From an uncultured Candidatus Rokubacteria bacterium (GTDB lineage Bacteria > Methylomirabilota > Methylomirabilia > Rokubacteriales > CSP1-6): 64,000 bases of DNA. Position numbers and translations under genes: made by a program. Below are positions 1 to 64,000 of the stretch, piece by piece. Within the stretch, counting starts at the first letter, position 1; every line of letters starts with the position of its first letter. The notes beneath the pieces are model-generated. The model was not told the DNA's origin and did no database searches. It was given only the letters and a program-made list of their open reading frames with translations. The stretch is from contig CAWBMV010000022.1 of assembly GCA_963789955.1 (NCBI GenBank), positions 554,471 to 618,470 on the forward strand, in the 5' to 3' direction.

Positions 1-472
1 CGCCCGACGATCCGCCGGGCGCGCGCGTCACGTCCCACGGATTGTTCGTCGTCCCGTAGATCGCGTTGTAGCTCTGCCAGTCGGCCAGAAACAGCGGCAC
101 GTTCGTCTTGCCGAAGAGCACGACGCCGGCGCCGAGCAGCCGGTCGACGGCGACCGCGTTCTTCGTCGCGACGTTCTTGGCGTACGCGGGCACGCCCCAG
201 GTCGTCGGCAGGCCCGCGACGTCGTACGACTCCTTGATCGTCATCGGCACGCCGTGCAGCGGCCCCCACACTTGGCGTCGCGCCAGCGCCCGGTCGGCCG
301 CACGCGCGCGGGTGCGCGCGCGCTCGAAGTCGCGAACGACGACGGCATTCAGGGCACCGTCGTACTTTTCGACCCGGGCCAGGTAGAGGTCCAGCAGCTC
401 CAGGCAGCCGATCTTTTTCTTGCGGACGTCCGCGGCGAGCTGCTTGGCGGAGCGGAAGGGGATATCGAGCAT
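1..472 (-). CDS. Amidase signature family protein (C-terminus runs off window start)
   Basis: Manual translation: MLDIPFRSAKQLAADVRKKKIGCLELLDLYLARVEKYDGALNAVV...GPLHGVPMTIKES...FGKTNVP...YGTTNNPWDVTRAPGGSSG (amidase signature). Confidence 0.9.
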   Translation of the reverse strand, partial: MLDIPFRSAKQLAADVRKKKIGCLELLDLYLARVEKYDGALNAVVVRDFERARTRARAADRALARRQVWGPLHGVPMTIKESYDVAGLPTTWGVPAYAKNVATKNAVAVDRLLGAGVVLFGKTNVPLFLADWQSYNAIYGTTNNPWDVTRAPGGSSG

Positions 473-524
473 GGCCGGCCTCCGCGAAGTATACTGCGCT
501 TCCTATGAACAGATCGGAGCGCCC

Positions 525-1289
525 GTGACCGAGTCGATCCGGCCGCATCCCGTCCTGGAAGAGTATTACCCGGTCCAGTCCGACCGCCAGTCGTTCGTCG
601 ACGAGCTGTTCAACGGCTCCGCCAAGTATTACAACCACATCGGGCGGATGCTCGATTGGGGCTCTGGGCCCATGTACCGCCGCCAGGCGCTCCAGCGCGC
701 CGGGCTCAAGAAGGGCATGCGGCTCCTGGACGTCGCGACCGGCACCGGTCTGGTGGCCCTCGGGGGGGGCCAGGTGGTTGGCGATCCCCGGCGGGTGGTC
801 GGCATCGACCCGAACAGCGAGATGCTGCGCGAGGCGCGGATGGCGCTGTCGAGCCCGCTGGTTCGGGGTCGGGCCGAGATTCTGCCGTTCCGGTCCGACA
901 CCTTCGACATGCTCAGCATGGGCTTCGCCTTGCGCCACGTCGAAGATCTCGAAATCGCCTTCCGCGAATACCGGCGTGTCCTGAAGCCCGGCGGACGCAT
1001 GCTGCTCATCGAGGTGTCGCGTCCGAAGTCGCGGATCATGCGATGGGTGATCCGGACCCACTTCCAGCGTGTCTTGCCGTGGCTGGCGCGTGTCACGACC
1101 CGGAGCGAGCCGGCGCAGCTCCTGATGAAATTCTACTGGGACACGATCGACCAGTGCGTCCCGCCGGACACGATCCTCGACGTGCTGCGGCGTAACGGCT
1201 TCGTCGACCTGAAGCGGCGAGTGTGGTGCGGTTTTCTCAGCGAGTACGTCGCCGTCAAGTCCCGCGGATCGGCGCCGTCACCCGCCTGA
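525..1289 (+). CDS. Class I SAM-dependent methyltransferase, UbiE/MenG-like
   Basis: LLDVATGTG motif I, FDMLSMGFALRHV, RVLKPGG; GTG start after GGAG. Confidence 0.85.
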   Translation: MTESIRPHPVLEEYYPVQSDRQSFVDELFNGSAKYYNHIGRMLDWGSGPMYRRQALQRAGLKKGMRLLDVATGTGLVALGGGQVVGDPRRVVGIDPNSEMLREARMALSSPLVRGRAEILPFRSDTFDMLSMGFALRHVEDLEIAFREYRRVLKPGGRMLLIEVSRPKSRIMRWVIRTHFQRVLPWLARVTTRSEPAQLLMKFYWDTIDQCVPPDTILDVLRRNGFVDLKRRVWCGFLSEYVAVKSRGSAPSPA

Positions 1290-1299
1290 GGCTCGACCC

Positions 1300-2613
1300 T
1301 CAGCGGATGGCGAGATCCGCCGGGTCGACGCCGCGCAAGCCGTAGCGGCCCAGAAAGCGCAGGAGGCCGCGACTGTAGCGCGATGTGGTCGCGGCACCGC
1401 TGGCCAGGAGCCCCACGTGCTTCGCGATGTGCGTCTGCATCGCGCGCTTGACCGCCCCGGGATTCTCCGGCATCCAGGACTTCCCGGCCTGGATCAGCGC
1501 CGCCAGCCGACCGTCGTAGAGGTACGCGACCAGCTCGAGCCAGGCCGTCAGCATCGCGTTCTGACTGGCCGCGTATGACGTCAGCACGGAGTCGAGCTCG
1601 GCGGGCGAGGGGATCGCGCGCCGCCGCAGCCAGGGCGTGAGCGCGTCGGCCAGCTGCTCGGACGAGCGGAGCGCCAGGAACACGCCCGGCGACAGCATCG
1701 GATCGACGAAGCCGAACGAGTCGCCGACCATCGCCCAGCCGCGCCCGAAGCCGCGCTCGGAGATCAGCTGGTAGTTGGCGTAGGTCGCGACGTCCGTGAC
1801 GCGCCGACCTTCGCCGGCGATGAACGTGAGCCCCGGGTCGATCGCGATGGCGCGCTCGAGCCGCTCCTCCGGCGTGCGCCCCAGGCGCGCCGCGTCGTCC
1901 TGGCCCAGCACGATGCCGATCGAGAGCCGCTCCTGGAGCGGGATGCACCAGCTCCAGCCCGCCTCGCCCCGAGCGATCCGCACCTGGCCCGGCACGTCGT
2001 CCCAGCGGCATCCCTCGAAGTGGGCGAAGTGCGCGACGTCCTTGCGAGGCCCGAGCCGCGCCGGAATGCCGAGCGCGCGAGCCGCGAGTCGGGCGCGTCC
2101 GGTCGCGTCGACGATCAGCTCCGGCTGCTCTCCGGAAAGCGCCGGCGCCGACCTGAGCGTCTCGGGACTCAGCTGGAGCTCCGCCCGCGCCTCAGCCGAC
2201 GGACTCGGCACCAGTTGCGCTCGCCCGGTCACGTAGTCGACGCCCGACGCGATCGCCTTGGCGAGCAGCGCGTCGTCGAAATGCGGCCGCGGGACGTTGT
2301 AGGCGTACGGGAAGACGGCGGGCGCGAAGCGATTGAAGGTGACGCTCACCCGATCCGACCCAGACCAGACGAACGAGACGCCGGGCTTCACGCGGCTGAA
2401 GCTGGCCGTTTCCTTTTCCAGATCGAGCCGCTGCAGGATCGGGATCACCGCGGGGACGAGCGACTCGCCGACGAGCAGCTCCGGGCGGCGTCCGTCGTCG
2501 AAGAGCGTCACGGCGGCGCCCTCGCGCGCCAACAAGATGGCCAGGGCGGAGCCGGCAGGTCCGGCGCCGACGATGGCGACGCGCAGCCGCCGAATCCCGT
2601 TGTTGTCGCTCAC
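1300..2613 (-). CDS. Flavin-dependent halogenase-like FAD oxidoreductase
   Basis: GAGPAG, VGESLVP, RVKPG (Lys), WSWCIP (WxWxIP), GDSFGFVDPMLSPG; GTG start overlaps the upstream stop (GTGA). Confidence 0.8.
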   Translation of the reverse strand: MSDNNGIRRLRVAIVGAGPAGSALAILLAREGAAVTLFDDGRRPELLVGESLVPAVIPILQRLDLEKETASFSRVKPGVSFVWSGSDRVSVTFNRFAPAVFPYAYNVPRPHFDDALLAKAIASGVDYVTGRAQLVPSPSAEARAELQLSPETLRSAPALSGEQPELIVDATGRARLAARALGIPARLGPRKDVAHFAHFEGCRWDDVPGQVRIARGEAGWSWCIPLQERLSIGIVLGQDDAARLGRTPEERLERAIAIDPGLTFIAGEGRRVTDVATYANYQLISERGFGRGWAMVGDSFGFVDPMLSPGVFLALRSSEQLADALTPWLRRRAIPSPAELDSVLTSYAASQNAMLTAWLELVAYLYDGRLAALIQAGKSWMPENPGAVKRAMQTHIAKHVGLLASGAATTSRYSRGLLRFLGRYGLRGVDPADLAIR

Positions 2614-3932
2614 GGCGCGATCCTCCATCCCATGGCTTCGCGAATCACCTCGAGAATTCTGTCTGCCTCGGCCTCGGACACGACGCCCTCGATCCACGAC
2701 ACGACGAGGTTGTTCCGGCCGCCGCAGCGATTGAAGAATACTCCGATCCCCGGTCGCGGGGGAACCACCGGCACATGGTACGCGTTGACGACCTTGCGTC
2801 CGAAGCATTCGGCGAGCGCGTCCGGCCAGTCGGCGAGGTCGGCGCAGTTGAACGAGAACAGCTCCCCGCTCGCCGTCCACGGAAGCACCCGCAGCATCCG
2901 CGACAGGGGCTGGTACTGCAGGAACTCCAGCGCGACCTGGTTGGCCTCGATCTGTCCGTCGCGGACCGCCTCGGCCATCTGACGACGAAGCGTCCGCGCC
3001 AGCGCGGGCACGTCCGCGGTCTCGGCGGGCTGGAATCGCGCGAAGTGGAACGCGAGGTGATTCCCAAAGGTCGCGCCCAGCTCTCCCTTCGGGCGCACGT
3101 CGACCGAGATCGGCAGCAGGCACGGGACCTCGGGTGTCCTTCGCCGGCGCGCGAGCTCCGCCATCGCCTTGCCGACCACCGCGACGCGCCAGCAGATCTC
3201 CCGTGTCGCGCGCTGGTCGGTCGAGTCGGGAGCGACGTAGCTCTGCCGGCGGAAGCAGGCTCGGCCCGGCGGCAGCGGCGGGCCCCCGGGTGAGACCGGC
3301 GGCACGGGTGCGAGCGTCCGCAGATATTTCAGGCTGCCGCCGGCGATGCGGCCGCGCGCGACGAGCGAGCGGCGGTCTTGCTCGGACACGAATGCGGGCG
3401 GCGTGTCGCCCCAGGGCGTGTCCTCGTGCCGGTCGAGCTCGTTGAGGTGCGTCAGGAGAATCTCTCCCCCGCGCGCGTCCATGAGCGGATGAAACCAGGT
3501 CAGCACGAGGACGCTCGACGGCGTGGGACGCGCGGACGAGTCCTCGACGATCAGCATGCGCAGCGGCGCCTCGCGTCGCGGCTCGATGGCGCGGTTGAGC
3601 TCGGCCGTCAGCTCGCGCGGGAGCTGCTCGCGCGCGGTGATGGTGACGCGACGGAGCGACGGGCGCTCGAGCGTCTCGCGCGCTCCGGCGACCCAGTGCA
3701 GCTTGCCCCAGGGGAAGGGACGCGTGAGCCGCGCCGAGGGCCAGGGGCACACGTCGAGAAATCGATCCCAGGCGCGCGTGATGCGGCTCGCGTCGATCCG
3801 GCCGTCGCACTCGACGACGAGCGACGTGTTGTGGCCGAGCCCCACGCCTTTCCACCGAGGGTGGTGCGCCAGCAGGACGAGATCCGCCCCGCGCAGGGGC
3901 AGTCGGCGCACGTCTCGCTTCAGCGCGGGCAA
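2610..3932 (-). CDS. Condensation-domain/CAT-fold acyltransferase-like protein (HxxxD)
   Basis: APLRMLIVE...LVLTWFHPLMDARGGE, LLPISVDVRP, FGNH, C-terminal FFNRCGGRNNLVVSW; start uncertain (TTG after AAGGA). Confidence 0.6.
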   Translation of the reverse strand: MPALKRDVRRLPLRGADLVLLAHHPRWKGVGLGHNTSLVVECDGRIDASRITRAWDRFLDVCPWPSARLTRPFPWGKLHWVAGARETLERPSLRRVTITAREQLPRELTAELNRAIEPRREAPLRMLIVEDSSARPTPSSVLVLTWFHPLMDARGGEILLTHLNELDRHEDTPWGDTPPAFVSEQDRRSLVARGRIAGGSLKYLRTLAPVPPVSPGGPPLPPGRACFRRQSYVAPDSTDQRATREICWRVAVVGKAMAELARRRRTPEVPCLLPISVDVRPKGELGATFGNHLAFHFARFQPAETADVPALARTLRRQMAEAVRDGQIEANQVALEFLQYQPLSRMLRVLPWTASGELFSFNCADLADWPDALAECFGRKVVNAYHVPVVPPRPGIGVFFNRCGGRNNLVVSWIEGVVSEAEADRILEVIREAMGWRIAP

Positions 3933-4042
3933 TGGAGTTCCTTCAGCGAATCGTCTCCTGATACCGGCCAGGACTCTGACCCGGCTTGCAGGGCATGTCA
4001 AGGGACCCTACACTCTGCGCGGAGTACCAGAAGGAGCGAGCG

Positions 4043-5041
4043 ATGGGCGACGTCGGTCTCATGGGCATGCATGTGCCGGGCATGTCGTGGCGCGAGACGC
4101 GCGAGGCGGCCGTACTGGCCGAGGAGCTCGGCTACAGCTGCATCACGATGGGTGAATCGTGGGGCGAGGACGCGCTGACCTCGCTGGCACAGCTCGCGGC
4201 CGTGACCTCACGCATTCGAATCGGCAGCAGCATCGTGCCGGTCTTCGCGCGCTCGCCCGCGAATCTGGCGATGACCGCGCTGAACCTCGACCGCATGAGC
4301 GGCGGACGCTTCTTCCTGGGGCTCGGCACCAGCGGCCGTCTGGTGATCGAGGACTTCCACGGCGAGAAGTTCGCGAAGCCGCTGACGCGGATGCGAGAGT
4401 ACATCGACATCGTCCGCAAGGCCGCGCGCGGCGAGCGGCTCGATCACGACGGGGAGTTCTTCCACACCAAGCGCTTCCAGCTCCGGTTCACGCCGCACCG
4501 GGCGAGCCTGCCGATCTACATCGCCGCGCTGAGCCCGCCGAGCCTGCGCATGACCGGTGAGCTCGCCGACGGCTGGCTCCCCATTTTCCTCGCACCCTCG
4601 CGCATGGCCGCGGCCGTGGTCGAGCTCGAGGCCGGGGCCGCGGCGGCCGGCCGCTCGCGGCGCGATCTCGCGATCTCGCCGCAGGTGTCGATCTACGTGA
4701 CCGACGACGTCGCGGCGGCGCGCGATCGCGAGCGACCGCACATCGCCTTTTATATCGGGGGCATGGGCGTGTTCTATCACCAGTACATGCAGCGGATCGG
4801 CTTCGGCGCCGAGGCCGACCGGGTCCGCGAGGCCTTCCAGGCGCGCGAGCGCGACCGGGCCGCGAAGCTGGTCACCGACGAGATGGTCGACGCGATGACG
4901 ATCCTCGGCTCGCCCAAGCAGTGCCGCGATCAGATCCAGCGGTTCTTCGACGCCGGCGTGCAGGAGGTCAGGCTCGTCTTCAACGAGCCCAACAAGGACG
5001 CCTACCTCACGGCGCTCCGGGCGGTCGCTCCCCGAGGCTAG
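4043..5041 (+). CDS. LLM-class flavin/F420-dependent oxidoreductase
   Basis: AEELGY...GESWGEDA, TSRIRIGSSI, SGGRFFLGLG, PIYIAA, ADGW. Confidence 0.9.
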   Translation: MGDVGLMGMHVPGMSWRETREAAVLAEELGYSCITMGESWGEDALTSLAQLAAVTSRIRIGSSIVPVFARSPANLAMTALNLDRMSGGRFFLGLGTSGRLVIEDFHGEKFAKPLTRMREYIDIVRKAARGERLDHDGEFFHTKRFQLRFTPHRASLPIYIAALSPPSLRMTGELADGWLPIFLAPSRMAAAVVELEAGAAAAGRSRRDLAISPQVSIYVTDDVAAARDRERPHIAFYIGGMGVFYHQYMQRIGFGAEADRVREAFQARERDRAAKLVTDEMVDAMTILGSPKQCRDQIQRFFDAGVQEVRLVFNEPNKDAYLTALRAVAPRG

Positions 5042-5053
5042 AGGGGTGAACCC

Positions 5054-6061
5054 ATGAAATTCGGTCTCTACAGCTCGATCGCGAATCCGCCGCGGGGCGA
5101 GCACCTCGATCGCTGCATCGACGAAACTATCGCTGAGGCCCAGCTCGCCGAAGCGAGCGGCTTCGATTCGTGTTTCTTCGGCGAGCACCATCAAGATCAC
5201 GACGGGTTCCTGCCTTCGCCGCTCATCGTCGCCACCGCCGTCGCCGCGCGCACGCACCGTCTCCGCGTCGGCACCTCGGTGATCCTGCTGCCGCTCCACC
5301 ATCCGGTGCATGTGGCCGAGGACGCAATCACCCTGGACCTCGTGTCCAAGGGGCGCCTCATCCTCGGCGTCGGCATCGGCTACCAGCCGGCCGATTTTCG
5401 CGCGTTCTCGGTGCCGATGGAGCACCGAATGACCTTGTTCGAAGAGAGCGTCGAGATCATGCGTCTCTGCTGGGCAGGGGAGACGTTTTCGTATCGAGGC
5501 AAGCACTACACACTCGAGAACGTCCAGATTCGCCCGCGGCCCTATCAGAAGTCGGGCCCGCCGCTCTGGTTCGGCGCCAGCGTGCCGGCGGCGGCGCGAC
5601 GGGCCGGCCGGCTCGCCGACGGATTCGTCGGCACGCCCAGCACCAGCCTGACGAACGCGACGGAGCTGGCCGACATATATAAGGACGCGGCGCGGACGGC
5701 CGGGCGCACGGCCGAGGTCGTGCAGATGCGCGATGCATGGGCCGCGCGCACCCGCGCGGAGGCCGACGAGGTGTACGGCCCGCACGTGATGGCCGCCTAT
5801 CGATATTACTGGGAGGCGCGGCTGGCCGAGTTCCAGAACATGCCGCCCGACACGAAGTTCACCCTGGAGAACCTGGCTCCCGACCGGTTGATCCTCGGCG
5901 ACCCCGAGGCGTGCGTGAAGGAGTTCCAGCGCTGGCAGAAGGCGACCGGCGCCAGCACCTTTCTGCTCAGGCTGCGCCACGCCCATTCGGGCGGGCCGCC
6001 GCACCCGAAGATCATGGAAGCGATCAGACTGTTCGGCGAGCGCGTTCTGCCCTATTGTTAG
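5054..6061 (+). CDS. LLM-class flavin-dependent monooxygenase
   Basis: AEASGFD...GEHH, LPSP, HHPVHVAE, LDLVSKGRLILGVGIGY, PRPYQ. Confidence 0.9.
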   Translation: MKFGLYSSIANPPRGEHLDRCIDETIAEAQLAEASGFDSCFFGEHHQDHDGFLPSPLIVATAVAARTHRLRVGTSVILLPLHHPVHVAEDAITLDLVSKGRLILGVGIGYQPADFRAFSVPMEHRMTLFEESVEIMRLCWAGETFSYRGKHYTLENVQIRPRPYQKSGPPLWFGASVPAAARRAGRLADGFVGTPSTSLTNATELADIYKDAARTAGRTAEVVQMRDAWAARTRAEADEVYGPHVMAAYRYYWEARLAEFQNMPPDTKFTLENLAPDRLILGDPEACVKEFQRWQKATGASTFLLRLRHAHSGGPPHPKIMEAIRLFGERVLPYC

Positions 6062-6100
6062 GCACGTTGTTACGCACGCCGGGGCCGATTTCGTTCGAGG

Positions 6101-6130
6101 TTGACGGTTATCGGAGCGCTTTGCTAGTGT
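6101..6130 (+). promoter_or_regulatory. Putative sigma70 promoter for the riboswitch leader
   Basis: TTGACG-18 nt-TAGTGT with TG extended -10, ending about 12 nt before riboswitch P1. Confidence 0.45.
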
Positions 6131-6142
6131 TTTTCTGTTGCG

Positions 6143-6300
6143 CGCGCCCGGGTGCCCGTTTGGGCCCAGGGAAGGCGGTGCGAATCCGCCGCGACCCCGT
6201 CACTGTAACCGGGGACGAAACCCGAAAGAGCCACTGGCGATTTGCTGGGAAGGCCCGGGGAGTAGGACGATCCGGAAGCCAGGAGACCTACCCGGGCGCG
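6143..6300 (+). ncRNA. Cobalamin (B12) riboswitch
   Basis: Conserved elements in order: GGTG, AGGGAA-GGCGGTG-CG-AATCCGCC, CCCCGTCACTGT, GCCACTG...GGGAAG, B12 box AGCCAGGAGACC; closing helix CGCGCCCGGG/CCCGGGCGCG. Confidence 0.92.
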
Positions 6301-6311
6301 AACCCGAAACC

Positions 6312-6329
6312 GGTCTTCGAGGGAGGACC
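6312..6329 (+). promoter_or_regulatory. RBS-sequestering hairpin (riboswitch expression platform)
   Basis: GGTCTTC/GAGGACC stem covers the GGAGGA Shine-Dalgarno upstream of ATG 6339. Confidence 0.55.
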
Positions 6330-6338
6330 AGGGATCAG

Positions 6339-6680
6339 ATGATCTTTCCCCAGAACGTCAGTGCGCGGCGCGCCGCGGAGGTGCTGCACCGTGTCTTCGA
6401 CGGAATTCCCGGCGGCTTTGCCTTTCGCCTCTGGGACGGATCGGTCGTGAACCTCGGTGGTGGCACGCCCGTGTGCACGGCCGTCGTTCACCAGCCGCAG
6501 ACCTTCATCCGACTCATTCGTGACCCGACGCCGCTCACCTTCGCCGAGGCCTACGTCGACGGCTCCATCGACCTCGAGGGCGATCTGTTCGACGCCATGA
6601 GCGTCGCGAACTCGATCGAAGAGATTCGCGTGCCGTTCGTGGAGCGGTTGCGCGTCCTCTTCACTCTCTGGCGTGGCTGA
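6339..6680 (+). CDS. Stand-alone N-terminal (lipid-binding) domain of Cfa-type methyltransferase
   Basis: FAFRLWDGS...PLTFAEAYVDGSIDLEGDLFDAM matches the Cfa N-terminal pattern; own stop overlaps the next start. Confidence 0.75.
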   Translation: MIFPQNVSARRAAEVLHRVFDGIPGGFAFRLWDGSVVNLGGGTPVCTAVVHQPQTFIRLIRDPTPLTFAEAYVDGSIDLEGDLFDAMSVANSIEEIRVPFVERLRVLFTLWRG

Positions 6681-7809
6681 CGTGGCCCAGCACGACGTCA
6701 TCGTGGTCGGTGGCGGGCCGGGCGGCAGCACCGCGGCATGGCGGCTCGCGCGGGCCGGCTTTCGCCCGCTGCTTCTGGACGCCGCGGTCTTTCCACGGGT
6801 GAAGATCTGCGCCGGGTGGGTCACCCCCGAAGCGCTTGCCGACGCCCAGGTCGATCCTCAGAAGTATCCGCTGACCATCCAGGCGTTCTCGGCATGCCGG
6901 TTCGAGTTCGACGGCGCGCGCACCGAGACGCGGTGGCAGCGGCCAGCCAGCTACGGGATCCTCCGCCGGGAGTTCGACCACTATCTGCTCGACCGCGCCC
7001 GCGCCGCCGGCGTCGACGTGCGCGAAGGAGCCCGGGTGACCGAGGTGGCGCAGGACGCCGACGGGATCCGGGTCGTGAGCCCGCACGGCACGTTCAGCGC
7101 GCCGCTCGTCATCGGCGCCGGGGGTCATCGCTGCCCGGTCGCTCAGGCGCTCGGGCAGGTGTCCGAGCAGGAAGAGGTCGTGATCGCGCAGGAGAGCGAG
7201 ACGCGGCTCACGCCCGAGCGCGTCGAGTCGCTCGGCAAGTGGTGGGAAGCCCCCGAGCTCTACGTCGAGCCGGATCTCAAAGGCTACGGCTGGTACTTCC
7301 CCAAGGGTGACGTCCTCAATGTCGGCGTCGGCTGCGTGTCGGGCCCCGGTGCGGATCTGCCGCGGCGGCGCGACGCGCTCGTGAGCGCGCTGCGGGCCGC
7401 GGGTCGGCTGCCGGCCGATCTCACTATCGAGCCGTTTCGCGGCCACGCCTACGTCGTGCGCCGCCGCGCGCCGCGCAAGCTCGCCGGCGACCGGTTCTGC
7501 CTCGTCGGCGACGCCGCGGGACTGGCGCGCGATCTGAGCGGCGAGGGGATCGGGCCGGCGATCAAGAGCGGGATCCTCGCCGCCGAGGCGGTCGAGGCGC
7601 GCCTGCGCACGGGCGCCGGCTTCGACGCGTATGCGGCCGCCATCGTGCGGCGGTACGGAACGGGAGAAACGGGGTGGCTCGGCCGCCAGCTCGCGCGGAT
7701 CCCCGATTCGTGGGCGCGGGTGTTCGTGCGCGCCATTCTCAACACGGAAGCCACGAGACGGCACGTCGTATTCGGACGCATCTTCGGGATGCGGGAGGTC
7801 GCATCGTGA
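6673..7809 (+). CDS. Geranylgeranyl-reductase-family FAD-dependent oxidoreductase
   Basis: DVIVVGGGPGGS, FPRVKICAG, RREFDHYL, GYGWYFPKG, LVGDAAG, GEGIGPAIKSG. Confidence 0.85.
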   Translation: MADVAQHDVIVVGGGPGGSTAAWRLARAGFRPLLLDAAVFPRVKICAGWVTPEALADAQVDPQKYPLTIQAFSACRFEFDGARTETRWQRPASYGILRREFDHYLLDRARAAGVDVREGARVTEVAQDADGIRVVSPHGTFSAPLVIGAGGHRCPVAQALGQVSEQEEVVIAQESETRLTPERVESLGKWWEAPELYVEPDLKGYGWYFPKGDVLNVGVGCVSGPGADLPRRRDALVSALRAAGRLPADLTIEPFRGHAYVVRRRAPRKLAGDRFCLVGDAAGLARDLSGEGIGPAIKSGILAAEAVEARLRTGAGFDAYAAAIVRRYGTGETGWLGRQLARIPDSWARVFVRAILNTEATRRHVVFGRIFGMREVAS

Positions 7810-8711
7810 GGGCACGCAGCAAGGAAGCGGACGCCAAGGCGATCTCGCACCACTACGACGTCTCCAACGAGTTCTACGCGCTGTTCCTCGACCCGCTGAT
7901 GGTCTACACCTGCGCCTACTATCGCGATCCCGACGGCAAGCTCGAGCAGGCCCAGCGCGACAAGCTCGAGCTGGTGTGCCGCAAGCTCGAGCTCGAGGCG
8001 GGCGAGACGTTGCTCGACATCGGGTGCGGCTGGGGCAGCCTGTCGATCTGGGCGGCCCAGCACTACGGGGTGCGCGCCCACGGCGTGACCCTGTCGAAGG
8101 CACAGGCCGACTACGCGACCGAGCGCATCCGCCAGGAAGGGCTCGAGGACCGCTGCAAGGTCGAATATCGGGACTACCGCGATCTGCCGCCGGACGTGCG
8201 CTTCGACAAGATCGCCGCGGTCGGGGTGATCGAGCACGTCGGCATTCCGAACTATCCCGCGTTCTTCGGCGGCGTTCACCGGATGTTGCGGGACGGCGGC
8301 CTCTATCTGAATCACGGCATCGTTCACGAGTTCCACTGGAAGGCGAGCAGCCAGACCGAGTTCCTCTATCGCCACGTCTTCCCGAACGGCGATCTGGCGG
8401 GGCTCAGCGAGACGATCACCGAGATCGAGCGCGCCGGCTTCGAGATCGTGGACGTCGAGGGGCTGCGGCTGCACTACGCGCGGACCTGCCGCCACTGGGT
8501 CGAGCGCCTGCGCGAGCGGGCCGACGAGGCGCGCGCGCTGGCCGGCGAGCGGACGTACCGGACCTGGCTTCTCTACCTGACGTGCTCGGCGGTCGCGTTT
8601 GCCGAGAGCTCCATCGGGCTCTACCAGGTCCTGACCAGAAAACAGCATGATCCCGTCGTGACTCGCGCGCCACACACGCGCGAGCACCTATACGGCAAGG
8701 CATTCCTGTGA
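7806..8711 (+). CDS. cfa: Cyclopropane-fatty-acyl-phospholipid synthase family methyltransferase, catalytic domain only
   Basis: ISHHYDVSNEFY, MVYTCAYY, LLDIGCGWG, GVTLSKAQ, IEHVG, VFPNG, HYART; GTG overlaps the upstream stop. Confidence 0.88.
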   Translation: MRARSKEADAKAISHHYDVSNEFYALFLDPLMVYTCAYYRDPDGKLEQAQRDKLELVCRKLELEAGETLLDIGCGWGSLSIWAAQHYGVRAHGVTLSKAQADYATERIRQEGLEDRCKVEYRDYRDLPPDVRFDKIAAVGVIEHVGIPNYPAFFGGVHRMLRDGGLYLNHGIVHEFHWKASSQTEFLYRHVFPNGDLAGLSETITEIERAGFEIVDVEGLRLHYARTCRHWVERLRERADEARALAGERTYRTWLLYLTCSAVAFAESSIGLYQVLTRKQHDPVVTRAPHTREHLYGKAFL

Positions 8712-8736
8712 CCCAACGACCGGAAAGGAAGATGCG

Positions 8737-9477
8737 TTGACTCGTCAGATCTTGATCATCACGATCGCGTCGTTCGTCCTGGCGGAGATTTCCACCTTCG
8801 CGACCTCCATCTATCTGCACCGCGCGCTGGCGCACCGATCGCTGTCCCTGCAGCCGGTGACGGCCCTGCTGTTCCGCGCGGCGCTCTGGCTCCTGACCGG
8901 TCAGAGCCAGCAGCAGTGGGTGGCGGTCCACCGTAAGCACCACACGTTCACCGACCGCGACGGCGACCCGCACAGTCCGCTGCTCCTGGGCTTCTGGAAG
9001 GTGCAGCTGTGGAACGCGTACTACTACATCCGCGAGGCCCGGCAGCCCAAGACCGTGGAGACCTTCGCGCCCGATCTGGCCCCCGACTGGTGGGAACGGC
9101 GCGTGTTCTCGTGGGGCTGGACCGGCCTCTTCCTCGGCACCGCGCTCGTCATGCTCGCCATCGGCTGGTGGCAGGGCATCCTGGCCATGATCGGCCACGG
9201 CATCATCTATATGTTCATCCTGGCGCCGCTGATCAACGGCCTCGGCCACTGGGCGGGCGGCCAGAACTTCCAGAACACGGCCTACAACTCGCGCGTGCTC
9301 GCGTGGCTGACCGGCGGCGAGAGCCTGCACAACAACCACCACGCGTTTCCGCGCTCGCCGAAGTTCAGCTTGCGGCGCTCGGAGCTCGATCCCTCGTGGG
9401 TCGCGATCCGGCTGCTGGCTGCCTTGCGTCTGGTGGCGATCGTCGGGGCGCCGCTGCGGGCGCGGACGACGCGCTAG
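8737..9477 (+). CDS. Membrane fatty-acid desaturase (delta-9/acyl-CoA type)
   Basis: Three His boxes HRALAH, HRKHH, HNNHH; GDPHSP; transmembrane segments. Confidence 0.9.
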   Translation: MTRQILIITIASFVLAEISTFATSIYLHRALAHRSLSLQPVTALLFRAALWLLTGQSQQQWVAVHRKHHTFTDRDGDPHSPLLLGFWKVQLWNAYYYIREARQPKTVETFAPDLAPDWWERRVFSWGWTGLFLGTALVMLAIGWWQGILAMIGHGIIYMFILAPLINGLGHWAGGQNFQNTAYNSRVLAWLTGGESLHNNHHAFPRSPKFSLRRSELDPSWVAIRLLAALRLVAIVGAPLRARTTR

Positions 9478-9484
9478 GACGGCG

Positions 9485-10543
9485 ATGGCGCCTCCGCCGC
9501 TCGAGCTGAGTCTCGAGCTCTCGGCGCGCGAGCGCTTCGAGATGGTCGAGCTGCGCTCGCGCTTCTCGAGCGAGCACGCCGACTCGCTCGCGTCGTATCC
9601 GCGGTGCCTCTACTGGTCGGCCCACACGACGGCCGGGTTCCTGGATCGCAGCCTGATCAGGGACCTGGACTCCGACCACATTTCCACCTACATCGAGACC
9701 TTGCGCCAGATCTTCCCGGAGGGCGCGGGGTACGCGCACGACCGGCTGGAGCGCCGCAAGGATCTCGACGCCGCCCAGCGCGCGGTCGAGCCGCGCAACG
9801 GCGACTCGCACCTGGCCTTCATCACCGGCGGGCTCCAGCCGTGCGTGACCCACCCGAACCGCGCCGGCGAGTCCGTGTGTTTCGTCGACCTCGACGGCGT
9901 CAACGACGGGCGGCCGCGCCGCCGCCAGACGCGCGTGATCGGTTTCCATCGCGAGATGGTCGCCGGGCAGATGCGCCTGCGGGTGCCGCTCTCCGGGCAT
10001 TCGATCGACTCGGTCAATCTCAAGAGCCCGGCGCTCGGTCTCTACGACCAGCTTGCCGAGTTCGTGGCGCGCTCCGATGTGGACAAGGGCCGGCTCCACA
10101 TCGCGCTCGGCCGCGGCGAGCGAGATGCCGCGCTGACGATCAACGAGTTCGAGACGCTCCTGATGAAGAACGACCTGGCCGCCGTGCTGAAGAACCCGCT
10201 CCGGTTCATGGCGGAGGAGTACCGGCAGGCGCTGGCCAACCCCCGCGCGGTGCCCGGCAAGGCGCTCGGCTACGCGCAGTACGATCTGGTCCGCGTGCTC
10301 AACACCGGCCTCAAGACGCTCGGCCTGCACGGCTCCGTGCTGGAGCGGGTGCTCGCCCGCACCCTGGCGGTGCCCGTGGCCCGAATGTTTCGCGTGAGGC
10401 GGTCGATCAGCGTGCTGGTGGCCGGTGATGGAAGCCGCTCCGGCCCCGTCGAGGGCGTTTATCAGAGCCCGATCCTGATCCAGTGGCAGCGCGCGCCTCG
10501 AGACCTGCGCGAGCTCGACGTCACGCTGTATCGGCTCGAGTAG
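9485..10543 (+). CDS. Hypothetical protein with tandem YjbQ/UPF0047-like domains
   Basis: N-half HTTAG, YAHD, NGDSHL, FVDLDG..RPRRR; C-half ALTINE, SISVLV, GVYQSPILIQW. Confidence 0.55.
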   Translation: MAPPPLELSLELSARERFEMVELRSRFSSEHADSLASYPRCLYWSAHTTAGFLDRSLIRDLDSDHISTYIETLRQIFPEGAGYAHDRLERRKDLDAAQRAVEPRNGDSHLAFITGGLQPCVTHPNRAGESVCFVDLDGVNDGRPRRRQTRVIGFHREMVAGQMRLRVPLSGHSIDSVNLKSPALGLYDQLAEFVARSDVDKGRLHIALGRGERDAALTINEFETLLMKNDLAAVLKNPLRFMAEEYRQALANPRAVPGKALGYAQYDLVRVLNTGLKTLGLHGSVLERVLARTLAVPVARMFRVRRSISVLVAGDGSRSGPVEGVYQSPILIQWQRAPRDLRELDVTLYRLE

Positions 10544-10555
10544 TCGGCCGCGCGC

Positions 10556-11164
10556 TCAGGCGCCGGTTCCAAAGCCTCCCGCGCTCCGCACCGTGGCCGC
10601 TTCGCCGAGGTGACCCGCCGAATGGAAGAGCGCGATGCCGCTCAGCATCGCCGAGCGCGGCCGCCCCGGGAACGCCTTCACGATCTGCTCGGTCCGTATG
10701 CCGAACGCGCCCTCACTGGCCGCGCGCTGGACGGCGTCGGCCGCGACCGTGCCGTCCCAGTCCTGTGATTTGAAGCTGCCGACCACGTCGCGCGTGCGAC
10801 GGCCCACCGCGTCGCGATACTCGCGAAGCGCGCCGAGCTCGATCTGTCGCGTGAGCTCCGTCACCTCGGCGCTGGTCATGCCGATGCCGAAGTCGCGCCG
10901 CGTGATGGCCAGGCGCTTGGCCCAGCTCTCGTCGTCGAACAGTTGCGTGCGCGCGCCCAGGATCGTGTTGACGAAGATGTCCTCGGCCCGCGAGATGTGA
11001 AACATGACCCACGCCAGCGAGTTCAGGTCCTCGCGCGGGCGCACGCGCATCTGCTCGTCGGTCAGGCCGGTGAAGGTGCGCTCCGACGCCGACATCTTGT
11101 TGCCGCCGACGGCGGCCGAGTGCATCGCGGCGTGCTGGTCCAGGAACAGGTCACGAACGTCCAT
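10556..11164 (-). CDS. DinB family protein
   Basis: NSLAWVMFHISRAED...HSAGHLGE (H...HxxxH). Confidence 0.8.
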   Translation of the reverse strand: MDVRDLFLDQHAAMHSAAVGGNKMSASERTFTGLTDEQMRVRPREDLNSLAWVMFHISRAEDIFVNTILGARTQLFDDESWAKRLAITRRDFGIGMTSAEVTELTRQIELGALREYRDAVGRRTRDVVGSFKSQDWDGTVAADAVQRAASEGAFGIRTEQIVKAFPGRPRSAMLSGIALFHSAGHLGEAATVRSAGGFGTGA

Positions 11165-11180
11165 GGGTGTCCCCTGTCTT

Positions 11181-11234
11181 GCGCGCCGCAGGCGGTCGCG
11201 GGGCTGGGATCCCCGCCGGCCGAGGCGCGCCTAT
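11181..11234. repeat. REP-like intergenic palindromic repeat, copy 1
   Basis: GCGCGCCGCAGGCGGTCGCGGGGCTGGGATCCCCGCCGGCCGAGGCGCGCCTAT, near-identical to 45099-45151. Confidence 0.75.
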
Positions 11235-11244
11235 CAAATGAGAA

Positions 11245-12210
11245 TCAGGCCACGTCGCGCTGGCGCGCGGCATTGTAGTTGGCGTCGTACCACCAGTCGA
11301 GGTACGCCGCGTAGGTGATGGGCGCGTGACGAGGCGGGTTGCCCGGGCCCTGGCAGGTGGGCAGACACGCGATCTCCGTGTCGAGGTGCGGCCCCATGAA
11401 GTAGGGGATCGCATAGCGCGGCCGGCCCACCGGCGGCAGTGCGCGATGCGGCGTCGACTTGAACCGGTGGTTGGTCCACCGCTGCATCATGTCGCCGGAG
11501 TTGACCGCGAACGAGCCGGGCACGTACGGCACGTCGAGCCACGTCGCGTCGGGCATCCGGACCTGGAGCCCGGGCACCTCGCTCTGGGCGAGGAACGTCA
11601 TGAAGTTCGCGTCGGTGTGCGGCGCGATGCCGTACTGATTCGCCTCGGCGGCGACCGGCGGGTAGTGGGTCAGCCGGAAGCTGAACTGACTTTCGGCGAA
11701 CGCGCCGTCGAACGCGTCAGCCGGCAGGTCGAGCGCCGTCGCGCAGAGCGGCAGGAGCTTGCGGCCAAGCGCGTCGACGGCGTCGGTGTACGCGAGCACC
11801 GCGTCGCGAAATCCCGGCAGATCCGCCGGCCATCGATTGGGGCCGGCGAAGCGCCGGCCCGCGCGTACCAGCGGATCGTCCGGGCCGCGCTCGCGCTTGA
11901 CGAAGAACGCCTCGTTCAGGTCGGGCTTGTCGTTGGCGTTCACGTCCGAGGTCCACACCGCGTAGCGCCCGAGCATCATGTAGCCGTTGTTGTGCTCGTT
12001 CATGCGCAGCGCGAGCTTCGCGTCCATGGGCTGGGCGTGGAACCGCCGCGCCTCGGCGAACGTGTCGTCGATCAGGCCCTGCGGGATGCCGTGGCCCACC
12101 ACGACGAAGAAGCCGACGTCCTCGAGCGCGCGGCCGAGCTCAGTGGCGGTGGCGGCGAACGCGCCCGGCCGTCCGGCCAGGTAGGGGGCCACGTCGATGA
12201 CCGGGATCAT
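11245..12210 (-). CDS. Isopenicillin-N-synthase-like 2OG/Fe(II) oxygenase
   Basis: IPVIDV, GFFVVVGHG, PHTD, GLQV, VNSGD, STPHR, RYAIPYF. Confidence 0.9.
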   Translation of the reverse strand: MIPVIDVAPYLAGRPGAFAATATELGRALEDVGFFVVVGHGIPQGLIDDTFAEARRFHAQPMDAKLALRMNEHNNGYMMLGRYAVWTSDVNANDKPDLNEAFFVKRERGPDDPLVRAGRRFAGPNRWPADLPGFRDAVLAYTDAVDALGRKLLPLCATALDLPADAFDGAFAESQFSFRLTHYPPVAAEANQYGIAPHTDANFMTFLAQSEVPGLQVRMPDATWLDVPYVPGSFAVNSGDMMQRWTNHRFKSTPHRALPPVGRPRYAIPYFMGPHLDTEIACLPTCQGPGNPPRHAPITYAAYLDWWYDANYNAARQRDVA

Positions 12211-12300
12211 GACGATGAGATAGCACCCTCCGGCGCCTTTGACAACGAGCCGCGACGAGGATACGGTCCGAGGCGCGCGTCAGAATCAAGGAGGTGCCTC

Positions 12301-13422
12301 ATGGCCAACGGCAAGTTCAGGGTTCTCGACAGCGACATCCACATCATCGAGCCCCCCGACTTGTGGCAGCGCTACATCGATCCGGCCTTCCGGGACCGCG
12401 CGCCGATCGGCCTCACCGAGGACCAGGGCGATCTGCGGCTGGCCTACCAGGGCACGGGCTGGGGGCGGGTCGCGATCGACGCCGACCGCAGCCGTCGCCG
12501 GCAGGGAAAGAACTACGCCCTGAACGAGGAGCGCTGGCGGCCCTACGCCGAGCGCGGCTGGACGTCGAAGGTCCAGCTCGAGGCCATGGACATCGAGGGT
12601 ATCGACGTCGCGGTGGTCTATCCGTCGCGCGGCCTGTTCGCCCTGACGATCCCCGACATGGACACGAAGCTCGCCGCGGCCATGGCGCGCGCCTACAACG
12701 ACTGGCTCTACGAGTTCTGCCAGGAAAACCCCGAGCGGCTCCTCGGCGCCGGCATGATCTCGCCGTTCGACGTCAACGACGCCGTGGCGGAAGCGCGACG
12801 CTGCGTGCGCGAGTACGGCTTTCGCGCGATGTTCCTGCGACCGAACGAGGTCAACAACCGGAACTGGCACGATCCGTACTACGAGCCGCTCTGGGCCGCG
12901 CTCGAGGAGCTCGAGGTGCCGCTCGGGTTTCACGAGGGCTCCGGCTCGGCGCTCCGCCAGGTCGGCGAGCAGTTCGGCGCCAACACGATGCTCAAGCACA
13001 TCTATTCGCACCCGGTCGAGCAGATGCTCACCGCCGGCGCCTTCTGCGCGGGCGGCATCCTCGAGCGCCATCCGCGCCTGCGCGTGGCGTTCCTCGAGGG
13101 CAACTGCAGCTGGGTCCCGTTCCTGCTCTGGCGCATGGACGAGCACTGGGAGTGGCTGGGCGACATCTACGCGCGCGAGCTGACGATGGCGCCGAGCGCG
13201 TACTTCAAGCGGCAGTGCTTCGTGTCGGTCGAGTGCGACGAGGAGCCGGTCAAGCACGTCATCGATGCGATCGGCGACGACCGGATCGTCTTCTCGACCG
13301 ACTTTCCGCACGGCGACTCGAAGTTCCCGCGGGCGGTCGAGTCATTCCTGCGGCTGCCGATCTCCGACGAGAGCAAGCGCAAGATCCTATGGGACAACTG
13401 CGCCGCGTATTACGGGATGTAG
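12301..13422 (+). CDS. Amidohydrolase_2 family protein
   Basis: DSDIHIIEP, RAYNDW, FHEG, FSTDFPHGD. Confidence 0.88.
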   Translation: MANGKFRVLDSDIHIIEPPDLWQRYIDPAFRDRAPIGLTEDQGDLRLAYQGTGWGRVAIDADRSRRRQGKNYALNEERWRPYAERGWTSKVQLEAMDIEGIDVAVVYPSRGLFALTIPDMDTKLAAAMARAYNDWLYEFCQENPERLLGAGMISPFDVNDAVAEARRCVREYGFRAMFLRPNEVNNRNWHDPYYEPLWAALEELEVPLGFHEGSGSALRQVGEQFGANTMLKHIYSHPVEQMLTAGAFCAGGILERHPRLRVAFLEGNCSWVPFLLWRMDEHWEWLGDIYARELTMAPSAYFKRQCFVSVECDEEPVKHVIDAIGDDRIVFSTDFPHGDSKFPRAVESFLRLPISDESKRKILWDNCAAYYGM

Positions 13423-13431
13423 GAGGGTGCG

Positions 13432-14577
13432 ATGACCTCGTACAAGCTCATCTCGGCCGATTCGCACATCGTCGAGCCGCCGGATCTCTACACCAAGCGG
13501 ATCGAAGGGAGGTTCCGCGACCGGGCCCCGCGCCTCGAGCGGCTGGAGACGCCGACCGGGCGCAAGTTCGACGCGTGGGTCATCGGCGGGCAACAGGTGG
13601 GCACGCTCGGCGCCGTGATGCAGGCCGGGCAACGGTTCGAAGATCCGTCGCAGATCGACTTCCTCGGCATGTGGGAGGACGTCAGGCTCGGCGCCTACGA
13701 TCCCCAGGCGATGATCAAGGAGAACGAGATGGACGGCGTGTGGGGCTCGTGCCTGCAGCCGAGCCAGGGCCTCTTCTGGTATCGCATTCCCGACACCGAG
13801 CTGCTCACCGCCATCTGCCGCGCCTACAACGACTGGATCGCCGAGTTCTGCAAGCCGTTTCCCGACCGTCTCAAGGGCATCGCGATGCTCAACGTCGACG
13901 ATGTCGAAGAGGCTTCGCAGGAGCTCGAGCGCTGCGCGAGGCTCGGGCTGGTCGGCGCGTTCATTCCGGTCTCGCCGCTGGCCGACAAGCCGTACCGTCA
14001 CGCGATCTACGACCGGTTCTGGTGGACGGCCCAGGACGTCGGGATGCCGTTGCTCCTGCACATCGGCACACCGCGCGGCGGTATCCCCGGCTGCGAGTTC
14101 ACGATGAACCTCGGCGAGCTCACCGGGGCGGGCCGCTCGACCACGGACTACTGGGTACGCTACTCGCTGGGGGCGATGATCTTCGCGGGCGTCTTCGATC
14201 GGTATCCGCGGCTGAAGGTCGGCTCGGTCGAGCACGAAGCCGCGTGGATCCCTCACTGGCTCAAGCAGATGGACTTCACGTATCGCGAGCGCCCGGTGTT
14301 CACCAAGGGCTGGCGGTCCAAGGAAGGCCTGATGCCGAGCGACTACTGGCGCCGTAACATGTTCGTGGAGTTCATGGAGGACGACCTCGGCGTCCAGATG
14401 CGCGACACGATCGGCGTCGACAACATGCTGTGGGGCAGCGACTTCCCGCACGCCGAGTCGACATGGCCGAAGTCGCGCGACTTCCTCACCCGCATCTTCG
14501 CCGGCGTGCCCGAGCACGATCTGAAGAAGATCACCTCGGAGAACGCGGCCAAGCTGTTCGGCTTCAAGCTGAACTAG
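13432..14577 (+). CDS. Amidohydrolase_2 family protein
   Basis: ISADSHIVEP, RAYNDW, LHIG, WGSDFPHAES. Confidence 0.88.
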   Translation: MTSYKLISADSHIVEPPDLYTKRIEGRFRDRAPRLERLETPTGRKFDAWVIGGQQVGTLGAVMQAGQRFEDPSQIDFLGMWEDVRLGAYDPQAMIKENEMDGVWGSCLQPSQGLFWYRIPDTELLTAICRAYNDWIAEFCKPFPDRLKGIAMLNVDDVEEASQELERCARLGLVGAFIPVSPLADKPYRHAIYDRFWWTAQDVGMPLLLHIGTPRGGIPGCEFTMNLGELTGAGRSTTDYWVRYSLGAMIFAGVFDRYPRLKVGSVEHEAAWIPHWLKQMDFTYRERPVFTKGWRSKEGLMPSDYWRRNMFVEFMEDDLGVQMRDTIGVDNMLWGSDFPHAESTWPKSRDFLTRIFAGVPEHDLKKITSENAAKLFGFKLN

Positions 14578-14600
14578 GCGTCGACTCGAGCTCGCCCGGC

Positions 14601-14912
14601 ATGCTCGACGGCTTCGTGCCCGTGACCGTGGTCGCCGAGCTGCCGCCGGGCGCGATGAAGTGGGTCGTGATCGATCGCGAGCGTGTGCTCGTCGCGAACG
14701 TCGACGGCTCCTTCTTCGCGCTGCGGGACACCTGCGGCCACGCCGGCGCGCCGCTCTCCACCGGCGAGCTCGTCGGCTACGTGCTCGAGTGCCCGCTGCA
14801 CTACGCCTGCTTCGACGTTCGCACCGGCAAGCTCCTGAGCGGGCCGGTCTCCGCCGACGTGCCCAGCTACCAGGTCCGGGTCGAAGGCGGTACTGTGTAC
14901 GTCAAGAGGTAG
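14601..14912 (+). CDS. Rieske-type [2Fe-2S] ferredoxin
   Basis: CGH...CPLH, FDVRTG. Confidence 0.88.
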   Translation: MLDGFVPVTVVAELPPGAMKWVVIDRERVLVANVDGSFFALRDTCGHAGAPLSTGELVGYVLECPLHYACFDVRTGKLLSGPVSADVPSYQVRVEGGTVYVKR

Positions 14913-14916
14913 CGCG

Positions 14917-15898
14917 ATGCGAAGACTCCTCGCGATCATTCCCGGCCTTGCTCGCGCTGGTCGGCGGCCTGAGCCTGGGCGCCGATGCCGCGGACGACGG
15001 GCTCGCCCGCGGACTCGCCGCCATTCGCAGCATGACCGGCTGCTACCTGGTGGACTACAGCTACGTCGAGGTGGAGAGCCTCAAGCCGGGCTACACGCGC
15101 GACCCGCGCGTCTACGACGTCAACCGGGACAAATCGGCCAAGGAATGGATCACCGCCGACGTCGTCTCGCCCTCGCGTATTCGGCTGCAGCGGGTGCTGT
15201 TCCTCACCGATCTGGCCGGCACGGTGCGGGCCGGCACGGAGATCCGGCACCAGACGGAAGACTGGGAGTACGACGCGCCGTTTCTCTACGAGCTGGTCGC
15301 CCCGCGGACCTGGCGGGTGCGCGACCTGAAGCCGACCCCGGGCCTGTGGACCCGGCGCGTCACCAACCTCGACGACGGATTGCGTTACCAGTGCGCGGCG
15401 CGGTGGTCGGACGGCACGGCCTATCCGGAGTGGTCGTGCTCGAGCTACGCGCCGGTGCCCGGCCGCGAGACGCGCGACATGAAGCGCAGCGACTACGACA
15501 CGCTCGAGCGCACCACGCGGATCATCGCCTACGGGCAGAGCTTCCTCGAGCGCCAGGACAACGTGAAGACCATCCACCGTGACGGCGCCAAGGTGCCGCT
15601 CGCGCGCGAGGTCGGAAAGAACTGGTCCGTGCGGCTGCCGGACGCCGAGTGTGACGCGGCGCGCGTGTTCGCGGGGCCGCGTCAGGCGTTCTGGAGCGTG
15701 TCACGCGAGGTCTGGGACGGCGTGCTGAATGGCGCCGGGCCGTTCGTCGAAAAGGCGCCGGCCGGGCAGCCGCCGCGCTTCGTGAAGATGTACGAGGTCG
15801 AGGAGGACTACGTCGGGCGCGATCTCTCCGATCCGGCGCTCCAGCGGCAAGCCCGCGAGCGGATCCTGAAGGTCATCGAGGCGTACCGCGAGCCCTAG
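14917..15898 (+). CDS. Exported protein, DUF6607-like (frameshift near 14945)
   Basis: Signal peptide MRRLLAII joins the frame encoding AIRSMTGCYLVDYSY...HQTEDWEYDA...LRYQC...APVPGRE; family recalled from memory. Confidence 0.55.
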
Positions 15899-16506
15899 CC
15901 GGCCGCGAGGAGATTCTTGCTCTTCAGGGCCTGGATCACCGTCTCGACATAGCGGGAGATGTCCTTGCTGATGCTCTCGGGCAGGGTCTCGACCGTGCCG
16001 CTCCAGATCAGCTGGTTCTTCGCCGTGTCGTAGAGGCTGGTCTCGGAGATGAAGACGTCGTACGGGTAGACCGTCGCGGGCTCGTAGTAGCCGAGCCAGG
16101 CGGCGGTGTAGCCGCGATAGAAGCCGAAGCCCAGAAGCGGCGGGTAATAGTATCCGTAGTCGACGGAGTATTTCCGCTCGACCCTGACGAAACGGGTGAT
16201 GAGCGTGGCATCGGCACCCGACCGTTCGACGGCCTCGCGCAGTCGCGGCTCTTCGACCGGCCCGTCTTCCGTGATGAAGCCATAGCTCGGCACGGCGTCG
16301 ACCCCCGTCGTTTTCAGCTTGGCGACGAATTCGTCCTCGAAGGACCGGCGAATGCCGGGCTGCTTGCTGATCGCCATGACCAGAACCTTCTTGAGGCGAG
16401 CCGATGGGGCGTCGGGGTTGGTCCACTGATGGACGACTCGCGTCGACGCGCAGCCTGCGGCCGCGAGGGCCAGGGCGAGGACAACGAGTCGCAACCGTCG
16501 GCGCAT
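15895..16506 (-). CDS. Lipoprotein, DUF4136-like
   Basis: Lipobox AAAGC; Tyr/Gly-rich loop; ETSLYD..LIWSG. Confidence 0.65.
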   Translation of the reverse strand: MRRRLRLVVLALALAAAGCASTRVVHQWTNPDAPSARLKKVLVMAISKQPGIRRSFEDEFVAKLKTTGVDAVPSYGFITEDGPVEEPRLREAVERSGADATLITRFVRVERKYSVDYGYYYPPLLGFGFYRGYTAAWLGYYEPATVYPYDVFISETSLYDTAKNQLIWSGTVETLPESISKDISRYVETVIQALKSKNLLAAG

Positions 16507-16598
16507 GATCGATATTCCTCTCTCGAGTATACCGACCAGGGAACGGGACGGGCACCCCGATGGTTCCGGGTGCCCGTCCTCGTTCGACGCGAGGTGCG

Positions 16599-17453
16599 CT
16601 AGCGGATCTGCTTGTGCGTGAACTCGGCGATCAGCTCGAGGGCGCGATTGGACGACGGCGAGCCGGCCTTGCGCATGATGAAGCCCTGGCCCTCGCCCTC
16701 GAACAGCTCGAGATCGACCACGCCGCCCGCCTTGCGGTAGGCCGCGACGAAGCGGTCGAGATGCGGCCGCGGATGCGCCAGATCGTCGGTGCCCTGCAAG
16801 TACAGGACGGGCGGCAGCTGCACCTTCTCACCGCGCTCGAGCGCTCCGGCCGGCGCGCCTTCCGCCATCGCCTCTTCGGTCTTCCAGTACGCGTCGTGGC
16901 ACGGCAGGAGCTCGTCGACCGCCACCGGGTACGGCTTGCCCTTGGCCATGACGTCCTTCGCGTAGCGATACCGGCCGAGCGGATCGATGACGGGCGAGGT
17001 CATGATCACGCAGCGCACGGTGGCGTCGAGCGCCGGCGCCGTCGCCAGCGGCAGCGCGCTGTAGCGCGGATCGAACGGCCGCATCGCCAGCAGCATCGCC
17101 TGGTGACCGCCGCTCGAGTTGCCCATCGAGCCGACCATGTCGGGACGGCCGCCGAGCTCGACCGCGCGCGACTTGATCCAGCGAATCCCGTAGTGGATGT
17201 CCTGGAACGACGCGGGATAGGACGCCGTCGGCGGCTGCCGCCAGTCGAGCGTGGCCACGATCACGCCGGTCTTGGCCAGCGCCTCGTGGATCACCTTGTC
17301 GCCGTGGCGATCCGAGCGGCACCAGGCGCCGCCGTGCAGCTCCACCATGATGGGGAAGGGGCCCGTGCCCTGCGGCCGGTAGATGGTCGCCAGATACGGC
17401 GTGTTCCCGTGACGGAGATACTCGATGTCCTCGACCTTGACGTCGTAGCCCAT
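16599..17453 (-). CDS. Alpha/beta hydrolase (HSL-like esterase)
   Basis: HGGAW oxyanion motif, GNSSGG nucleophile, QGTDD; the expected catalytic His position reads GEGQGF. Confidence 0.8.
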   Translation of the reverse strand: MGYDVKVEDIEYLRHGNTPYLATIYRPQGTGPFPIMVELHGGAWCRSDRHGDKVIHEALAKTGVIVATLDWRQPPTASYPASFQDIHYGIRWIKSRAVELGGRPDMVGSMGNSSGGHQAMLLAMRPFDPRYSALPLATAPALDATVRCVIMTSPVIDPLGRYRYAKDVMAKGKPYPVAVDELLPCHDAYWKTEEAMAEGAPAGALERGEKVQLPPVLYLQGTDDLAHPRPHLDRFVAAYRKAGGVVDLELFEGEGQGFIMRKAGSPSSNRALELIAEFTHKQIR

Positions 17454-17539
17454 GCTGGTCTCCTTGTCGGTGCGGAGGACCGTCCCGTGACCCGGGTCCG
17501 GAATCAAGAGTCCGCGTCCGGTAGAGTATCCTGCCCGGT

Positions 17540-19929
17540 ATGGCGAAGCCAAGACGCATCGACGGAATCGGCGCGCCGGTCAAGCGCCGAGAAGATGTGC
17601 GCCTGCTGACCGGTCAGGGCCGCTACGCCGAGGACTGGAACGCGCCGGAGCAGGCGTATGCGGCGTTCGTCCGCTCGCCGCACGCGCACGCCGACGTGAC
17701 GTCGGTCGATTCGAAGCCCGCGCTGGCGCTCGCCGGCGTGCTCGGCGTGTTCACCGGGCACGATCTGGTCGCCGCCGGCATCGGGCCCATCCCGACCTTG
17801 ATCGCGGAGCGCGGCGGCGGCATCCGGAGCCGCGACGGGTCGGCGTTCGCCGAGCCGTCGTGGTATCCGCTCGCGACCGACACCGTGCGCCACGTCGGCG
17901 AGCCCGTGGCGATCGTCGTCGCCGACACACCCGCCGCCGCGCGGGACGCCGCCGACGCCGTGCGCGTGCGCTACGCCGAACGGCCGGCCGTGATCGACGC
18001 CGTCGCGGCGCTCGCGGCCGGCGCGCCGCGCCTGCACGCCGGGGTCGAGCGCAACCGGGCGTACGACTGGGAGTGCGGCGATCCTGACGCGACCGCGCGG
18101 GCGATCGCGGCCGCCGCGCACGTCGCGCGCCTGACGCTCGTCGACAACCGGCTCGTCACCTGCTTTCTCGAGCCGCGCGCGGCGCTCGCCGAGTGGGACG
18201 CCGGCGCCGGCCGCTACACCCTCTACGCGGGGCTTCAGAGCGTCCATCAGCTGGCGACGAACCTCGCGCGCATCCTCGGCGTCGCGGCCGACCGCGTGCG
18301 GTGCGTCACGGGCGACGTCGGCGGCGGCTTCGGCTCGAAGATCCAGGTGTACCCGGAGTACGTGGCGCTCGCGTGGGCGGCCCGCCGACTCGGCCGCCCC
18401 GTGAAATGGACGTCGAGCCGGTCCGAGGGGTTCGTCAGCGACGTCCAGTCGCGCGACCATCTGCTCCGCGGTGAGCTCGCGCTCGATGCGGCCGGACGCG
18501 TCACCGCGCTGCGCGTGCACTCGACGCCGAACCTCGGCGCGTACGTCGCGCCGAGCATCCCGATCTCGACCCTCTCCAACATGGAGCGGATGATCTCCGG
18601 GCTCTATGCGATTCCCGCGATCCACCTCCGCGTCGAGGGCGCCTTGACCAACACGGTGCCCATCAACGTCTATCGCGGCGTCGGCCGTCTCGAGTGCGTC
18701 TACACGGTCGAGCGGCTGATCGAGCGGGCGGCGCGCGAGACCGGCCGCGATCGCGTGGCGATCCGGCGCGCCAACATGGTGCGGACCTTCCCGTATCGGA
18801 CGGCCACCGGCGCGGTCTACGACTCCGGTGACTACGTCGCGCGCCTGGACGAAGCGATCGAGCTCGCCGACACGGTGGGCTTCGCGTCACGGCGCGCCGA
18901 CGCCGCGCGGCGCGGCCGGCTCCGCGGGCTCGGCGTCGGACCCTACATCGAGGGCACCGGCGGCGTGCCGCAGGAGTTCGCCGAGGTGCGCGTGCTGCCC
19001 GAAGGCGTGGTCGAGGTACCGATCGGCGCCATCTCGCAGGGCCAGGGTCACGAGACGGTCTTCGCCCAGGTCGTCGCCGAGCGGCTCGGCCTGCCGTTCG
19101 AGGCCGTGCGCATCGTCATGGGCGACACCGATCGCGTCGCGAAAGGCGTCGGCACGTTCGCGTCGCGGTCGATGGTGCGCGCGGGCAGCGCGGCCGTCGA
19201 GGCCTCGGACGGCGTCGTCGCCGCGGGGCGCACGATGGCGGCTCATCTTCTGGAAGCGGCGGTCGCCGACGTCGAGTACCAGGACGGCGCGTTCCGGGTC
19301 GTCGGGACCGATCGGGCGATCGGCATCTTCGATCTGGCACGCGCCGCCGCCGGCGGTCAGCTGCCGCCGGCGCTCGGCACCACGCTCGCCGCCGCGAAGA
19401 TGCACGAGAACCCGGCGTTCGCGTTCGCCAACGGCTGCGAAGTCTGCGAGCTCGAGGTCGATCCCGAGACCGGCGCGGTCCAGATCGTCGCGCTGACCAT
19501 CGTCGACGACTCCGGCCGCTCGGTGAATCCGATGATCGTGCACGGCCAGATGCACGGGGCGGTCGCCCAGGGGATCGGCCAGGCGCTGACCGAGCGGTGT
19601 GTCTACGATCCGGCGAGCGGACAGCTCCTGTCGGGCTCGTTTCTCGACTACGCGATCCCGCGCGCCGACGATCTACCGTCGATCGCCGTCACGAGCCGCG
19701 ACGTGCCGAGCCCGACGAACCCGCTCGGCGTCAAGGGCGCGGGCGAGGGGGGCACGGTCGGCGCGCCGGGCGCGGTGATCCACGCGATCCTCGACGCGCT
19801 GGCGCCGCTCGGCGTCACGCACATCGATATGCCGGCCACGCCCGAGCGGTGTGGCGCGCGATCCAGGTTGCCGAAAAAGGCCGATCTGCTTCGTTGCCGC
19901 CCTCGGCCGCGCGCTCAACGTACATTTAG
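17540..19929 (+). CDS. Xanthine dehydrogenase/CoxL-like molybdopterin-binding large subunit (frameshift near 19848)
   Basis: RREDVRLLTGQG, RSPHAHA, DVGGGFGSK, YRGVGR, QGQGHET, GVKGAGE, MPATPER; C-terminus VWRAI is in the shifted frame. Confidence 0.88.
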
Positions 19930-19990
19930 TACGCCTCGCGCGCGGCCTTCGGGCGGCGCCTCGCATCTCGACCTTTTTCGACAACCTGGA
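19862..19990. mobile_element. 129-bp MITE-like palindromic element
   Basis: Terminal inverted repeats TCCAGGTTGCCGAAAAAGG / CCTTTTTCGACAACCTGGA (18/19) with nested internal stems. Confidence 0.6.
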
Positions 19991-20012
19991 CTGCTTCGCA
20001 AACAGCCTGAGG

Positions 20013-21062
20013 CTACGGCTCGCCGAGAAAAGCGCGGAGGCGCCGCCATGCGACCCGCAGGCCGGCGATCACCGGAACCGAGAGGAACATCCCCGCCACG
20101 CCGGCCAGCTCGCCGCCCGCCAGCACGCCGAAGATCACGAGCGCGGGATGCAGCTCGACGCCGCGCCCCATGATGAGCGGGCTCGAGACGTAGTCCTGAA
20201 CGAGACGCCAGATCAGGATGAAGAGCGCCAGGAGCCAGGGGTGCTCGAACCCGCTGAACAGGGCGACCGACACGACGGTGATCCCCGCGGCGGCGGGGCC
20301 GACCACGGGCAGGAACTCGAGCGCCCCGCCGATCGCCGCGAGCACCAGCGCGTACGGGACGCCCGTGATCAGGAACAGCGCGGTCCAGACGACGAAGGTC
20401 AGGGCGCAGAGCAGGACCAGGGCGCGGACGTATTCTCCGAAGACGCTGTGCAGATCGCGGGCGATCGTCCTCGCGAGCCCGCGCCCCCCGCCCTCGTCGT
20501 CGATCGCGCCGGTCACCGAATTCGCGATCCGCTCGGCGTCGCGCAGGAAGAAGAACGCGAAGATCGGCACCATGATGACGACCCACGCGCCCGACAGCCA
20601 GCCCAGGGCGCCGGTGAGAGCATGCTGCGCGTACTCGACGACCTGCGGCAGGTGCGCTCGGACCATTTCGTCCAGGATCTCCGCGCCGGCCCAGTGCGGA
20701 AAAATGTTGCTGATCACCCGGCCGCTCTGGATCTGGGTCGAGATATCCGGGAACTTCTGGCCGAGCGCGGCCAGCTCGCGGCCGAGCCGCGGGCCGACCA
20801 GCGCGATCAAGGTGCTCAGCCCGGCGAGGACGACGAGATAGACCACGCCGATCGCCAGCGGACGCCGGCCCGAGCGCGGCAGGCCGCGCTCGACGAGCTT
20901 CACCAGCGGAAAGATCAGGTACGCGAGGACCACGGCGAAGATCAGCACCAGCAGGACCGTCCGCAAGAGATAGAGGAGCGCGAGGGCGCCGGCGACGACC
21001 AGGATGGTCCACACCACGCGCAGGGTCTTGAGATCGAGGATGCGGGGTGGCGCGGACGGCAT
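20013..21062 (-). CDS. AI-2E family transporter
   Basis: Multi-TM; LAYLIFP, YVRA, LEFLPVVGP, QDYVSSPLIMG, LHP, GMFLSVP. Confidence 0.88.
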   Translation of the reverse strand: MPSAPPRILDLKTLRVVWTILVVAGALALLYLLRTVLLVLIFAVVLAYLIFPLVKLVERGLPRSGRRPLAIGVVYLVVLAGLSTLIALVGPRLGRELAALGQKFPDISTQIQSGRVISNIFPHWAGAEILDEMVRAHLPQVVEYAQHALTGALGWLSGAWVVIMVPIFAFFFLRDAERIANSVTGAIDDEGGGRGLARTIARDLHSVFGEYVRALVLLCALTFVVWTALFLITGVPYALVLAAIGGALEFLPVVGPAAAGITVVSVALFSGFEHPWLLALFILIWRLVQDYVSSPLIMGRGVELHPALVIFGVLAGGELAGVAGMFLSVPVIAGLRVAWRRLRAFLGEP

Positions 21063-21092
21063 GGCCGGCACGATTCTAGACCAATACGGCAA

Positions 21093-22376
21093 TCAGCCGC
21101 GCTGCGGCTGGGCGGTCGCGGTCGGCTGGCGCCGGCGCTGCCACAGGCTCGCCCGCCATCTGATCCCGATCAGCAAGGTGAACACCAGCCCGACCAGCGA
21201 CAAGACGCTGATCGTCATCGGGTAGCCGATGCGCTCGATCAGGACGCCCGAGCTCATCAGGCCGAGCGGCATGCCGTAGATCGCGAGCGTCCGCACACCC
21301 ATCACGCGCGCCCGGAAGCGCTCGTCCGAGGCGTTGAGCAGATTGGCGGTCATCGCGATCATCGCGATGCTCTGGACGAAGCCCGCGACCACGAGCGCGA
21401 AGAGACCCGGGCCCATGCTCTGGAGGTGGCCGAAGGTCAATAGGATTGCGTACCAGACCGCCGTGTAGACCAGCACGGATCGCGCGAGCCGGCGTGGGCC
21501 GCCCGTCGCGACCGTGGCGATCGAGCCAAGGAGGCTGCCGAGCGCGAAGCTGGCGGCGAGCCAGCCGAGCCCGGTCGCGTCCACGAGGAAGATGCGCTTG
21601 GCGACGTAGGGCAGGAGCCCGCTCGAGATCGGATACGCCGTCAGGTTGATCAGGAACGCGAGCCACATCATCGCCAGCAGCTCGGGCGTTCTCAGGACGT
21701 AGAGCAGACCGTCCTTGAGCTCGCGGCGCCGCGACGGAACCAGCGCGACGTCGTGACCCTCCGCGGACGCCTCGCCGGGCGATCCGCCGGGATCGGGCGC
21801 CGGGCGCCTTCGCGCCACCTCCCACGTGAGCACGAGGCTGGCCGCGTAGAGGCTCGTCACCAGGACGTAGGTTCGCTCGATGCCGAGCAAGGTCGAGAGC
21901 TCGGCGCCGGCGAGCGCGCCGACCACCCGCGCCAGATCCATCGTGGCGCGCGACAGACCGACCGCGCCCATCAGGTGCGGCGGCGGAATCGTCTCGCCGA
22001 TGAGCGCGTTGCGGAGCACCTGATCGTTGGGGCGGACGATGCCGGCGAGCGCGGCGACCACGAACACCCAGCCCGGCGTCAGCCGTCCGGTCAGGGTCAG
22101 CACCAGGACACAGGCGGCGAGGACGGCGTAGATCGCGCGCATCGCCGAGAGCATCACCCGTCCGCCGAGCCGGTCCCCGAGCACGCCGAACATCGGCGAG
22201 GCGAGCGTGCCCAGAAGGAGCAGCGAGCCGAAGGCGGTGAGCAGCAGGACCGAGCCGGTCTGCACCATCACGTACCAGCCCAGGATGACCGTCTCCATCT
22301 CGAATGCCAGCGACGTGAGAAGGTCGGCGGGCCACTGGAAGCGGAAGCTACGGACGCGGAACGCGGCGGGTAGCAG
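21093..22376 (-). CDS. MFS transporter (start uncertain)
   Basis: About 12 TM; GVLGDRLGGR motif A, RARVMG; frame extends upstream to AFRVRSFRFQW. Confidence 0.82.
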   Translation of the reverse strand: MLPAAFRVRSFRFQWPADLLTSLAFEMETVILGWYVMVQTGSVLLLTAFGSLLLLGTLASPMFGVLGDRLGGRVMLSAMRAIYAVLAACVLVLTLTGRLTPGWVFVVAALAGIVRPNDQVLRNALIGETIPPPHLMGAVGLSRATMDLARVVGALAGAELSTLLGIERTYVLVTSLYAASLVLTWEVARRRPAPDPGGSPGEASAEGHDVALVPSRRRELKDGLLYVLRTPELLAMMWLAFLINLTAYPISSGLLPYVAKRIFLVDATGLGWLAASFALGSLLGSIATVATGGPRRLARSVLVYTAVWYAILLTFGHLQSMGPGLFALVVAGFVQSIAMIAMTANLLNASDERFRARVMGVRTLAIYGMPLGLMSSGVLIERIGYPMTISVLSLVGLVFTLLIGIRWRASLWQRRRQPTATAQPQRG

Positions 22377-22391
22377 GGTCGAGTACGGGCC

Positions 22392-23228
22392 TCAGCCGGC
22401 CAGGCGCTCGATGGCCGACACGTCGTCGGCCGAGAGCGCGAGATCGCGGCTCGCGAGATCCTGCTTCATGTGCCCATCGTCGGAGGTCCCGGTCAGCGGC
22501 AGCATGCCCACCGCGAGCGCGAACCGGAAGACGACCTGAGCGGGGGTCGCCCGCACGCGCGCGGCGATCTCGCCGACCTTGCGACTGTGCAGCACCTCGA
22601 CGTTGGCGGTGAGGAGCGAGAAGCCCTGATAGACGATGTTGTGCTCGCGGCAGAACGCGCGCACGTCGCGATCCCAGCCGACCCGGGCGAAGCATCGGTT
22701 CTGCACGAACGCCGGTGTCTCGGCGCCGGTCGCCATCATCTGGTCGAGATGGCGCAGCGACACGTTGCTCACGCCGAGCATCCGGGTGCGGCCGCCGTCG
22801 CGCTCCTTGACCATCGCGGCCCAGACCTCGGCGTCGTGCTCGGTCCAGCCGTAGCCGGACGCCGGACCGTGCAACACGTAGCTGTCGACGTGATCCGTTC
22901 CGAGGTGCTCGAGCGAGCTGGCCATCGACTGCGCGACCTGGGTCGACAGCGGGGCGGCCGGATCGTACGGGAGCCGATGGTCCTGCCCGCCCTCGTACGT
23001 GAACTTGGTCTGGAGGAAGAGATCGGCGCGCGTGACGAGGCCCGCGCGGTAGGCGGCGGCGAGCGCCTGGCCGACCCCCGCTTCGAAATAGTGGCGCCGC
23101 TGATTCGCGGTGTCGATCCCGCGGAAGCCCGCCCGCAGCGCCAGCTCGGTCAGCGCCGGCGTCCGGTCTTCCTTCCAGGCGGTGCCGTAGAGGAAATCGG
23201 GGGCGCGCGCTGGCTCCGTTGCCGGCAT
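22392..23228 (-). CDS. Aldo/keto reductase
   Basis: YGTAWK, GFRGIDTA, FLQTK, LHGP, LGVSN. Confidence 0.88.
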   Translation of the reverse strand: MPATEPARAPDFLYGTAWKEDRTPALTELALRAGFRGIDTANQRRHYFEAGVGQALAAAYRAGLVTRADLFLQTKFTYEGGQDHRLPYDPAAPLSTQVAQSMASSLEHLGTDHVDSYVLHGPASGYGWTEHDAEVWAAMVKERDGGRTRMLGVSNVSLRHLDQMMATGAETPAFVQNRCFARVGWDRDVRAFCREHNIVYQGFSLLTANVEVLHSRKVGEIAARVRATPAQVVFRFALAVGMLPLTGTSDDGHMKQDLASRDLALSADDVSAIERLAG

Positions 23229-23309
23229 GGCGTCATTCTGCCACGACCGCCGCGCCGTAGCCTTCGATTCCGGCTCGTGCTAACGTCCAGCGCGAGGAGC
23301 GATCCGGCC

Positions 23310-24387
23310 ATGAAGCTTTCGTTCTTCGAAACCGCGCGTTACCAGGCGTCGAAGCCCCTGCCGATCGGAGTGGCCGGTGCCGTCCGGCTCGTACGACCCC
23401 GAGGCGGGTGCCCGGGCCTATCGCGGGATGATCGAGCGGCTCGAGCTCGTCGAGGCGCTCGGCTTCGACTGGGTGAGCGTCTCCGAGCACCACTACTCGC
23501 CGCGAATCCTGACGCCGTCCCCGATCGTGTCCGCGGCGTTTCTGGCCGCGCATCTGAAGAAGATCAAGATCGCGCTGCTCGGCCCGATCATTCCGCAGAG
23601 CAATCCGGTGCGCGTGGCCGAAGAGATCGCGATGCTCGACACGATGGCCCAGGGACGCCTGATCGTCGGCCTGCTGCGCGGGACGTCGAACGAGTCGCTG
23701 ACCTACGATCTCAACCCGGCGGAGGCGCGCGAGCGGACCGACGAGGGCATGGAGCTGGTTCTCAAGGCGTGGACGGAGCCGCAGCCGTTCGGCTGGCAGG
23801 GACGACACTACCGCTACCGCACGATCTCGATCTGGCCGCGCCCGCTGCAGCAGCCGTATCCGCCGACGTTCGCGCTCGGCACGAGCCGCGAGTCGTGCGA
23901 CTTCGCGGCGCGTCACCGTCTCGGCTGCGGCGTCTCCTACGGCTCGTTCGAGAGCGTGGGCAAGGCCACGCGCTACTACCGGGAGCGGTGCGCGCACTAC
24001 GGCTGGCAGCCGTCGCCGGAGCAGATCATCTACCGGGCGAACATGCTGCTCGCCGACTCCGACGACGAAGCCCAGGAGGCGCTGCGCAAGCTGCCGGGCC
24101 AGGCGCCGTTCACCATGCGGCCCGGCGTGCGCGACGCGATGATGACGCTCGATTCGCGCAACATCGCCGGGGAGGCGCGGGCTCCGATCGTGAGCGGCGC
24201 CTTGCCGACGACGTTCGTCGGCAGTCCCGACACGGTGGTCGAGCAGGTGCGCCGCTGCCGCGACGTGGTCGGGGCCGGCGTGCTCGACCTGTCGCTGCAC
24301 CCGCCCGGGTCCAGCAGCCTCGATCCGCTCATGCGCGCGCTGGAGCTCTTCGGCAAGAAAGTGCTCCCGCGGATCCGCGACATCTAG
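23310..24387 (+). CDS. LLM-class flavin-dependent oxidoreductase (frameshift near 23368)
   Basis: MKLSFFE..., GFDWVSVSEHHY, NPVRVAEE, WPRPLQQP. Confidence 0.85.
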
Positions 24388-24399
24388 AGAGGCGCCGAC

Positions 24400-25195
24400 A
24401 TGGCCGACACCGCATTTCGCGAAGGACACGTCGACGCCGACGGCTTCCGGATCCGCTACATGCAGGCGGGCGACGGCGTTCCGCTCGTCCACCTGCACGG
24501 CGCCGGCGGATTACGGCTGACGCCCGCGCACGATCTCCTGGCTCGCCAGTGTCCGCGTCGTGGCGTTCGAGATGCCGGGCTTCGGCGACTCGCCCGTGAA
24601 CACGCGTACCGAGACCATGGCCGAGATGGCGTCGACGATCGTGCGCGCGATCGACAAGATCGGCCTCGACTCCTTCAACCTGATGGGCACGTCGTTCGGC
24701 GGGAAGGCGGCGCTGTGGGTGGCGCTCCAGGCCACCGGGCGCGTGCCGGCGCTCGTGCTCGAGGCGCCGGCGGCCATTCGCCAGGAGGGCGCCGCGCCGC
24801 CGTCGGGGACACCCGAGGAGATCGCGCGACGCCTCTACGCGCACCCGGAGCGGATGGCGTCGATCCCTCCGATCGATCCGGCGGCCCGGGCGAAGGCTCA
24901 GCCACTCGTCCAGCGGCTGCTCGGACCGCACCGTGATGCGGATCTCGAGAGCCGGCTCCAGGATCTCTCGACGCCGACGCTCGTGCTGTTCGGCACGCTC
25001 GACGGTGTCATCGCGCCGGCGATGGGCAGGATCTACAAGGACCTGATGCCCAACTGCCATCTCGTCTTCGTGTACGACGCGGCACACGCCATCAGCACCG
25101 ATCGCCCGGAGGCGTTCACCGAGGTCGTGGTCGATTTCCTCGAGCGTCATGAGGCGTTCGTCATCAGTCGCGCGGAGACGGTGATCCACCCCTAG
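24400..25195 (+). CDS. Alpha/beta hydrolase (frameshift near 24550)
   Basis: HLHGAGG, PGFG, GTSFGG, GTLD, AAH. Confidence 0.82.
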
Positions 25196-25210
25196 GAATC
25201 CACCTCGTCG

Positions 25211-26791
25211 ATGAGGAGGATCGCAATGGCTCGCCTGTCGTCACTCGTATCGCTGACCGCCGTCCTCCTGGCACTCGCGTGCTCCGCGTCGGCTCAGGTC
25301 ACGCCGCCGGCGCGCACGGACACACCGGCGGGGCGGTCCGACGCGCCCGCCGGTCAGGTCACGTTCGCCGTGACCGTCACGCTCGCGCCCACCTGGTTCG
25401 ATCCGGCCGAAACGCCGGGCGTGATCACGCCGTTCCTCACGCTCTACGCGCTCCACGACGCGCTGGTGAAGCCGATGCCCGGCAACGCATGGGCGCCCTG
25501 CCTGGCCGAGTCGTGGACGATGTCGAAGGACGGCCTCGCCTACGAGTTCGTGCTCCGCAAGGGCGTGCGGTTTCACAACGGCGATCCGCTGACCGCCGAG
25601 GACGTGAAGTTCTCGTTCGAGCGCTACAAGGGCGGGGGTGCGACGACCTTGAAGGCGCGCGTGGCGGCGGTCGAGGTCGTCGATCCGCTGCGCGTGCGGT
25701 TCCGGATGAAGCAGCCGTGGCCCGACTTCATGACGTTCTACGCGACGCCGGCCACCAGTGCGGCCTGGATCGTGCCCAAGAAGTACATGGAGCGCGTCGG
25801 CGACGACGGCTTCAAGAAGGCTCCGGTCGGCGCGGGGCCGTACCGCTTCGTCTCGTTCAATCCCGGCGTCGAGCTGGTCATGGAGGCCTACGACGGGTAC
25901 TGGCGCAAGACACCGTCGGTGAAGCGCGTGATCCTCAAATCCGTCCCGGACGAGTCCACTCGCATGGTGATGGTCAAGCGCGGTGAGACGGACATCGCCT
26001 ACGGGCTTCGCGGTCCGGACGCGGAAGAGGTGCGGCGCTCCCCCGGTCTCACGCTGAAGGTGGTACTGCCGACGGTCAGCCAGTGGCTCACGTTCACCCA
26101 GCAGTGGGATCCGAAGTCGCCGTGGGCGGACCAGCGCGTGCGGTTGGCCGTGAATCTCGGCATCGATCGCAAGACGTTCAGCGATGCCGAGTACCTCGGG
26201 CACGGCCGGCCGGCGCCGTCGATCATTCCACGCGACTTCGAGTTCTACTGGGCGCCGTCGGCCTATCCCTACGATCCGCCCCGGGCGAAGAAGCTCCTGG
26301 TCGAGGCGGGCTATCCCAAGGGCTTCGATGCCGTCGAGGTCGCCACCGACGTGGTGTTCGCGCCCGAGGCCGAGGCCGTGGTCAATGGTCTGCAGTCGAT
26401 CGGGATCCGCGCGCGCCTACGCCCGATGGAGCGCGCGAGCTTCTACAAGGCCGACCAGGAACGGCAGTTCAAGTACCTGGTGCGCGTCGGCAGCGGCGCC
26501 GCGGGCAACGCCGCGACGCGGATCGAGGCGTTCGTGATCTCCGGCGGGATTCGCTCGTACGGCGGCTATCCGGACATCGACGCGCTCTTCCGCGATCAGG
26601 CCGGCGAGATGGATCCCAAGCGCCGCGAGGCGCTGCTCCAAAAGATCCAGCAGCTCATGTACGAGCGCGCCATGTTCGCGCCGATCGTGGAGCAAGCCGG
26701 ACTGATCGGCGTCGGGCCCCGGCTGGCCGAGGTGCCGACCATTACGGGGCACCCGTTCGTCTCGCCGTACGAGGACCTCAGGCTCAAGTAG
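25211..26791 (+). CDS. ABC transporter substrate-binding protein, family 5
   Basis: Signal peptide; LAESW, FHNGDPLTAEDVKFS, PVGAGPY; no cognate permease adjacent. Confidence 0.9.
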   Translation: MRRIAMARLSSLVSLTAVLLALACSASAQVTPPARTDTPAGRSDAPAGQVTFAVTVTLAPTWFDPAETPGVITPFLTLYALHDALVKPMPGNAWAPCLAESWTMSKDGLAYEFVLRKGVRFHNGDPLTAEDVKFSFERYKGGGATTLKARVAAVEVVDPLRVRFRMKQPWPDFMTFYATPATSAAWIVPKKYMERVGDDGFKKAPVGAGPYRFVSFNPGVELVMEAYDGYWRKTPSVKRVILKSVPDESTRMVMVKRGETDIAYGLRGPDAEEVRRSPGLTLKVVLPTVSQWLTFTQQWDPKSPWADQRVRLAVNLGIDRKTFSDAEYLGHGRPAPSIIPRDFEFYWAPSAYPYDPPRAKKLLVEAGYPKGFDAVEVATDVVFAPEAEAVVNGLQSIGIRARLRPMERASFYKADQERQFKYLVRVGSGAAGNAATRIEAFVISGGIRSYGGYPDIDALFRDQAGEMDPKRREALLQKIQQLMYERAMFAPIVEQAGLIGVGPRLAEVPTITGHPFVSPYEDLRLK

Positions 26792-26792
26792 C

Positions 26793-27815
26793 TCAGAGCC
26801 GATAGATGCGCGCGGCCGTGTCGTGGAAGAGCTTGGCCTTTTCAGCGGCCGAGAAGCTCGCCGTCAGGCGCTTGAACGAGTTCCAGAGCACCGTGTAGCT
26901 GCAGCTCGCCATGTCGACCGGGAAGTTGGACTCGAACATGCAGCGCTCGGCGCCGAACTTCTCGATCGTGAAATCGTAGTAGTGCCGGGTCGCGTCGCAG
27001 AGCTCCTGGCTGCCCGGCGGGCGCGAGCGCTCGTGCCAGCCGAAGCCGTTGATCTCCATGTTGATCCCGCCGAGCTTGGCGACGACGTTCGGGCAGGTGG
27101 CGAGCTCGCTGATCGACTTCTTCCACTCGGCGTAGATGTCCTTGGCGCGGCCGGCGTACGGGCCGATGCCGAGCGGGCCGCCGAAGTGGTTGAGGATGAT
27201 GGTGGTGGAGGGAAACGCGCGCGCGAGCGAGGTGACGTCCGGGATCTGGTGATGATAGAGCCACGCCTCGAAGGTGAGCTTGCGCGGCGCCAGCTGCTTG
27301 AACCCCACGCGGAAGTCGTCACGCAGCAGCAGGCCCTGTCCCGGGTTGGTGCGATGGCTCGGCACGGCCTGATTGGGGTCCCACGCCGCGCCCAGACGAA
27401 TGCCACGAAATCGGCCGCCGCCCGCGGCGATCTGCGCGTCGAGCACGGCGCCCACGGCATCGCCCAGGCGAAGATTGGCCGTGCCGATGATGCCGGCCGC
27501 GATGCGCGTCTTGCCGTAGAGCCCGGAGGCGCTCATCGCCGCGATCCCGTTCACGAACTCGGTCTCGCCGACCGGGCGCAGCGCCTCCGGCCCGTCCTGC
27601 TTGAACATCGCCCCGCACTCGATGAACACCGTCGACACGATGTTGTGGCCGGCGCTCACGTCGGCCACGATCTCGTCGATCAGATAGCGCGATGCGGTGC
27701 GCGCGGTGTTCTGGTCCCAGAGGTGGTGATGCGGGTCGCAGATCGGCAGATCGGGTTCGAGCGCGGGCTCGACGGTCTGGGCGAGCCAGTCGTGGTTCTT
27801 CGAGCGTGCCGTCAT
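26793..27815 (-). CDS. Amidohydrolase family protein (lactonase-like)
   Basis: DPHHHLWD, FRGIR, LNHFGGP, MFESNFPVD. Confidence 0.85.
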   Translation of the reverse strand: MTARSKNHDWLAQTVEPALEPDLPICDPHHHLWDQNTARTASRYLIDEIVADVSAGHNIVSTVFIECGAMFKQDGPEALRPVGETEFVNGIAAMSASGLYGKTRIAAGIIGTANLRLGDAVGAVLDAQIAAGGGRFRGIRLGAAWDPNQAVPSHRTNPGQGLLLRDDFRVGFKQLAPRKLTFEAWLYHHQIPDVTSLARAFPSTTIILNHFGGPLGIGPYAGRAKDIYAEWKKSISELATCPNVVAKLGGINMEINGFGWHERSRPPGSQELCDATRHYYDFTIEKFGAERCMFESNFPVDMASCSYTVLWNSFKRLTASFSAAEKAKLFHDTAARIYRL

Positions 27816-28000
27816 GGCGGGTCGTCTCCCTCGCGTCGCGTCATTCGTCGGTCCGGGCGCCACGCGCGCCCATGATGCGCCAGTCGCCCGGCCGACCGCA
27901 AACGGGTGTGGAGCCCCTGAATGCGCGCGATGTCGCCGGACCGCCGCTCCGAACGTATAATCCGGAGGAGCGCACAACTCGACGCGCCAGGAGGCGGACG

Positions 28001-28426
28001 ATGGCGGTGCAGACCTCACGAGAGCCGATCCGACCGGTGACGGGAACGCACGTGTTCCGGATTCAGCACGAAGGGATCGCGACGGCCGACGCCGAGCGGT
28101 CGAAAGACTTCTATTGCCGGGTGTTCGGGTTCCAGGTGCTGCCGCGGCCGGCGTTCACGTCCGGCGGTTACTGGCTCGGCACGCCCGGGATCTTTCCGCA
28201 GATTCACATCATCCAGTCGCAGATGCAGCCGCCCGGGGCCGCCGCGCCGATCAGCCCGCTCGGCCGCCACACGTGCTTCGAGGTGGTCGACTACGAGGCG
28301 ATGAAGGCCACGCTCGAGCGCGAGGGCATCAAGTACGTCGAGAACACGCAGCCCGGCGGGCGCGTGCAGATGCTGTGCAACGACCCGGACGGTAACACCC
28401 TGGAGTTCCAGCCCGCGACGGTGTGA
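28001..28426 (+). CDS. VOC/glyoxalase family protein
   Basis: HEGI...[19 protein letters not shown]. Confidence 0.85.
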
Positions 28427-28456
28427 TCGCGGGTCTCCTGGTCGGCGCGCCAGGCC

Positions 28457-30053
28457 TCAGAGGCCCGACGCGTCGACCAGGCCCGCGACGTCGTTGACAT
28501 TGACCCAGCCGCCCCGACCGTAGACCACCCGCACGGAGTGCCCGGCGGCGAGGACCCGGTTCAGCAGATCTCTGAGGGCCGCGCGGGCGGAGGCTGTCGT
28601 CGGCACGCGCCGCGCGAATGGCGTCCACGAGCCAGACAGCGCCGTCGCGGCCGAGATGCATGAGCCCGATCCACACCCCGTGGCTTTCCGCCGGCATCAC
28701 GGCATCGCCGACGGCGCGCAGGCGTGTCTCGTCGAAGCTGAAACGGCCGCTGTCGGCACGATCGGCGAGGACGCGGTCGGTGTCGGCGGTGCCGGCGAGC
28801 GCGCTGTCCACGGCGAGCGTGATTCCGTCTCCCGCCTCCTCGAGCAGCGCCTGGATGATGTGACGCTTCAGCACGATGTCGCCGAACGAGATCAAGGTGC
28901 CCGGGCCGAGGTCGGCCTCGGTGAGCGACAGCGAAAACGCTTCGCCCGTCGATGCGAAGTCCGCATTGTCGACGAAGCGCGCGCCCGGCACGTCGATGGC
29001 CTCGGCGCGATGGCCGCGCACGACGACGGCGTTGCGGCCGCCGAACGCGGCGAAATCGTCGAGGAGCCGGGCCAGGATGGGCCGGCCCTGTACTCTGAGC
29101 ATCGCCTTGGGGACGCGCGCCGTGAGCCCGCCGAAGTCCGTGCCCTCGCCGGCCGCCAGCACGACGGCCGAGAGCGATTCGCGCGCCGGCAAGTAGCGCC
29201 GCTCGGCCTCGGCCAGCTCGGCGTCGCCCTGCAGCCGGAACACCTCGTGGAGCGGTGCCACCTGCGGCTCGACGGCCAGGAGCGAGTCGTCCGCGCGAAG
29301 GCGGCGCGCCGTCGCCTGCATCGCGGTGATCGAAGCCCTCAGCAGATGGTTCGCCCAAATCACCGTGCTGACCCGCCGCGCGCGGAAGTCCTCGGTCGAG
29401 GTGCGCCAGTAGGTGGTCGGGACGAGCACCACGGGTGAGCGGTTGCCCCATTCCTCGAGGAACGCGAAGATCTCTGCCGGGCTCGACTGACGCGAGTGGA
29501 TCAGGATCGCGTCGGCGCCGGCCGCGTGGTAGGCCTCGGCGCGCTTGAGCGCCTCCGGAAGACCCCAGCCCGCGATCAGCGCTTCCACGCGGGCGATCAG
29601 CACGAAATCGGCATCGCGCTGGCTGTCCTTGCCCGCCTTGATCTTGCCGCAGAATTCCCCGATGTCGGCGAGCGGCTGGAGCTCCGAGCGCAGGAACGAG
29701 TTGGTCTTCGGGAAGAGCTTGTCCTCGATCACCACGCCGGCCACGCCGACCTGCTCCAGCTTCCGGACGAGGCGGCGCATGTTGTTGAAGTTGCCGTAGC
29801 CGGTATCGCCGTCGAGCAGCACCGGCACCGCGCACGCCTCGGCCATGAACGCGACGTGATCGACGACCTGCGTCCAGCTGAGCTCGTTGTTGTCGCGGAC
29901 GCCGAAGGAGGCGGACAAGGTGAGCCCGCTCGCCCAGATTCCCTCGAAGCCCGCTTCCTCGGCGACGCGCGCGGAGAGCCCGTCATGGGCTTCCATCAGG
30001 AATGCGATCTCGGGGCGGGTGACCAGGCGCCGGAGCTCGGTGGTGGTGCGCAT
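28457..30053 (-). CDS. pepM: Phosphoenolpyruvate mutase fused to C-terminal nucleotidyl(cytidylyl)transferase (frameshift near 28585)
   Basis: [26 protein letters not shown] (PepM EDKxxxxxNS signature), WANH; then LAAGEG...PKAML; shifted end [13 protein letters not shown]. Confidence 0.9.
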
Positions 30054-30070
30054 GGGGTGATGGCCCTCCG

Positions 30071-31237
30071 TTACGCTCGAATGGTCGCTCGGAAGCGATC
30101 GCGGAGCTCGTGCGGTGTGTAGGGGATGCGGGGGACCGACGCTTCCTCCGTGGTTACTTTCGCCAGAATGAAGTGCGGGCCGTCGCTCTCGAGCGCCGTC
30201 CGCACCGCTCCGGTGATCGCGTCGGCGGCGGTCACGGAGGCCACGGTCCGGTAGCCGGCCGCGGCGGCCAGCCGGTCGAGTCGAATCTCGGCGCTGAGCG
30301 ATCGCTGGCTGCCCGTCGAGCCATAGACCTCGTTGTCGAGGACGATGTGGACGAAGCGCCTCGGTTGCAGCGCCGCGACGAGCGGAAGGACGCCGAGGTT
30401 CATCAACAGATTCCCGTCGCCGTCGAGCACGACGGTCGCCCGGTCGCGGTCCGCGAGCGACAACCCGAGACCAATCGCCGAGGCCAGCCCCATGGAGCCG
30501 ATCATGTAGAAATTCTCCGGCCGGTCGCCCAGCGAGAAGGACTCGCGGCACATATATCCGTTCGCGTGGATCACGGGCTCGCGTCCGAGAGCCTTACGCA
30601 CGGCGGCGATCGCGTCCCGTCTCGAGATCTGAGGCGTGAGGACCGGAGGCGTCGCGATCGGCCGCGGATCCGCGGGCGCCGTCGCGGTGCTCGCGCTCGG
30701 CCGAGTGGGGTCGGCCGCTCCGTGCCCAGCGTGGCCGATCTCGACAACTCCCGGCGGCACGAGGAGCGCGACCGGCTGCATCGCCCGGTCCATCGTCTCC
30801 ACCGTCCAGGCGAGATCGGCCTCGAGCGTATCGGCGCTGAGTACCCGATGCGGAATTCTGAGCAGCTCGAGCAGCCCGGGCGAGATCTCGCCGGTCAGGA
30901 TGTGCTCGGGCGCGTCCTTGCCGAGATGACCGCGCCAGGTGATCAGCAGCAGGGCCGGCAAGCCGTACATGAGCGCCAGCGAGGCGAGCGCATTGAGGCT
31001 GGTGCCGAGGCCGGAGTTCTGCATCAGGACCGCGGGCCGTCGACCGGCGAACCACGCCCCGGCAGCCAGTCCAACCGCGACGTCTTCGCGCGGCACCGGA
31101 ATATAGGGCAGGCGCGGGTGCGCCTGGAGCACGGCGATCAGATCCTCGATCAGCGAGCAGGGCACGCCGGCGAAGAAGTCGAATCCCCGCCGTTCGAGGA
31201 GCAAGGCGAGCTCGGACCCGGCGACCGTCACGGCCAT
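30071..31237 (-). CDS. ppd: Phosphonopyruvate decarboxylase (ThDP-dependent)
   Basis: [35 protein letters not shown]...DN; directly upstream of pepM. Confidence 0.85.
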
Positions 31238-31312
31238 AAGTCTATCGCGGGCATACCGGCCGGCACCCACTTTGGGACTTGAGGCTTGTCAGGAGGCCCG
31301 GGACTCCCCAAA

Positions 31313-33041
31313 ATGGGCCTGATGAAAGAAGAGCGAGACACGACACCGCGAGCCGATCGGCTGACGATCGCTCGCGCCCTGCGCGAGATGGCCGGGCTGC
31401 TCGACGCCTCGGGTCAGGAGACTTTCAAGGCGCGCGCCTACGCGCGCGGCGCCGAGGTCCTCGAGCGCCTCGATGCCGATCTCGGTGAGCTCGTCGAGCG
31501 GCGCCGGCTCACGACCCTGCCGGGCATCGGCCCGGCGCTGGCCGCGATGATCACCGACCTCTACCGGACCGGCCGCTCGCAGACTCTCGAGGAGCAGCGG
31601 CAGCGCGTGCCGGCCGCCGCCGTCGAGCTGTCCAGGATCCCGCGTCTGGGGCTCGACAAGATCGCGGCGCTGCACGCCGCGCTCGGCATCCGAACGCTCG
31701 ACGACCTCGAGGCGGCCTGCGTGGCGGGCCGCGTGCGCACCGTGAAGGGCATGAGCGAGAAGTCCGAGCGCCGGATCCTCGAGGCGATCCGCAAGCTCCG
31801 AGAGCCGCAAGCGCAGCGCGTGCTCCTGCCCGAAGCGCTCGCGACCGCCGAGGCGATGCACAACCACCTCGTGAAGGCGCCGGGCACGGGGAAGCGTCGA
31901 GGCCGCGGGGGACCTGCGCCGCTGGGACGAGTCGGTCGATCAGCTCTCGCTGATCGTCGCCGCGGACCAGCCGGCCGACACGATGAAGCACGCGCTCCGG
32001 GCGCCGCTGCTCGCCGAAGTGACCTCGCGGGGCAAGCAGGTGCTGGAGGGACGCTTGGCCAGCGGTCTGCCGCTGCGGGTTCAGATCGTCTCACCCTCCG
32101 CGTACGCCTCGACGTTGCTGAGGGCGACGGGCTCCGCGGCGCACGTCGAGCATCTCGAGCGACTGGCGCGCGAGCGCGGCGTGGAGCTCAGCGGTGAGAG
32201 CGAGGCCGACATCTACCGCGGGCTCGGGCTGCCGTTCATCCCGCCGGAGCTCCGCGAGGACCAGGGGGAGATCGAGGCGGCGCTCTCGGGCTCGTTGCCC
32301 GCCGATCTCGTCACCGCGGAGGATCTCAAGGGGCTCGTGCACTGTCATACCGTGTTCAGCGACGGCCAGCACACCGTCGAGGAGATGGCGCGGGCCGCCG
32401 ATGCGCTGGGGATGGAGTACATGACCATCACCGACCATTCGCCGGCGGCGGCCTATGCGGGCGGCCTCTCGATCGATCGGCTCAAGGCGCAGTGGGAGGA
32501 GATCGCGCGCGTCCAGGAGCGCGTGTCGGTGCGGCTCCTGCGCGGAACGGAATCCGACATCCTGGCCGACGGCAGCCTCGACTATCCCGACGCCATCCTC
32601 GAGCAGCTCGACGTGATCATCGCGAGCATTCACCGCCGCCATCGCATGAACGCGGACCAGATGACCGAGCGCCTGGTCCGCGCGATGGCGCTGCCGTGCT
32701 TCAAGATCTGGGGCCACGCGCTCGGGCGCCTGATCCTCTCCCGGCCGCCGGTCGAATGCCGCGTCGAGGAGGTGCTCGACGCGGCGGCCGCCGGCCGCGC
32801 GGCCGTGGAGATCAACGGCGATCCGAAGCGGCTCGACCTGCCGCCGCGCTGGCTCAAGGCCGCGCGCGAGCGCGGCCTCCGCTTCGTCGTCTCGACCGAC
32901 GCGCACTCGGTGCCGGAGCTGCGCAACGTCCGCTACGGCACGGCCATGGCCCGCCGAGGCTGGATCGAGCGCGGCGAGGTGCTGAACACGCGGAGCGCCC
33001 AGGAGTTCGTCAAGCTGGTCGCGCCCACAGGCACGAGGTGA
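31313..33041 (+). CDS. polX: Family X DNA polymerase-like/PHP exonuclease (frameshift near 31890); polymerase Asp residues absent
   Basis: FKARAY, HhH LPGIG, ATGS, IPPELRE; PHP motifs HCHT..SDG, TDHS, STDAH. Confidence 0.85.
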
Positions 33042-33650
33042 GCCGGATCTTCCTGCTCTCGCCCGCCCACTGCGGCGGGCTCGCGCGCCCGGATGGTGCT
33101 GAGCGAGCGCGCGTCGTTCGACCTCGCCCAGCGCGTCCGCGTCGCGGGCGCTCCACTCGGCGAGGTCTTCTCGTTCCTGAGCGGTCTCTACTTTCGCGGC
33201 AAGCTGACCTACGCGCGCGCGTTCGCGAACGCCGCGGACGGCCGCGCCGGGGTGTTCGTCATCACGCCGACCGACGGCCTGCGCCCGGCCGACGAGCCGG
33301 TCGATCTGGCGCGGCTCCGGCGCTTCGCGACCGTCGACATCGCGGGTGACGATCCGCGCTATCGCGAGCCACTCGACCGCGACGCGCGACGGCTCGCCCG
33401 GCGGATCGGACCCGGCGGCGAGGTCGTGCTGCTCGGGAGCATCGCCACCGGGAAGTACGTCGAGCCGCTGCTGGCCGTGCTGGGCGAGCGGCTGCGCTTT
33501 CCGGCGGACTTCGTCGGCCGCGGCGACATGAGCCGCGGCGGGCTGCTGCTCCGCTGCGCGCGAGCCGGCACCGAGCTCACCTACGTCGGCGTGCGCGACG
33601 CCGTGCGCCGCGGGCCGCGACCGCCTCGGCTGCCGCCGCCGGTTCGATGA
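33038..33650 (+). CDS. Conserved hypothetical protein (frameshift near 33088)
   Basis: MSRIFLLSPAHCGG...FSFLSGLYFRGKLTYA...VVLLGSIATGKY...FVGRGDMSRGGLLLR; overlaps both neighbours. Confidence 0.65.
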
Positions 33651-34612
33651 CTCGGGCCGGCGCCGGGCGCCCCCGCGCGGCGAAGCCGACCCGCCGCGTG
33701 ATCCCGACCGACGTCGACACCGTCGAGCTGCGCGCCGGGCCGCGCTCGGTTCACCTGACCAATCTCCGCAAGCCGTTCTGGCCGGAGCTCGGCATCACCA
33801 AGGGCGACCTCTTGCAGTACTACGTCGACGTGTCGCCGGTGCTCCTGCCGCACCTGCACGACCGGGCCATGGTGATGAAGCGCTATCCCAACGGCGCCGC
33901 CGGCGATTTCTTCTTCATGAAGCGCGCGCCGTCGCCGCGGCCCGACTGGATCGAGACGTGCGCGATCGAGCACGAGTCGGGCAACGTGATCGATTTCCCG
34001 ATCATCCAGGATCTTCCCGCGCTGCTGTGGGTCGTGAACCTCGGCTGCATCGACCTGAACCAGTGGTACGCGCGGTGCGACGATCCCGATCGGCCCGACT
34101 ACCTGCACTTCGATCTCGATCCGGTGAAGGGGGCCACGTTCGCCCAGGTCAGCGAGGCCGCGCTGATCCTGAAAGAGACGCTCGACTCACTGAAGATGCC
34201 GAGCTATCCGAAGACCACCGGCTCGCGCGGCATCCACGTGTACGTGCCGATCGTCCGCGGGCCCACGCAGAAGGACGTGTGGTCGATCGCGAAGACGATC
34301 TCGATCTCGCTGGCCGGCTCGCACCCGCGCCTGCTCACCGCCGAATACCGGGTGGCCCGGCGGCCGACCGAGCGCGTGCTCGTCGACTACAACCAGAACG
34401 CCTGGGGCCGGACGCTCGCCTCGGTCTACTCCGTGCGCCCGCACCCGGCGGCCGCCGTGTCGACGCCGGTCGAGTGGTCGGAGATCGAGCGCGGCCTCCG
34501 GATCGAGGACTTCCGCATCGACAACGTGCCGGCGCGGGTGGCCGAGCGTGGCGACCTGTTCGCGCCGTTGCTGGCCACCCGGCGCCGGTTCAAGCTCGAG
34601 AGGCTGGCGTAG
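33647..34612 (+). CDS. ligD: Stand-alone LigD-type primase-polymerase (Prim-Pol) domain
   Basis: LTNLRK..WP, TKGDL..YY, RYPNG, FDLDP, KTTGSRGIHV, DYNQN...SVYSVR, VSTP. Confidence 0.88.
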   Translation: MTRAGAGRPRAAKPTRRVIPTDVDTVELRAGPRSVHLTNLRKPFWPELGITKGDLLQYYVDVSPVLLPHLHDRAMVMKRYPNGAAGDFFFMKRAPSPRPDWIETCAIEHESGNVIDFPIIQDLPALLWVVNLGCIDLNQWYARCDDPDRPDYLHFDLDPVKGATFAQVSEAALILKETLDSLKMPSYPKTTGSRGIHVYVPIVRGPTQKDVWSIAKTISISLAGSHPRLLTAEYRVARRPTERVLVDYNQNAWGRTLASVYSVRPHPAAAVSTPVEWSEIERGLRIEDFRIDNVPARVAERGDLFAPLLATRRRFKLERLA

Positions 34613-34621
34613 GACCGGGGC

Positions 34622-35215
34622 TTACAGCATCTCCTTGCGCGCCTTCTTGGCGCGCGCGGCCCCGATCGCGGTCTTCACTTCCCTTTCTTCCTCGGGCGGC
34701 GGCACCACGGCGGGCATGCCGAGCGACTCGATCCACAGCTCGCGGCACCAGCCGGTGGAGTGATAGAGGTGCTCATCCTCTTCGTCCTCGACCTGCTCGC
34801 AGGCCGCCATGAGCGTCTGCCGCAGCTCACCCTTCGACTTCTCGGCGATCTCGTGGATCAGCTCCCAGTTCAGGTGATCCTTCGTCTCGGCCTGCACGAC
34901 GCTCTCGCACGCGACGAGCTGCGCGGCTTCCGGCGGACCGCCTTCGAGCGCCATTTCCATGGCTTCGACCAGTGACTCGCCGATCTGGCGCACGATCAGC
35001 TGGCCCGGCGTTTCCATCTCGGGATCGAGCCCGAGCTTGTCCATCACCGCGAGGACGATCCGCTCGTGGTTGCGCGTCTGTTCGAGGTACTCCTGCCATT
35101 CCTTCTTGAGGTCGTCGTTGAGGACACATTCGAGCGCCGTGGTGTACACCTCGATCCCGCCGCGCTCGGTCTCCAGCGCCTGATACAAGAGCTCAGCGAT
35201 CTGTTCGTTCTTCAT
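34622..35215 (-). CDS. Ferritin-like (DUF892-type) protein
   Basis: QALETE, EQTRNHE, ETKDH, EDEEDEH carboxylate/His motifs. Confidence 0.75.
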   Translation of the reverse strand: MKNEQIAELLYQALETERGGIEVYTTALECVLNDDLKKEWQEYLEQTRNHERIVLAVMDKLGLDPEMETPGQLIVRQIGESLVEAMEMALEGGPPEAAQLVACESVVQAETKDHLNWELIHEIAEKSKGELRQTLMAACEQVEDEEDEHLYHSTGWCRELWIESLGMPAVVPPPEEEREVKTAIGAARAKKARKEML

Positions 35216-35264
35216 GGTTCCTCCTGGTCGAGCGACTTCGTCGTCAGCCGACCAGCCTCGTGCT

Positions 35265-35280
35265 GGCAAAGGTTGTGCCG
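35265..35280 (-). promoter_or_regulatory. Putative sigma54 (-24/-12) promoter of the ferritin-like gene
   Basis: Minus strand CGGCACAACCTTTGCC matches GGCAC-N5-TTGC, 50 nt upstream of ATG. Confidence 0.55.
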
Positions 35281-35423
35281 CCGCGGTCGAGGCGTGCCGC
35301 TCACCGAGCGTTCGTCTGGCTTTTCGTGCGCTCTGGAGCGCGGAGGAGGGGCCGAGCCCGATGCCGTGACGCGCGCATCGGCCGCGCGGGTCTACCCGGT
35401 CCGGCAAAGTTACCGGGTAATCG

Positions 35424-36302
35424 TTACGCCTTCCCGAGCGCGCCGACCCAGCGGACGAGGAGGTCGGCCAGCTCGCGCTCGTGTCCCTGAAAACCATGAC
35501 GGGCCCGCGCGACGACGGTGCCGGTGAAGGATCGGGCGCGCACCGCGTTTCGGCGAAACGCCTGGATGACCTCGGGCGCCGGGCGGTCGAGAAACTCGTC
35601 GCGGCTTCCGAGGATCGCGGCGACCGGGAGCCGCACGGCTCGGAACGTCGTCCACCGGGCGTTGTCCCGGTAGTACGGAAACACGTCCTCGACCTCGCCC
35701 GGACGGTAGAGGCTGATGTAGCGCCGGGCGCTCCAGAAGCCCCACGCCGGCGGGACGAGGCCGTCGGGGTCGCGCCGGGCGATCCGCTCGGCCGTGGTCA
35801 CCCGGCGACGCAGCTCGCGCCCGCCGACTCGCTTGGCCTCGGCCGCCACGTCGGAGACCGGCCCGATGAGCACGATCCCGCTGACCCGCCGATCGCGGGC
35901 GCGGGCCGCGTAGTGCAGGACCTTGTTGGCGCCGGTGGAGTGGCCGGCCAGGACGATCCGTCGGTAGCCGCACTGCCGCACGAAGGCGACCGTCGCGCGG
36001 ATGTCCGCGACGCTCTGCGTGAAGCGCTCGAACGCGGCACCGGCGAGATGTCGGCCCCGGCCGGCCACGACGTCGTGGCCGCGGTTGTTCAGCTTGAAGT
36101 AGGCGATGCCCGCGGCGTTGAGGCGTGTCGACAGCTCCCGCGTGAGCGGCTGGCCCGAGGAGAACACCGACCCGAGGCCGTGCACCCACACGACGGCCGC
36201 GCGGCGACGGCCCCGAGGCTCGGCGACCACGCCGTCGAGCCAGACGCCGTCTCGGGTCGCGATCCGGACGAGTGAGACGGGAACGCCGACCGATCGAGGC
36301 AT
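35424..36302 (-). CDS. Alpha/beta hydrolase, DUF1749-like
   Basis: VHGLGS, GHSTGANK, GSRDE, ARHGF. Confidence 0.75.
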   Translation of the reverse strand: MPRSVGVPVSLVRIATRDGVWLDGVVAEPRGRRRAAVVWVHGLGSVFSSGQPLTRELSTRLNAAGIAYFKLNNRGHDVVAGRGRHLAGAAFERFTQSVADIRATVAFVRQCGYRRIVLAGHSTGANKVLHYAARARDRRVSGIVLIGPVSDVAAEAKRVGGRELRRRVTTAERIARRDPDGLVPPAWGFWSARRYISLYRPGEVEDVFPYYRDNARWTTFRAVRLPVAAILGSRDEFLDRPAPEVIQAFRRNAVRARSFTGTVVARARHGFQGHERELADLLVRWVGALGKA

Positions 36303-36351
36303 GTCGATCCGCAGTATAATCGGCCAGATTTTCCGGTGGGGAGGAAGAGCC

Positions 36352-37632
36352 ATGCTGACCCACGAAGAGAACGAGCTCATCACCCGCATCGAGCCCGGAA
36401 CGCCCATGGGCAACACCTTGCGGCGTTACTGGATCCCGGCGTTGCTCGCCTCGGAGCTGCCGGCCCCCGATTGCCCGCCCGTCCGGGTGAGGCTTATGGG
36501 TGAGGACCTGGTGGCCTTCCGCGACACGGACGGCCGCATCGGTCTCCTCGAGGAGCTCTGCCCGCATCGCCGGGCCTCGCTCTTCTTCGGCCGGAACGAG
36601 GAATGCGGTCTGCGCTGCGTCTACCACGGCTGGAAGTTCGACGTCTCCGGCCGCTGCGTGGACATGATGAACGAGCCGGAGGAGCTCAGCTTCAAGCACA
36701 AGATCCGCCAGCCGTCGTATCCGACGGTCGAGATCGGCGGGATCGTCTGGGCCTACATGGGTCCGTCGGAATTGCAGCCGCCGCTGCCGAAGTTCGCCTG
36801 GACGCAGGCGCCGGCCACGCACCGGCACGTGTCGAAGGTGGTCGAGGAGTGCAACTGGCTCCAGGCGCTCGAAGGCGGCATCGACACGTCGCACGCGCCG
36901 ATCCTGCACCGTCTGCTCGTACCGAATTCCAAGCGCGGCGGGCTGAACCCCACGAGCGCGTTCGTGCGCGGCAAGGCGCCGTCGCTGGTCGTCGACCTGA
37001 CGGACTGGGGCTATCAGTACTCGGGCATCCGGCCGCTCGGCGAGGCCGAGATGCACATTCGCACCTATCACTTCGTGATGCCCTTCCATCAGATTCGCCC
37101 GTACCAGACGCATCAGGGCTTTCCCGCGGTCGCCGGCCACATCTGGGTGCCGATGGACGACGGCAACACGATGGTCTACAACTGGCACCACAGCACGACG
37201 GAAGAGCCGCTCGACGAAGAAGATCGGCTCGAGCGGCGCTCGGGCAACGGCCCGGTCCATGTCGATCAGACGACGTTCCGCTCGAAGGCGAATCGCCAGA
37301 ACAACTATCTCCTGGACCGGCAGGTGCAGAAGACCGAGACGTTCACCGGGATCGACGGCATCAACACGCAGGACCGCGGGATCCAGGAAAGCATGGGGCG
37401 CATCGTCGATCGCAGCAAGGAGCACCTCGGACCGGCCGACAAGGCGATCATCCAGGCCCGTCGCCTGCTGCTCGCGGCGGTGAAGACCGTCCGGGACGGC
37501 GGCACGCCGCGCGGGATCAATCCGACCTACTATCCGCTGCGGGCCTCAGAGGGCGTCGTGCCGCGCGATGCCGACTGGCGCGAGATCCTGACGCCCGAGA
37601 TGGCGTCGGCCGAGATCCTGAACACGGTCTAG
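36352..37632 (+). CDS. Rieske non-heme iron oxygenase (phthalate 4,5-dioxygenase/LigXa-like)
   Basis: CPHR...CVYHGW, EGGIDTSH..LH, QD..IQESMG, EHLG..D; TATAAT at 36315. Confidence 0.9.
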   Translation: MLTHEENELITRIEPGTPMGNTLRRYWIPALLASELPAPDCPPVRVRLMGEDLVAFRDTDGRIGLLEELCPHRRASLFFGRNEECGLRCVYHGWKFDVSGRCVDMMNEPEELSFKHKIRQPSYPTVEIGGIVWAYMGPSELQPPLPKFAWTQAPATHRHVSKVVEECNWLQALEGGIDTSHAPILHRLLVPNSKRGGLNPTSAFVRGKAPSLVVDLTDWGYQYSGIRPLGEAEMHIRTYHFVMPFHQIRPYQTHQGFPAVAGHIWVPMDDGNTMVYNWHHSTTEEPLDEEDRLERRSGNGPVHVDQTTFRSKANRQNNYLLDRQVQKTETFTGIDGINTQDRGIQESMGRIVDRSKEHLGPADKAIIQARRLLLAAVKTVRDGGTPRGINPTYYPLRASEGVVPRDADWREILTPEMASAEILNTV

Positions 37633-38983
37633 TTGGCCGCGACCGCCTGGCTAGGGCGCCGGCGCAGGATCACGGCGCTCGTGGCCGGCGCCGGAATGCT
37701 CCTCGCCGGGTGTGGAGCCGGGTCGTCCATGCTCGTGCCCTACCAGTTCGTCGACGAGTCCTTCACGGCCGCCGGTCCGGCGCGCGTGTCGGCGAGCGCC
37801 GACCAGGTCGCCGCGGGTGTCGACGGCTCCACGCTCGAGCCGGACGTCCGCTATCTCGCGGCCCCCGAGCTCCAGGGGCGGCTTCGCGGTACCGAGGGCA
37901 ATGCCCGCGCCCGCGCGTACATCGTCGCCAGCTTGAAAGCGGCCGGCCTCGCGCCGCTCTTCGGTGACGGGTTCGAGCAGCCCACCTATCCGAACGGTCG
38001 CGATGCGGGGCCCTTCGCGGTCAACGTCGGCGCGATCTATCGCGCGAGCGACCCGCAGGCGCAGCTGGATCGTCCTCGTCGCGCACCACGATCACCGCGG
38101 CGTGGTCGGCGGCAAGATCCAGGCGGGCGCCGACGACAACGCGAGCGCCGTGGCCCTGCTCCTGGCCGTCGCGCACTCGCTGGGCCGCACGCGTCCGCCG
38201 CTCAGGCGCCACGTCGTGCTGCTCTTTCCGGATGCCGAGGAGCCGCCCGACGTCCGCACGGAGCGCATGGGGTCGTCGTGGTTCTGGCGCAACCCGCCGC
38301 TGCCGATCGAACGGCTCGACCTGGCGCTGGTGTTCGATCTGATGGGCGGCCGCGCGTCGCCCGAGGTTCGAGCCGCGGGGCTCGCGGATGCGCTGTTCGT
38401 CCTCGGCGCCGAGGCGGACCCGAGCCTGGCCGCGCTCGTGCGCGACGTCGTGCCCGCGCCGGGGGTCGAGCCCGTCAGGCTGAGCCTGCCGATGATCGAG
38501 GCGATGCCGTATCGGCCGGGCACTCGATTCGCGCGGAGCGACTATCACGGCTTGCGCGAGGCCGCACCGCGACCGTTTCTCTTCCTGTCGACCGGCCGGA
38601 CCGAGAGGTATCACACCGCTTCCGACACGCCGGACACGGTGGACTACGATCGGCTGCGCGCCGTGACGCCGTGGGTGGCTCGGCTGGCGGTCCACGCGGC
38701 GGACGTCGATGTCGAGCTCGGGTGGCGCGATCTTCGCGCCGCGCCACGAACGGACGCGCGCGCCCTGCTGAGACTCTATGGCGCACTCGATACGAGCGCG
38801 CGCCTGCCGTGGCTCCTACGCCGAGCGCTGGCGGCGGATCGCCGCCGAGTGGAGCGCCTGCTCGAGAGCTGGGAGCACGGCGTCAGCCCGACGGTGCAGA
38901 GCTATCGCGTGCTGCAGCTCGCGTCGATCCGCGTCCAGGCGGCGATGTGGCACCCTTCGGGGTGGTGGTTCGCGCTGTGGTAG
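37633..38983 (+). CDS. M28 family metallopeptidase lipoprotein (frameshift near 38062)
   Basis: Lipobox LLAGC; AHHDH, GADDNAS, DAEE, DLMG, RSDY, YHTASD. Confidence 0.8.
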
Positions 38984-38985
38984 GT

Positions 38986-39447
38986 CTACGCGGTCTGCGA
39001 GACCGCGATGGTGCAGGGCCGCGAGTGAACGTTCTTGCTGGGCAGATGCCAGAGCTGTGTGCCCGAGAGTCGAAGACTCTTGCCGTCGAACTTGCCTCGA
39101 TAGCTCGCCTCGTAGCTCCACGTCTGGCCCCCGGCGGAGCCCGTCAGCGACACTTCGCCGCTCGGCGCGACCGTGCCGGTTCCTCGTTCGGTGACTCCGA
39201 GACGTCCAGGAGTGGTCGGCTTCAGGACTTCGCGCTGGTACTCGACCTGACCATTGGCGACCGTCAGGTAGAACTCAGTCTTGAGCGCCTGGGCGGTCTG
39301 CCCGGGGAGCGCGTCGCACGTGATCATGCCCGTGTAGCGTCCGTCGTAGTCGGCGGCGCCTGCGGCGCGCGACTGCGAGACGTGCGCGACGGATGGCCAG
39401 CCGAGTGTGGCGATGCCAAGCAGCACGAGCATGCGGCGTCGGTTCAT
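38986..39447 (-). CDS. Secreted hypothetical protein
   Basis: Signal peptide MNRRRMLVLL; beta-rich; two Cys. Confidence 0.6.
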   Translation of the reverse strand: MNRRRMLVLLGIATLGWPSVAHVSQSRAAGAADYDGRYTGMITCDALPGQTAQALKTEFYLTVANGQVEYQREVLKPTTPGRLGVTERGTGTVAPSGEVSLTGSAGGQTWSYEASYRGKFDGKSLRLSGTQLWHLPSKNVHSRPCTIAVSQTA

Positions 39448-39603
39448 GAGCCAATAGTAGTCGACTGATTGCGACCTGGCTTCCTGTCTTGCCTTGGTGC
39501 CGGTGTACCGCCACGGCATCCGTCCCCCGCAAGCCGGGCGGCGGTTCGATGAATTCACTGCATTCGCCGTGAGAACGCCGGCGCCGAGTCGCGCTCGACG
39601 TCG

Positions 39604-41847
39604 CTAGTGCGCCAGCGGATCGGGCCGCAGCTGGAAGTGCACGACCAGCGGGCTCGACAGCGTCTTGCCCGGCGCGCCGGGCTGGGCGCGTCGACGCCTT
39701 CGATGTGCATCGGCGTGCGGTTGCCGGAGGTCACCCAGAGGCCCCGGCCCTTCCAGCCGGCTTTCGGATCGTCGATGCGGCCGTCGACGCCTTTGGCGAA
39801 GAAGCCCATCGGGTAGGGGACGCGCAGCTCGACGACCTTCCCGTACGTCAGCGCGTGCAGTGAATCCGAGAAATTGCCGGTCCCGATCGGCGTGTTCGGG
39901 CCCGAGGCCCAGGATGTCGTGCTGATCGACCCAGGTGTAGTACGGCCCTTCGGCCGCGCCGTCCCGGCCGGCGAACGCCGGGCCCCGGGAGCGGATAGAA
40001 CGTCCAGCCCTCCGGGCACAGGTTCCCCTCCGCCGCGCCCGGCCCGTTGAGGCGGCCCCTTGCACTTGCGACGGTCGAAGCTCGCGATGTGACCGCTCGC
40101 GAGCGTCACCCACGCCACGCCGTGGCGGTCGATGTCGAAGCCGCGCATCCCGAAGCCGGGCGGCGGAACCTTGTAGACCTCGGCCAGCGCGGTCTCCGAT
40201 GGATTCGGCCCGGGCTGCAGCCGGAGGACGTAGCCGGGGTGGCCGATGTTCGATCCCCAGATCGAGCCGTCGACCGGGCTGTAGGCGATGCCGTAGAAGC
40301 CGAGCCCGATGCGCTTGTCCTTGCCGGGTCTTCCGGCTGATTGGGCTCGACCTAGGCGTCGCGCTTGCCGTTGCCGTTGGTGTCGACGATGAGCGGCGTC
40401 CAGCCCTGCGCCTTGCCCGCGTCGCGCGTCTCCCAGAACAGCTTCGTGTTGACCCAGCCGACGACGGCGAGCTCGTTCTGGAGGTTGTTGCTGAGCCACA
40501 GCGTGTTGTTGGCGTCCTCGGCGAAGTTCAGATGGTGCGTCCCGAAGCACGTGTCGATGAACGTGAACTGCTTGGTCTTCGGGTCGTACACCGTGACCTG
40601 ACGCGAGTTCTGCACGAACCCGTCGCGGAGTCCGCGTGAGCGGATACACCTTCGCCGACGGATGGCCCGACGCGGCCGCGCAGTACGCCGGCGGATTCTT
40701 GGGCGAGCGGATCTGCGCCGTGTAGTAGACGCGCCCGTCCTGATCCATCATCGGGTTGTGCGCGTTGACCCGCGAATCCCACACCTGCTCCGTGCCGAAG
40801 TAGGGCGACGGCGCCACGACCGGGTTGGCCAGCGCCGAGCTGGGCGCGTCCTGATCGCGGATCGGCACTTTCATGGTCGTCTTGGTGATCTTGACCGGAT
40901 CGAGGACCGGCAGGTCGTCCGTGCTCAGCTCGGCGGCGCCGTAGATCGGGCCGTAGGCGTTGACCGTGGGCTTCCGCCGGTCGGTCGAGCGTCAGGTCGT
41001 GGAGGTAGTACTTGGGGACAGCCAGTCGTACACGGTCACGACGAGATTGCGCTCCACGCCGTGCGGCCGCGACGGCACCGACGCCGGCAGCTCGCCGGCC
41101 TTGATGCGATCGGTCCACTCCGCCAGCCGGCGGAGGTGCCCGCCGTCCGGCGTGTTGAGGGTCGCGATGATGCTGACCATGCTGGTGCCGGCCGGTCCGG
41201 ACTGGAGCCGCCGCGCCCACGCGTCGATCGCGAGTTGTCGAACGTGCCCAGGGCCGCGGGAATCTCGCGCGTCGCCTTGTCGCCGAGCTGGTGACAGTTG
41301 CCGCAGCCGTTCAGCTGGACGGCGTTGAGCCACTGCTCCTGGGTCTTGAAGGCGACCGGCATGCCGTTGCCGTCGAGGCCCGTGCCGGGGAACAGGCTCT
41401 TGTCCGGAATCTTCGAGCATCGAGAACCAGTAGATGGCCGGATAGTATTCGCGCCGCGGCCGCCGCGCTCGGCGCGGGCACCGCGGTGCAGGTTCACGAT
41501 CCGGCCACGCTGCGCTCTTGACCTTCGGCGAATCGACGAGGCCGTAGCCGCGCACCCACACGTTGTAGGTGGCCTGCGGCAGGTCGGGGATCACGTAGCG
41601 GCCGCGCTCGTCGGTGACCACGATCTTGGCGAACCGGGTGCCCGAGCTCGGTCGTCTCCGCGATCACCCAGACGCCGGCCTCCGGCCCACTCGTGCCGGT
41701 GACGACCCCGCCGATGTCGTCGGCACCGATTTGCACTCCGCTCGGAGCGCTCGGCTGAGCCGACGGTTGGGCCGTCAGCCAGACGGACAGCATCACGGCG
41801 AGTCCGATCACCAGGGCTCCGGAGTAGATCGATCGCGCGTTGATCAT
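39604..41847 (-). CDS. Exported carboxypeptidase-regulatory-like domain + c-type heme + beta-propeller protein (many frameshifts)
   Basis: DDIGGVVTG..GPEAGVWVIAET, VTDERGRY, WVRGYGLVDS, CGNCH, NPMMDQDGRV, DTCFGTHHL, RVPYPMGF, FQLRPDPLAH across shifting frames. Confidence 0.7.
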
Positions 41848-41974
41848 GTCGGTACCTCGCGGCTCGTCAGATCATTGGCGCCATGCTTCGTCCGATGCGC
41901 GCACGATCCGTCCGAACGGCGAACCTGTCAAGCCTTGACAGGGGTCGCGGTGCCGAGCCACGATCCATCGCGCC

Positions 41975-44381
41975 ATGTCCTTTCTTCAGTCGCGAACCCG
42001 CTCGGCACGTGAAGGCATCGGCAAGCCGATCTTGCGCAAGGAAGATGCGCGCCTGCTGAGCGGCGGCGGCTGCTACAGCGACGACGTCAACGTGCCGGGC
42101 CAGGCCTACGCGTGCTTCGTGCGCTCGCCGCACGCGCACGCCCGCGTCGGCCGGGTGGACGCGGCCGTGGCGCTCGCCACACAAGGTGTGATCGCCGTGT
42201 TGACTGGCGCCGACGCCGCCGCTGACGGCATGAAGCCGCTCACGCACAGTCCTATGCCGGGCAATCCCCACGAGGACATGCTGCGGGCCCGCGACGTGGC
42301 GTTCATCGCGCCGCATCCGCCGATGCCGGCCGATCGCGTGCGCTTCGTCGGCGAGGTCGTCGCGATGGTCGTCGCCGAGACACCCGCCGCGGCCCGCGAC
42401 GGCGCCGACCGCGTCGAGGTGGAGTGGACGGCGTTGCCCGCGGTGACCGCCAGCACGGCGGCGGCTCGCCCCGACGCGCCGATCCTCTACGACGGGACCG
42501 CCTCGAACGTGTGCGTGGACACCGACCTCGGCGACGCCGCCGGCGTCGACCGCGCATTCGCGCGCGCCGCCCACGTGGTGCGCCTGGACACGTGGGTGCA
42601 TCGGGTCACCGGCGTGCCGATGGAGCCGCGCGCGGCCGTCGGCGTGTGGGACCCCACGAGCGGCCGCTACACCGTGCACGCCGGCGCGGGCGGTCTCGGC
42701 CGGACGCAGACCGGCGTGGCCGGCGCGCTCGGCGTGCCCGAGAGCGCGGTTCGTGTGACGGCCGGAGACGTCGGCGGCAACTTCGGGACGCGCAACAGCT
42801 GCTATCCCGAGTTCGCGCTGGTCGCGTGGGCGGCGCGCCGGCTCGGGCGCCCGGTGAAGTGGACCGCCGAGCGGCGCGAGGCGTTCATGGCCGACTACGG
42901 AGGGCCGCGATCTCACGGCCCGCGCCGAGCTGGCCCTCGACGCCGAGGGCAACTTCCTCGCGTTTCGCGGCGCCAACACCAGCAACGTCGGCGCGCACGC
43001 CGTCTCGTTCCATCCGCTCAACAAGGGCATGGCGCTGACGGCGACCGTCTACCGCATGCCCGCCGTCTCGATGCACGGGCGCGCGGTCGTCACGAACACG
43101 TCGCCGACGACGCCGTACCGGAGCGCCGGTCGCCCGGAGGTCATGTTCATCATGGAGCGGGTGATCGACCTGGCCGCGCGCCGCCATGGGTTCGATCGCC
43201 TCGAGCTGCGGCGGCGCAATCTCGTGCCCTCGACCGCGATGCCCTACAAGAATCCGATGGGCCTGGTCTACGACAGCGGCGACTATCAGGCCGCGTTCGA
43301 TCGCGCGGTCGAGCTCGCCGACTGGAAAGGGTTCGAGGCACGGCGGACCGAGGCGCGGCGACGCGGACGCTATCGCGGCATCGGCGTGGCCAACTACATC
43401 GAGCTCAACACGGGCTTCCCGCGCGAGCGGGCGCACATCACGGTGCGGCCCGAGGGCGTCGTCGACCTGGTGCTCGGCACCCTGTCGTCCGGCCAGGGCC
43501 ACGCGACCAGCTTCGCGCAGCTCCTGGTCGAGTGGCTCGGCGTGGAGCTCGGCGAGGTGCGCCTGATCACGGGCGACACCGACGTCACCGTGGTCGGCGG
43601 CGGCGCCCACTCGGCGCGCGCGCTGCGGCTCGCGGCGGTGGTGATGGCGAAGGCGTCGGATCAGATCGTCGAGAAGGGCCGACGCGTCGCCGCGTGGATG
43701 CTCGAGGCGGCGGCCGACGACGTCGAGTTCTCCGGGCGACGGTTCCGGGTGAAGGGCACCGACCGCTCGGTCGACCTCTTCGACGTGGCGCGCGCCGCGG
43801 CCCGCGCCGACGCCCCGGCCGACGTGCGCGGGCCGCTCGATGGCCTGAGCGACGAGACCATGCCGTTGCCGTCGTATCCGTACGGCACCGCGGTGTGCGA
43901 GGTCGAGGTCGATCCCGACACCGGCGAGGTCTCGGTGGTGCGCTACACGACCGTCGACGACTGCGGCCGCGCCGTCAATCCGATGATCCTCCACGGCCAG
44001 ACGCACGGCGGCATCGCACAGGGCGTGGGGCAGGCGCTCTGGGAGGCCTGCGCATACGAGGCCGCGACCGGCCAGCTGCTCTCGTCGACGATGATGGACT
44101 ACGCGATGCCGCGCGCGGACATGCTGCCGGCGTTCACGACGGAGATCAGCGAGGTCCCGTCGACGGCGCATCCGCTCGGCCTGCGCGGCGGCGGTGAGGG
44201 CGGCACGACGCCGGCGCTGGGCGCCGTGGTGAACGCGATCGTCGACGCGCTGGCCGAGCTCGGTGTCGAGCACATCGAGATGCCGGCGACCGCCGAGCGC
44301 GTCTGGCGCGCGATCCACGACGCGCGTTCGAAGGCGATCCCGGAGCGGCCTTCGGCGGCCGCTGGCGTAAGATCTACGTAG
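41975..44381 (+). CDS. Xanthine dehydrogenase/CoxL-like molybdopterin-binding large subunit (frameshift near 42900)
   Basis: RKEDARLL, RSPHAHA, DVGGNFG, PYRSAGRPE, GQGHATS, GLRGGGEGG. Confidence 0.88.
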
Positions 44382-44415
44382 CGCCGAGACCGGCACCGAG
44401 CGAGAGGAGACCCCA

Positions 44416-45036
44416 ATGAGCGAGCCGACGAAATTCGAGATCTTCACCGACTACGTCTGACCCTGGTGCTATCTCAGTACCGTGCGTATTGAGAAGCTCC
44501 AGCAGGCGTACGACATCGAGCCCGTGCTCGTGCATTTCCCGCTGCACCCGGAAACGCCCGCCGAAGGCCGTGACATGACCACGTTCTATGCCGAGCGCGG
44601 CATCGATCCGGAAGCGACGTACGCGCGGATGAAGGGCCTGATGGACAAGGAAGGGCTGCCCTACAGCCGCCGCTCGCACACCTACAACAGCCGACTGGCC
44701 CAGGAGCTCGGCAAGTGGGCCGACACGCAGCCCGGCGGCTACGCGATCCACGACGCGTTCTATCGCGCCTACTTCGTCGGCGCGCAGAACATCGGCGACA
44801 CCGAGGTGATGATCGACGTGGTGAAGTCCGTCGGGCTCGACACCGAGGCGGCGCGCGACGTGCTGAAGGAGCGCCGCTTCAAGGACGCGGTCGACGCCGA
44901 CTGGGCGAAGTCGCGCCACCTGGGCGTCACCGGCGTCCCGACGTTCGTGGCCGGCGGCTACGGCGTGGTCGGCGCCCAGCCCTACGAGGTGCTGGCGCAG
45001 CTGGTCGAGAAGGCGGGAGCTCGCCGGCGCGACTAG
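44416..45036 (+). CDS. DsbA/FrnE-like thioredoxin-fold selenoprotein (Sec at TGA 44458-44460)
   Basis: GAGGAG RBS; MSEPTKFEIFTDYV-TGA-PWCY continues in frame into FPLHP...GVTGVPTF...GAQPY. Confidence 0.85.
44473..44493 (+). promoter_or_regulatory. Putative bacterial SECIS hairpin
   Basis: CTCAGTAC-CGTGC-GTATTGAG 8-bp stem starting 12 nt after the in-frame UGA. Confidence 0.6.
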
Positions 45037-45098
45037 CTCGCCTCCGAGCGGGGTTCGACGGTGGTATTCTAGGCGCCGTTCGAATCCCATCACGCAGT

Positions 45099-45151
45099 GC
45101 GCGCTGCAGGCCGTCGCGGGGCTGGGGCCCCGCCGGCCGAGGCGCGCCTAT
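45099..45151. repeat. REP-like intergenic palindromic repeat, copy 2
   Basis: GCGCGCTGCAGGCCGTCGCGGGGCTGGGGCCCCGCCGGCCGAGGCGCGCCTAT. Confidence 0.75.
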
Positions 45152-45165
45152 TAACGAGGTGCCAC

Positions 45166-45858
45166 ATGTTCTACGAGCTTCGCCGCTACGACGTCGCCGC
45201 CGGTAAGCTTCCCGCGCTCGTCGACCGCTTCGGGAGCTTCACGGTCAACAAGTGGAAGGAGTACGGCTTTCGCCTGATCGGCTTCTGGACGCCGGTCGTC
45301 GCCGACAAGAGCAACCAGCTCGTCTACATCTGGGGCTGGGAGAGCCTCGAGGAGCGGGCCAAGAAGAACGCCGCCTGGCGCGCCGACCCCGAGCGGGCCA
45401 AGAAGTGGGCGGAGACCGAGAAGGACGGACCGCTGGTCAACTGCGTCTACAACCAGCTCATGGAGCCGACCTCGTATTCGCAGATGGACCGCGGCGAGCC
45501 TACGGGCCCGACGCGTCGAGCCGCAGCCCCGTACCTCTTCGAGCTGCGCGAGTACCAGGCGATGCCCGGCAAGATCCAGAACATCACCGATCGGTTCGGC
45601 AACTTCACGTGCGGCGCGTTCAAGAAGCACGGCTTCCGCCAGGTCGGCTACTGGCACAACGTGTTCGGCGGCAACAGCAACGAGCTCATCTATCTGCTGG
45701 CCTGGCAGAGCCTGGACGAGCGCGTGTCCAAGTTCGACACGTTCGCCAAGGACCCCGAGCGCGCGCGCGCGTTCGCCGAGAGCGAGAAGAACGGCCCGAT
45801 CGTGCAGCAGGTGAGAAACATGATCCTGCGTCCGACGGCCTTCTCACCCATGAAGTGA
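45166..45858 (+). CDS. NIPSNAP family protein (two domains)
   Basis: YELRRY...GFW...LVYIW..SLEER repeated as FELREY...GYW...LIYLL..SLDER; LRPTAFSP. Confidence 0.85.
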   Translation: MFYELRRYDVAAGKLPALVDRFGSFTVNKWKEYGFRLIGFWTPVVADKSNQLVYIWGWESLEERAKKNAAWRADPERAKKWAETEKDGPLVNCVYNQLMEPTSYSQMDRGEPTGPTRRAAAPYLFELREYQAMPGKIQNITDRFGNFTCGAFKKHGFRQVGYWHNVFGGNSNELIYLLAWQSLDERVSKFDTFAKDPERARAFAESEKNGPIVQQVRNMILRPTAFSPMK

Positions 45859-45875
45859 GCCAGAGGAGACTCGCC

Positions 45876-47355
45876 ATGGACCTGCTGCCCGCCGAGACGT
45901 CGTCCTTTCCGTCGCCGATCCCGACGCAGTTCGTCTCGAGCGACGAGTTCACGCCCGCGCCGCAGACCGCGAAGCAGAAGCAGGTCGAGGCGCGCATCAA
46001 GGAGCTGGGCAACCGGCTCGCGAAGCACCAGGGCGTGACGCCGCCGCCGGTTCTTCCAGACCGCCGCCGGCATGGCCGCGGCCTTCGTCGCGATGAACGA
46101 CGTCTACGGCCCGATCTTCGGCGTGAGCCGCGCGGAGGCGCCAGAGCCCCGACATGGCCAACGAGCGCGCGAAGGCGCTCGCCGACCAGTTCATCATGGA
46201 CATGCACACGCACTTCCTGCGCGACGACACGCGGCTCGAGGGCTTCGTGCGCTCGCGCGAGGCGGTGGGCAAGGCGGGCTGGAACCCGGCGCTCGCCGGC
46301 AAGCCGCAGACCCTCGACGATCTGAAGTTCGCGAACTACTTCAAGGAAATCTACTTCGACAGCGACACCAAGGTGGCGCTCATCTCGGGCTCCGGCTCGG
46401 AGGAGCCGCGCGACTGGTTCCTCACCAACGAGATGAAGGCCGACGCGCGCGCCAAGGTGAACAAGCTCACCGGCTCGCGGCGCATGTTGTCGCACGCGAT
46501 CTTCATGCCGGGCATGCCGGGCTGGATGGAGTCGGTCGACCAGGCGATCGCCGCAGCTCAAGCCCGACTCGTTCAAGGGCTACACGGTCGGCGACAACAC
46601 CAACAAGCAGCTCGCGAAGCACCCCTGGCGCCTGGACGACGAGAAGCTGCTCTATCCGTTCTACGAGAAGCTGGCGAAGGCCGGGCTCGTCAACGTCTGC
46701 GTGCACAAGGGGCTCTATCCGTACTCGACGACCAAGAACTTCCCGGACCTGCGTCCAGTATGCCGACGTGCGCGACGTCGGCAAGGCCGCCAAGGACTGG
46801 CCGCAGCTCAACTTCGTCATCTACCACTCGGCGTTCCGCTTCACCGGCGGCGAGTGGAACAACGGCTGGGAGCAGTTCGAGAAGACCGGGCGCGTGGACT
46901 GGGTGACCGATCTCGCCGAGATCCCGGCGAAGTACGGCGTGAAGAACGTCTACGGCGACCTCGGCCAGATCTTCGCGCAGAGCACGGTGGCCGAGCCGCG
47001 TCTCTGCGCCGCCATGATGGGCACGCTCGTCAAGGGCCTCGGCGCCGACCACGTGGTGTGGGGCACCGACGCGATCTGGACCGGCGCGCCGCAGTGGCAG
47101 ATCGAGGCGCTGCGCCGGCTCGAGATTCCCGAGGACATGCAGAAGAAGTACGGCTTCGCGCCGCTCGGACCCGCCGACGGCCCGGTGAAGCGCGCGATCT
47201 TCGGCGAGAACTCGGCGCGTCTCTACAAGTACGATGCGAAGCGCCGCGCCGAGCTGACGACCGACCGCATCGCGCTGGCCAGAGCGGACTACGAGCGCGA
47301 AGGGCCGGGGCGGACCAATCTTCGCTACGGGTTCGTGGTCAATCCGGTCGGCTGA
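45876..47355 (+). CDS. Amidohydrolase family protein (several frameshifts)
   Basis: SPIPTQFVSSDEF, DMHTH, KGYTVG, CVHKG, VIYHSA, WGTDAIW. Confidence 0.78.
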
Positions 47356-47397
47356 GCCTGCGACGTCGCGCGTCAGTGAACCGGCGCGCGGGGGCCT

Positions 47398-48732
47398 CAT
47401 CCGCCGCGCGCGGACGTCGCGCTCGTCGACGATCACCTGATAGACGAGCTGTCTGAACAGGGTGCGGTGGTAAACGCGCAGGGCGCCCGCCGACTGCACC
47501 ATGAAGACCGCGACCAGCTGCTCCTTCGGATCGACCCAGAAGAACGTCCCCGCGTAGCCGCCCCAGTAGAAATCACCGGCGGTGCCGGGCACCGGAGCGA
47601 GGCCGTCGCCGGGGCGCACGGCGAAGCCGAGGCCGAACGTATAGGTCGACGCGCCGAGCACTCCGCCACCCGGCGTCGGCGCGACGGCAATGCGCGAGCC
47701 GAGCTGATCGGAGGTCATCAGCCTCACAGTGGTGCGGCTCAGCACGCGATACCCGTTGAGCACGCCGCCGTTCCCCAGCATCTGGGCGAAGCGCAGGTAG
47801 TCACCCGCGGTCGCTAGCCCGCCGGCGCCACCCGAATCGTTGCCCGGTTGCTTCGACACGTCGATCAAGGTGATCGCCGTGCCCGCCAGCGGATCCTTGT
47901 CGAACGGCTGCGCGACTCGCGCCAGCCGTGCCGGGGTGACCCAGAATCCCGTGTCGCTCATCTTGAGCGGCTTGAAGAGCCGCTCGCTCATGAAGTCACC
48001 GAGGCGCTGGCCCGACGCCGCTTCCACCACGCGACCGAGGACGTCGGTGGCGAGGCTGTATTCCCACGTGGTTCCCGGCTGGTAGAGCAGCGGAATCCTG
48101 GCGAGCCGCTCGACCTGTTCGGCGCCGGTCATGTCGCGGATGTCGAATTCGATCACGCCCGGCTTGAAGAGCCCGGCCTGCGTCAGCGCGTCCTTGACCG
48201 CGGCGTTCTGCGTGAGCTCGCCGTAGGGCAGGCCCGCGGTATGACGCAGGAGATCCTGCACCGTCATCGGGCGCTGCGCGGCAACGTCCCCGCTGCTGGT
48301 CGAGACCTTCACGTCCTTGAACGCCGGGAGCCACCTGGAGACCGGATCCGTCAGCTGGAGCGCGCCGTCCTCGACCAGGATCATCGCGGCCACCGAGACC
48401 ATCGGCTTGGTCATCGAGTAGATGCGGAAGATCGTATCGGGCCGCATCGGGTCGGCGCCCTTGGGATCACGGGCGCCGAGAGCGCTCGCGTAGACGAGCT
48501 TGCCCTTTCGAGCGATCAGCATGACCGCGCCGGGCACTTTCTTGTCCTCGATCTCCTTCTTGAACGCGTTCGTGAGGCGCGTGAGACGAGCCGCCGACAT
48601 GCCGGCCGCGTCGGGCGGCGCTGGCGCGAGAGCAGTCTGCTGCGCGCCGGCCAGGCCTGGCGTGAGCAGGGCGAGGATCGCGAGAAAGAGTAGCCCCATC
48701 GATCGCGCACGGAGTCGCAAGCGGGCAGTCAT
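47398..48732 (-). CDS. Serine hydrolase, beta-lactamase class C/EstB-like (3' end approximate)
   Basis: Signal peptide; IYSMTK (SxxK), LLRHTAG, PGTTWEYS, WGGYAGT.FWVDP. Confidence 0.85.
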
Positions 48733-48754
48733 CGTGTTCTCCCCTCGGCGGTTG

Positions 48755-49711
48755 TCATGGACGAAGCACCCGCACCGGCTGGCCGGCGAGCCAGGCCTTC
48801 ACGTCCTCGAGCGCCTGCCCGTAGAAGATCCGGTAGCCCTCCTCGGTGACGTAGCCGAGGTGCGGCGTGATCACGGTGTTGGGAAGATTGCGCAGGGGAT
48901 GATCGAGCGGGAGCGGCTCCTCGTCGTACACGTCGAGCCCCGCGCCGGCGATGCGTTGCCCTGGCGAAGCGCGGCGACGAGCGCGGCCTCGTCGACGATC
49001 GGGCCGCGCGACGTGTTGATCAGATAGGCCGTCGGCTTCATCTGGGCGAGCTCGCGAGCGCCGAAGAGCCCGCGCGTGCGGTCGCCGAGCACCAGGTGAA
49101 TGCTCACGACGTCGGAGCGCGCCAGCAGCTCGTCCTTGGTCACGAGCGTCGCGCCGATCTCGGCGGCGCGCGCGGCGGTGAGGTTCTGGCTCCAGGCGAT
49201 CACGTCCATCTCGAACGCGCGCCCGATCTTCGCGACCCGCGAGCCCAGCCCGCCGAGGCCGACGACGCCGAGCGTCTTGCCGTTCAGGCCGAGCCCGCAG
49301 CTGATCTGCCAGCGGCCCTCGCGCGTCGCGCGATCCTCGGCGGGGATGCGACGGAAGAGGGCGAGGATCAGGCCCCACGTGAGCTCCGCCGTCGGATAGG
49401 GAAGCCCCGCGGTGCCGCAGACCACGATCTCGCGCTCGAGGGCCGCGGCCACGTCGATGGACGCGTTGCGCATGCCCGTCGTCACGAGGAGCTTGAGCTT
49501 CGGCAGGCGCTCGAGGAGCGCCTTGCGGAAAGGGCGTGCGCTCGCGCATGGCGATCACCGCCTCGAAGTCGGCGAGACGCGCCGCCACGGCGCCCGGATC
49601 GCTCAGGTGATCGGGGAACACGACGACCTCGGTTCCCGCGGGCAGGCTCGCCCAGTCGGCCATCCGCCGGGCGACGTTCTGGTAGTCATCGAGGATCGCG
49701 ACTCTGGCCAT
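48755..49711 (-). CDS. D-2-hydroxyacid dehydrogenase family (frameshifts near 49530 and 48955)
   Basis: AILDDYQ, MRERTPF, GLGGLG, INTSRG, LDVYDEEP, TPHLGY. Confidence 0.85.
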   Translation of the reverse strand: MARVAILDDYQNVARRMADWASLPAGTEVVVFPDHLSDPGAVAARLADFEAVIAMRERTPFPQGAPRAPAEAQAPRDDGHAQRVHRRGRGPRARDRGLRHRGASLSDGGAHVGPDPRPLPSHPRRGSRDARGPLADQLRARPERQDARRRRPRRAGLAGREDRARVRDGRDRLEPEPHRRARRRDRRDARDQGRAAGALRRREHSPGARRPHARALRRSRARPDEADGLSDQHVARPDRRRGRARRRASPGQRIAGAGLDVYDEEPLPLDHPLRNLPNTVITPHLGYVTEEGYRIFYGQALEDVKAWLAGQPVRVLRP

Positions 49712-49725
49712 GATGGTCTCCTGGT

Positions 49726-50725
49726 TCAGCGGATGTCGTCGCCCCAGCGGTATTCGCGCGTGAGGTCGTCGAGACGCGCCTTGAGGCCGCCGTCGAGGCC
49801 CTTGTCGACGGCGGCGAGCGCGTCGTCGAGCTGCTCGGGGCGGCTGGCGCCGACGATCGGCGCCGTGACGACGGGATTCTCGAGCACCCAGGCGACGGCC
49901 ATCTGGACCATCGACATGCCGGCCTCGGCGGCCAGAGGACGCAGCGTCTCGACCGTCTCGAGCTCGCGCTCGCGCCAGTAGCGCTCCCGGTAGCGAGCGC
50001 CGGCCGTCGGGTGCGTGAACCGGGTGCCCGGCATCGGGCCGGCCTCGCGGCGATGCTTGCCGGAGAGCAGGCCGCCCGCGATCGGGTTGTAGGGGATCAC
50101 GCCCAGACCTTCCTCGGCGCAGAGCGGGAACAGCTCGCGCTCGACCTGGCGGAAGAGGAGGTTGTAGCGCGGCTGCACGCAGTCGAAGCGCGCCAGGCCC
50201 AGGTGCTCGCTGCGCCCGAGCGCGCGCGCGATCTGATACGCGAAGTAGTTCGAGCAGCCGACGTAGCGGGCCTTGCCGGCGCGCACGACGTCGTCGAGCG
50301 CGCGCAGGCTCTCGTCCATCGGCGTCGACGGATCGGGATGGTGGAGCTGGTAGAGATCGACGTAGTCGGTGCGGAGCCGGCGCAGCGAACCGTCGATCGC
50401 GTCGAGGATGTGCTTGCGCGAGAGCCCCTGGTCCCAGGGGCGAGCGCTCATCGCGCCGAAGCACTTGGTGGCGACGACGAAGTCGTGGCGCCGTCCGGCG
50501 AGCCATCGTCCGATGATCTCCTCGGTGCGGCCGACCGTGCTCGAGATCGCCGCCGATCGGATAGACGTCGGACGTGTCGAGGAAGGTGATGCCGCCGGCC
50601 GCGGCGCGATCGAGGATGGCGACCGACGTCGGCTCGTCGCACTGCAGGCCGAAGGTCATGGTGCCGAGGCAGAGCCGTGAGACGCGAAGGCCGGTGCGCC
50701 CGAGCCGAACGTGTCGCATCGTCAT
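49726..50725 (-). CDS. Aldo/keto reductase (frameshift near 50545)
   Basis: LGRTGLRVSRLCLGTMTFG, DTSDVY, SLRRLRTDYVDLYQLH, QPRYNL. Confidence 0.88.
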
Positions 50726-50743
50726 CTCCTCACGTGATTCGCG

Positions 50744-52705
50744 TCACCGGTGCGCGGTCGGCGACGGCGCGACATCCCGGCGTGTGGTGCCGATCGTGCG
50801 CGCGCGGCGCTCCCACATCACGAGCGCAACCCCGAGCGCAAGGCCGAACAGATCGGCCGCCGCCGTCGGCAGCCAGGGTGACGGCGGCATCATCAGGAGC
50901 GCGGCCGCCGCCCACGCCCACGCGCGTCCGAGCCACGACAGCGGCCGGAAGAGGTAGCCGGCGCAGCCGATACCGAGCAGCACCACGCCGATCGACGCCG
51001 TGAGCATCGTGATCAGGATCTCCGCGAGCGTTCCGTGGCCGATCAGCGCGGGATGGAACGCGAAGACGAACGGAACGACGTAGGCCACGATGCCCAGGCG
51101 CATCCCCGCCCAGCCGGTCTTCCAAAAGTCCGCCTGGGCGATCGCGGCGGCGGCGTAGGTGGCCAGGCAGTCGGGCGGCGTGATCAGCGAGAGCATGCCG
51201 AAGTAGAACAGGAACAGATGCGCCGCCAGCGGATCGATGCCGAGCTGGGTCAGCGCCGGACCGATCAGTACCGCGAGCGTGACGTAGACCACCGTGGTCG
51301 GCAGCGACATGCCGAGCACGATCGAGACCATCGCGGTCAGGACGAGCAGGAGCACGACGTTGCCGCCGGCGGCGCTCGTGAGCAAGATCGGCAGCTTCGA
51401 CGTCAGCCCCGAGAGCTGGAACGCGCCGATCACGATCCCGGCGAGCGTCGTGATCGCGATGAGGTCCAGCATCGTGCGGCCGGTGCCCTCGATCGCCTCC
51501 ATGATGCCGCGCCAGCTCGGTCGCGTCGCCTTCTGCAGGCATCCGACGAGCACGGTGGTGCCCACCGCGAGCATGCCGGCGGCGCCCGCTTCCCAGTTGC
51601 TGAGCATCAACGTATAGAGCAGCACGCCGAGCGGCACCAGGAAGACCCAGCCCACGCGCATGACGTCGCGTAGCCGCGGCAGCTCGGCCCGCGGCAAACC
51701 GGTGAGCCCGAGCTTCGCCGCTTCCAGGTCGATCTGGACGAACAGCGCCAGGTAATAGAGGACCGCCGGGAGGGCGGCGGCGAGCGCGACCTGACCGTAC
51801 GGAATCGAGAGATATTCCGCGATCAGGAACGCCGCCGCGCCCATGACCGGCGGCATGATCTGGCCGCCGTTCGAGGACACCGCTTCGATCGCTGCCGCCA
51901 GATGCGGGGGATAGCCCGAGCGCTTCATCATCGGGATCGTGATCGCGCCGTCGACGACGACGTTGGCCACGGCGCTGCCCGACACGGTGCCGTAGAGGCT
52001 CGACGAGACGACGGCCATCTTGGCGGCGCCGCCGCGATAGCGGCCCATCACCGACATCGCGAAGCCGGTGAGAAATGCGTCGCCGCGCACGGCGGTCAGC
52101 GCCTGGCCGAAGAAGATGTACGCGACGACGATGCTGGCCGTGACGCCGAGCGGGACCCCCAGGATGCCGCTCGAGTCGAGGTAGAGATAGGTGGCGATCC
52201 GGCCCCAGCTCGAGCCCTTCGCATAGAGCGGCCCGGGCAGGAGCCAGCCGAATTTCGCGTAGAGCACACAGCCGAGCGCGATCCACATGAGGGCCCAGCC
52301 GGCGATCCGGCGCGTGGCCTCGAGCACCAGCACGATCGCGAGCGTGGCCGGGACGAGCCGATCCCAGCTGAGGCTCGCGAGCGAGTACGACATCGAGGGA
52401 TAGAGAATCGTGATGTAGAGGCCGACGGCGAGCGCGCCGGCGGCGCCGATCCAGTCGTACCACGGCACCCGATCGTGGGCGGCTCCCGGGTGCGCCTTCA
52501 CCACGAGGAAGACGCCGGCGAGGCCGAGCCCCATGAACAGGCCGAGGTACTGCTCGTTGAACAGGGCGATCGGCAGGTGATACTGCAGCCCGAGCGCCCA
52601 GAACGCTCCGGTCACGGTGACGGCGACCAGGACGACGCGCTCGATGCCGCGCGCGGCGCCGCCGAGGCTGCGGAACTTCGGGAGAGACTTCGGATCGAGC
52701 GGCGC
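50744..52705 (-). CDS. TRAP transporter fused 4TM/12TM permease (start approximate)
   Basis: LEATRR, GGAAK, SGSAVAN, SNGGQIMPPVMGAAAF, GMSLPTT, ITPP. Confidence 0.88.
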   Translation of the reverse strand, partial: APLDPKSLPKFRSLGGAARGIERVVLVAVTVTGAFWALGLQYHLPIALFNEQYLGLFMGLGLAGVFLVVKAHPGAAHDRVPWYDWIGAAGALAVGLYITILYPSMSYSLASLSWDRLVPATLAIVLVLEATRRIAGWALMWIALGCVLYAKFGWLLPGPLYAKGSSWGRIATYLYLDSSGILGVPLGVTASIVVAYIFFGQALTAVRGDAFLTGFAMSVMGRYRGGAAKMAVVSSSLYGTVSGSAVANVVVDGAITIPMMKRSGYPPHLAAAIEAVSSNGGQIMPPVMGAAAFLIAEYLSIPYGQVALAAALPAVLYYLALFVQIDLEAAKLGLTGLPRAELPRLRDVMRVGWVFLVPLGVLLYTLMLSNWEAGAAGMLAVGTTVLVGCLQKATRPSWRGIMEAIEGTGRTMLDLIAITTLAGIVIGAFQLSGLTSKLPILLTSAAGGNVVLLLVLTAMVSIVLGMSLPTTVVYVTLAVLIGPALTQLGIDPLAAHLFLFYFGMLSLITPPDCLATYAAAAIAQADFWKTGWAGMRLGIVAYVVPFVFAFHPALIGHGTLAEILITMLTASIGVVLLGIGCAGYLFRPLSWLGRAWAWAAAALLMMPPSPWLPTAAADLFGLALGVALVMWERRARTIGTTRRDVAPSPTAHR

Positions 52706-52715
52706 TCGAGCGGCG

Positions 52716-53752
52716 CTACGGGTTCACCGCGAGCAGCTTCTGCTGGACCTGATCCATCCCCGGCTTCCAGACGTTGCGCTCCTTGTAGAAGCGGATCGCG
52801 CCCGGATGGTACGGGATCGCGACGTCGAGCGTCGACCGCGCGATCTTGCGTCCACTCCTTGAACATCGGATGGATCGGCACGAGCTGGTCGCCGCCCTCC
52901 CACACCGCCTTCAGCGCCGCCTCGACGACGTGGTCGGGGACGGACTTGCCCGCGAAGAAATACGTATCGTAGGCGATGACGCAGGTGTCCTCGACGACGC
53001 CGGTGATCGAGCCGGGCTTCACGACGCGCGGATAGTAGCCGGGCACCGCCTTGCTTCATGCGGGCCTCGCCCTGCGCCGAGCAATCGTCCGAGATGTGCC
53101 GGACGCCGATCGCGGCGTCGGCTTCCTTCACCTTGGCCGAGTTGAGCGCGTGCTGGGTGACGTCGGCACGGCCCTGCATGAGCGCGTCGACGCCGTCGTT
53201 GACGGTGTTGACCGGCACCACCTTGACGTCGTTCCAGGTGAGCCCCCCGCTCGCGAGATGTCCGAACATGTTGTACCAGACCGCCAGATGCGCGCGGTAC
53301 TCGCCGGTGAACCGCTTTCCCTTGACGTCCTGGACGGTCTTGATCGGCGAGTCCTTCCGGACCAGGAGCCCGACCATCAGCGGCGCGCCGCGCATGACGA
53401 GCCGCACGTTGGGCGCGTGCGTGAACGGATTGCGACCGCCGATCTGGTGGGCCGGGCCGCGATAGGCCAGCCAGAGGTCGACACCGTTCTGGATGCCGAA
53501 CTCCATCTCGCCGCTGTTGACGAGCGGGAGCATGGTGCTGGTCCCGGCGTGCGGCTGGACGACCATCTGGTAGCCCGCGCCGCCGCTCACGACCTTGGCG
53601 ATGCCGCTCGCTAGGGCGAAGTACACCGTGCCGGCGGGATTGGTGCCGAGGGTGACCGATCTCGGCATGGACCCCTGCGCAAACGCGCCGGACCCGAGCG
53701 CTCCGGCCGCGAGCACAACGACGAGAGCAAGCACGAGCGACGTACGGCGCAT
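52716..53752 (-). CDS. TAXI-family TRAP solute-binding protein (frameshifts near 53050 and 52825)
   Basis: Signal peptide; LGTNPAGTVYF, DVKGKR, C-terminal IPYHPGAIRFYKE. Confidence 0.85.
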
Positions 53753-53858
53753 CGTTCTCCTCGATGGTGATTGGATGCGGTTTTATAGCACGGCGGCGTC
53801 CAGCGGTCGAGGACACCGTCGCCGGCCGATCGCCTATACTCCGTTCAAGGAGCGCGCC

Positions 53859-54254
53859 GTGAACGCCACCGTCGAGCCCGAGCGGTCGTTGATCACCGTG
53901 ACGCACGTGATCTACGGCCTGCACGCCGCCAGCCTGATCACGGGCATCGTCACCGCGGCCAGCATCGTGTTCGCCTTTCTCACGGGCTGGCCGTCGATCA
54001 TCGCCGTCATCCTCAACTACGTGAAGCGCGGCGAGGCGCGCGGGACGTGGCTCGAGTCGCATTTCCGCTGGCAGATCCGCACGTTCTGGTGGGGACTCCT
54101 GTGGGTCGCGCTCTGCCTGGCCTTCGTGGTCGCCACGCTCGGCATCGGCTTGCTGATCGCCTGGCTCCCGCTCATGGTCGTCGGGTTCTGGTTCATCTAT
54201 CGGATCGCGAAAGGCTGGCTGCGGTTGATCGATCGTAAGCCGATGGACGTGTGA
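53859..54254 (+). CDS. DUF4870-like membrane protein
   Basis: IAVILNYVKR, WLESHFRWQIRTFW, WFIYRIAKGW. Confidence 0.75.
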   Translation: MNATVEPERSLITVTHVIYGLHAASLITGIVTAASIVFAFLTGWPSIIAVILNYVKRGEARGTWLESHFRWQIRTFWWGLLWVALCLAFVVATLGIGLLIAWLPLMVVGFWFIYRIAKGWLRLIDRKPMDV

Positions 54255-54662
54255 AGCGCCGCACACCCGTCGATCGGCTGCGCGCGATCTGCCTGCGGCT
54301 ACCCGAACGCCACGGAAAAGATCGCGTGGGGCGAGCCCACGTGGCGAGTGAGAGGCAAGCTCTTCGCTCAGCTCGACGATCACCACCACGGCGCCGAGCA
54401 TCTCGCGGTGTGGCTGCCCGCGCCGCTCGGCGAGCAGGAAGCGATGATCTTCACGGATCCGGCGCGATTTTTCCGCCCTCCCTATGTGGGGCCGCGGGGC
54501 TGGGTCGGCGTCCGGATCGATCGCCGGCCCAACTGGGCGCAGGTGGCGAGCCTGGTCGAGCAAGCCTATCGGCTGGTGGCGTCGCCCCGGCTGCTGAGCT
54601 CGCTCGGCACGGCGACCCCATCGCCGGTACCGGTGCGCAAGAAGATCAGGAGGACTCGCTCG
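54251..54662 (+). CDS. MmcQ/YjbR family protein (frameshift near 54308; stop unclear)
   Basis: LRAICLRLP..EKIAWGEPTWRVRGKLFA, FFRPPYVGPRGWVG, AYRLVA. Confidence 0.75.
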
Positions 54663-55463
54663 ATGCTGACATCGGACACGATCGACGCCACCGCCCGCGA
54701 CGCGTTCAACACCTATCGGACGCACACGCGCTATCGTCCGCTCGACGCCGGGCTCCGAGGGGCGCCGCTCGACGATGCCTATCGCATTCAGGACGCGCTG
54801 CACCGGGTGATGACCGACGCCGGGCGCGGCGAGATCGCCGGCTGGAAGATCGCGCTCACGTCCAAGGCGATGCAGCAGATGACCGGAGTCGACCAGCCCG
54901 CCGCGGGCGCCATCTTCTCGAAGGTCGTCCACGCCTCGCCGGCGCGCGTCGATGTGACGGCCTATCACCACCTGGGAGTCGAGTTCGAAGTGGCGGTACG
55001 GCTCGCCGAGGCCTTGCCCGCGAGTGGCGGGCCGTGGACGCGCGCCTCGGTGGCCAGCAAGGTCGCCGCGTGCATGCCGGCCTTCGAGCTCGTCGAGGAC
55101 GGTGACGCCGACTACAAGACGCTCGACGCCTTCACGCTGGTCGCGCAGAACACGTGGAATGGCGGCGTGGTGCTCGGGCCGGCCGCCACCGAGTGGCGTC
55201 GCGTCGATCTCGAGCACGCGGTGACGCGCTGCTGGGTCAACGATCAGCTTGGAGGCCAGGGCAAGACCGGCGATGCGATGGGCCATCCGTTCGAGGCCGT
55301 CGCATGGCTGGCAAATCTCCTCAACAGCCGCGGCCGCCGGCTCGAGCCCGGCATGATCGTGATGACCGGCAGCAGCATCACCACGAAGTTTCCCGCGCCG
55401 GGCGATCGCATGCGGTTCGTCATCGACGGACTCGGCGAGGTGGCGCTGGAGGCCGCTCGGTAG
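54663..55463 (+). CDS. 2-keto-4-pentenoate hydratase / FAA hydrolase family
   Basis: AYRIQ, GWKIALTS, VEFEVAV, GHPFEAVAWLAN, MTGS; AGGAGG RBS. Confidence 0.85.
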   Translation: MLTSDTIDATARDAFNTYRTHTRYRPLDAGLRGAPLDDAYRIQDALHRVMTDAGRGEIAGWKIALTSKAMQQMTGVDQPAAGAIFSKVVHASPARVDVTAYHHLGVEFEVAVRLAEALPASGGPWTRASVASKVAACMPAFELVEDGDADYKTLDAFTLVAQNTWNGGVVLGPAATEWRRVDLEHAVTRCWVNDQLGGQGKTGDAMGHPFEAVAWLANLLNSRGRRLEPGMIVMTGSSITTKFPAPGDRMRFVIDGLGEVALEAAR

Positions 55464-56327
55464 TCCGCGGCCAGTCCTGGATCCACGCGAGCGCGAGAGG
55501 CGCACCGTAACTGCCGCCCCGCTCGATGAACTCCCATATCGGCTCACCGGCCAGCGGTCGGAGGGCTTCGGTGCCGAGCTTCCACGCGAAGACGAAGAGC
55601 AGCACGCCGGGCATCGGCCAGACGAGGACGAGCAGACCAAGAGCGCACTCGAACCATCCCGCCAGACGGGGTGAGCGAATGGGCCGCGAGCGTGTCCGGG
55701 CTGATGCCGACGGCCGCGGCGTAGGCGGTCCAGTCCTTGCTGCATGGCGAAGTCGAACCCGCCGTGGCCGATCAGCAGCAACGCCGTCGTCACACGTAGA
55801 ATCGACCCGATCGCCGAGGCGCGCGCGTGACGGTGAGCGTGGGCGTCGGCCGGGCAGAGAACCAGTCCGTCAGGGATCGGCCGGCGCCGAGCAGGCAGAG
55901 GAAGGCCAGGGGCACACCGTAGTTGCCGGCGCGCTCGAGGAGCTCCCATATCCCTTGGCCGGCGAGCGGGCGCAGGCACGCGGTCTGGAATCCCCAGAAC
56001 GCCATGTACAGGATGACGGCGCGAACGGGCTGGATCAGCGTGAGGACGCCGATCGAGATGTCGACTGCGCCGACCAAGGGCATGAGCTTCCACGCCCACG
56101 CCTCCGGGATTCCGAAGATCGCGAAGTAGGGCAGCCACGCGGCCTTGGTGATGACGCCGAAGGCTCCGTGACCGATGAAGCAGGCGGCGACGGCGACGCG
56201 AAGGATCCAGTGCAAGCGTCGCGGGGGTGACGAGGCGACCGACGCGATCCCACGCCGCCGGACGAGCCGCGGGCGCCGACGGTGCGGAGACTCGGCGACG
56301 CGCCACGCCCGCCCGATCGGCGCCCAT
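55420..56327 (-). CDS. Membrane protein with an internal duplication (DoxX-like repeats; frameshifts)
   Basis: ILRVAVAACFIGHGAF...LRPLAGQGIWELLERAGNYGVPLA repeated as ILRVTTALLLIGHGGF...LRPLAGEPIWEFIERGGSYGAPLA. Confidence 0.65.
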
Positions 56328-56334
56328 GGCGGCC

Positions 56335-57648
56335 TTACTTCCGAACCGGCTGGAGGTACAGCGTCGCCGCTCGCTCGACCGACCTTGCGCCCGAGAGCGA
56401 TCCCATCCTCGCAGGCGCTACGGAAATGGATCCCGGCATAGACCCGGGAGTCGGCGCTCTCGCGCGCCGCCTGAGAGAAGCTCGTGAACGATCGCGTGAT
56501 CCCTTCGAAGGGCTTGCCGCTCGTGACCGTGAAGCTGACCTGATCGGAACCCAGGGCAGTGGCGAGGGCCACGGCGGCCGCCGCGCTGAAGGTGCTTTGA
56601 GTCGACGGATAGTCCGAGACCGACAGGGGTGTTCTGATGACTGTCCCAGCGTCGGGTCGCCGACGGTCGCGTCGTTGCCGTCGTTGTCACCCTCGCGAAT
56701 GGCGGTGACGGGGCGCCAGGAATCGTACACGTAACGGATCTTCAAGCCCGCGATGTAGGCGTCCGCCATCGCGATGTTCATCAGGGCGAGAACGCGGGCG
56801 CTGTCTCTGGCGTCGAGACCGCGCGTGGTGGCGACCGTGCGTGCGATCGTGTTCCACGCGCCCGGCCCCTCGAACCAGAAGCGCGCGATCTGAGTCTGGT
56901 CGTCGGTGCGAGCCGTGCTGACCTTGCCGCCGACGCTCTTCACCTCGTTGTAGTCGCGCGCGTAGGTCTGCGCTCGTCAACGCCGGCGGCCCGGGAAGCC
57001 AGAACTGCGAGGCCGACAGCAAGGTGAACGGCGTGACGTTCGCCCAGCCCGGAATCGCCGAGGGCAGGTAGCCGCGAGCCAGGTCCGGGTTGGCGATCGG
57101 CGGGTTGGCGGGAACGGGATTCGGATGCGGGCGCCACTTGCCGGCCCCATGCCGGGCGTGTACGGCGCGTCGCGCGTGGCGCCGTCGTCCTTGCGAAGCG
57201 CGAGGATCGCCGCGCCGGCAGCGCGGCCGATCGCCACGCCCTTGTTCCGGGCGGGCCCGTCGGTGACGCGGGCGATCGACGCGGCATAGGCCTGGTCGAC
57301 CAGGGCGAGCGTCGCGACCTTCTGAGCGGGCGTGCCGAAGCTCCCGACCACACCGACGAGCACCGTGTGCGCGGCGGCCGCGATCGCGGCATCGGGCGAG
57401 GCGGCCGGGTCTCCGGGTCCCTCGAAGTAGTAGGCGTCGTAGCGGCGACTGATCGCGTTCAGCGCGTCGTGCACGGCCACCTGCACCATGGCGAGCGTGC
57501 GCGTCGCCACGACGCTGCTCTGGCCGTTCGCGTCGATGGCCTTCATGGTCGTCTCATTCCACTGAACGACCTCGTTGGCGGCGGCCGGGAGCGTCCATGA
57601 AGCCACAGTCAGGCACAGGATCAGCAGGACTCGAAAGTCCTTCACCAT
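56335..57648 (-). CDS. Vanadium-dependent haloperoxidase/PAP2-like secreted protein (several frameshifts)
   Basis: Signal peptide; VVQWN, AMVQVAVHDALN, DYNEVK..G, ARFW, WRPVTAIR, DYPSTQS, SRVYAGIHF. Confidence 0.78.
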
Positions 57649-57764
57649 CGAGCGATCCTCCTTACTCGGCCGGGACGGGTTTGAATGCCACGGTCTCTGC
57701 GTTCGATCTCGCTGGGGCTGCTGCATCACCTCCAAGGGATTCGGCTCGGTCTGTTCTCGCTCGA

Positions 57765-57780
57765 TGCGCACCTCGTGCCA
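57765..57780 (-). promoter_or_regulatory. Putative sigma54 promoter of the VHPO-like gene
   Basis: Minus strand TGGCACGAGGTGCGCA: perfect -24 box and GC at -12 spacing, but lacks TT. Confidence 0.4.
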
Positions 57781-57904
57781 AACGATCGAACGCAAGTGCT
57801 GCTCGCAGGTTTGGGCGAAGCTCTCGGGGGCCGACATGGCCTTCTGCCCGAAGCGATCGGGCAGGCTTCCACCGTGCTATCGTGGCGCTCGCGGAGGAGG
57901 CACG

Positions 57905-59152
57905 ATGAATCGAACGCTGATCGCCAACACGATGATTCTCGACGGCAGTGGCGCCGCGCCGTTTCCCGGTGACGTGCTGGTCGAGGGCCAGCGCATCGCG
58001 GCCGTCCAGCGGGGCGGAGGGCTGCCGCGGCACGACGCGCGCGTGATCGACGGCGCCGGCGCGACCGTGATGCCCGGGCTCATCGAGCCGCACGGCCACG
58101 TCAGCTATCCCGACGCGCCCTCGAACTCGGCCTTCACGAGCCTTCCGCCGGAAGAGCACGTCCTGATCACGATGCGCAACGCCAAGACCATGCTCGATTG
58201 CGGCTACACGAGCGTGCTGTCCGGCGCGTCGGCCAAGCCGCGACTCGACATCGTGATCCGGAACGAGATCAACGCCGGGCGTATCCCCGGTCCGCGCTAT
58301 CTCGCGAACGGCCCGGAGATCACCGTCACGGGCGGGCTCGGCGACGAGAACGAGCTGCACCTGCCGCATCTGGAGACGCCGACGTTCGCCTGGGTCGCCG
58401 ACGGGCCCGACGAGGTGCGGAAGATCTGCCGCCTGCTCGTGCGCGAGGGGACGGATCTCTTCAAGCTCAACGTGTCGGGCCACGCGGGGCCGACCGACAG
58501 CCGGACCGACCGCGCGGTGATGACCGACGCCGAGGTCGCGGCGGCGATGGAGATCGCGCGGGCGTGCGGTGTGCGCGTGTGCGCCCATGCCCGCAGCGCC
58601 GACTCGGTGAAGATGTGCCTCCGGCACGGTCTCGGCATCATCTACCACGCCAACTTCGCCGACGAGGAAGCGCTCGACCAGCTCGAGGCCAACCGCGACT
58701 GGTGCTACGTGGTGCCGGCGTTGGCGCTCACGTACCAGGCGTGCTACGCGGGCAGCGACTGGGGCTTCACGCCCGAGATGGTCCGCACGCGCGGGCTGCT
58801 GCGGCAGCTGGAAGTCTCCGTCGAGACGATGGGCCGGATGCGCAAGCGCGGGATCCGTGTGCTGCCCGGCGGCGACTACGGCTTCGCGTGGAACCCGCAC
58901 GGGACCTACGCGCGCGATCTCCTGCTCTTCGTCGACGTGCTCGGCTTCACGCCGATGGAGACGCTCGTGGCGGCGACGAAGCTCGGCGGCGAGATCATGG
59001 GGCGCCCGAACGAGCTCGGCCAGATCAAGCCGGGCTTCCTGGCCGACCTGCTGCTGGTCGACGGCGATCCGCTCGCCGACATCAAGCGGCTGCAGAACCG
59101 CGACGCCCTGCTCGTGATCATGAAGGACGGCCAGCTGCACAAGTCGCCGTGA
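57905..59152 (+). CDS. Amidohydrolase (prolidase-like/imidazolonepropionase family)
   Basis: MPGLIEPHGH, FKL, CAHA, YHAN, PGGDYG, ADLLLVDGDP. Confidence 0.85.
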   Translation: MNRTLIANTMILDGSGAAPFPGDVLVEGQRIAAVQRGGGLPRHDARVIDGAGATVMPGLIEPHGHVSYPDAPSNSAFTSLPPEEHVLITMRNAKTMLDCGYTSVLSGASAKPRLDIVIRNEINAGRIPGPRYLANGPEITVTGGLGDENELHLPHLETPTFAWVADGPDEVRKICRLLVREGTDLFKLNVSGHAGPTDSRTDRAVMTDAEVAAAMEIARACGVRVCAHARSADSVKMCLRHGLGIIYHANFADEEALDQLEANRDWCYVVPALALTYQACYAGSDWGFTPEMVRTRGLLRQLEVSVETMGRMRKRGIRVLPGGDYGFAWNPHGTYARDLLLFVDVLGFTPMETLVAATKLGGEIMGRPNELGQIKPGFLADLLLVDGDPLADIKRLQNRDALLVIMKDGQLHKSP

Positions 59153-59159
59153 CCGCGTC

Positions 59160-60299
59160 GTGAAGCGAAGCACCGACCGGATCCTCACGACCCATACCGG
59201 CTCTCTCCCGCGGCCCAAAGACCTGCTGCGGCTGTTGCAAGATCACGAGGAAGGGCGGTTGAGCGCCGAGACCAGGCTCCCCAGCCGCACCCGCGCGGCG
59301 GTGCTCGACATCGTGAAGAAGCAGCGCGAGACCGGGCTGTCGGTCGTCAACGACGGCGAGCAGGGGAGGGCCGACTACACCATCTACGTCAAGGATCGGC
59401 TGACCGGCTTCGCCGGCGAGAGCTCCTCCTGGCCCAATCCCGACGCCGAGGAGTTCCCGGAGTGGACCGAGATGGCGCGCCAGTTCGCGCCGCCGTTCCA
59501 GAAGCGGCCGGCGTGCACCGGGCCCGTCGCGTGGAAGGACTGGCCGGCGGTGGAGCGGGACATCCAGAATCTCAAGGACGCCGCCGCGGCCTCGGGCGCC
59601 GACGAGGTCTTCATGACCTCGCCGTCGCCGGGCCAGATCGGACGATTCCTCCAGAACCGGTACTACTCGAGCGACGAGAAGTATCTCTACACCCTGGCCG
59701 ACGTGATGAAGCGCGAGTACAAGGCCGTCGTCGACGCGGGCTTCATCTTGCAGATCGACTGCCCCGACCTGGCGCTGGGCCGGCACACGCAGTTCTCGCA
59801 CCTGACCCTGCGCGAGTTCCGCGACATCGCCGCGATGCACGTCGAGGTCTTGAACGCCGCCGTCGCGGAGCTTCCGGCCGACCGGATGCGCATCCACGTC
59901 TGCTGGGCCAGCACCGGCGGCCCGCATCATCGCGACGTGCCGCTCAAGGACATCGTCGACGTGGTCGTCAAGGCGCGGCCCGTCGGACTGGTGATCGCCG
60001 GCGCCAACCCGCGCCACGAGCACGAGTGGAAGGTGTGGAAGGACGTGAAGCTCCCGGCCGGCAAGGTGCTCGTCGCGGGCGTGATCGACTCGACCACGAA
60101 CTTCATCGAGCATCCCGAGCTGGTCGCCGAGCGGATCGAGCGCTACGCGAGCGTCGTCGGCCGCGAGAACGTCATCGCCGGCGTCGATTGCGGATTCGGC
60201 ACCTTCGCCGGCCGGGTCCAGGTCGACACGAACATCGTCTGGCACAAGCTCCGCGCGCTCGTCGAGGGCGCGGGCCTGGCCTCGCGCGCGCTCTGGTAG
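59160..60299 (+). CDS. Cobalamin-independent methionine synthase II (MetE C-domain) family protein
   Basis: TTHTGSLPRP, DGEQ, QIDCPDL, HVCW, NPRHEHE, GVID, DCGF. Confidence 0.85.
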   Translation: MKRSTDRILTTHTGSLPRPKDLLRLLQDHEEGRLSAETRLPSRTRAAVLDIVKKQRETGLSVVNDGEQGRADYTIYVKDRLTGFAGESSSWPNPDAEEFPEWTEMARQFAPPFQKRPACTGPVAWKDWPAVERDIQNLKDAAAASGADEVFMTSPSPGQIGRFLQNRYYSSDEKYLYTLADVMKREYKAVVDAGFILQIDCPDLALGRHTQFSHLTLREFRDIAAMHVEVLNAAVAELPADRMRIHVCWASTGGPHHRDVPLKDIVDVVVKARPVGLVIAGANPRHEHEWKVWKDVKLPAGKVLVAGVIDSTTNFIEHPELVAERIERYASVVGRENVIAGVDCGFGTFAGRVQVDTNIVWHKLRALVEGAGLASRALW

Positions 60300-60302
60300 G
60301 CG

Positions 60303-61535
60303 TCAGCCCTCTGCGGTCCGCGCGGCTCGCCCCGGCCCGAGCAGGATCAACGCCGCGCTGATCGCCTGAAGCGCGGCACACGCACCGAGGGCCGCCTCGT
60401 ACGCGCCCGCCCAGTCCCGCACGACGCCCACCAGAGTAGGGCCGAAGGCGAACGTCAGCTGATTGATCCCGACCACGAGGCCGACGAGCCCGCTGAAGTG
60501 CTCGCGCGGCCACTCGACGGCGAGAATCAGCCCCGGCAACGTCGTGAGGTTTCCGACACCGAGGCCGAAGAGTGCGCAACCCGCGTAGACACCGGCCGCC
60601 GACGGCACGTGCGCGAGCAGCGCCACGCCCGCGAGCTGGATCATCAGGGTCACGCAGGCGACGACGCGGCGATTGACCCTGTCCACCACGAAGCCCGTCG
60701 CCAGACGCCCGATCAGAGCCGCCGCCGTCGTCGCGCTGACGGCGCGTGCGGCCCCGCCCGCGCCGAGCGCCGGCGTCGTCAGCGCGACGAGATGCGTGAG
60801 CACGCCGACCTGTGCCGCGAGCCCGAGCGCGAAAGGCGCCGAGACACTCCAGAAGCGCCACGTGCGAAGCGCGTCTCTGCGCCAGCGCCGGTCGCCACTG
60901 TCCCCGCTCCCGGCGGGAGCCGCGCGTGGCGCGCCCCCGTCGGGTCCGGTGCCGACCGCGTCGGGCCCGCGCCGCATGACGGCCGCGGCGAGTGCCAGCA
61001 GCACCACGAGCTGCGCAAGGGCGGCGGCCCCGAGGGCCTGCGCGAAGCCGAGCCGCCCGACCAGCGCGAGGAGCGCGGGCGCGACGATCACGCCCCCGAG
61101 CGTGGCCCCGTTGAAGGCGAGGCTGACCGCGAGCCCCCGGCGGCGGTGGAACCATGGAGCGAGGACGATGTTGATCGCCGCGCCGCTCATCGCGCCCCAG
61201 CCGACGGACATCACGAGAAAGACCGGATAGAGATGCCACGGCCGGCCGACGAGCCCGAGCATCGCGACGCCGGCCGCCATCGCGACGGCGCCGCCCGCGA
61301 CGACGACCCTCGCCCCGAAGCGCTCGTACACGCCGGCGATCGCCGCGGTCAGGAGGGCGCCGGCCACGTAGTACACGGTGACCGGCGCCGAGACCGCCGA
61401 TGCCGACCATCCGTAGAGCTGCTGGAGCATCGCGACGTAGACCGCGATCCCGTAGAAGCCGAGACCGAAGCTGAAGAGCGCCATCACGAAGGTCGCGGCC
61501 ACCACGTTCCAGCCGTAGAAATATCGCGTGCTCAT
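60303..61535 (-). CDS. MFS transporter
   Basis: YGWNVV, WFHRRRGLA, about 12 TM. Confidence 0.85.
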   Translation of the reverse strand: MSTRYFYGWNVVAATFVMALFSFGLGFYGIAVYVAMLQQLYGWSASAVSAPVTVYYVAGALLTAAIAGVYERFGARVVVAGGAVAMAAGVAMLGLVGRPWHLYPVFLVMSVGWGAMSGAAINIVLAPWFHRRRGLAVSLAFNGATLGGVIVAPALLALVGRLGFAQALGAAALAQLVVLLALAAAVMRRGPDAVGTGPDGGAPRAAPAGSGDSGDRRWRRDALRTWRFWSVSAPFALGLAAQVGVLTHLVALTTPALGAGGAARAVSATTAAALIGRLATGFVVDRVNRRVVACVTLMIQLAGVALLAHVPSAAGVYAGCALFGLGVGNLTTLPGLILAVEWPREHFSGLVGLVVGINQLTFAFGPTLVGVVRDWAGAYEAALGACAALQAISAALILLGPGRAARTAEG

Positions 61536-61617
61536 CCTGATTCCGACGCTATCGGCTCCGCGCTCGGCTGTCTCGCCGTTTTCGGACGTGATCGTCCGCG
61601 GCTCCGTTCGCAGCGCG

Positions 61618-62295
61618 ATGCTGCGTGCTACGCTTCGCGAGGTGCGGAACGGGGCCGTGCTCGACCCGAAGATCTGCGACCGCGCGCGCATCGCGCGAGA
61701 CCCGCGCTTCGACGGCGCGTTCTATACCGGCGTGAGAACGACGCGGATCTATTGCCGGCCCACTTGCCCGGTGAAGCCCGCCCGGTCGAAGAACGTCGTC
61801 TTCTTCCCGACCGCGGCCGCGGCCGAGCGCGCGGGCTTTCGCCCGTGCCTGCGCTGCCGGCCGGAGTCGGCGCCGGGCACGCCGGCCTGGCGGGGGGCGG
61901 CCGCGACGGTGTCGCGCGCGCTCCGGCTCATCGAGCAGGGATTTCTCGATGGCGACGCGCGCGTCGAAGACCTCGCGGACGCCCTCGGGATGACCGCGCG
62001 TCATCTCCGCCGATTGTTTCTGCGCCACGCCGGCGCCTCGCCGTCCGCGGTCGCGACGACCCGGCGCGTGCAGCGCGCGAAAGCCCTGGTCGACGACACG
62101 CGGATGCCCATGTCCGCGATCGCCTTCGCGTCCGGGTTTGCCAGCATCCGGCGGTTCAACGCGGCGTTTCGTTCCGTCTACCGTCGCGCGCCCAGCGCCG
62201 TTCGCCGCGCGCGCTCGAGGCGGGCCGTTGCCGAGTCGCGAGCGTCGTGGCAATCTTCCGCCGGGAGGAGCCGACCATGGCAAAGGGCACCTTGA
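61618..62295 (+). CDS. Ada Zn-binding domain + AraC HTH (AdaA-like methylphosphotriester repair/regulator)
   Basis: ARDPRFDG, IYCRPTCP, GFRPCLRC, RHLRRLF, SGFASIRRFN. Confidence 0.85.
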   Translation: MLRATLREVRNGAVLDPKICDRARIARDPRFDGAFYTGVRTTRIYCRPTCPVKPARSKNVVFFPTAAAAERAGFRPCLRCRPESAPGTPAWRGAAATVSRALRLIEQGFLDGDARVEDLADALGMTARHLRRLFLRHAGASPSAVATTRRVQRAKALVDDTRMPMSAIAFASGFASIRRFNAAFRSVYRRAPSAVRRARSRRAVAESRASWQSSAGRSRPWQRAP

Positions 62296-62906
62296 TCGCG
62301 GCGATGAACATCGGGCAGGCGGCCGAGGACGAGTTCCAGGACTGGTACGACACAGAGCATCTGCCGGAGCGGCAGCGCGTTCCGGGCTTCCTCGTGTGCG
62401 ACCGCTGGATCGGCGTGAGCGACCGCAAGATCTCGGTTGCCACGTACGATCTCGAGAACATCAAGGTGCTCGCGAGCCCGGCCTATCTGGCGATCGGCGG
62501 GGCGAACCTGTCGCCGTGGTCGAAACGGGTCACCGGCCGGGTCGAGCGCCTGATGCGCTTCGAGGGCGATCAGATCCTTCCGGGCGACCAGCTGCCGCCG
62601 GCCGGTGCGGGTGGGTTGCTCCTCAATGCCATGAACATCGCGCCGGAGCACGAAGCCGAGTTCAACGAGTGGTACGACAAGGAGCACATCCCGGCGCTCG
62701 CCGCCGTGCCCGGCGTCCTCGGGGCCCGTCGCTTCCGCGGCACCGGGAACCGCAAGTACGTGGCGCTCTACCACCTGGCGACGCCCGAGGTGCAGGAGTC
62801 GGCCGAGTGGAAGCAGGCGCGCCAGAGCGACTGGACGAGCCGGCTGCAGCCACATTTCCGCGATCACCTGCGCCTGGTCTGCCGGCGCTACGTGCGCGGC
62901 GCCTAG
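62277..62906 (+). CDS. Tandem EthD/DUF4286-like dimeric alpha-beta barrel protein
   Basis: EFQDWYDTEHLPER..VPGF repeated as EFNEWYDKEHIPAL..VPGV. Confidence 0.7.
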   Translation: MAKGTLIAAMNIGQAAEDEFQDWYDTEHLPERQRVPGFLVCDRWIGVSDRKISVATYDLENIKVLASPAYLAIGGANLSPWSKRVTGRVERLMRFEGDQILPGDQLPPAGAGGLLLNAMNIAPEHEAEFNEWYDKEHIPALAAVPGVLGARRFRGTGNRKYVALYHLATPEVQESAEWKQARQSDWTSRLQPHFRDHLRLVCRRYVRGA

Positions 62907-62936
62907 CGCGCCGACGATTCGCGAGGGGAGTGAGCC

Positions 62937-64000
62937 ATGATTCTCGAGCGCTTCAAGGTTCCGGTGAAGGACCAGGTCTTCGTCACCGAGGCGGCGCTGC
63001 GTCGCACCGTCACGCAGATCTTCGAAAAGCTCGGTCTCACGCCGGAGGACGCCGCGGAGGGCGCCGACGTCCTCACGATGACGGATCTCCGGGGCGTCGA
63101 GACGCACGGCGTGTCGAACATGCTGCGCGCCTACGTGCGCGACTACAAGGCCGGCAAGCTCGATCCGCGTCCGGGCTGGCGCATCGCGCGCGAGTCACCG
63201 GGCACGGCGGTGATCGACGCCGAGCGGCGGCTCGGCATCATGGTCGGGCCCAAGGCGATGCGGCTGGCGATCGAGAAGGCGCGGCGCGTCGGCGTCGGCG
63301 TGGTGACCGTGTTCAACAGCGGCCACTTCGGCGCGATCGGCCACTACGCGATGCAGGCCGCCGAGCAGGGCATGGTCGGCGTGTGCTTCACCGGCGCCGG
63401 GCTCAGCGTGGTGCCGACGTTCGCCGCCAAGCCGCTGCTCGGCACGAACCCGATCGCGCTCGCGGCGCCGGCGCGGCACGAGGCGCCGATGCTCTTCGAC
63501 GCCGCGACCTCCGCGATCGCCGGCAACAAGATCCGGCTGGCCATTCGCGTCGGCTCGCCGCTCCTGCCGGGCTGGGTGACGGACAAGGAAGGCATTCCGA
63601 TCATGGAGGAGAAGCCGGTCTTCGACCGCGACGAATATCACCAGGCGCCGCTCGGCGGCACGCGTGAGCAGGGCTCCCACAAGGGCTACGGCTTCGCGAT
63701 GATGGCCGAGGTCCTGTCGACCGTGCTCTCCGGCGCCCTGCCCACGATGCTCGCCGCCGGCAGCGGCTCGAAGAATCACTTCGCCGCCTACAACATCGAG
63801 GCCTTCACCGACGTCGAGCAGTTCAAGGACACGATGGACGGCATGCTCAAGACCCTGAGAACCGCCACGCCGGCTCCGGGTCAGGAGCGCGTCCTCTATC
63901 CAGGGCTCTCCGAGGCCGAAGAGATCCAGCACCGCCGCGCCCACGGCATCCCGCTCCACAAGGAAGTCATCCAGTGGTTCGGCGTCTGCACGGGCGAGAT
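62937..64000 (+). CDS. Ldh_2 (malate/L-sulfolactate dehydrogenase-like) oxidoreductase, runs off window end
   Basis: Manual translation: DLRGVETHG, SGHFGA, GTNPIA, FDAATS, SHKGYG, VLYPG. Confidence 0.88.
   Translation, partial: MILERFKVPVKDQVFVTEAALRRTVTQIFEKLGLTPEDAAEGADVLTMTDLRGVETHGVSNMLRAYVRDYKAGKLDPRPGWRIARESPGTAVIDAERRLGIMVGPKAMRLAIEKARRVGVGVVTVFNSGHFGAIGHYAMQAAEQGMVGVCFTGAGLSVVPTFAAKPLLGTNPIALAAPARHEAPMLFDAATSAIAGNKIRLAIRVGSPLLPGWVTDKEGIPIMEEKPVFDRDEYHQAPLGGTREQGSHKGYGFAMMAEVLSTVLSGALPTMLAAGSGSKNHFAAYNIEAFTDVEQFKDTMDGMLKTLRTATPAPGQERVLYPGLSEAEEIQHRRAHGIPLHKEVIQWFGVCTGE

Follow-up and report, generated by a model that had tools for sequence, protein, structure and literature searches.

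A five-gene array behind a cobalamin riboswitch

Five tightly packed genes (g1 to g5) lie immediately 3' of a cobalamin riboswitch in the 64-kb stretch of DNA analysed here, which we call the window (Table 1). The g1 and g2 genes overlap by 8 nt, g2 and g3 share GTGA, and gaps of 25 nt and 7 nt separate g3 from g4 and g4 from g5. The original prediction had named these five genes and had stated that none is a B12 transport or synthesis gene; family searches and the spacing bore out both points (0 of 5 for B12 transport or synthesis).

Table 1. Positions of the leader elements and genes within the window
Feature	Positions	Strand	Basis
Promoter-like conserved stretch, directly 5' of the aptamer	6101..6130	+	Leader alignments
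Cobalamin riboswitch aptamer RF00174, full length, with P6 extension region	6133..6309	+	Rfam
Expression-platform hairpin holding Shine-Dalgarno-like GGGAGGA	6312..6329	+	Sequence, MFE fold
g1, free-standing Cfa/TmpB N-terminal domain, 113 aa	6339..6680	+	Pfam DUF7884
g2, TmpA-like FAD reductase, geranylgeranyl-reductase (GGR) family, 378 aa	6673..7809	+	TIGR02032
g3, TmpB-like SAM methyltransferase domain, 301 aa	7806..8711	+	Pfam CMAS
g4, short membrane fatty-acid desaturase, three His boxes, 246 aa	8737..9477	+	Pfam FA_desaturase
g5, YjbQ/UPF0047 fold in N-terminal half, double-length, 352 aa	9485..10543	+	AlphaFold model, Foldseek

The aptamer is the only Rfam cobalamin riboswitch within the window. 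It scores 116.1 bits against the RF00174 (Cobalamin) gathering score of 31.5 (E 2e-28), and the alignment spans model positions 1-189 of 189 with the GCCACUGG B12 box aligned, confirming that a canonical B12 riboswitch heads the operon. Across 9 orthologous leaders the aptamer core is near-invariant, and 5 of its 46 predicted pairs show compensatory changes. The 7-bp platform hairpin pairs GGTCTTC (6312-6318) with GAGGACC (6323-6329), and recurs in related tmp leaders as well as in the leader of the genome's own cobU gene. Its loop and 3' arm contain the GGGAGGA sequence (6321-6327), 12 nt before the ATG at 6339. A hairpin enclosing a Shine-Dalgarno-like sequence is therefore present as predicted, and by analogy with known translational cobalamin switches B12 binding would sequester the ribosome-binding site in it, turning the operon off. 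A scan of the leader for terminator-like sites found none.

The promoter-like stretch consists of TTGACG (6101-6106) and TGCTAGTGT (6122-6130), and is conserved among related leaders and in the genome's cobU leader. Allowing at most one mismatch, TGCTAGTGT occurs 243-358 nt before g1 in 5 of 7 intact leaders, 8-118 nt before g1 in 11 close relatives that have no riboswitch, and in none of 49 distant stretches. A consensus promoter scan of the leader did not call this stretch, so we infer, rather than assign, its promoter role.

The g1 protein matches DUF7884 at 37.2 bits (cut-off 27). The g2 protein scores 186.5 bits against the GGR-family model TIGR02032, above the cut-off of 158.8, and its translation carries a YxWxFP...GxG stretch, GYGWYFPKGDVLNVGVG, which we take to be the motif of that family. 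It also matches the MenJ and BchP models of NCBIfam weakly, and its other relatives in the same genome are all weaker than E 1e-30. The g3 protein is the genome's only strong CMAS match (310 bits). The NCBIfam scores that would point to ordinary cyclopropane synthesis all fall below the cut-offs (650, 400 and 700), including for g3 342.3 bits for the CfaB model NF040703 (cut-off 650) and 250.5 bits for the E. coli-type model NF008686 (cut-off 400). The array thus contains both parts of an E. coli-type two-domain Cfa, the N-domain and the CMAS catalytic domain, but as separate genes 1.1 kb apart that are coupled to a reductase, and with g3 below the curated equivalog cut-off of the E. coli-type enzyme.

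One of four desaturase-family genes in the genome, g4 matches FA_desaturase at 67.1 bits (cut-off 29.7) and carries the His boxes HRALAH, HRKHH and HNNHH; it reaches 197.9 bits against the DesA-family model NF049918 (cut-off 400), covering profile positions 9-240 of 385. For g5, the earlier description as YjbQ-like stands at the level of the fold and not at that of sequence scores. Its AlphaFold model (pLDDT 81) matched 12 YjbQ-family entries in Foldseek (E 1e-7 to 4e-5, target TM 0.57-0.73) over the N-terminal half only, and its scores against the UPF0047 Pfam model (23.4 bits, cut-off 27) and TIGR00149 (17.9, cut-off 67.75) are below threshold. In Acidobacteriota, Rhodothermales and other groups, relatives of g5 are found on their own, in a variety of gene settings.

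RNA libraries of 4 runs, from 3 studies, yield contigs that cover the operon. Among the matches listed, pieces bridge the aptamer-g1, g1-g2, g3-g4 and g4-g5 junctions and none bridges g2/g3. Because such libraries can contain DNA, this coverage is weak evidence of expression.

Relation to tmpBA and the proposed pathway

The predicted chemistry resembles that of bfaAB/tmsAB, reportedly described by Machida in 2017 as the tuberculostearic-acid pathway of actinomycetes, in which methylene transfer to a delta-9 acyl chain is followed by flavin-dependent reduction. The difference lies in the reductase family. The g2 protein passes TIGR02032, and the paper on the tmpBA operon (Blitzblau et al. 2021, PMC7791843), in the portion on which we draw here and below, states that BfaA and TmpA have no meaningful homology, which would set g2 apart from BfaA. 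This agrees with the claim of a GGR-family rather than a BfaA-type reductase.

The tmpBA (ten-methyl-palmitate) operon of Desulfobacteraceae, Marinobacter and Thiohalospira pairs a Cfa-like methyltransferase, TmpB, which makes 10-methylene palmitate, with a GGR-like putative reductase, TmpA (PMC7791843). We compared the array with a stored operon (L198) in which the first 90 residues of TmpA are those of the T. halophila TmpA printed in the portion of that paper's supplement available to us. The g2 protein is 40% identical to this TmpA (E 1e-67), g3 is 37% identical to residues 114-401 of its TmpB (E 2e-63), and g1 is 30% identical to residues 34-83 of the stored TmpB (E 0.003). The motif FPRxKxCAGW(V/I)TP is common to g2, the TmpA sequences printed in that portion and 14 stored homologues. 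In a quick tree, whose branches are long and whose key forks have supports of 85-89, g3 groups with reductase-linked methyltransferases. Homologues of g2 occur in 46 of 401 sampled genomes of one gammaproteobacterial class, and a full-length Cfa-like gene lies directly upstream at all 14 gammaproteobacterial loci examined.

The array and tmpBA therefore share a Cfa-family methyltransferase adjacent to a GGR-like flavoprotein, and the original statement that no pathway of such architecture had been described fails, since this pair is the published tmpBA (PMC7791843, as far as the portion used goes). The proposed sequence of desaturation, methylene transfer and reduction fits the tmpBA homology, but its architecture was already described. 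What is new here is the arrangement. The canonical tmpB-tmpA order with a one-piece TmpB is found at a further locus (L182) and at the 14 gammaproteobacterial loci, whereas in the array the order is N-domain, reductase, methyltransferase, so that two separate genes encode the halves of TmpB and tmpA lies between them. A desaturase and YjbQ-fold module is appended, in one subclade, and a B12 riboswitch heads the array.

From the riboswitch, the gene families, the tmpBA homology, the conserved linkage of g1, g2 and g3 and the patchy occurrence of the switch, all of which are observed, we infer the lipid product and the OFF logic. It is probable that a five-gene operon behind a cobalamin OFF-riboswitch encodes a pathway of the tmpBA type leading to fatty acids with a mid-chain (C10) methyl branch, and the most likely function of the five genes is to convert ordinary membrane fatty acids to methyl-branched forms. 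Under cobalamin shortage, the empty aptamer would leave the ribosome-binding site in the platform hairpin usable and g1 would be translated; overlaps or very short gaps would couple translation of the following genes to it. The g4 protein, as an O2-dependent di-iron desaturase, would act on the acyl chains of phospholipids and introduce a cis double bond (probably delta-9), and after methylene transfer g2 (TmpA, the GGR-family flavoprotein) would convert the methylene by reduction into a 10-methyl branch. With ample cobalamin, the ligand-bound aptamer would keep the hairpin closed and the operon silent. Most relatives carry g1-g2-g3 only, suggesting that g5, which was not found in 4 of the 5 three-gene genomes searched, is dispensable for the core.

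Sequence is unable to separate methylene-forming from cyclopropane-forming Cfa-type enzymes. MenJ and other GGR-family enzymes act on isoprenoid substrates such as quinone side chains. It is nevertheless improbable that g1 and g3 perform ordinary cyclopropane synthesis while g2 acts elsewhere, for example on an isoprenoid quinone or a hopanoid side chain. The best NCBIfam names for g3 are indeed cyclopropane synthases (CfaB and the E. coli type), yet at scores below every cut-off, and the weak MenJ and BchP matches of g2 have to be weighed against a reductase gene that sits between the methyltransferase halves with overlapping stops and starts, in a trio found in about 80 genomes. In the portion of PMC7791843 used here, TmpA was inactive in E. 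coli and yeast and reduction by TmpA was never demonstrated, so its reductase activity is unproven; the TmpB relatives with the same GGR-like partner, on the other hand, made 10-methylene and not cyclopropane acids.

Still less probable is a substrate other than a phospholipid acyl chain, that is, a different olefin, for instance a hopanoid, polyprenyl or polyketide chain. The usual targets of GGR-family enzymes are isoprenoid double bonds, a preference that would suit such a substrate, and the genome makes hopanoids (HpnR, HpnJ). However, the g4 desaturase belongs to the acyl-lipid/acyl-CoA family, the free N-domain g1 is of the type from phospholipid-acting Cfa enzymes, and the TmpB relatives assayed act on C14-C18 acyl chains (PMC7791843, same portion).

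Distribution and origin of the riboswitch

The window belongs to a soil Rokubacterium, and the relatives are Candidatus Rokuibacteriota/Methylomirabilota metagenome-assembled genomes. In one Rokubacteria family, 96 of 158 genomes carry homologues of the pair. A tblastn search found g1 in 79 of the fetched stretches, and in each of them it adjoins g2; the g1-g2-g3 trio is complete at all 8 distant family loci fetched whole. In the gene-neighbourhood comparison suggested in the original prediction, linkage of the trio is thus widespread, and most relatives lack g4 and g5.

Homologous operons without the riboswitch, a result that the original prediction had named as counting against it, are what we mostly found. 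The switch is intact at 10 of 81 homologous operons examined and missing from 71, and occurs at none of the 14 gammaproteobacterial tmpBA loci. Several close relatives show a deletion of the switch that spares the promoter-like motif, and differing 3' deletions have left 5' aptamer stumps at loci L001, L002, L003, L096, L106 and L107. From these sequences B12 control looks real but patchy and often discarded, and the riboswitch is a recent, clade-restricted and often deleted addition.

Where it came from is suggested by the cobU leader of the same genome, which is 73% identical to the window leader over 279 aligned columns, compared with 53% identity between the window leader and the genome's TonB-receptor leader. 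Parts common to the window and cobU leaders include a TGCTA motif, the hairpin of the platform and the position of the start, and short uORFs in related leaders begin at the aligned cobU ATG or within 2 nt of it. A copied cob-operon leader, comprising promoter, aptamer, platform and first codons, may have landed before the operon and supplied its promoter. We regard this tentatively as possible, together with its corollary that B12 repression arose incidentally, has no specific tie to lipid chemistry and is now being lost. The assorted deletions, the promoter-like motif close to g1 in the switch-less relatives, and the other cobalamin riboswitches that 145 of 151 genomes still hold are all consistent with a passenger. 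Ten species, however, keep a high-scoring aptamer (96-116 bits in Rfam or 122-157 bits against the leader profile), with its near-invariant core and compensatory pairs, although their proteins have diverged to 61-76% identity, a pattern that speaks for selection on B12 sensing in the species that retain the switch. A passenger also sits poorly with a B12 riboswitch that Kazanov et al. (2007; PMC2211319, in the part on which we draw here and below) found before a desaturase in an unrelated sample.

Proposed cobalamin control and membrane lipids

The cobalamin riboswitch regulons of metE and nrdAB likewise place a canonical RF00174 aptamer before genes that neither make nor import B12, and follow an isozyme logic in which a B12-dependent and a B12-independent enzyme form a pair (metE/metH, nrdAB/nrdJ). 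The array differs in that a B12-dependent counterpart is known for none of g1-g5. A closer likeness is the metagenomic case of Kazanov et al. (PMC2211319), in which the switch precedes an ole1-type desaturase and for which isozyme logic was proposed; g4, as a membrane di-iron, O2-dependent enzyme, falls in the same broad family as ole1. At related loci of our own set, class I ribonucleotide reductase genes seem to lie behind another cobalamin riboswitch, suggesting that such logic may operate in the clade.

The array might then be a B12-independent route of lipid methylation, repressed when a B12-dependent modifier (HpnR or another B12 radical-SAM enzyme) is usable, a reading that we consider rather doubtful. 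The genome encodes MetH, two acyl-CoA-mutase B12 subunits, HpnJ and five further B12-binding radical-SAM proteins, and one unassigned gene of the B12 radical-SAM type adjoins two acyl-CoA dehydrogenase genes. HpnR, the hopanoid C-3 methylase, is also present (890 bits, cut-off 650), and occurs in 8 of 9 riboswitch-bearing family genomes covered. The predicted co-occurrence with B12 radical-SAM methylases was thus seen, but it says little and does not discriminate, because 77 of 151 family genomes and most switch-less operon carriers have HpnR. Moreover, a 3-methylhopanoid and a 10-methyl acyl chain are differing products, no B12-dependent acyl-chain methylase or desaturase was identified, and the switch is missing from most homologous operons and has been deleted repeatedly. 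More doubtful again is the broader proposal that the membrane lipids are tuned in a B12-dependent manner, through HpnR 3-methylhopanoids or an acyl-acting B12 radical-SAM enzyme, with the operon as the O2- and SAM-dependent, B12-independent substitute. If it were true, membrane-lipid branching would join methionine synthesis and ribonucleotide reduction as processes with B12-dependent and B12-independent twins.

The enzyme pair is already known; its B12 control is new, and is kept by only some relatives. Outside actinomycetes only one route to 10-methyl fatty acids is known, with TmpA as its proposed methylene reductase, and the position of tmpA between the halves of its partner methyltransferase, together with the subclade desaturase, provides strong genomic support for the pairing, making the array a compact natural cassette in which to try it. 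10-Methyl C16 acids serve as environmental biomarkers, and the occurrence of the pair in the Rokubacteria family and the gammaproteobacterial class suggests that candidate 10-methyl producers are more numerous. A cobalamin riboswitch before lipid-modifying genes is unusual, and the operon and the 2007 desaturase case together raise the question of a B12-dependent lipid process. The locus may also illustrate how a riboswitch copied from a cob leader is kept in some species and excised in others.

The riboswitch and the genes behind it

A cobalamin riboswitch was directly seen ahead of the five genes g1 to g5 (see the table), and Cobalamin was the sole Rfam family found in the 64-kb window, with one full-length copy. 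The original prediction, read from the sequence, had placed here a B12 riboswitch with a hairpin that sequesters the ribosome-binding site (RBS), to be compared with the Rfam cobalamin models; that comparison gave this single match, and the hairpin behind it carries GGGAGGA shortly before the g1 ATG. The gene families were also directly seen, and every item of the predicted arrangement, a riboswitch and five tightly packed genes of named families, was correct. Genes g1 and g2 overlap by 8 nt, GTGA is common to g2 and g3, and gaps of 25 nt and 7 nt separate g3 from g4 and g4 from g5. The gene beyond g5 is convergent and of the DinB family. Directly upstream of the riboswitch are two luciferase-like (F420-type LLM) oxidoreductase genes (3986-6061, plus strand), the second of which is kept at the equivalent place in relatives, including locus L005, where it is directly followed by g5 without g1 to g4.

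A promoter and terminator scan of the leader revealed no terminator-like site and called no promoter. Because the hairpin holds GGGAGGA before the g1 ATG and a terminator-like site is absent from the leader, translation is the likelier level of control; bound cobalamin would close the RBS hairpin, shutting the operon. Four RNA-library runs (three studies) contain contigs that are 93-100% identical to the operon, and the pieces listed bridge aptamer-g1, g1-g2, g3-g4 and g4-g5; such contigs carry no starts, ends, strand or level, and neither the unbridged g2/g3 junction nor the low cover of 5967-6133 is evidence. They give a hint that the operon is expressed, and only a hint, because DNA may be present in libraries of this kind and a contig does not equal a transcript.

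The g5 protein scored below the cut-off of the UPF0047/YjbQ sequence models. Nevertheless, the N-terminal half of its AlphaFold model (built on 40 relatives, pLDDT 81) matches YjbQ-like crystal structures (E 1e-7, target TM ~0.7), suggesting that this half adopts the YjbQ fold. The g5 family (~350 aa, 41-92% identity, seen in the window and at loci L018-L080) has invariant HTTAG and NxDxHL stretches, occurs in Rokubacteria, Acidobacteriota, Rhodothermales, KSB1 and Calditrichota MAGs, and is without a Pfam family of its own. In the genome of the window (G000; 6.77 Mb, 87% complete), g3 is the only strong CMAS gene, the desaturase family has four members including g4, and FabA went undetected in this 87%-complete genome.

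Features of the operon in the window and of B12-related loci elsewhere in G000 (C, contig of that genome)
Feature	Position	Strand	Remarks
Cobalamin riboswitch	6133-6309	+	Rfam, full length, 116.1 bits against a gathering score of 31.5, E 2e-28
Platform hairpin	6312-6329 (18 bases)	+	GGGAGGA in loop and 3' arm, 12 nt 5' of the g1 ATG
g1	6339-6680	+	Free N-terminal domain of a Cfa-type enzyme (DUF7884)
g2	6673-7809	+	Geranylgeranyl-reductase-family flavoprotein, TIGR02032 above cut-off
g3	7806-8711	+	CMAS methyltransferase domain, 310 bits
g4	8737-9477	+	246-aa membrane desaturase, three His boxes
g5	9485-10543	+	352-aa protein
cobU-like and TonB-receptor-like riboswitches	G000:C37:257321-257509 and 262173-262376	-	Gene names by eye from ORF translations
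HpnR	G000:C22:169839-171380	+	890 bits against a cut-off of 650
HpnJ	G000:C18:2973-5045	-	765 bits
CUAEP/CCAEP-tail radical-SAM (seleno)protein family member	G000:C1:272861-274393	-	664 bits against a cut-off of 500
361-aa B12-binding radical-SAM gene	G000:C34:426943-428025 (L220:5444-6526)	-	Directly after two acyl-CoA dehydrogenase genes; PAP2-family gene further upstream

Relation to tmpBA and modular build of the operon

Two routes to 10-methyl fatty acids are described by Blitzblau et al. (2021, PMC7791843), bfaAB in actinomycetes and tmpBA (ten-methyl palmitate) in Desulfobacteraceae, Marinobacter and Thiohalospira. There, the Cfa-like enzyme TmpB yielded 10-methylene palmitate in both E. 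coli and yeast; its partner TmpA, called "similar to archaeal geranylgeranyl reductases", is a putative methylene reductase and was inactive in both hosts. The earlier statement that no described pathway has this architecture does not hold, as tmpBA in that source already pairs a Cfa-like methyltransferase with a geranylgeranyl-reductase (GGR)-type reductase.

Locus L198, a gammaproteobacterial copy of tmpBA, encodes a protein whose first 90 residues are identical to the T. halophila TmpA printed in the supplement of PMC7791843. The g2 protein aligns with L198 TmpA at 40% identity over 382 columns (E 1e-67), g3 with TmpB residues 114-401 at 37% identity (E 2e-63), and g1, weakly and colinearly, with TmpB residues 34-83; homology to an operon with a tested methyltransferase is directly seen. 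Near-full-length g2 homologues (35-47% identity) were present in 46 of 401 genomes sampled from the Gammaproteobacteria, the class of a Steroidobacteraceae-titled locus. All 14 loci listed have a Cfa-like gene immediately upstream in the same orientation, which is the tmpB-tmpA order, and tblastn also picked up the N-domain in 5 of these 14. In a quick ML tree with long branches, two reductase-linked gammaproteobacterial methyltransferases formed the sister group (support 89) of the Rokubacteria g3 clade (support 98). Five of seven Cfa paralogues from those gammaproteobacterial genomes, called stand-alone on an assumption about reductase adjacency, fell outside the reductase-linked groups, and the other two, L205 and L207, fell inside the main TmpB clade. 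Because of the matches to the L198 operon, the gammaproteobacterial gene order and the tree placement, we identify g1 and g3, at the level of sequence, as a split TmpB and g2 as TmpA.

L205 (G447:C1) and L207 (G606:C8) each represent a second TmpB-clade methyltransferase that lies away from the g2-like reductase gene. The best 120 matches of a g2 protein search were all at least 75% identical, with no named TmpA among the matches listed. No Cfa-like gene adjoins the distant GGR paralogues found elsewhere in the phylum (L215-L219), which were for that reason rejected as not tmp-type.

Among 251 genomes of the phylum, g2 found matches at E<=1e-30 in 96 of the 158 genomes of the window's family, about 90 of which are clear orthologues (~63% identity or more). 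Outside the family, clear orthologues are almost absent in the phylum, and the relatives there are only 33-47% identical. The phylum tallies of g2 matches, riboswitches and HpnR take in three unpublished genomes (G217, G076 and G216), which contributed no fetched locus and on which no specific claim rests. When the region upstream of g2 was taken from 80 genomes, g1 adjoined g2 in 79 of the 79 stretches in which it was found, the 80th (L141) being only 105 nt long, and the conserved trio g1-g2-g3 is a direct observation. Eight distant family members fetched whole have only this trio, with no g4 or g5 nearby, and locus L182 of a sister family has the canonical order, N-domain plus methyltransferase and then reductase.

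Of 80 loci anchored on g5, 21 hold the full five-gene array, all of them Rokubacteria (recorded as Candidatus Rokuibacteriota or Methylomirabilota MAGs); three have g4-g5 without the rest, one is cut off, and 55 have g5 alone, in varied contexts in Acidobacteriota, Rhodothermales, KSB1 and others. Outside Rokubacteria, Pfam searches of 38 flanking ORFs at 11 loci gave no conserved partner, and no riboswitch was found at 11 such g5 loci. Genome G131 carries g4-g5 1.16 Mb from g1-g2-g3 on one contig; four other three-gene genomes gave no g5 match, their g4-like desaturases lying elsewhere in the genome. Because distant relatives have g1-g2-g3 without g4-g5, and g4-g5 or g5 occur apart, the five-gene operon is a fusion of the modules g1-g2-g3 and g4-g5, with g5 not needed for the core.

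Distribution and origin of the leader

An Rfam scan of all 21 five-gene loci detected a full riboswitch before g1 in six (L004, L041, L040, L011, L036 and L047) and a stump of 32 bits in L003. A profile built from the riboswitch-bearing leaders was run over 77 usable upstream stretches, L141, L163 and L167 having too little sequence upstream of g1 to judge. It matched in full in seven genomes (G108, G104, G212, G164, G162, G098 and G163), with its 5' part only in three (G095, G102 and G103), and not at all in 67; 20 of the stretches without a profile match had no cobalamin match in Rfam at E<=0.1. The original prediction had counted absence of the riboswitch from homologous operons against itself; an intact switch was present in 10 of 81 operons examined (the 77 stretches plus the window, G226, G227 and the switch-less G245), a count not to be added to that of the named loci because the species are largely the same. 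The switch is not tied to g4-g5, because in G098 it precedes a three-gene operon. At 14 gammaproteobacterial tmpBA loci, no Rfam match was found in the 250-600 nt covered upstream of tmpB.

In an alignment of close relatives, the aptamers of L001, L002 and L003 have lost everything beyond their first 30-90 nt, with end points that differ. The motif TGCTAGTGT stands immediately 5' of the aptamer in the window. With one mismatch allowed at most, 11 close relatives without the switch have it 8-118 nt before g1, against none of 49 distant stretches; the chance expectation is ~0.05 matches per stretch. At least one cobalamin riboswitch is present in 145 of 151 family genomes, and those that lost the tmp switch keep others. 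These sequences are most plainly read as one acquisition in an ancestor of the subclade and, after it, many deletions in which the aptamer went and the promoter-like motif stayed.

Over 279 aligned columns, the window leader (6101-6380) and the cobU-like leader of its own genome share 73% identity, against 53% for the TonB-receptor leader; tmp leaders from other species have 65-79% identity with the window leader. Parts common to the window and cobU-like leaders include the TGCTA motif, aptamer and platform hairpin CCGGTCTTCGAGGGAGGACC as well as the start-codon position. In related tmp leaders, read by eye, a short uORF begins right after the Shine-Dalgarno-like sequence of the hairpin, and its start aligns with the cobU ATG or is at most 2 nt off. 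This uORF has 11-12 codons in L004 (region 2785-2865) and L040 (region 2777-2853), where its TGA overlaps the g1 ATG (ATGA), and ~21 codons in L036 and L041. The window lacks it because a ~30-nt deletion puts the hairpin directly before g1. These data suggest that a cob-operon leader was copied, along with its first codons, to the front of the tmp operon.

The B12 switch could then have come along as part of the cob leader, a reading that fits both this origin and the repeated deletions but leaves unexplained why ten species keep a well-conserved aptamer. Nine leaders, from species with g1 proteins of only 61-86% identity, have a nearly unchanging aptamer core and variable flanks, and compensatory changes occur at 5 of 46 predicted pairs; because of this pattern, the retained switch looks selected.

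Predicted chemistry and the B12 biology of the host

From the established chemistry of the families, g4 would put a cis double bond into a phospholipid acyl chain, g1 and g3 would add a SAM-derived methyl group, giving a 10-methylene chain, and g2 would reduce this to a 10-methyl chain. The genus Methylomirabilis has 10-methyl-C16 lipids, which the loci examined did not connect with this operon.

G000 has three cobalamin riboswitches, including that of the window. By eye, the first ORF downstream of one of the two on contig C37 looks like adenosylcobinamide kinase (CobU) and the ORFs after it like a nucleotide-loop gene and an ABC permease; the other precedes TonB-dependent-receptor-like ORFs. 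The genome makes wide use of B12, with MetH, two acyl-CoA-mutase B12 subunits and a corrinoid protein, besides HpnR, HpnJ and the CUAEP-type radical-SAM protein. PF01717 (the MetE C-terminal domain) gave 24 weak matches (<=103 bits), several on contig C22, which look like an expanded family of short MetE-like proteins and not canonical MetE. Related loci L009 (10688-10899, minus strand) and L015 (10669-10879, minus strand) have a second cobalamin riboswitch downstream of g5 on the opposite strand, and the like-arranged L006 has, also opposite in strand and just past g5, a ribonucleotide-reductase (RNR) small-chain gene (7066-7923, minus strand); the riboswitch in L009 and L015 probably represents classical B12 repression of class I RNR.

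The original prediction saw the operon as a B12-independent substitute, repressed by B12, for a B12-dependent methylase. HpnR, the B12-dependent hopanoid C-3 methylase with which the organism probably makes 3-methylhopanoids, is a candidate partner in G000; 77 of 151 family genomes carry HpnR, but its co-occurrence does not discriminate. G000 also has four B12-binding radical-SAM proteins without assignment. The neighbourhoods of four B12-binding radical-SAM genes showed lipid-type genes, acyl-CoA dehydrogenases, near one only, and this C34 gene is a possible lipid-related B12 enzyme. The same backup logic was proposed for a B12 riboswitch before a desaturase by Kazanov et al. (2007, PMC2211319). 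Turning the operon on at B12 scarcity is not obviously economical, because it uses SAM and the clear methionine synthase is the B12-dependent MetH; such induction is counter-intuitive whether the operon is a backup or the switch merely came with its leader.

No paper was found that joins a cobalamin riboswitch with cyclopropane and desaturase, and broader searches gave only Kazanov 2007 and Blitzblau 2021 as relevant; nor did we find a report of B12 control of a Cfa/TmpB-type operon in the literature covered, to which the supplementary B12-element list of Kazanov 2007 did not belong. The feature is real, and its enzymology is of the tmpBA kind, known but barely studied. Three elements are new: TmpB comes in two pieces around an inserted tmpA, the array is fused with a desaturase/YjbQ module, and the operon is headed by a cobalamin riboswitch that is similar to a cob-operon leader and that most relatives have lost.
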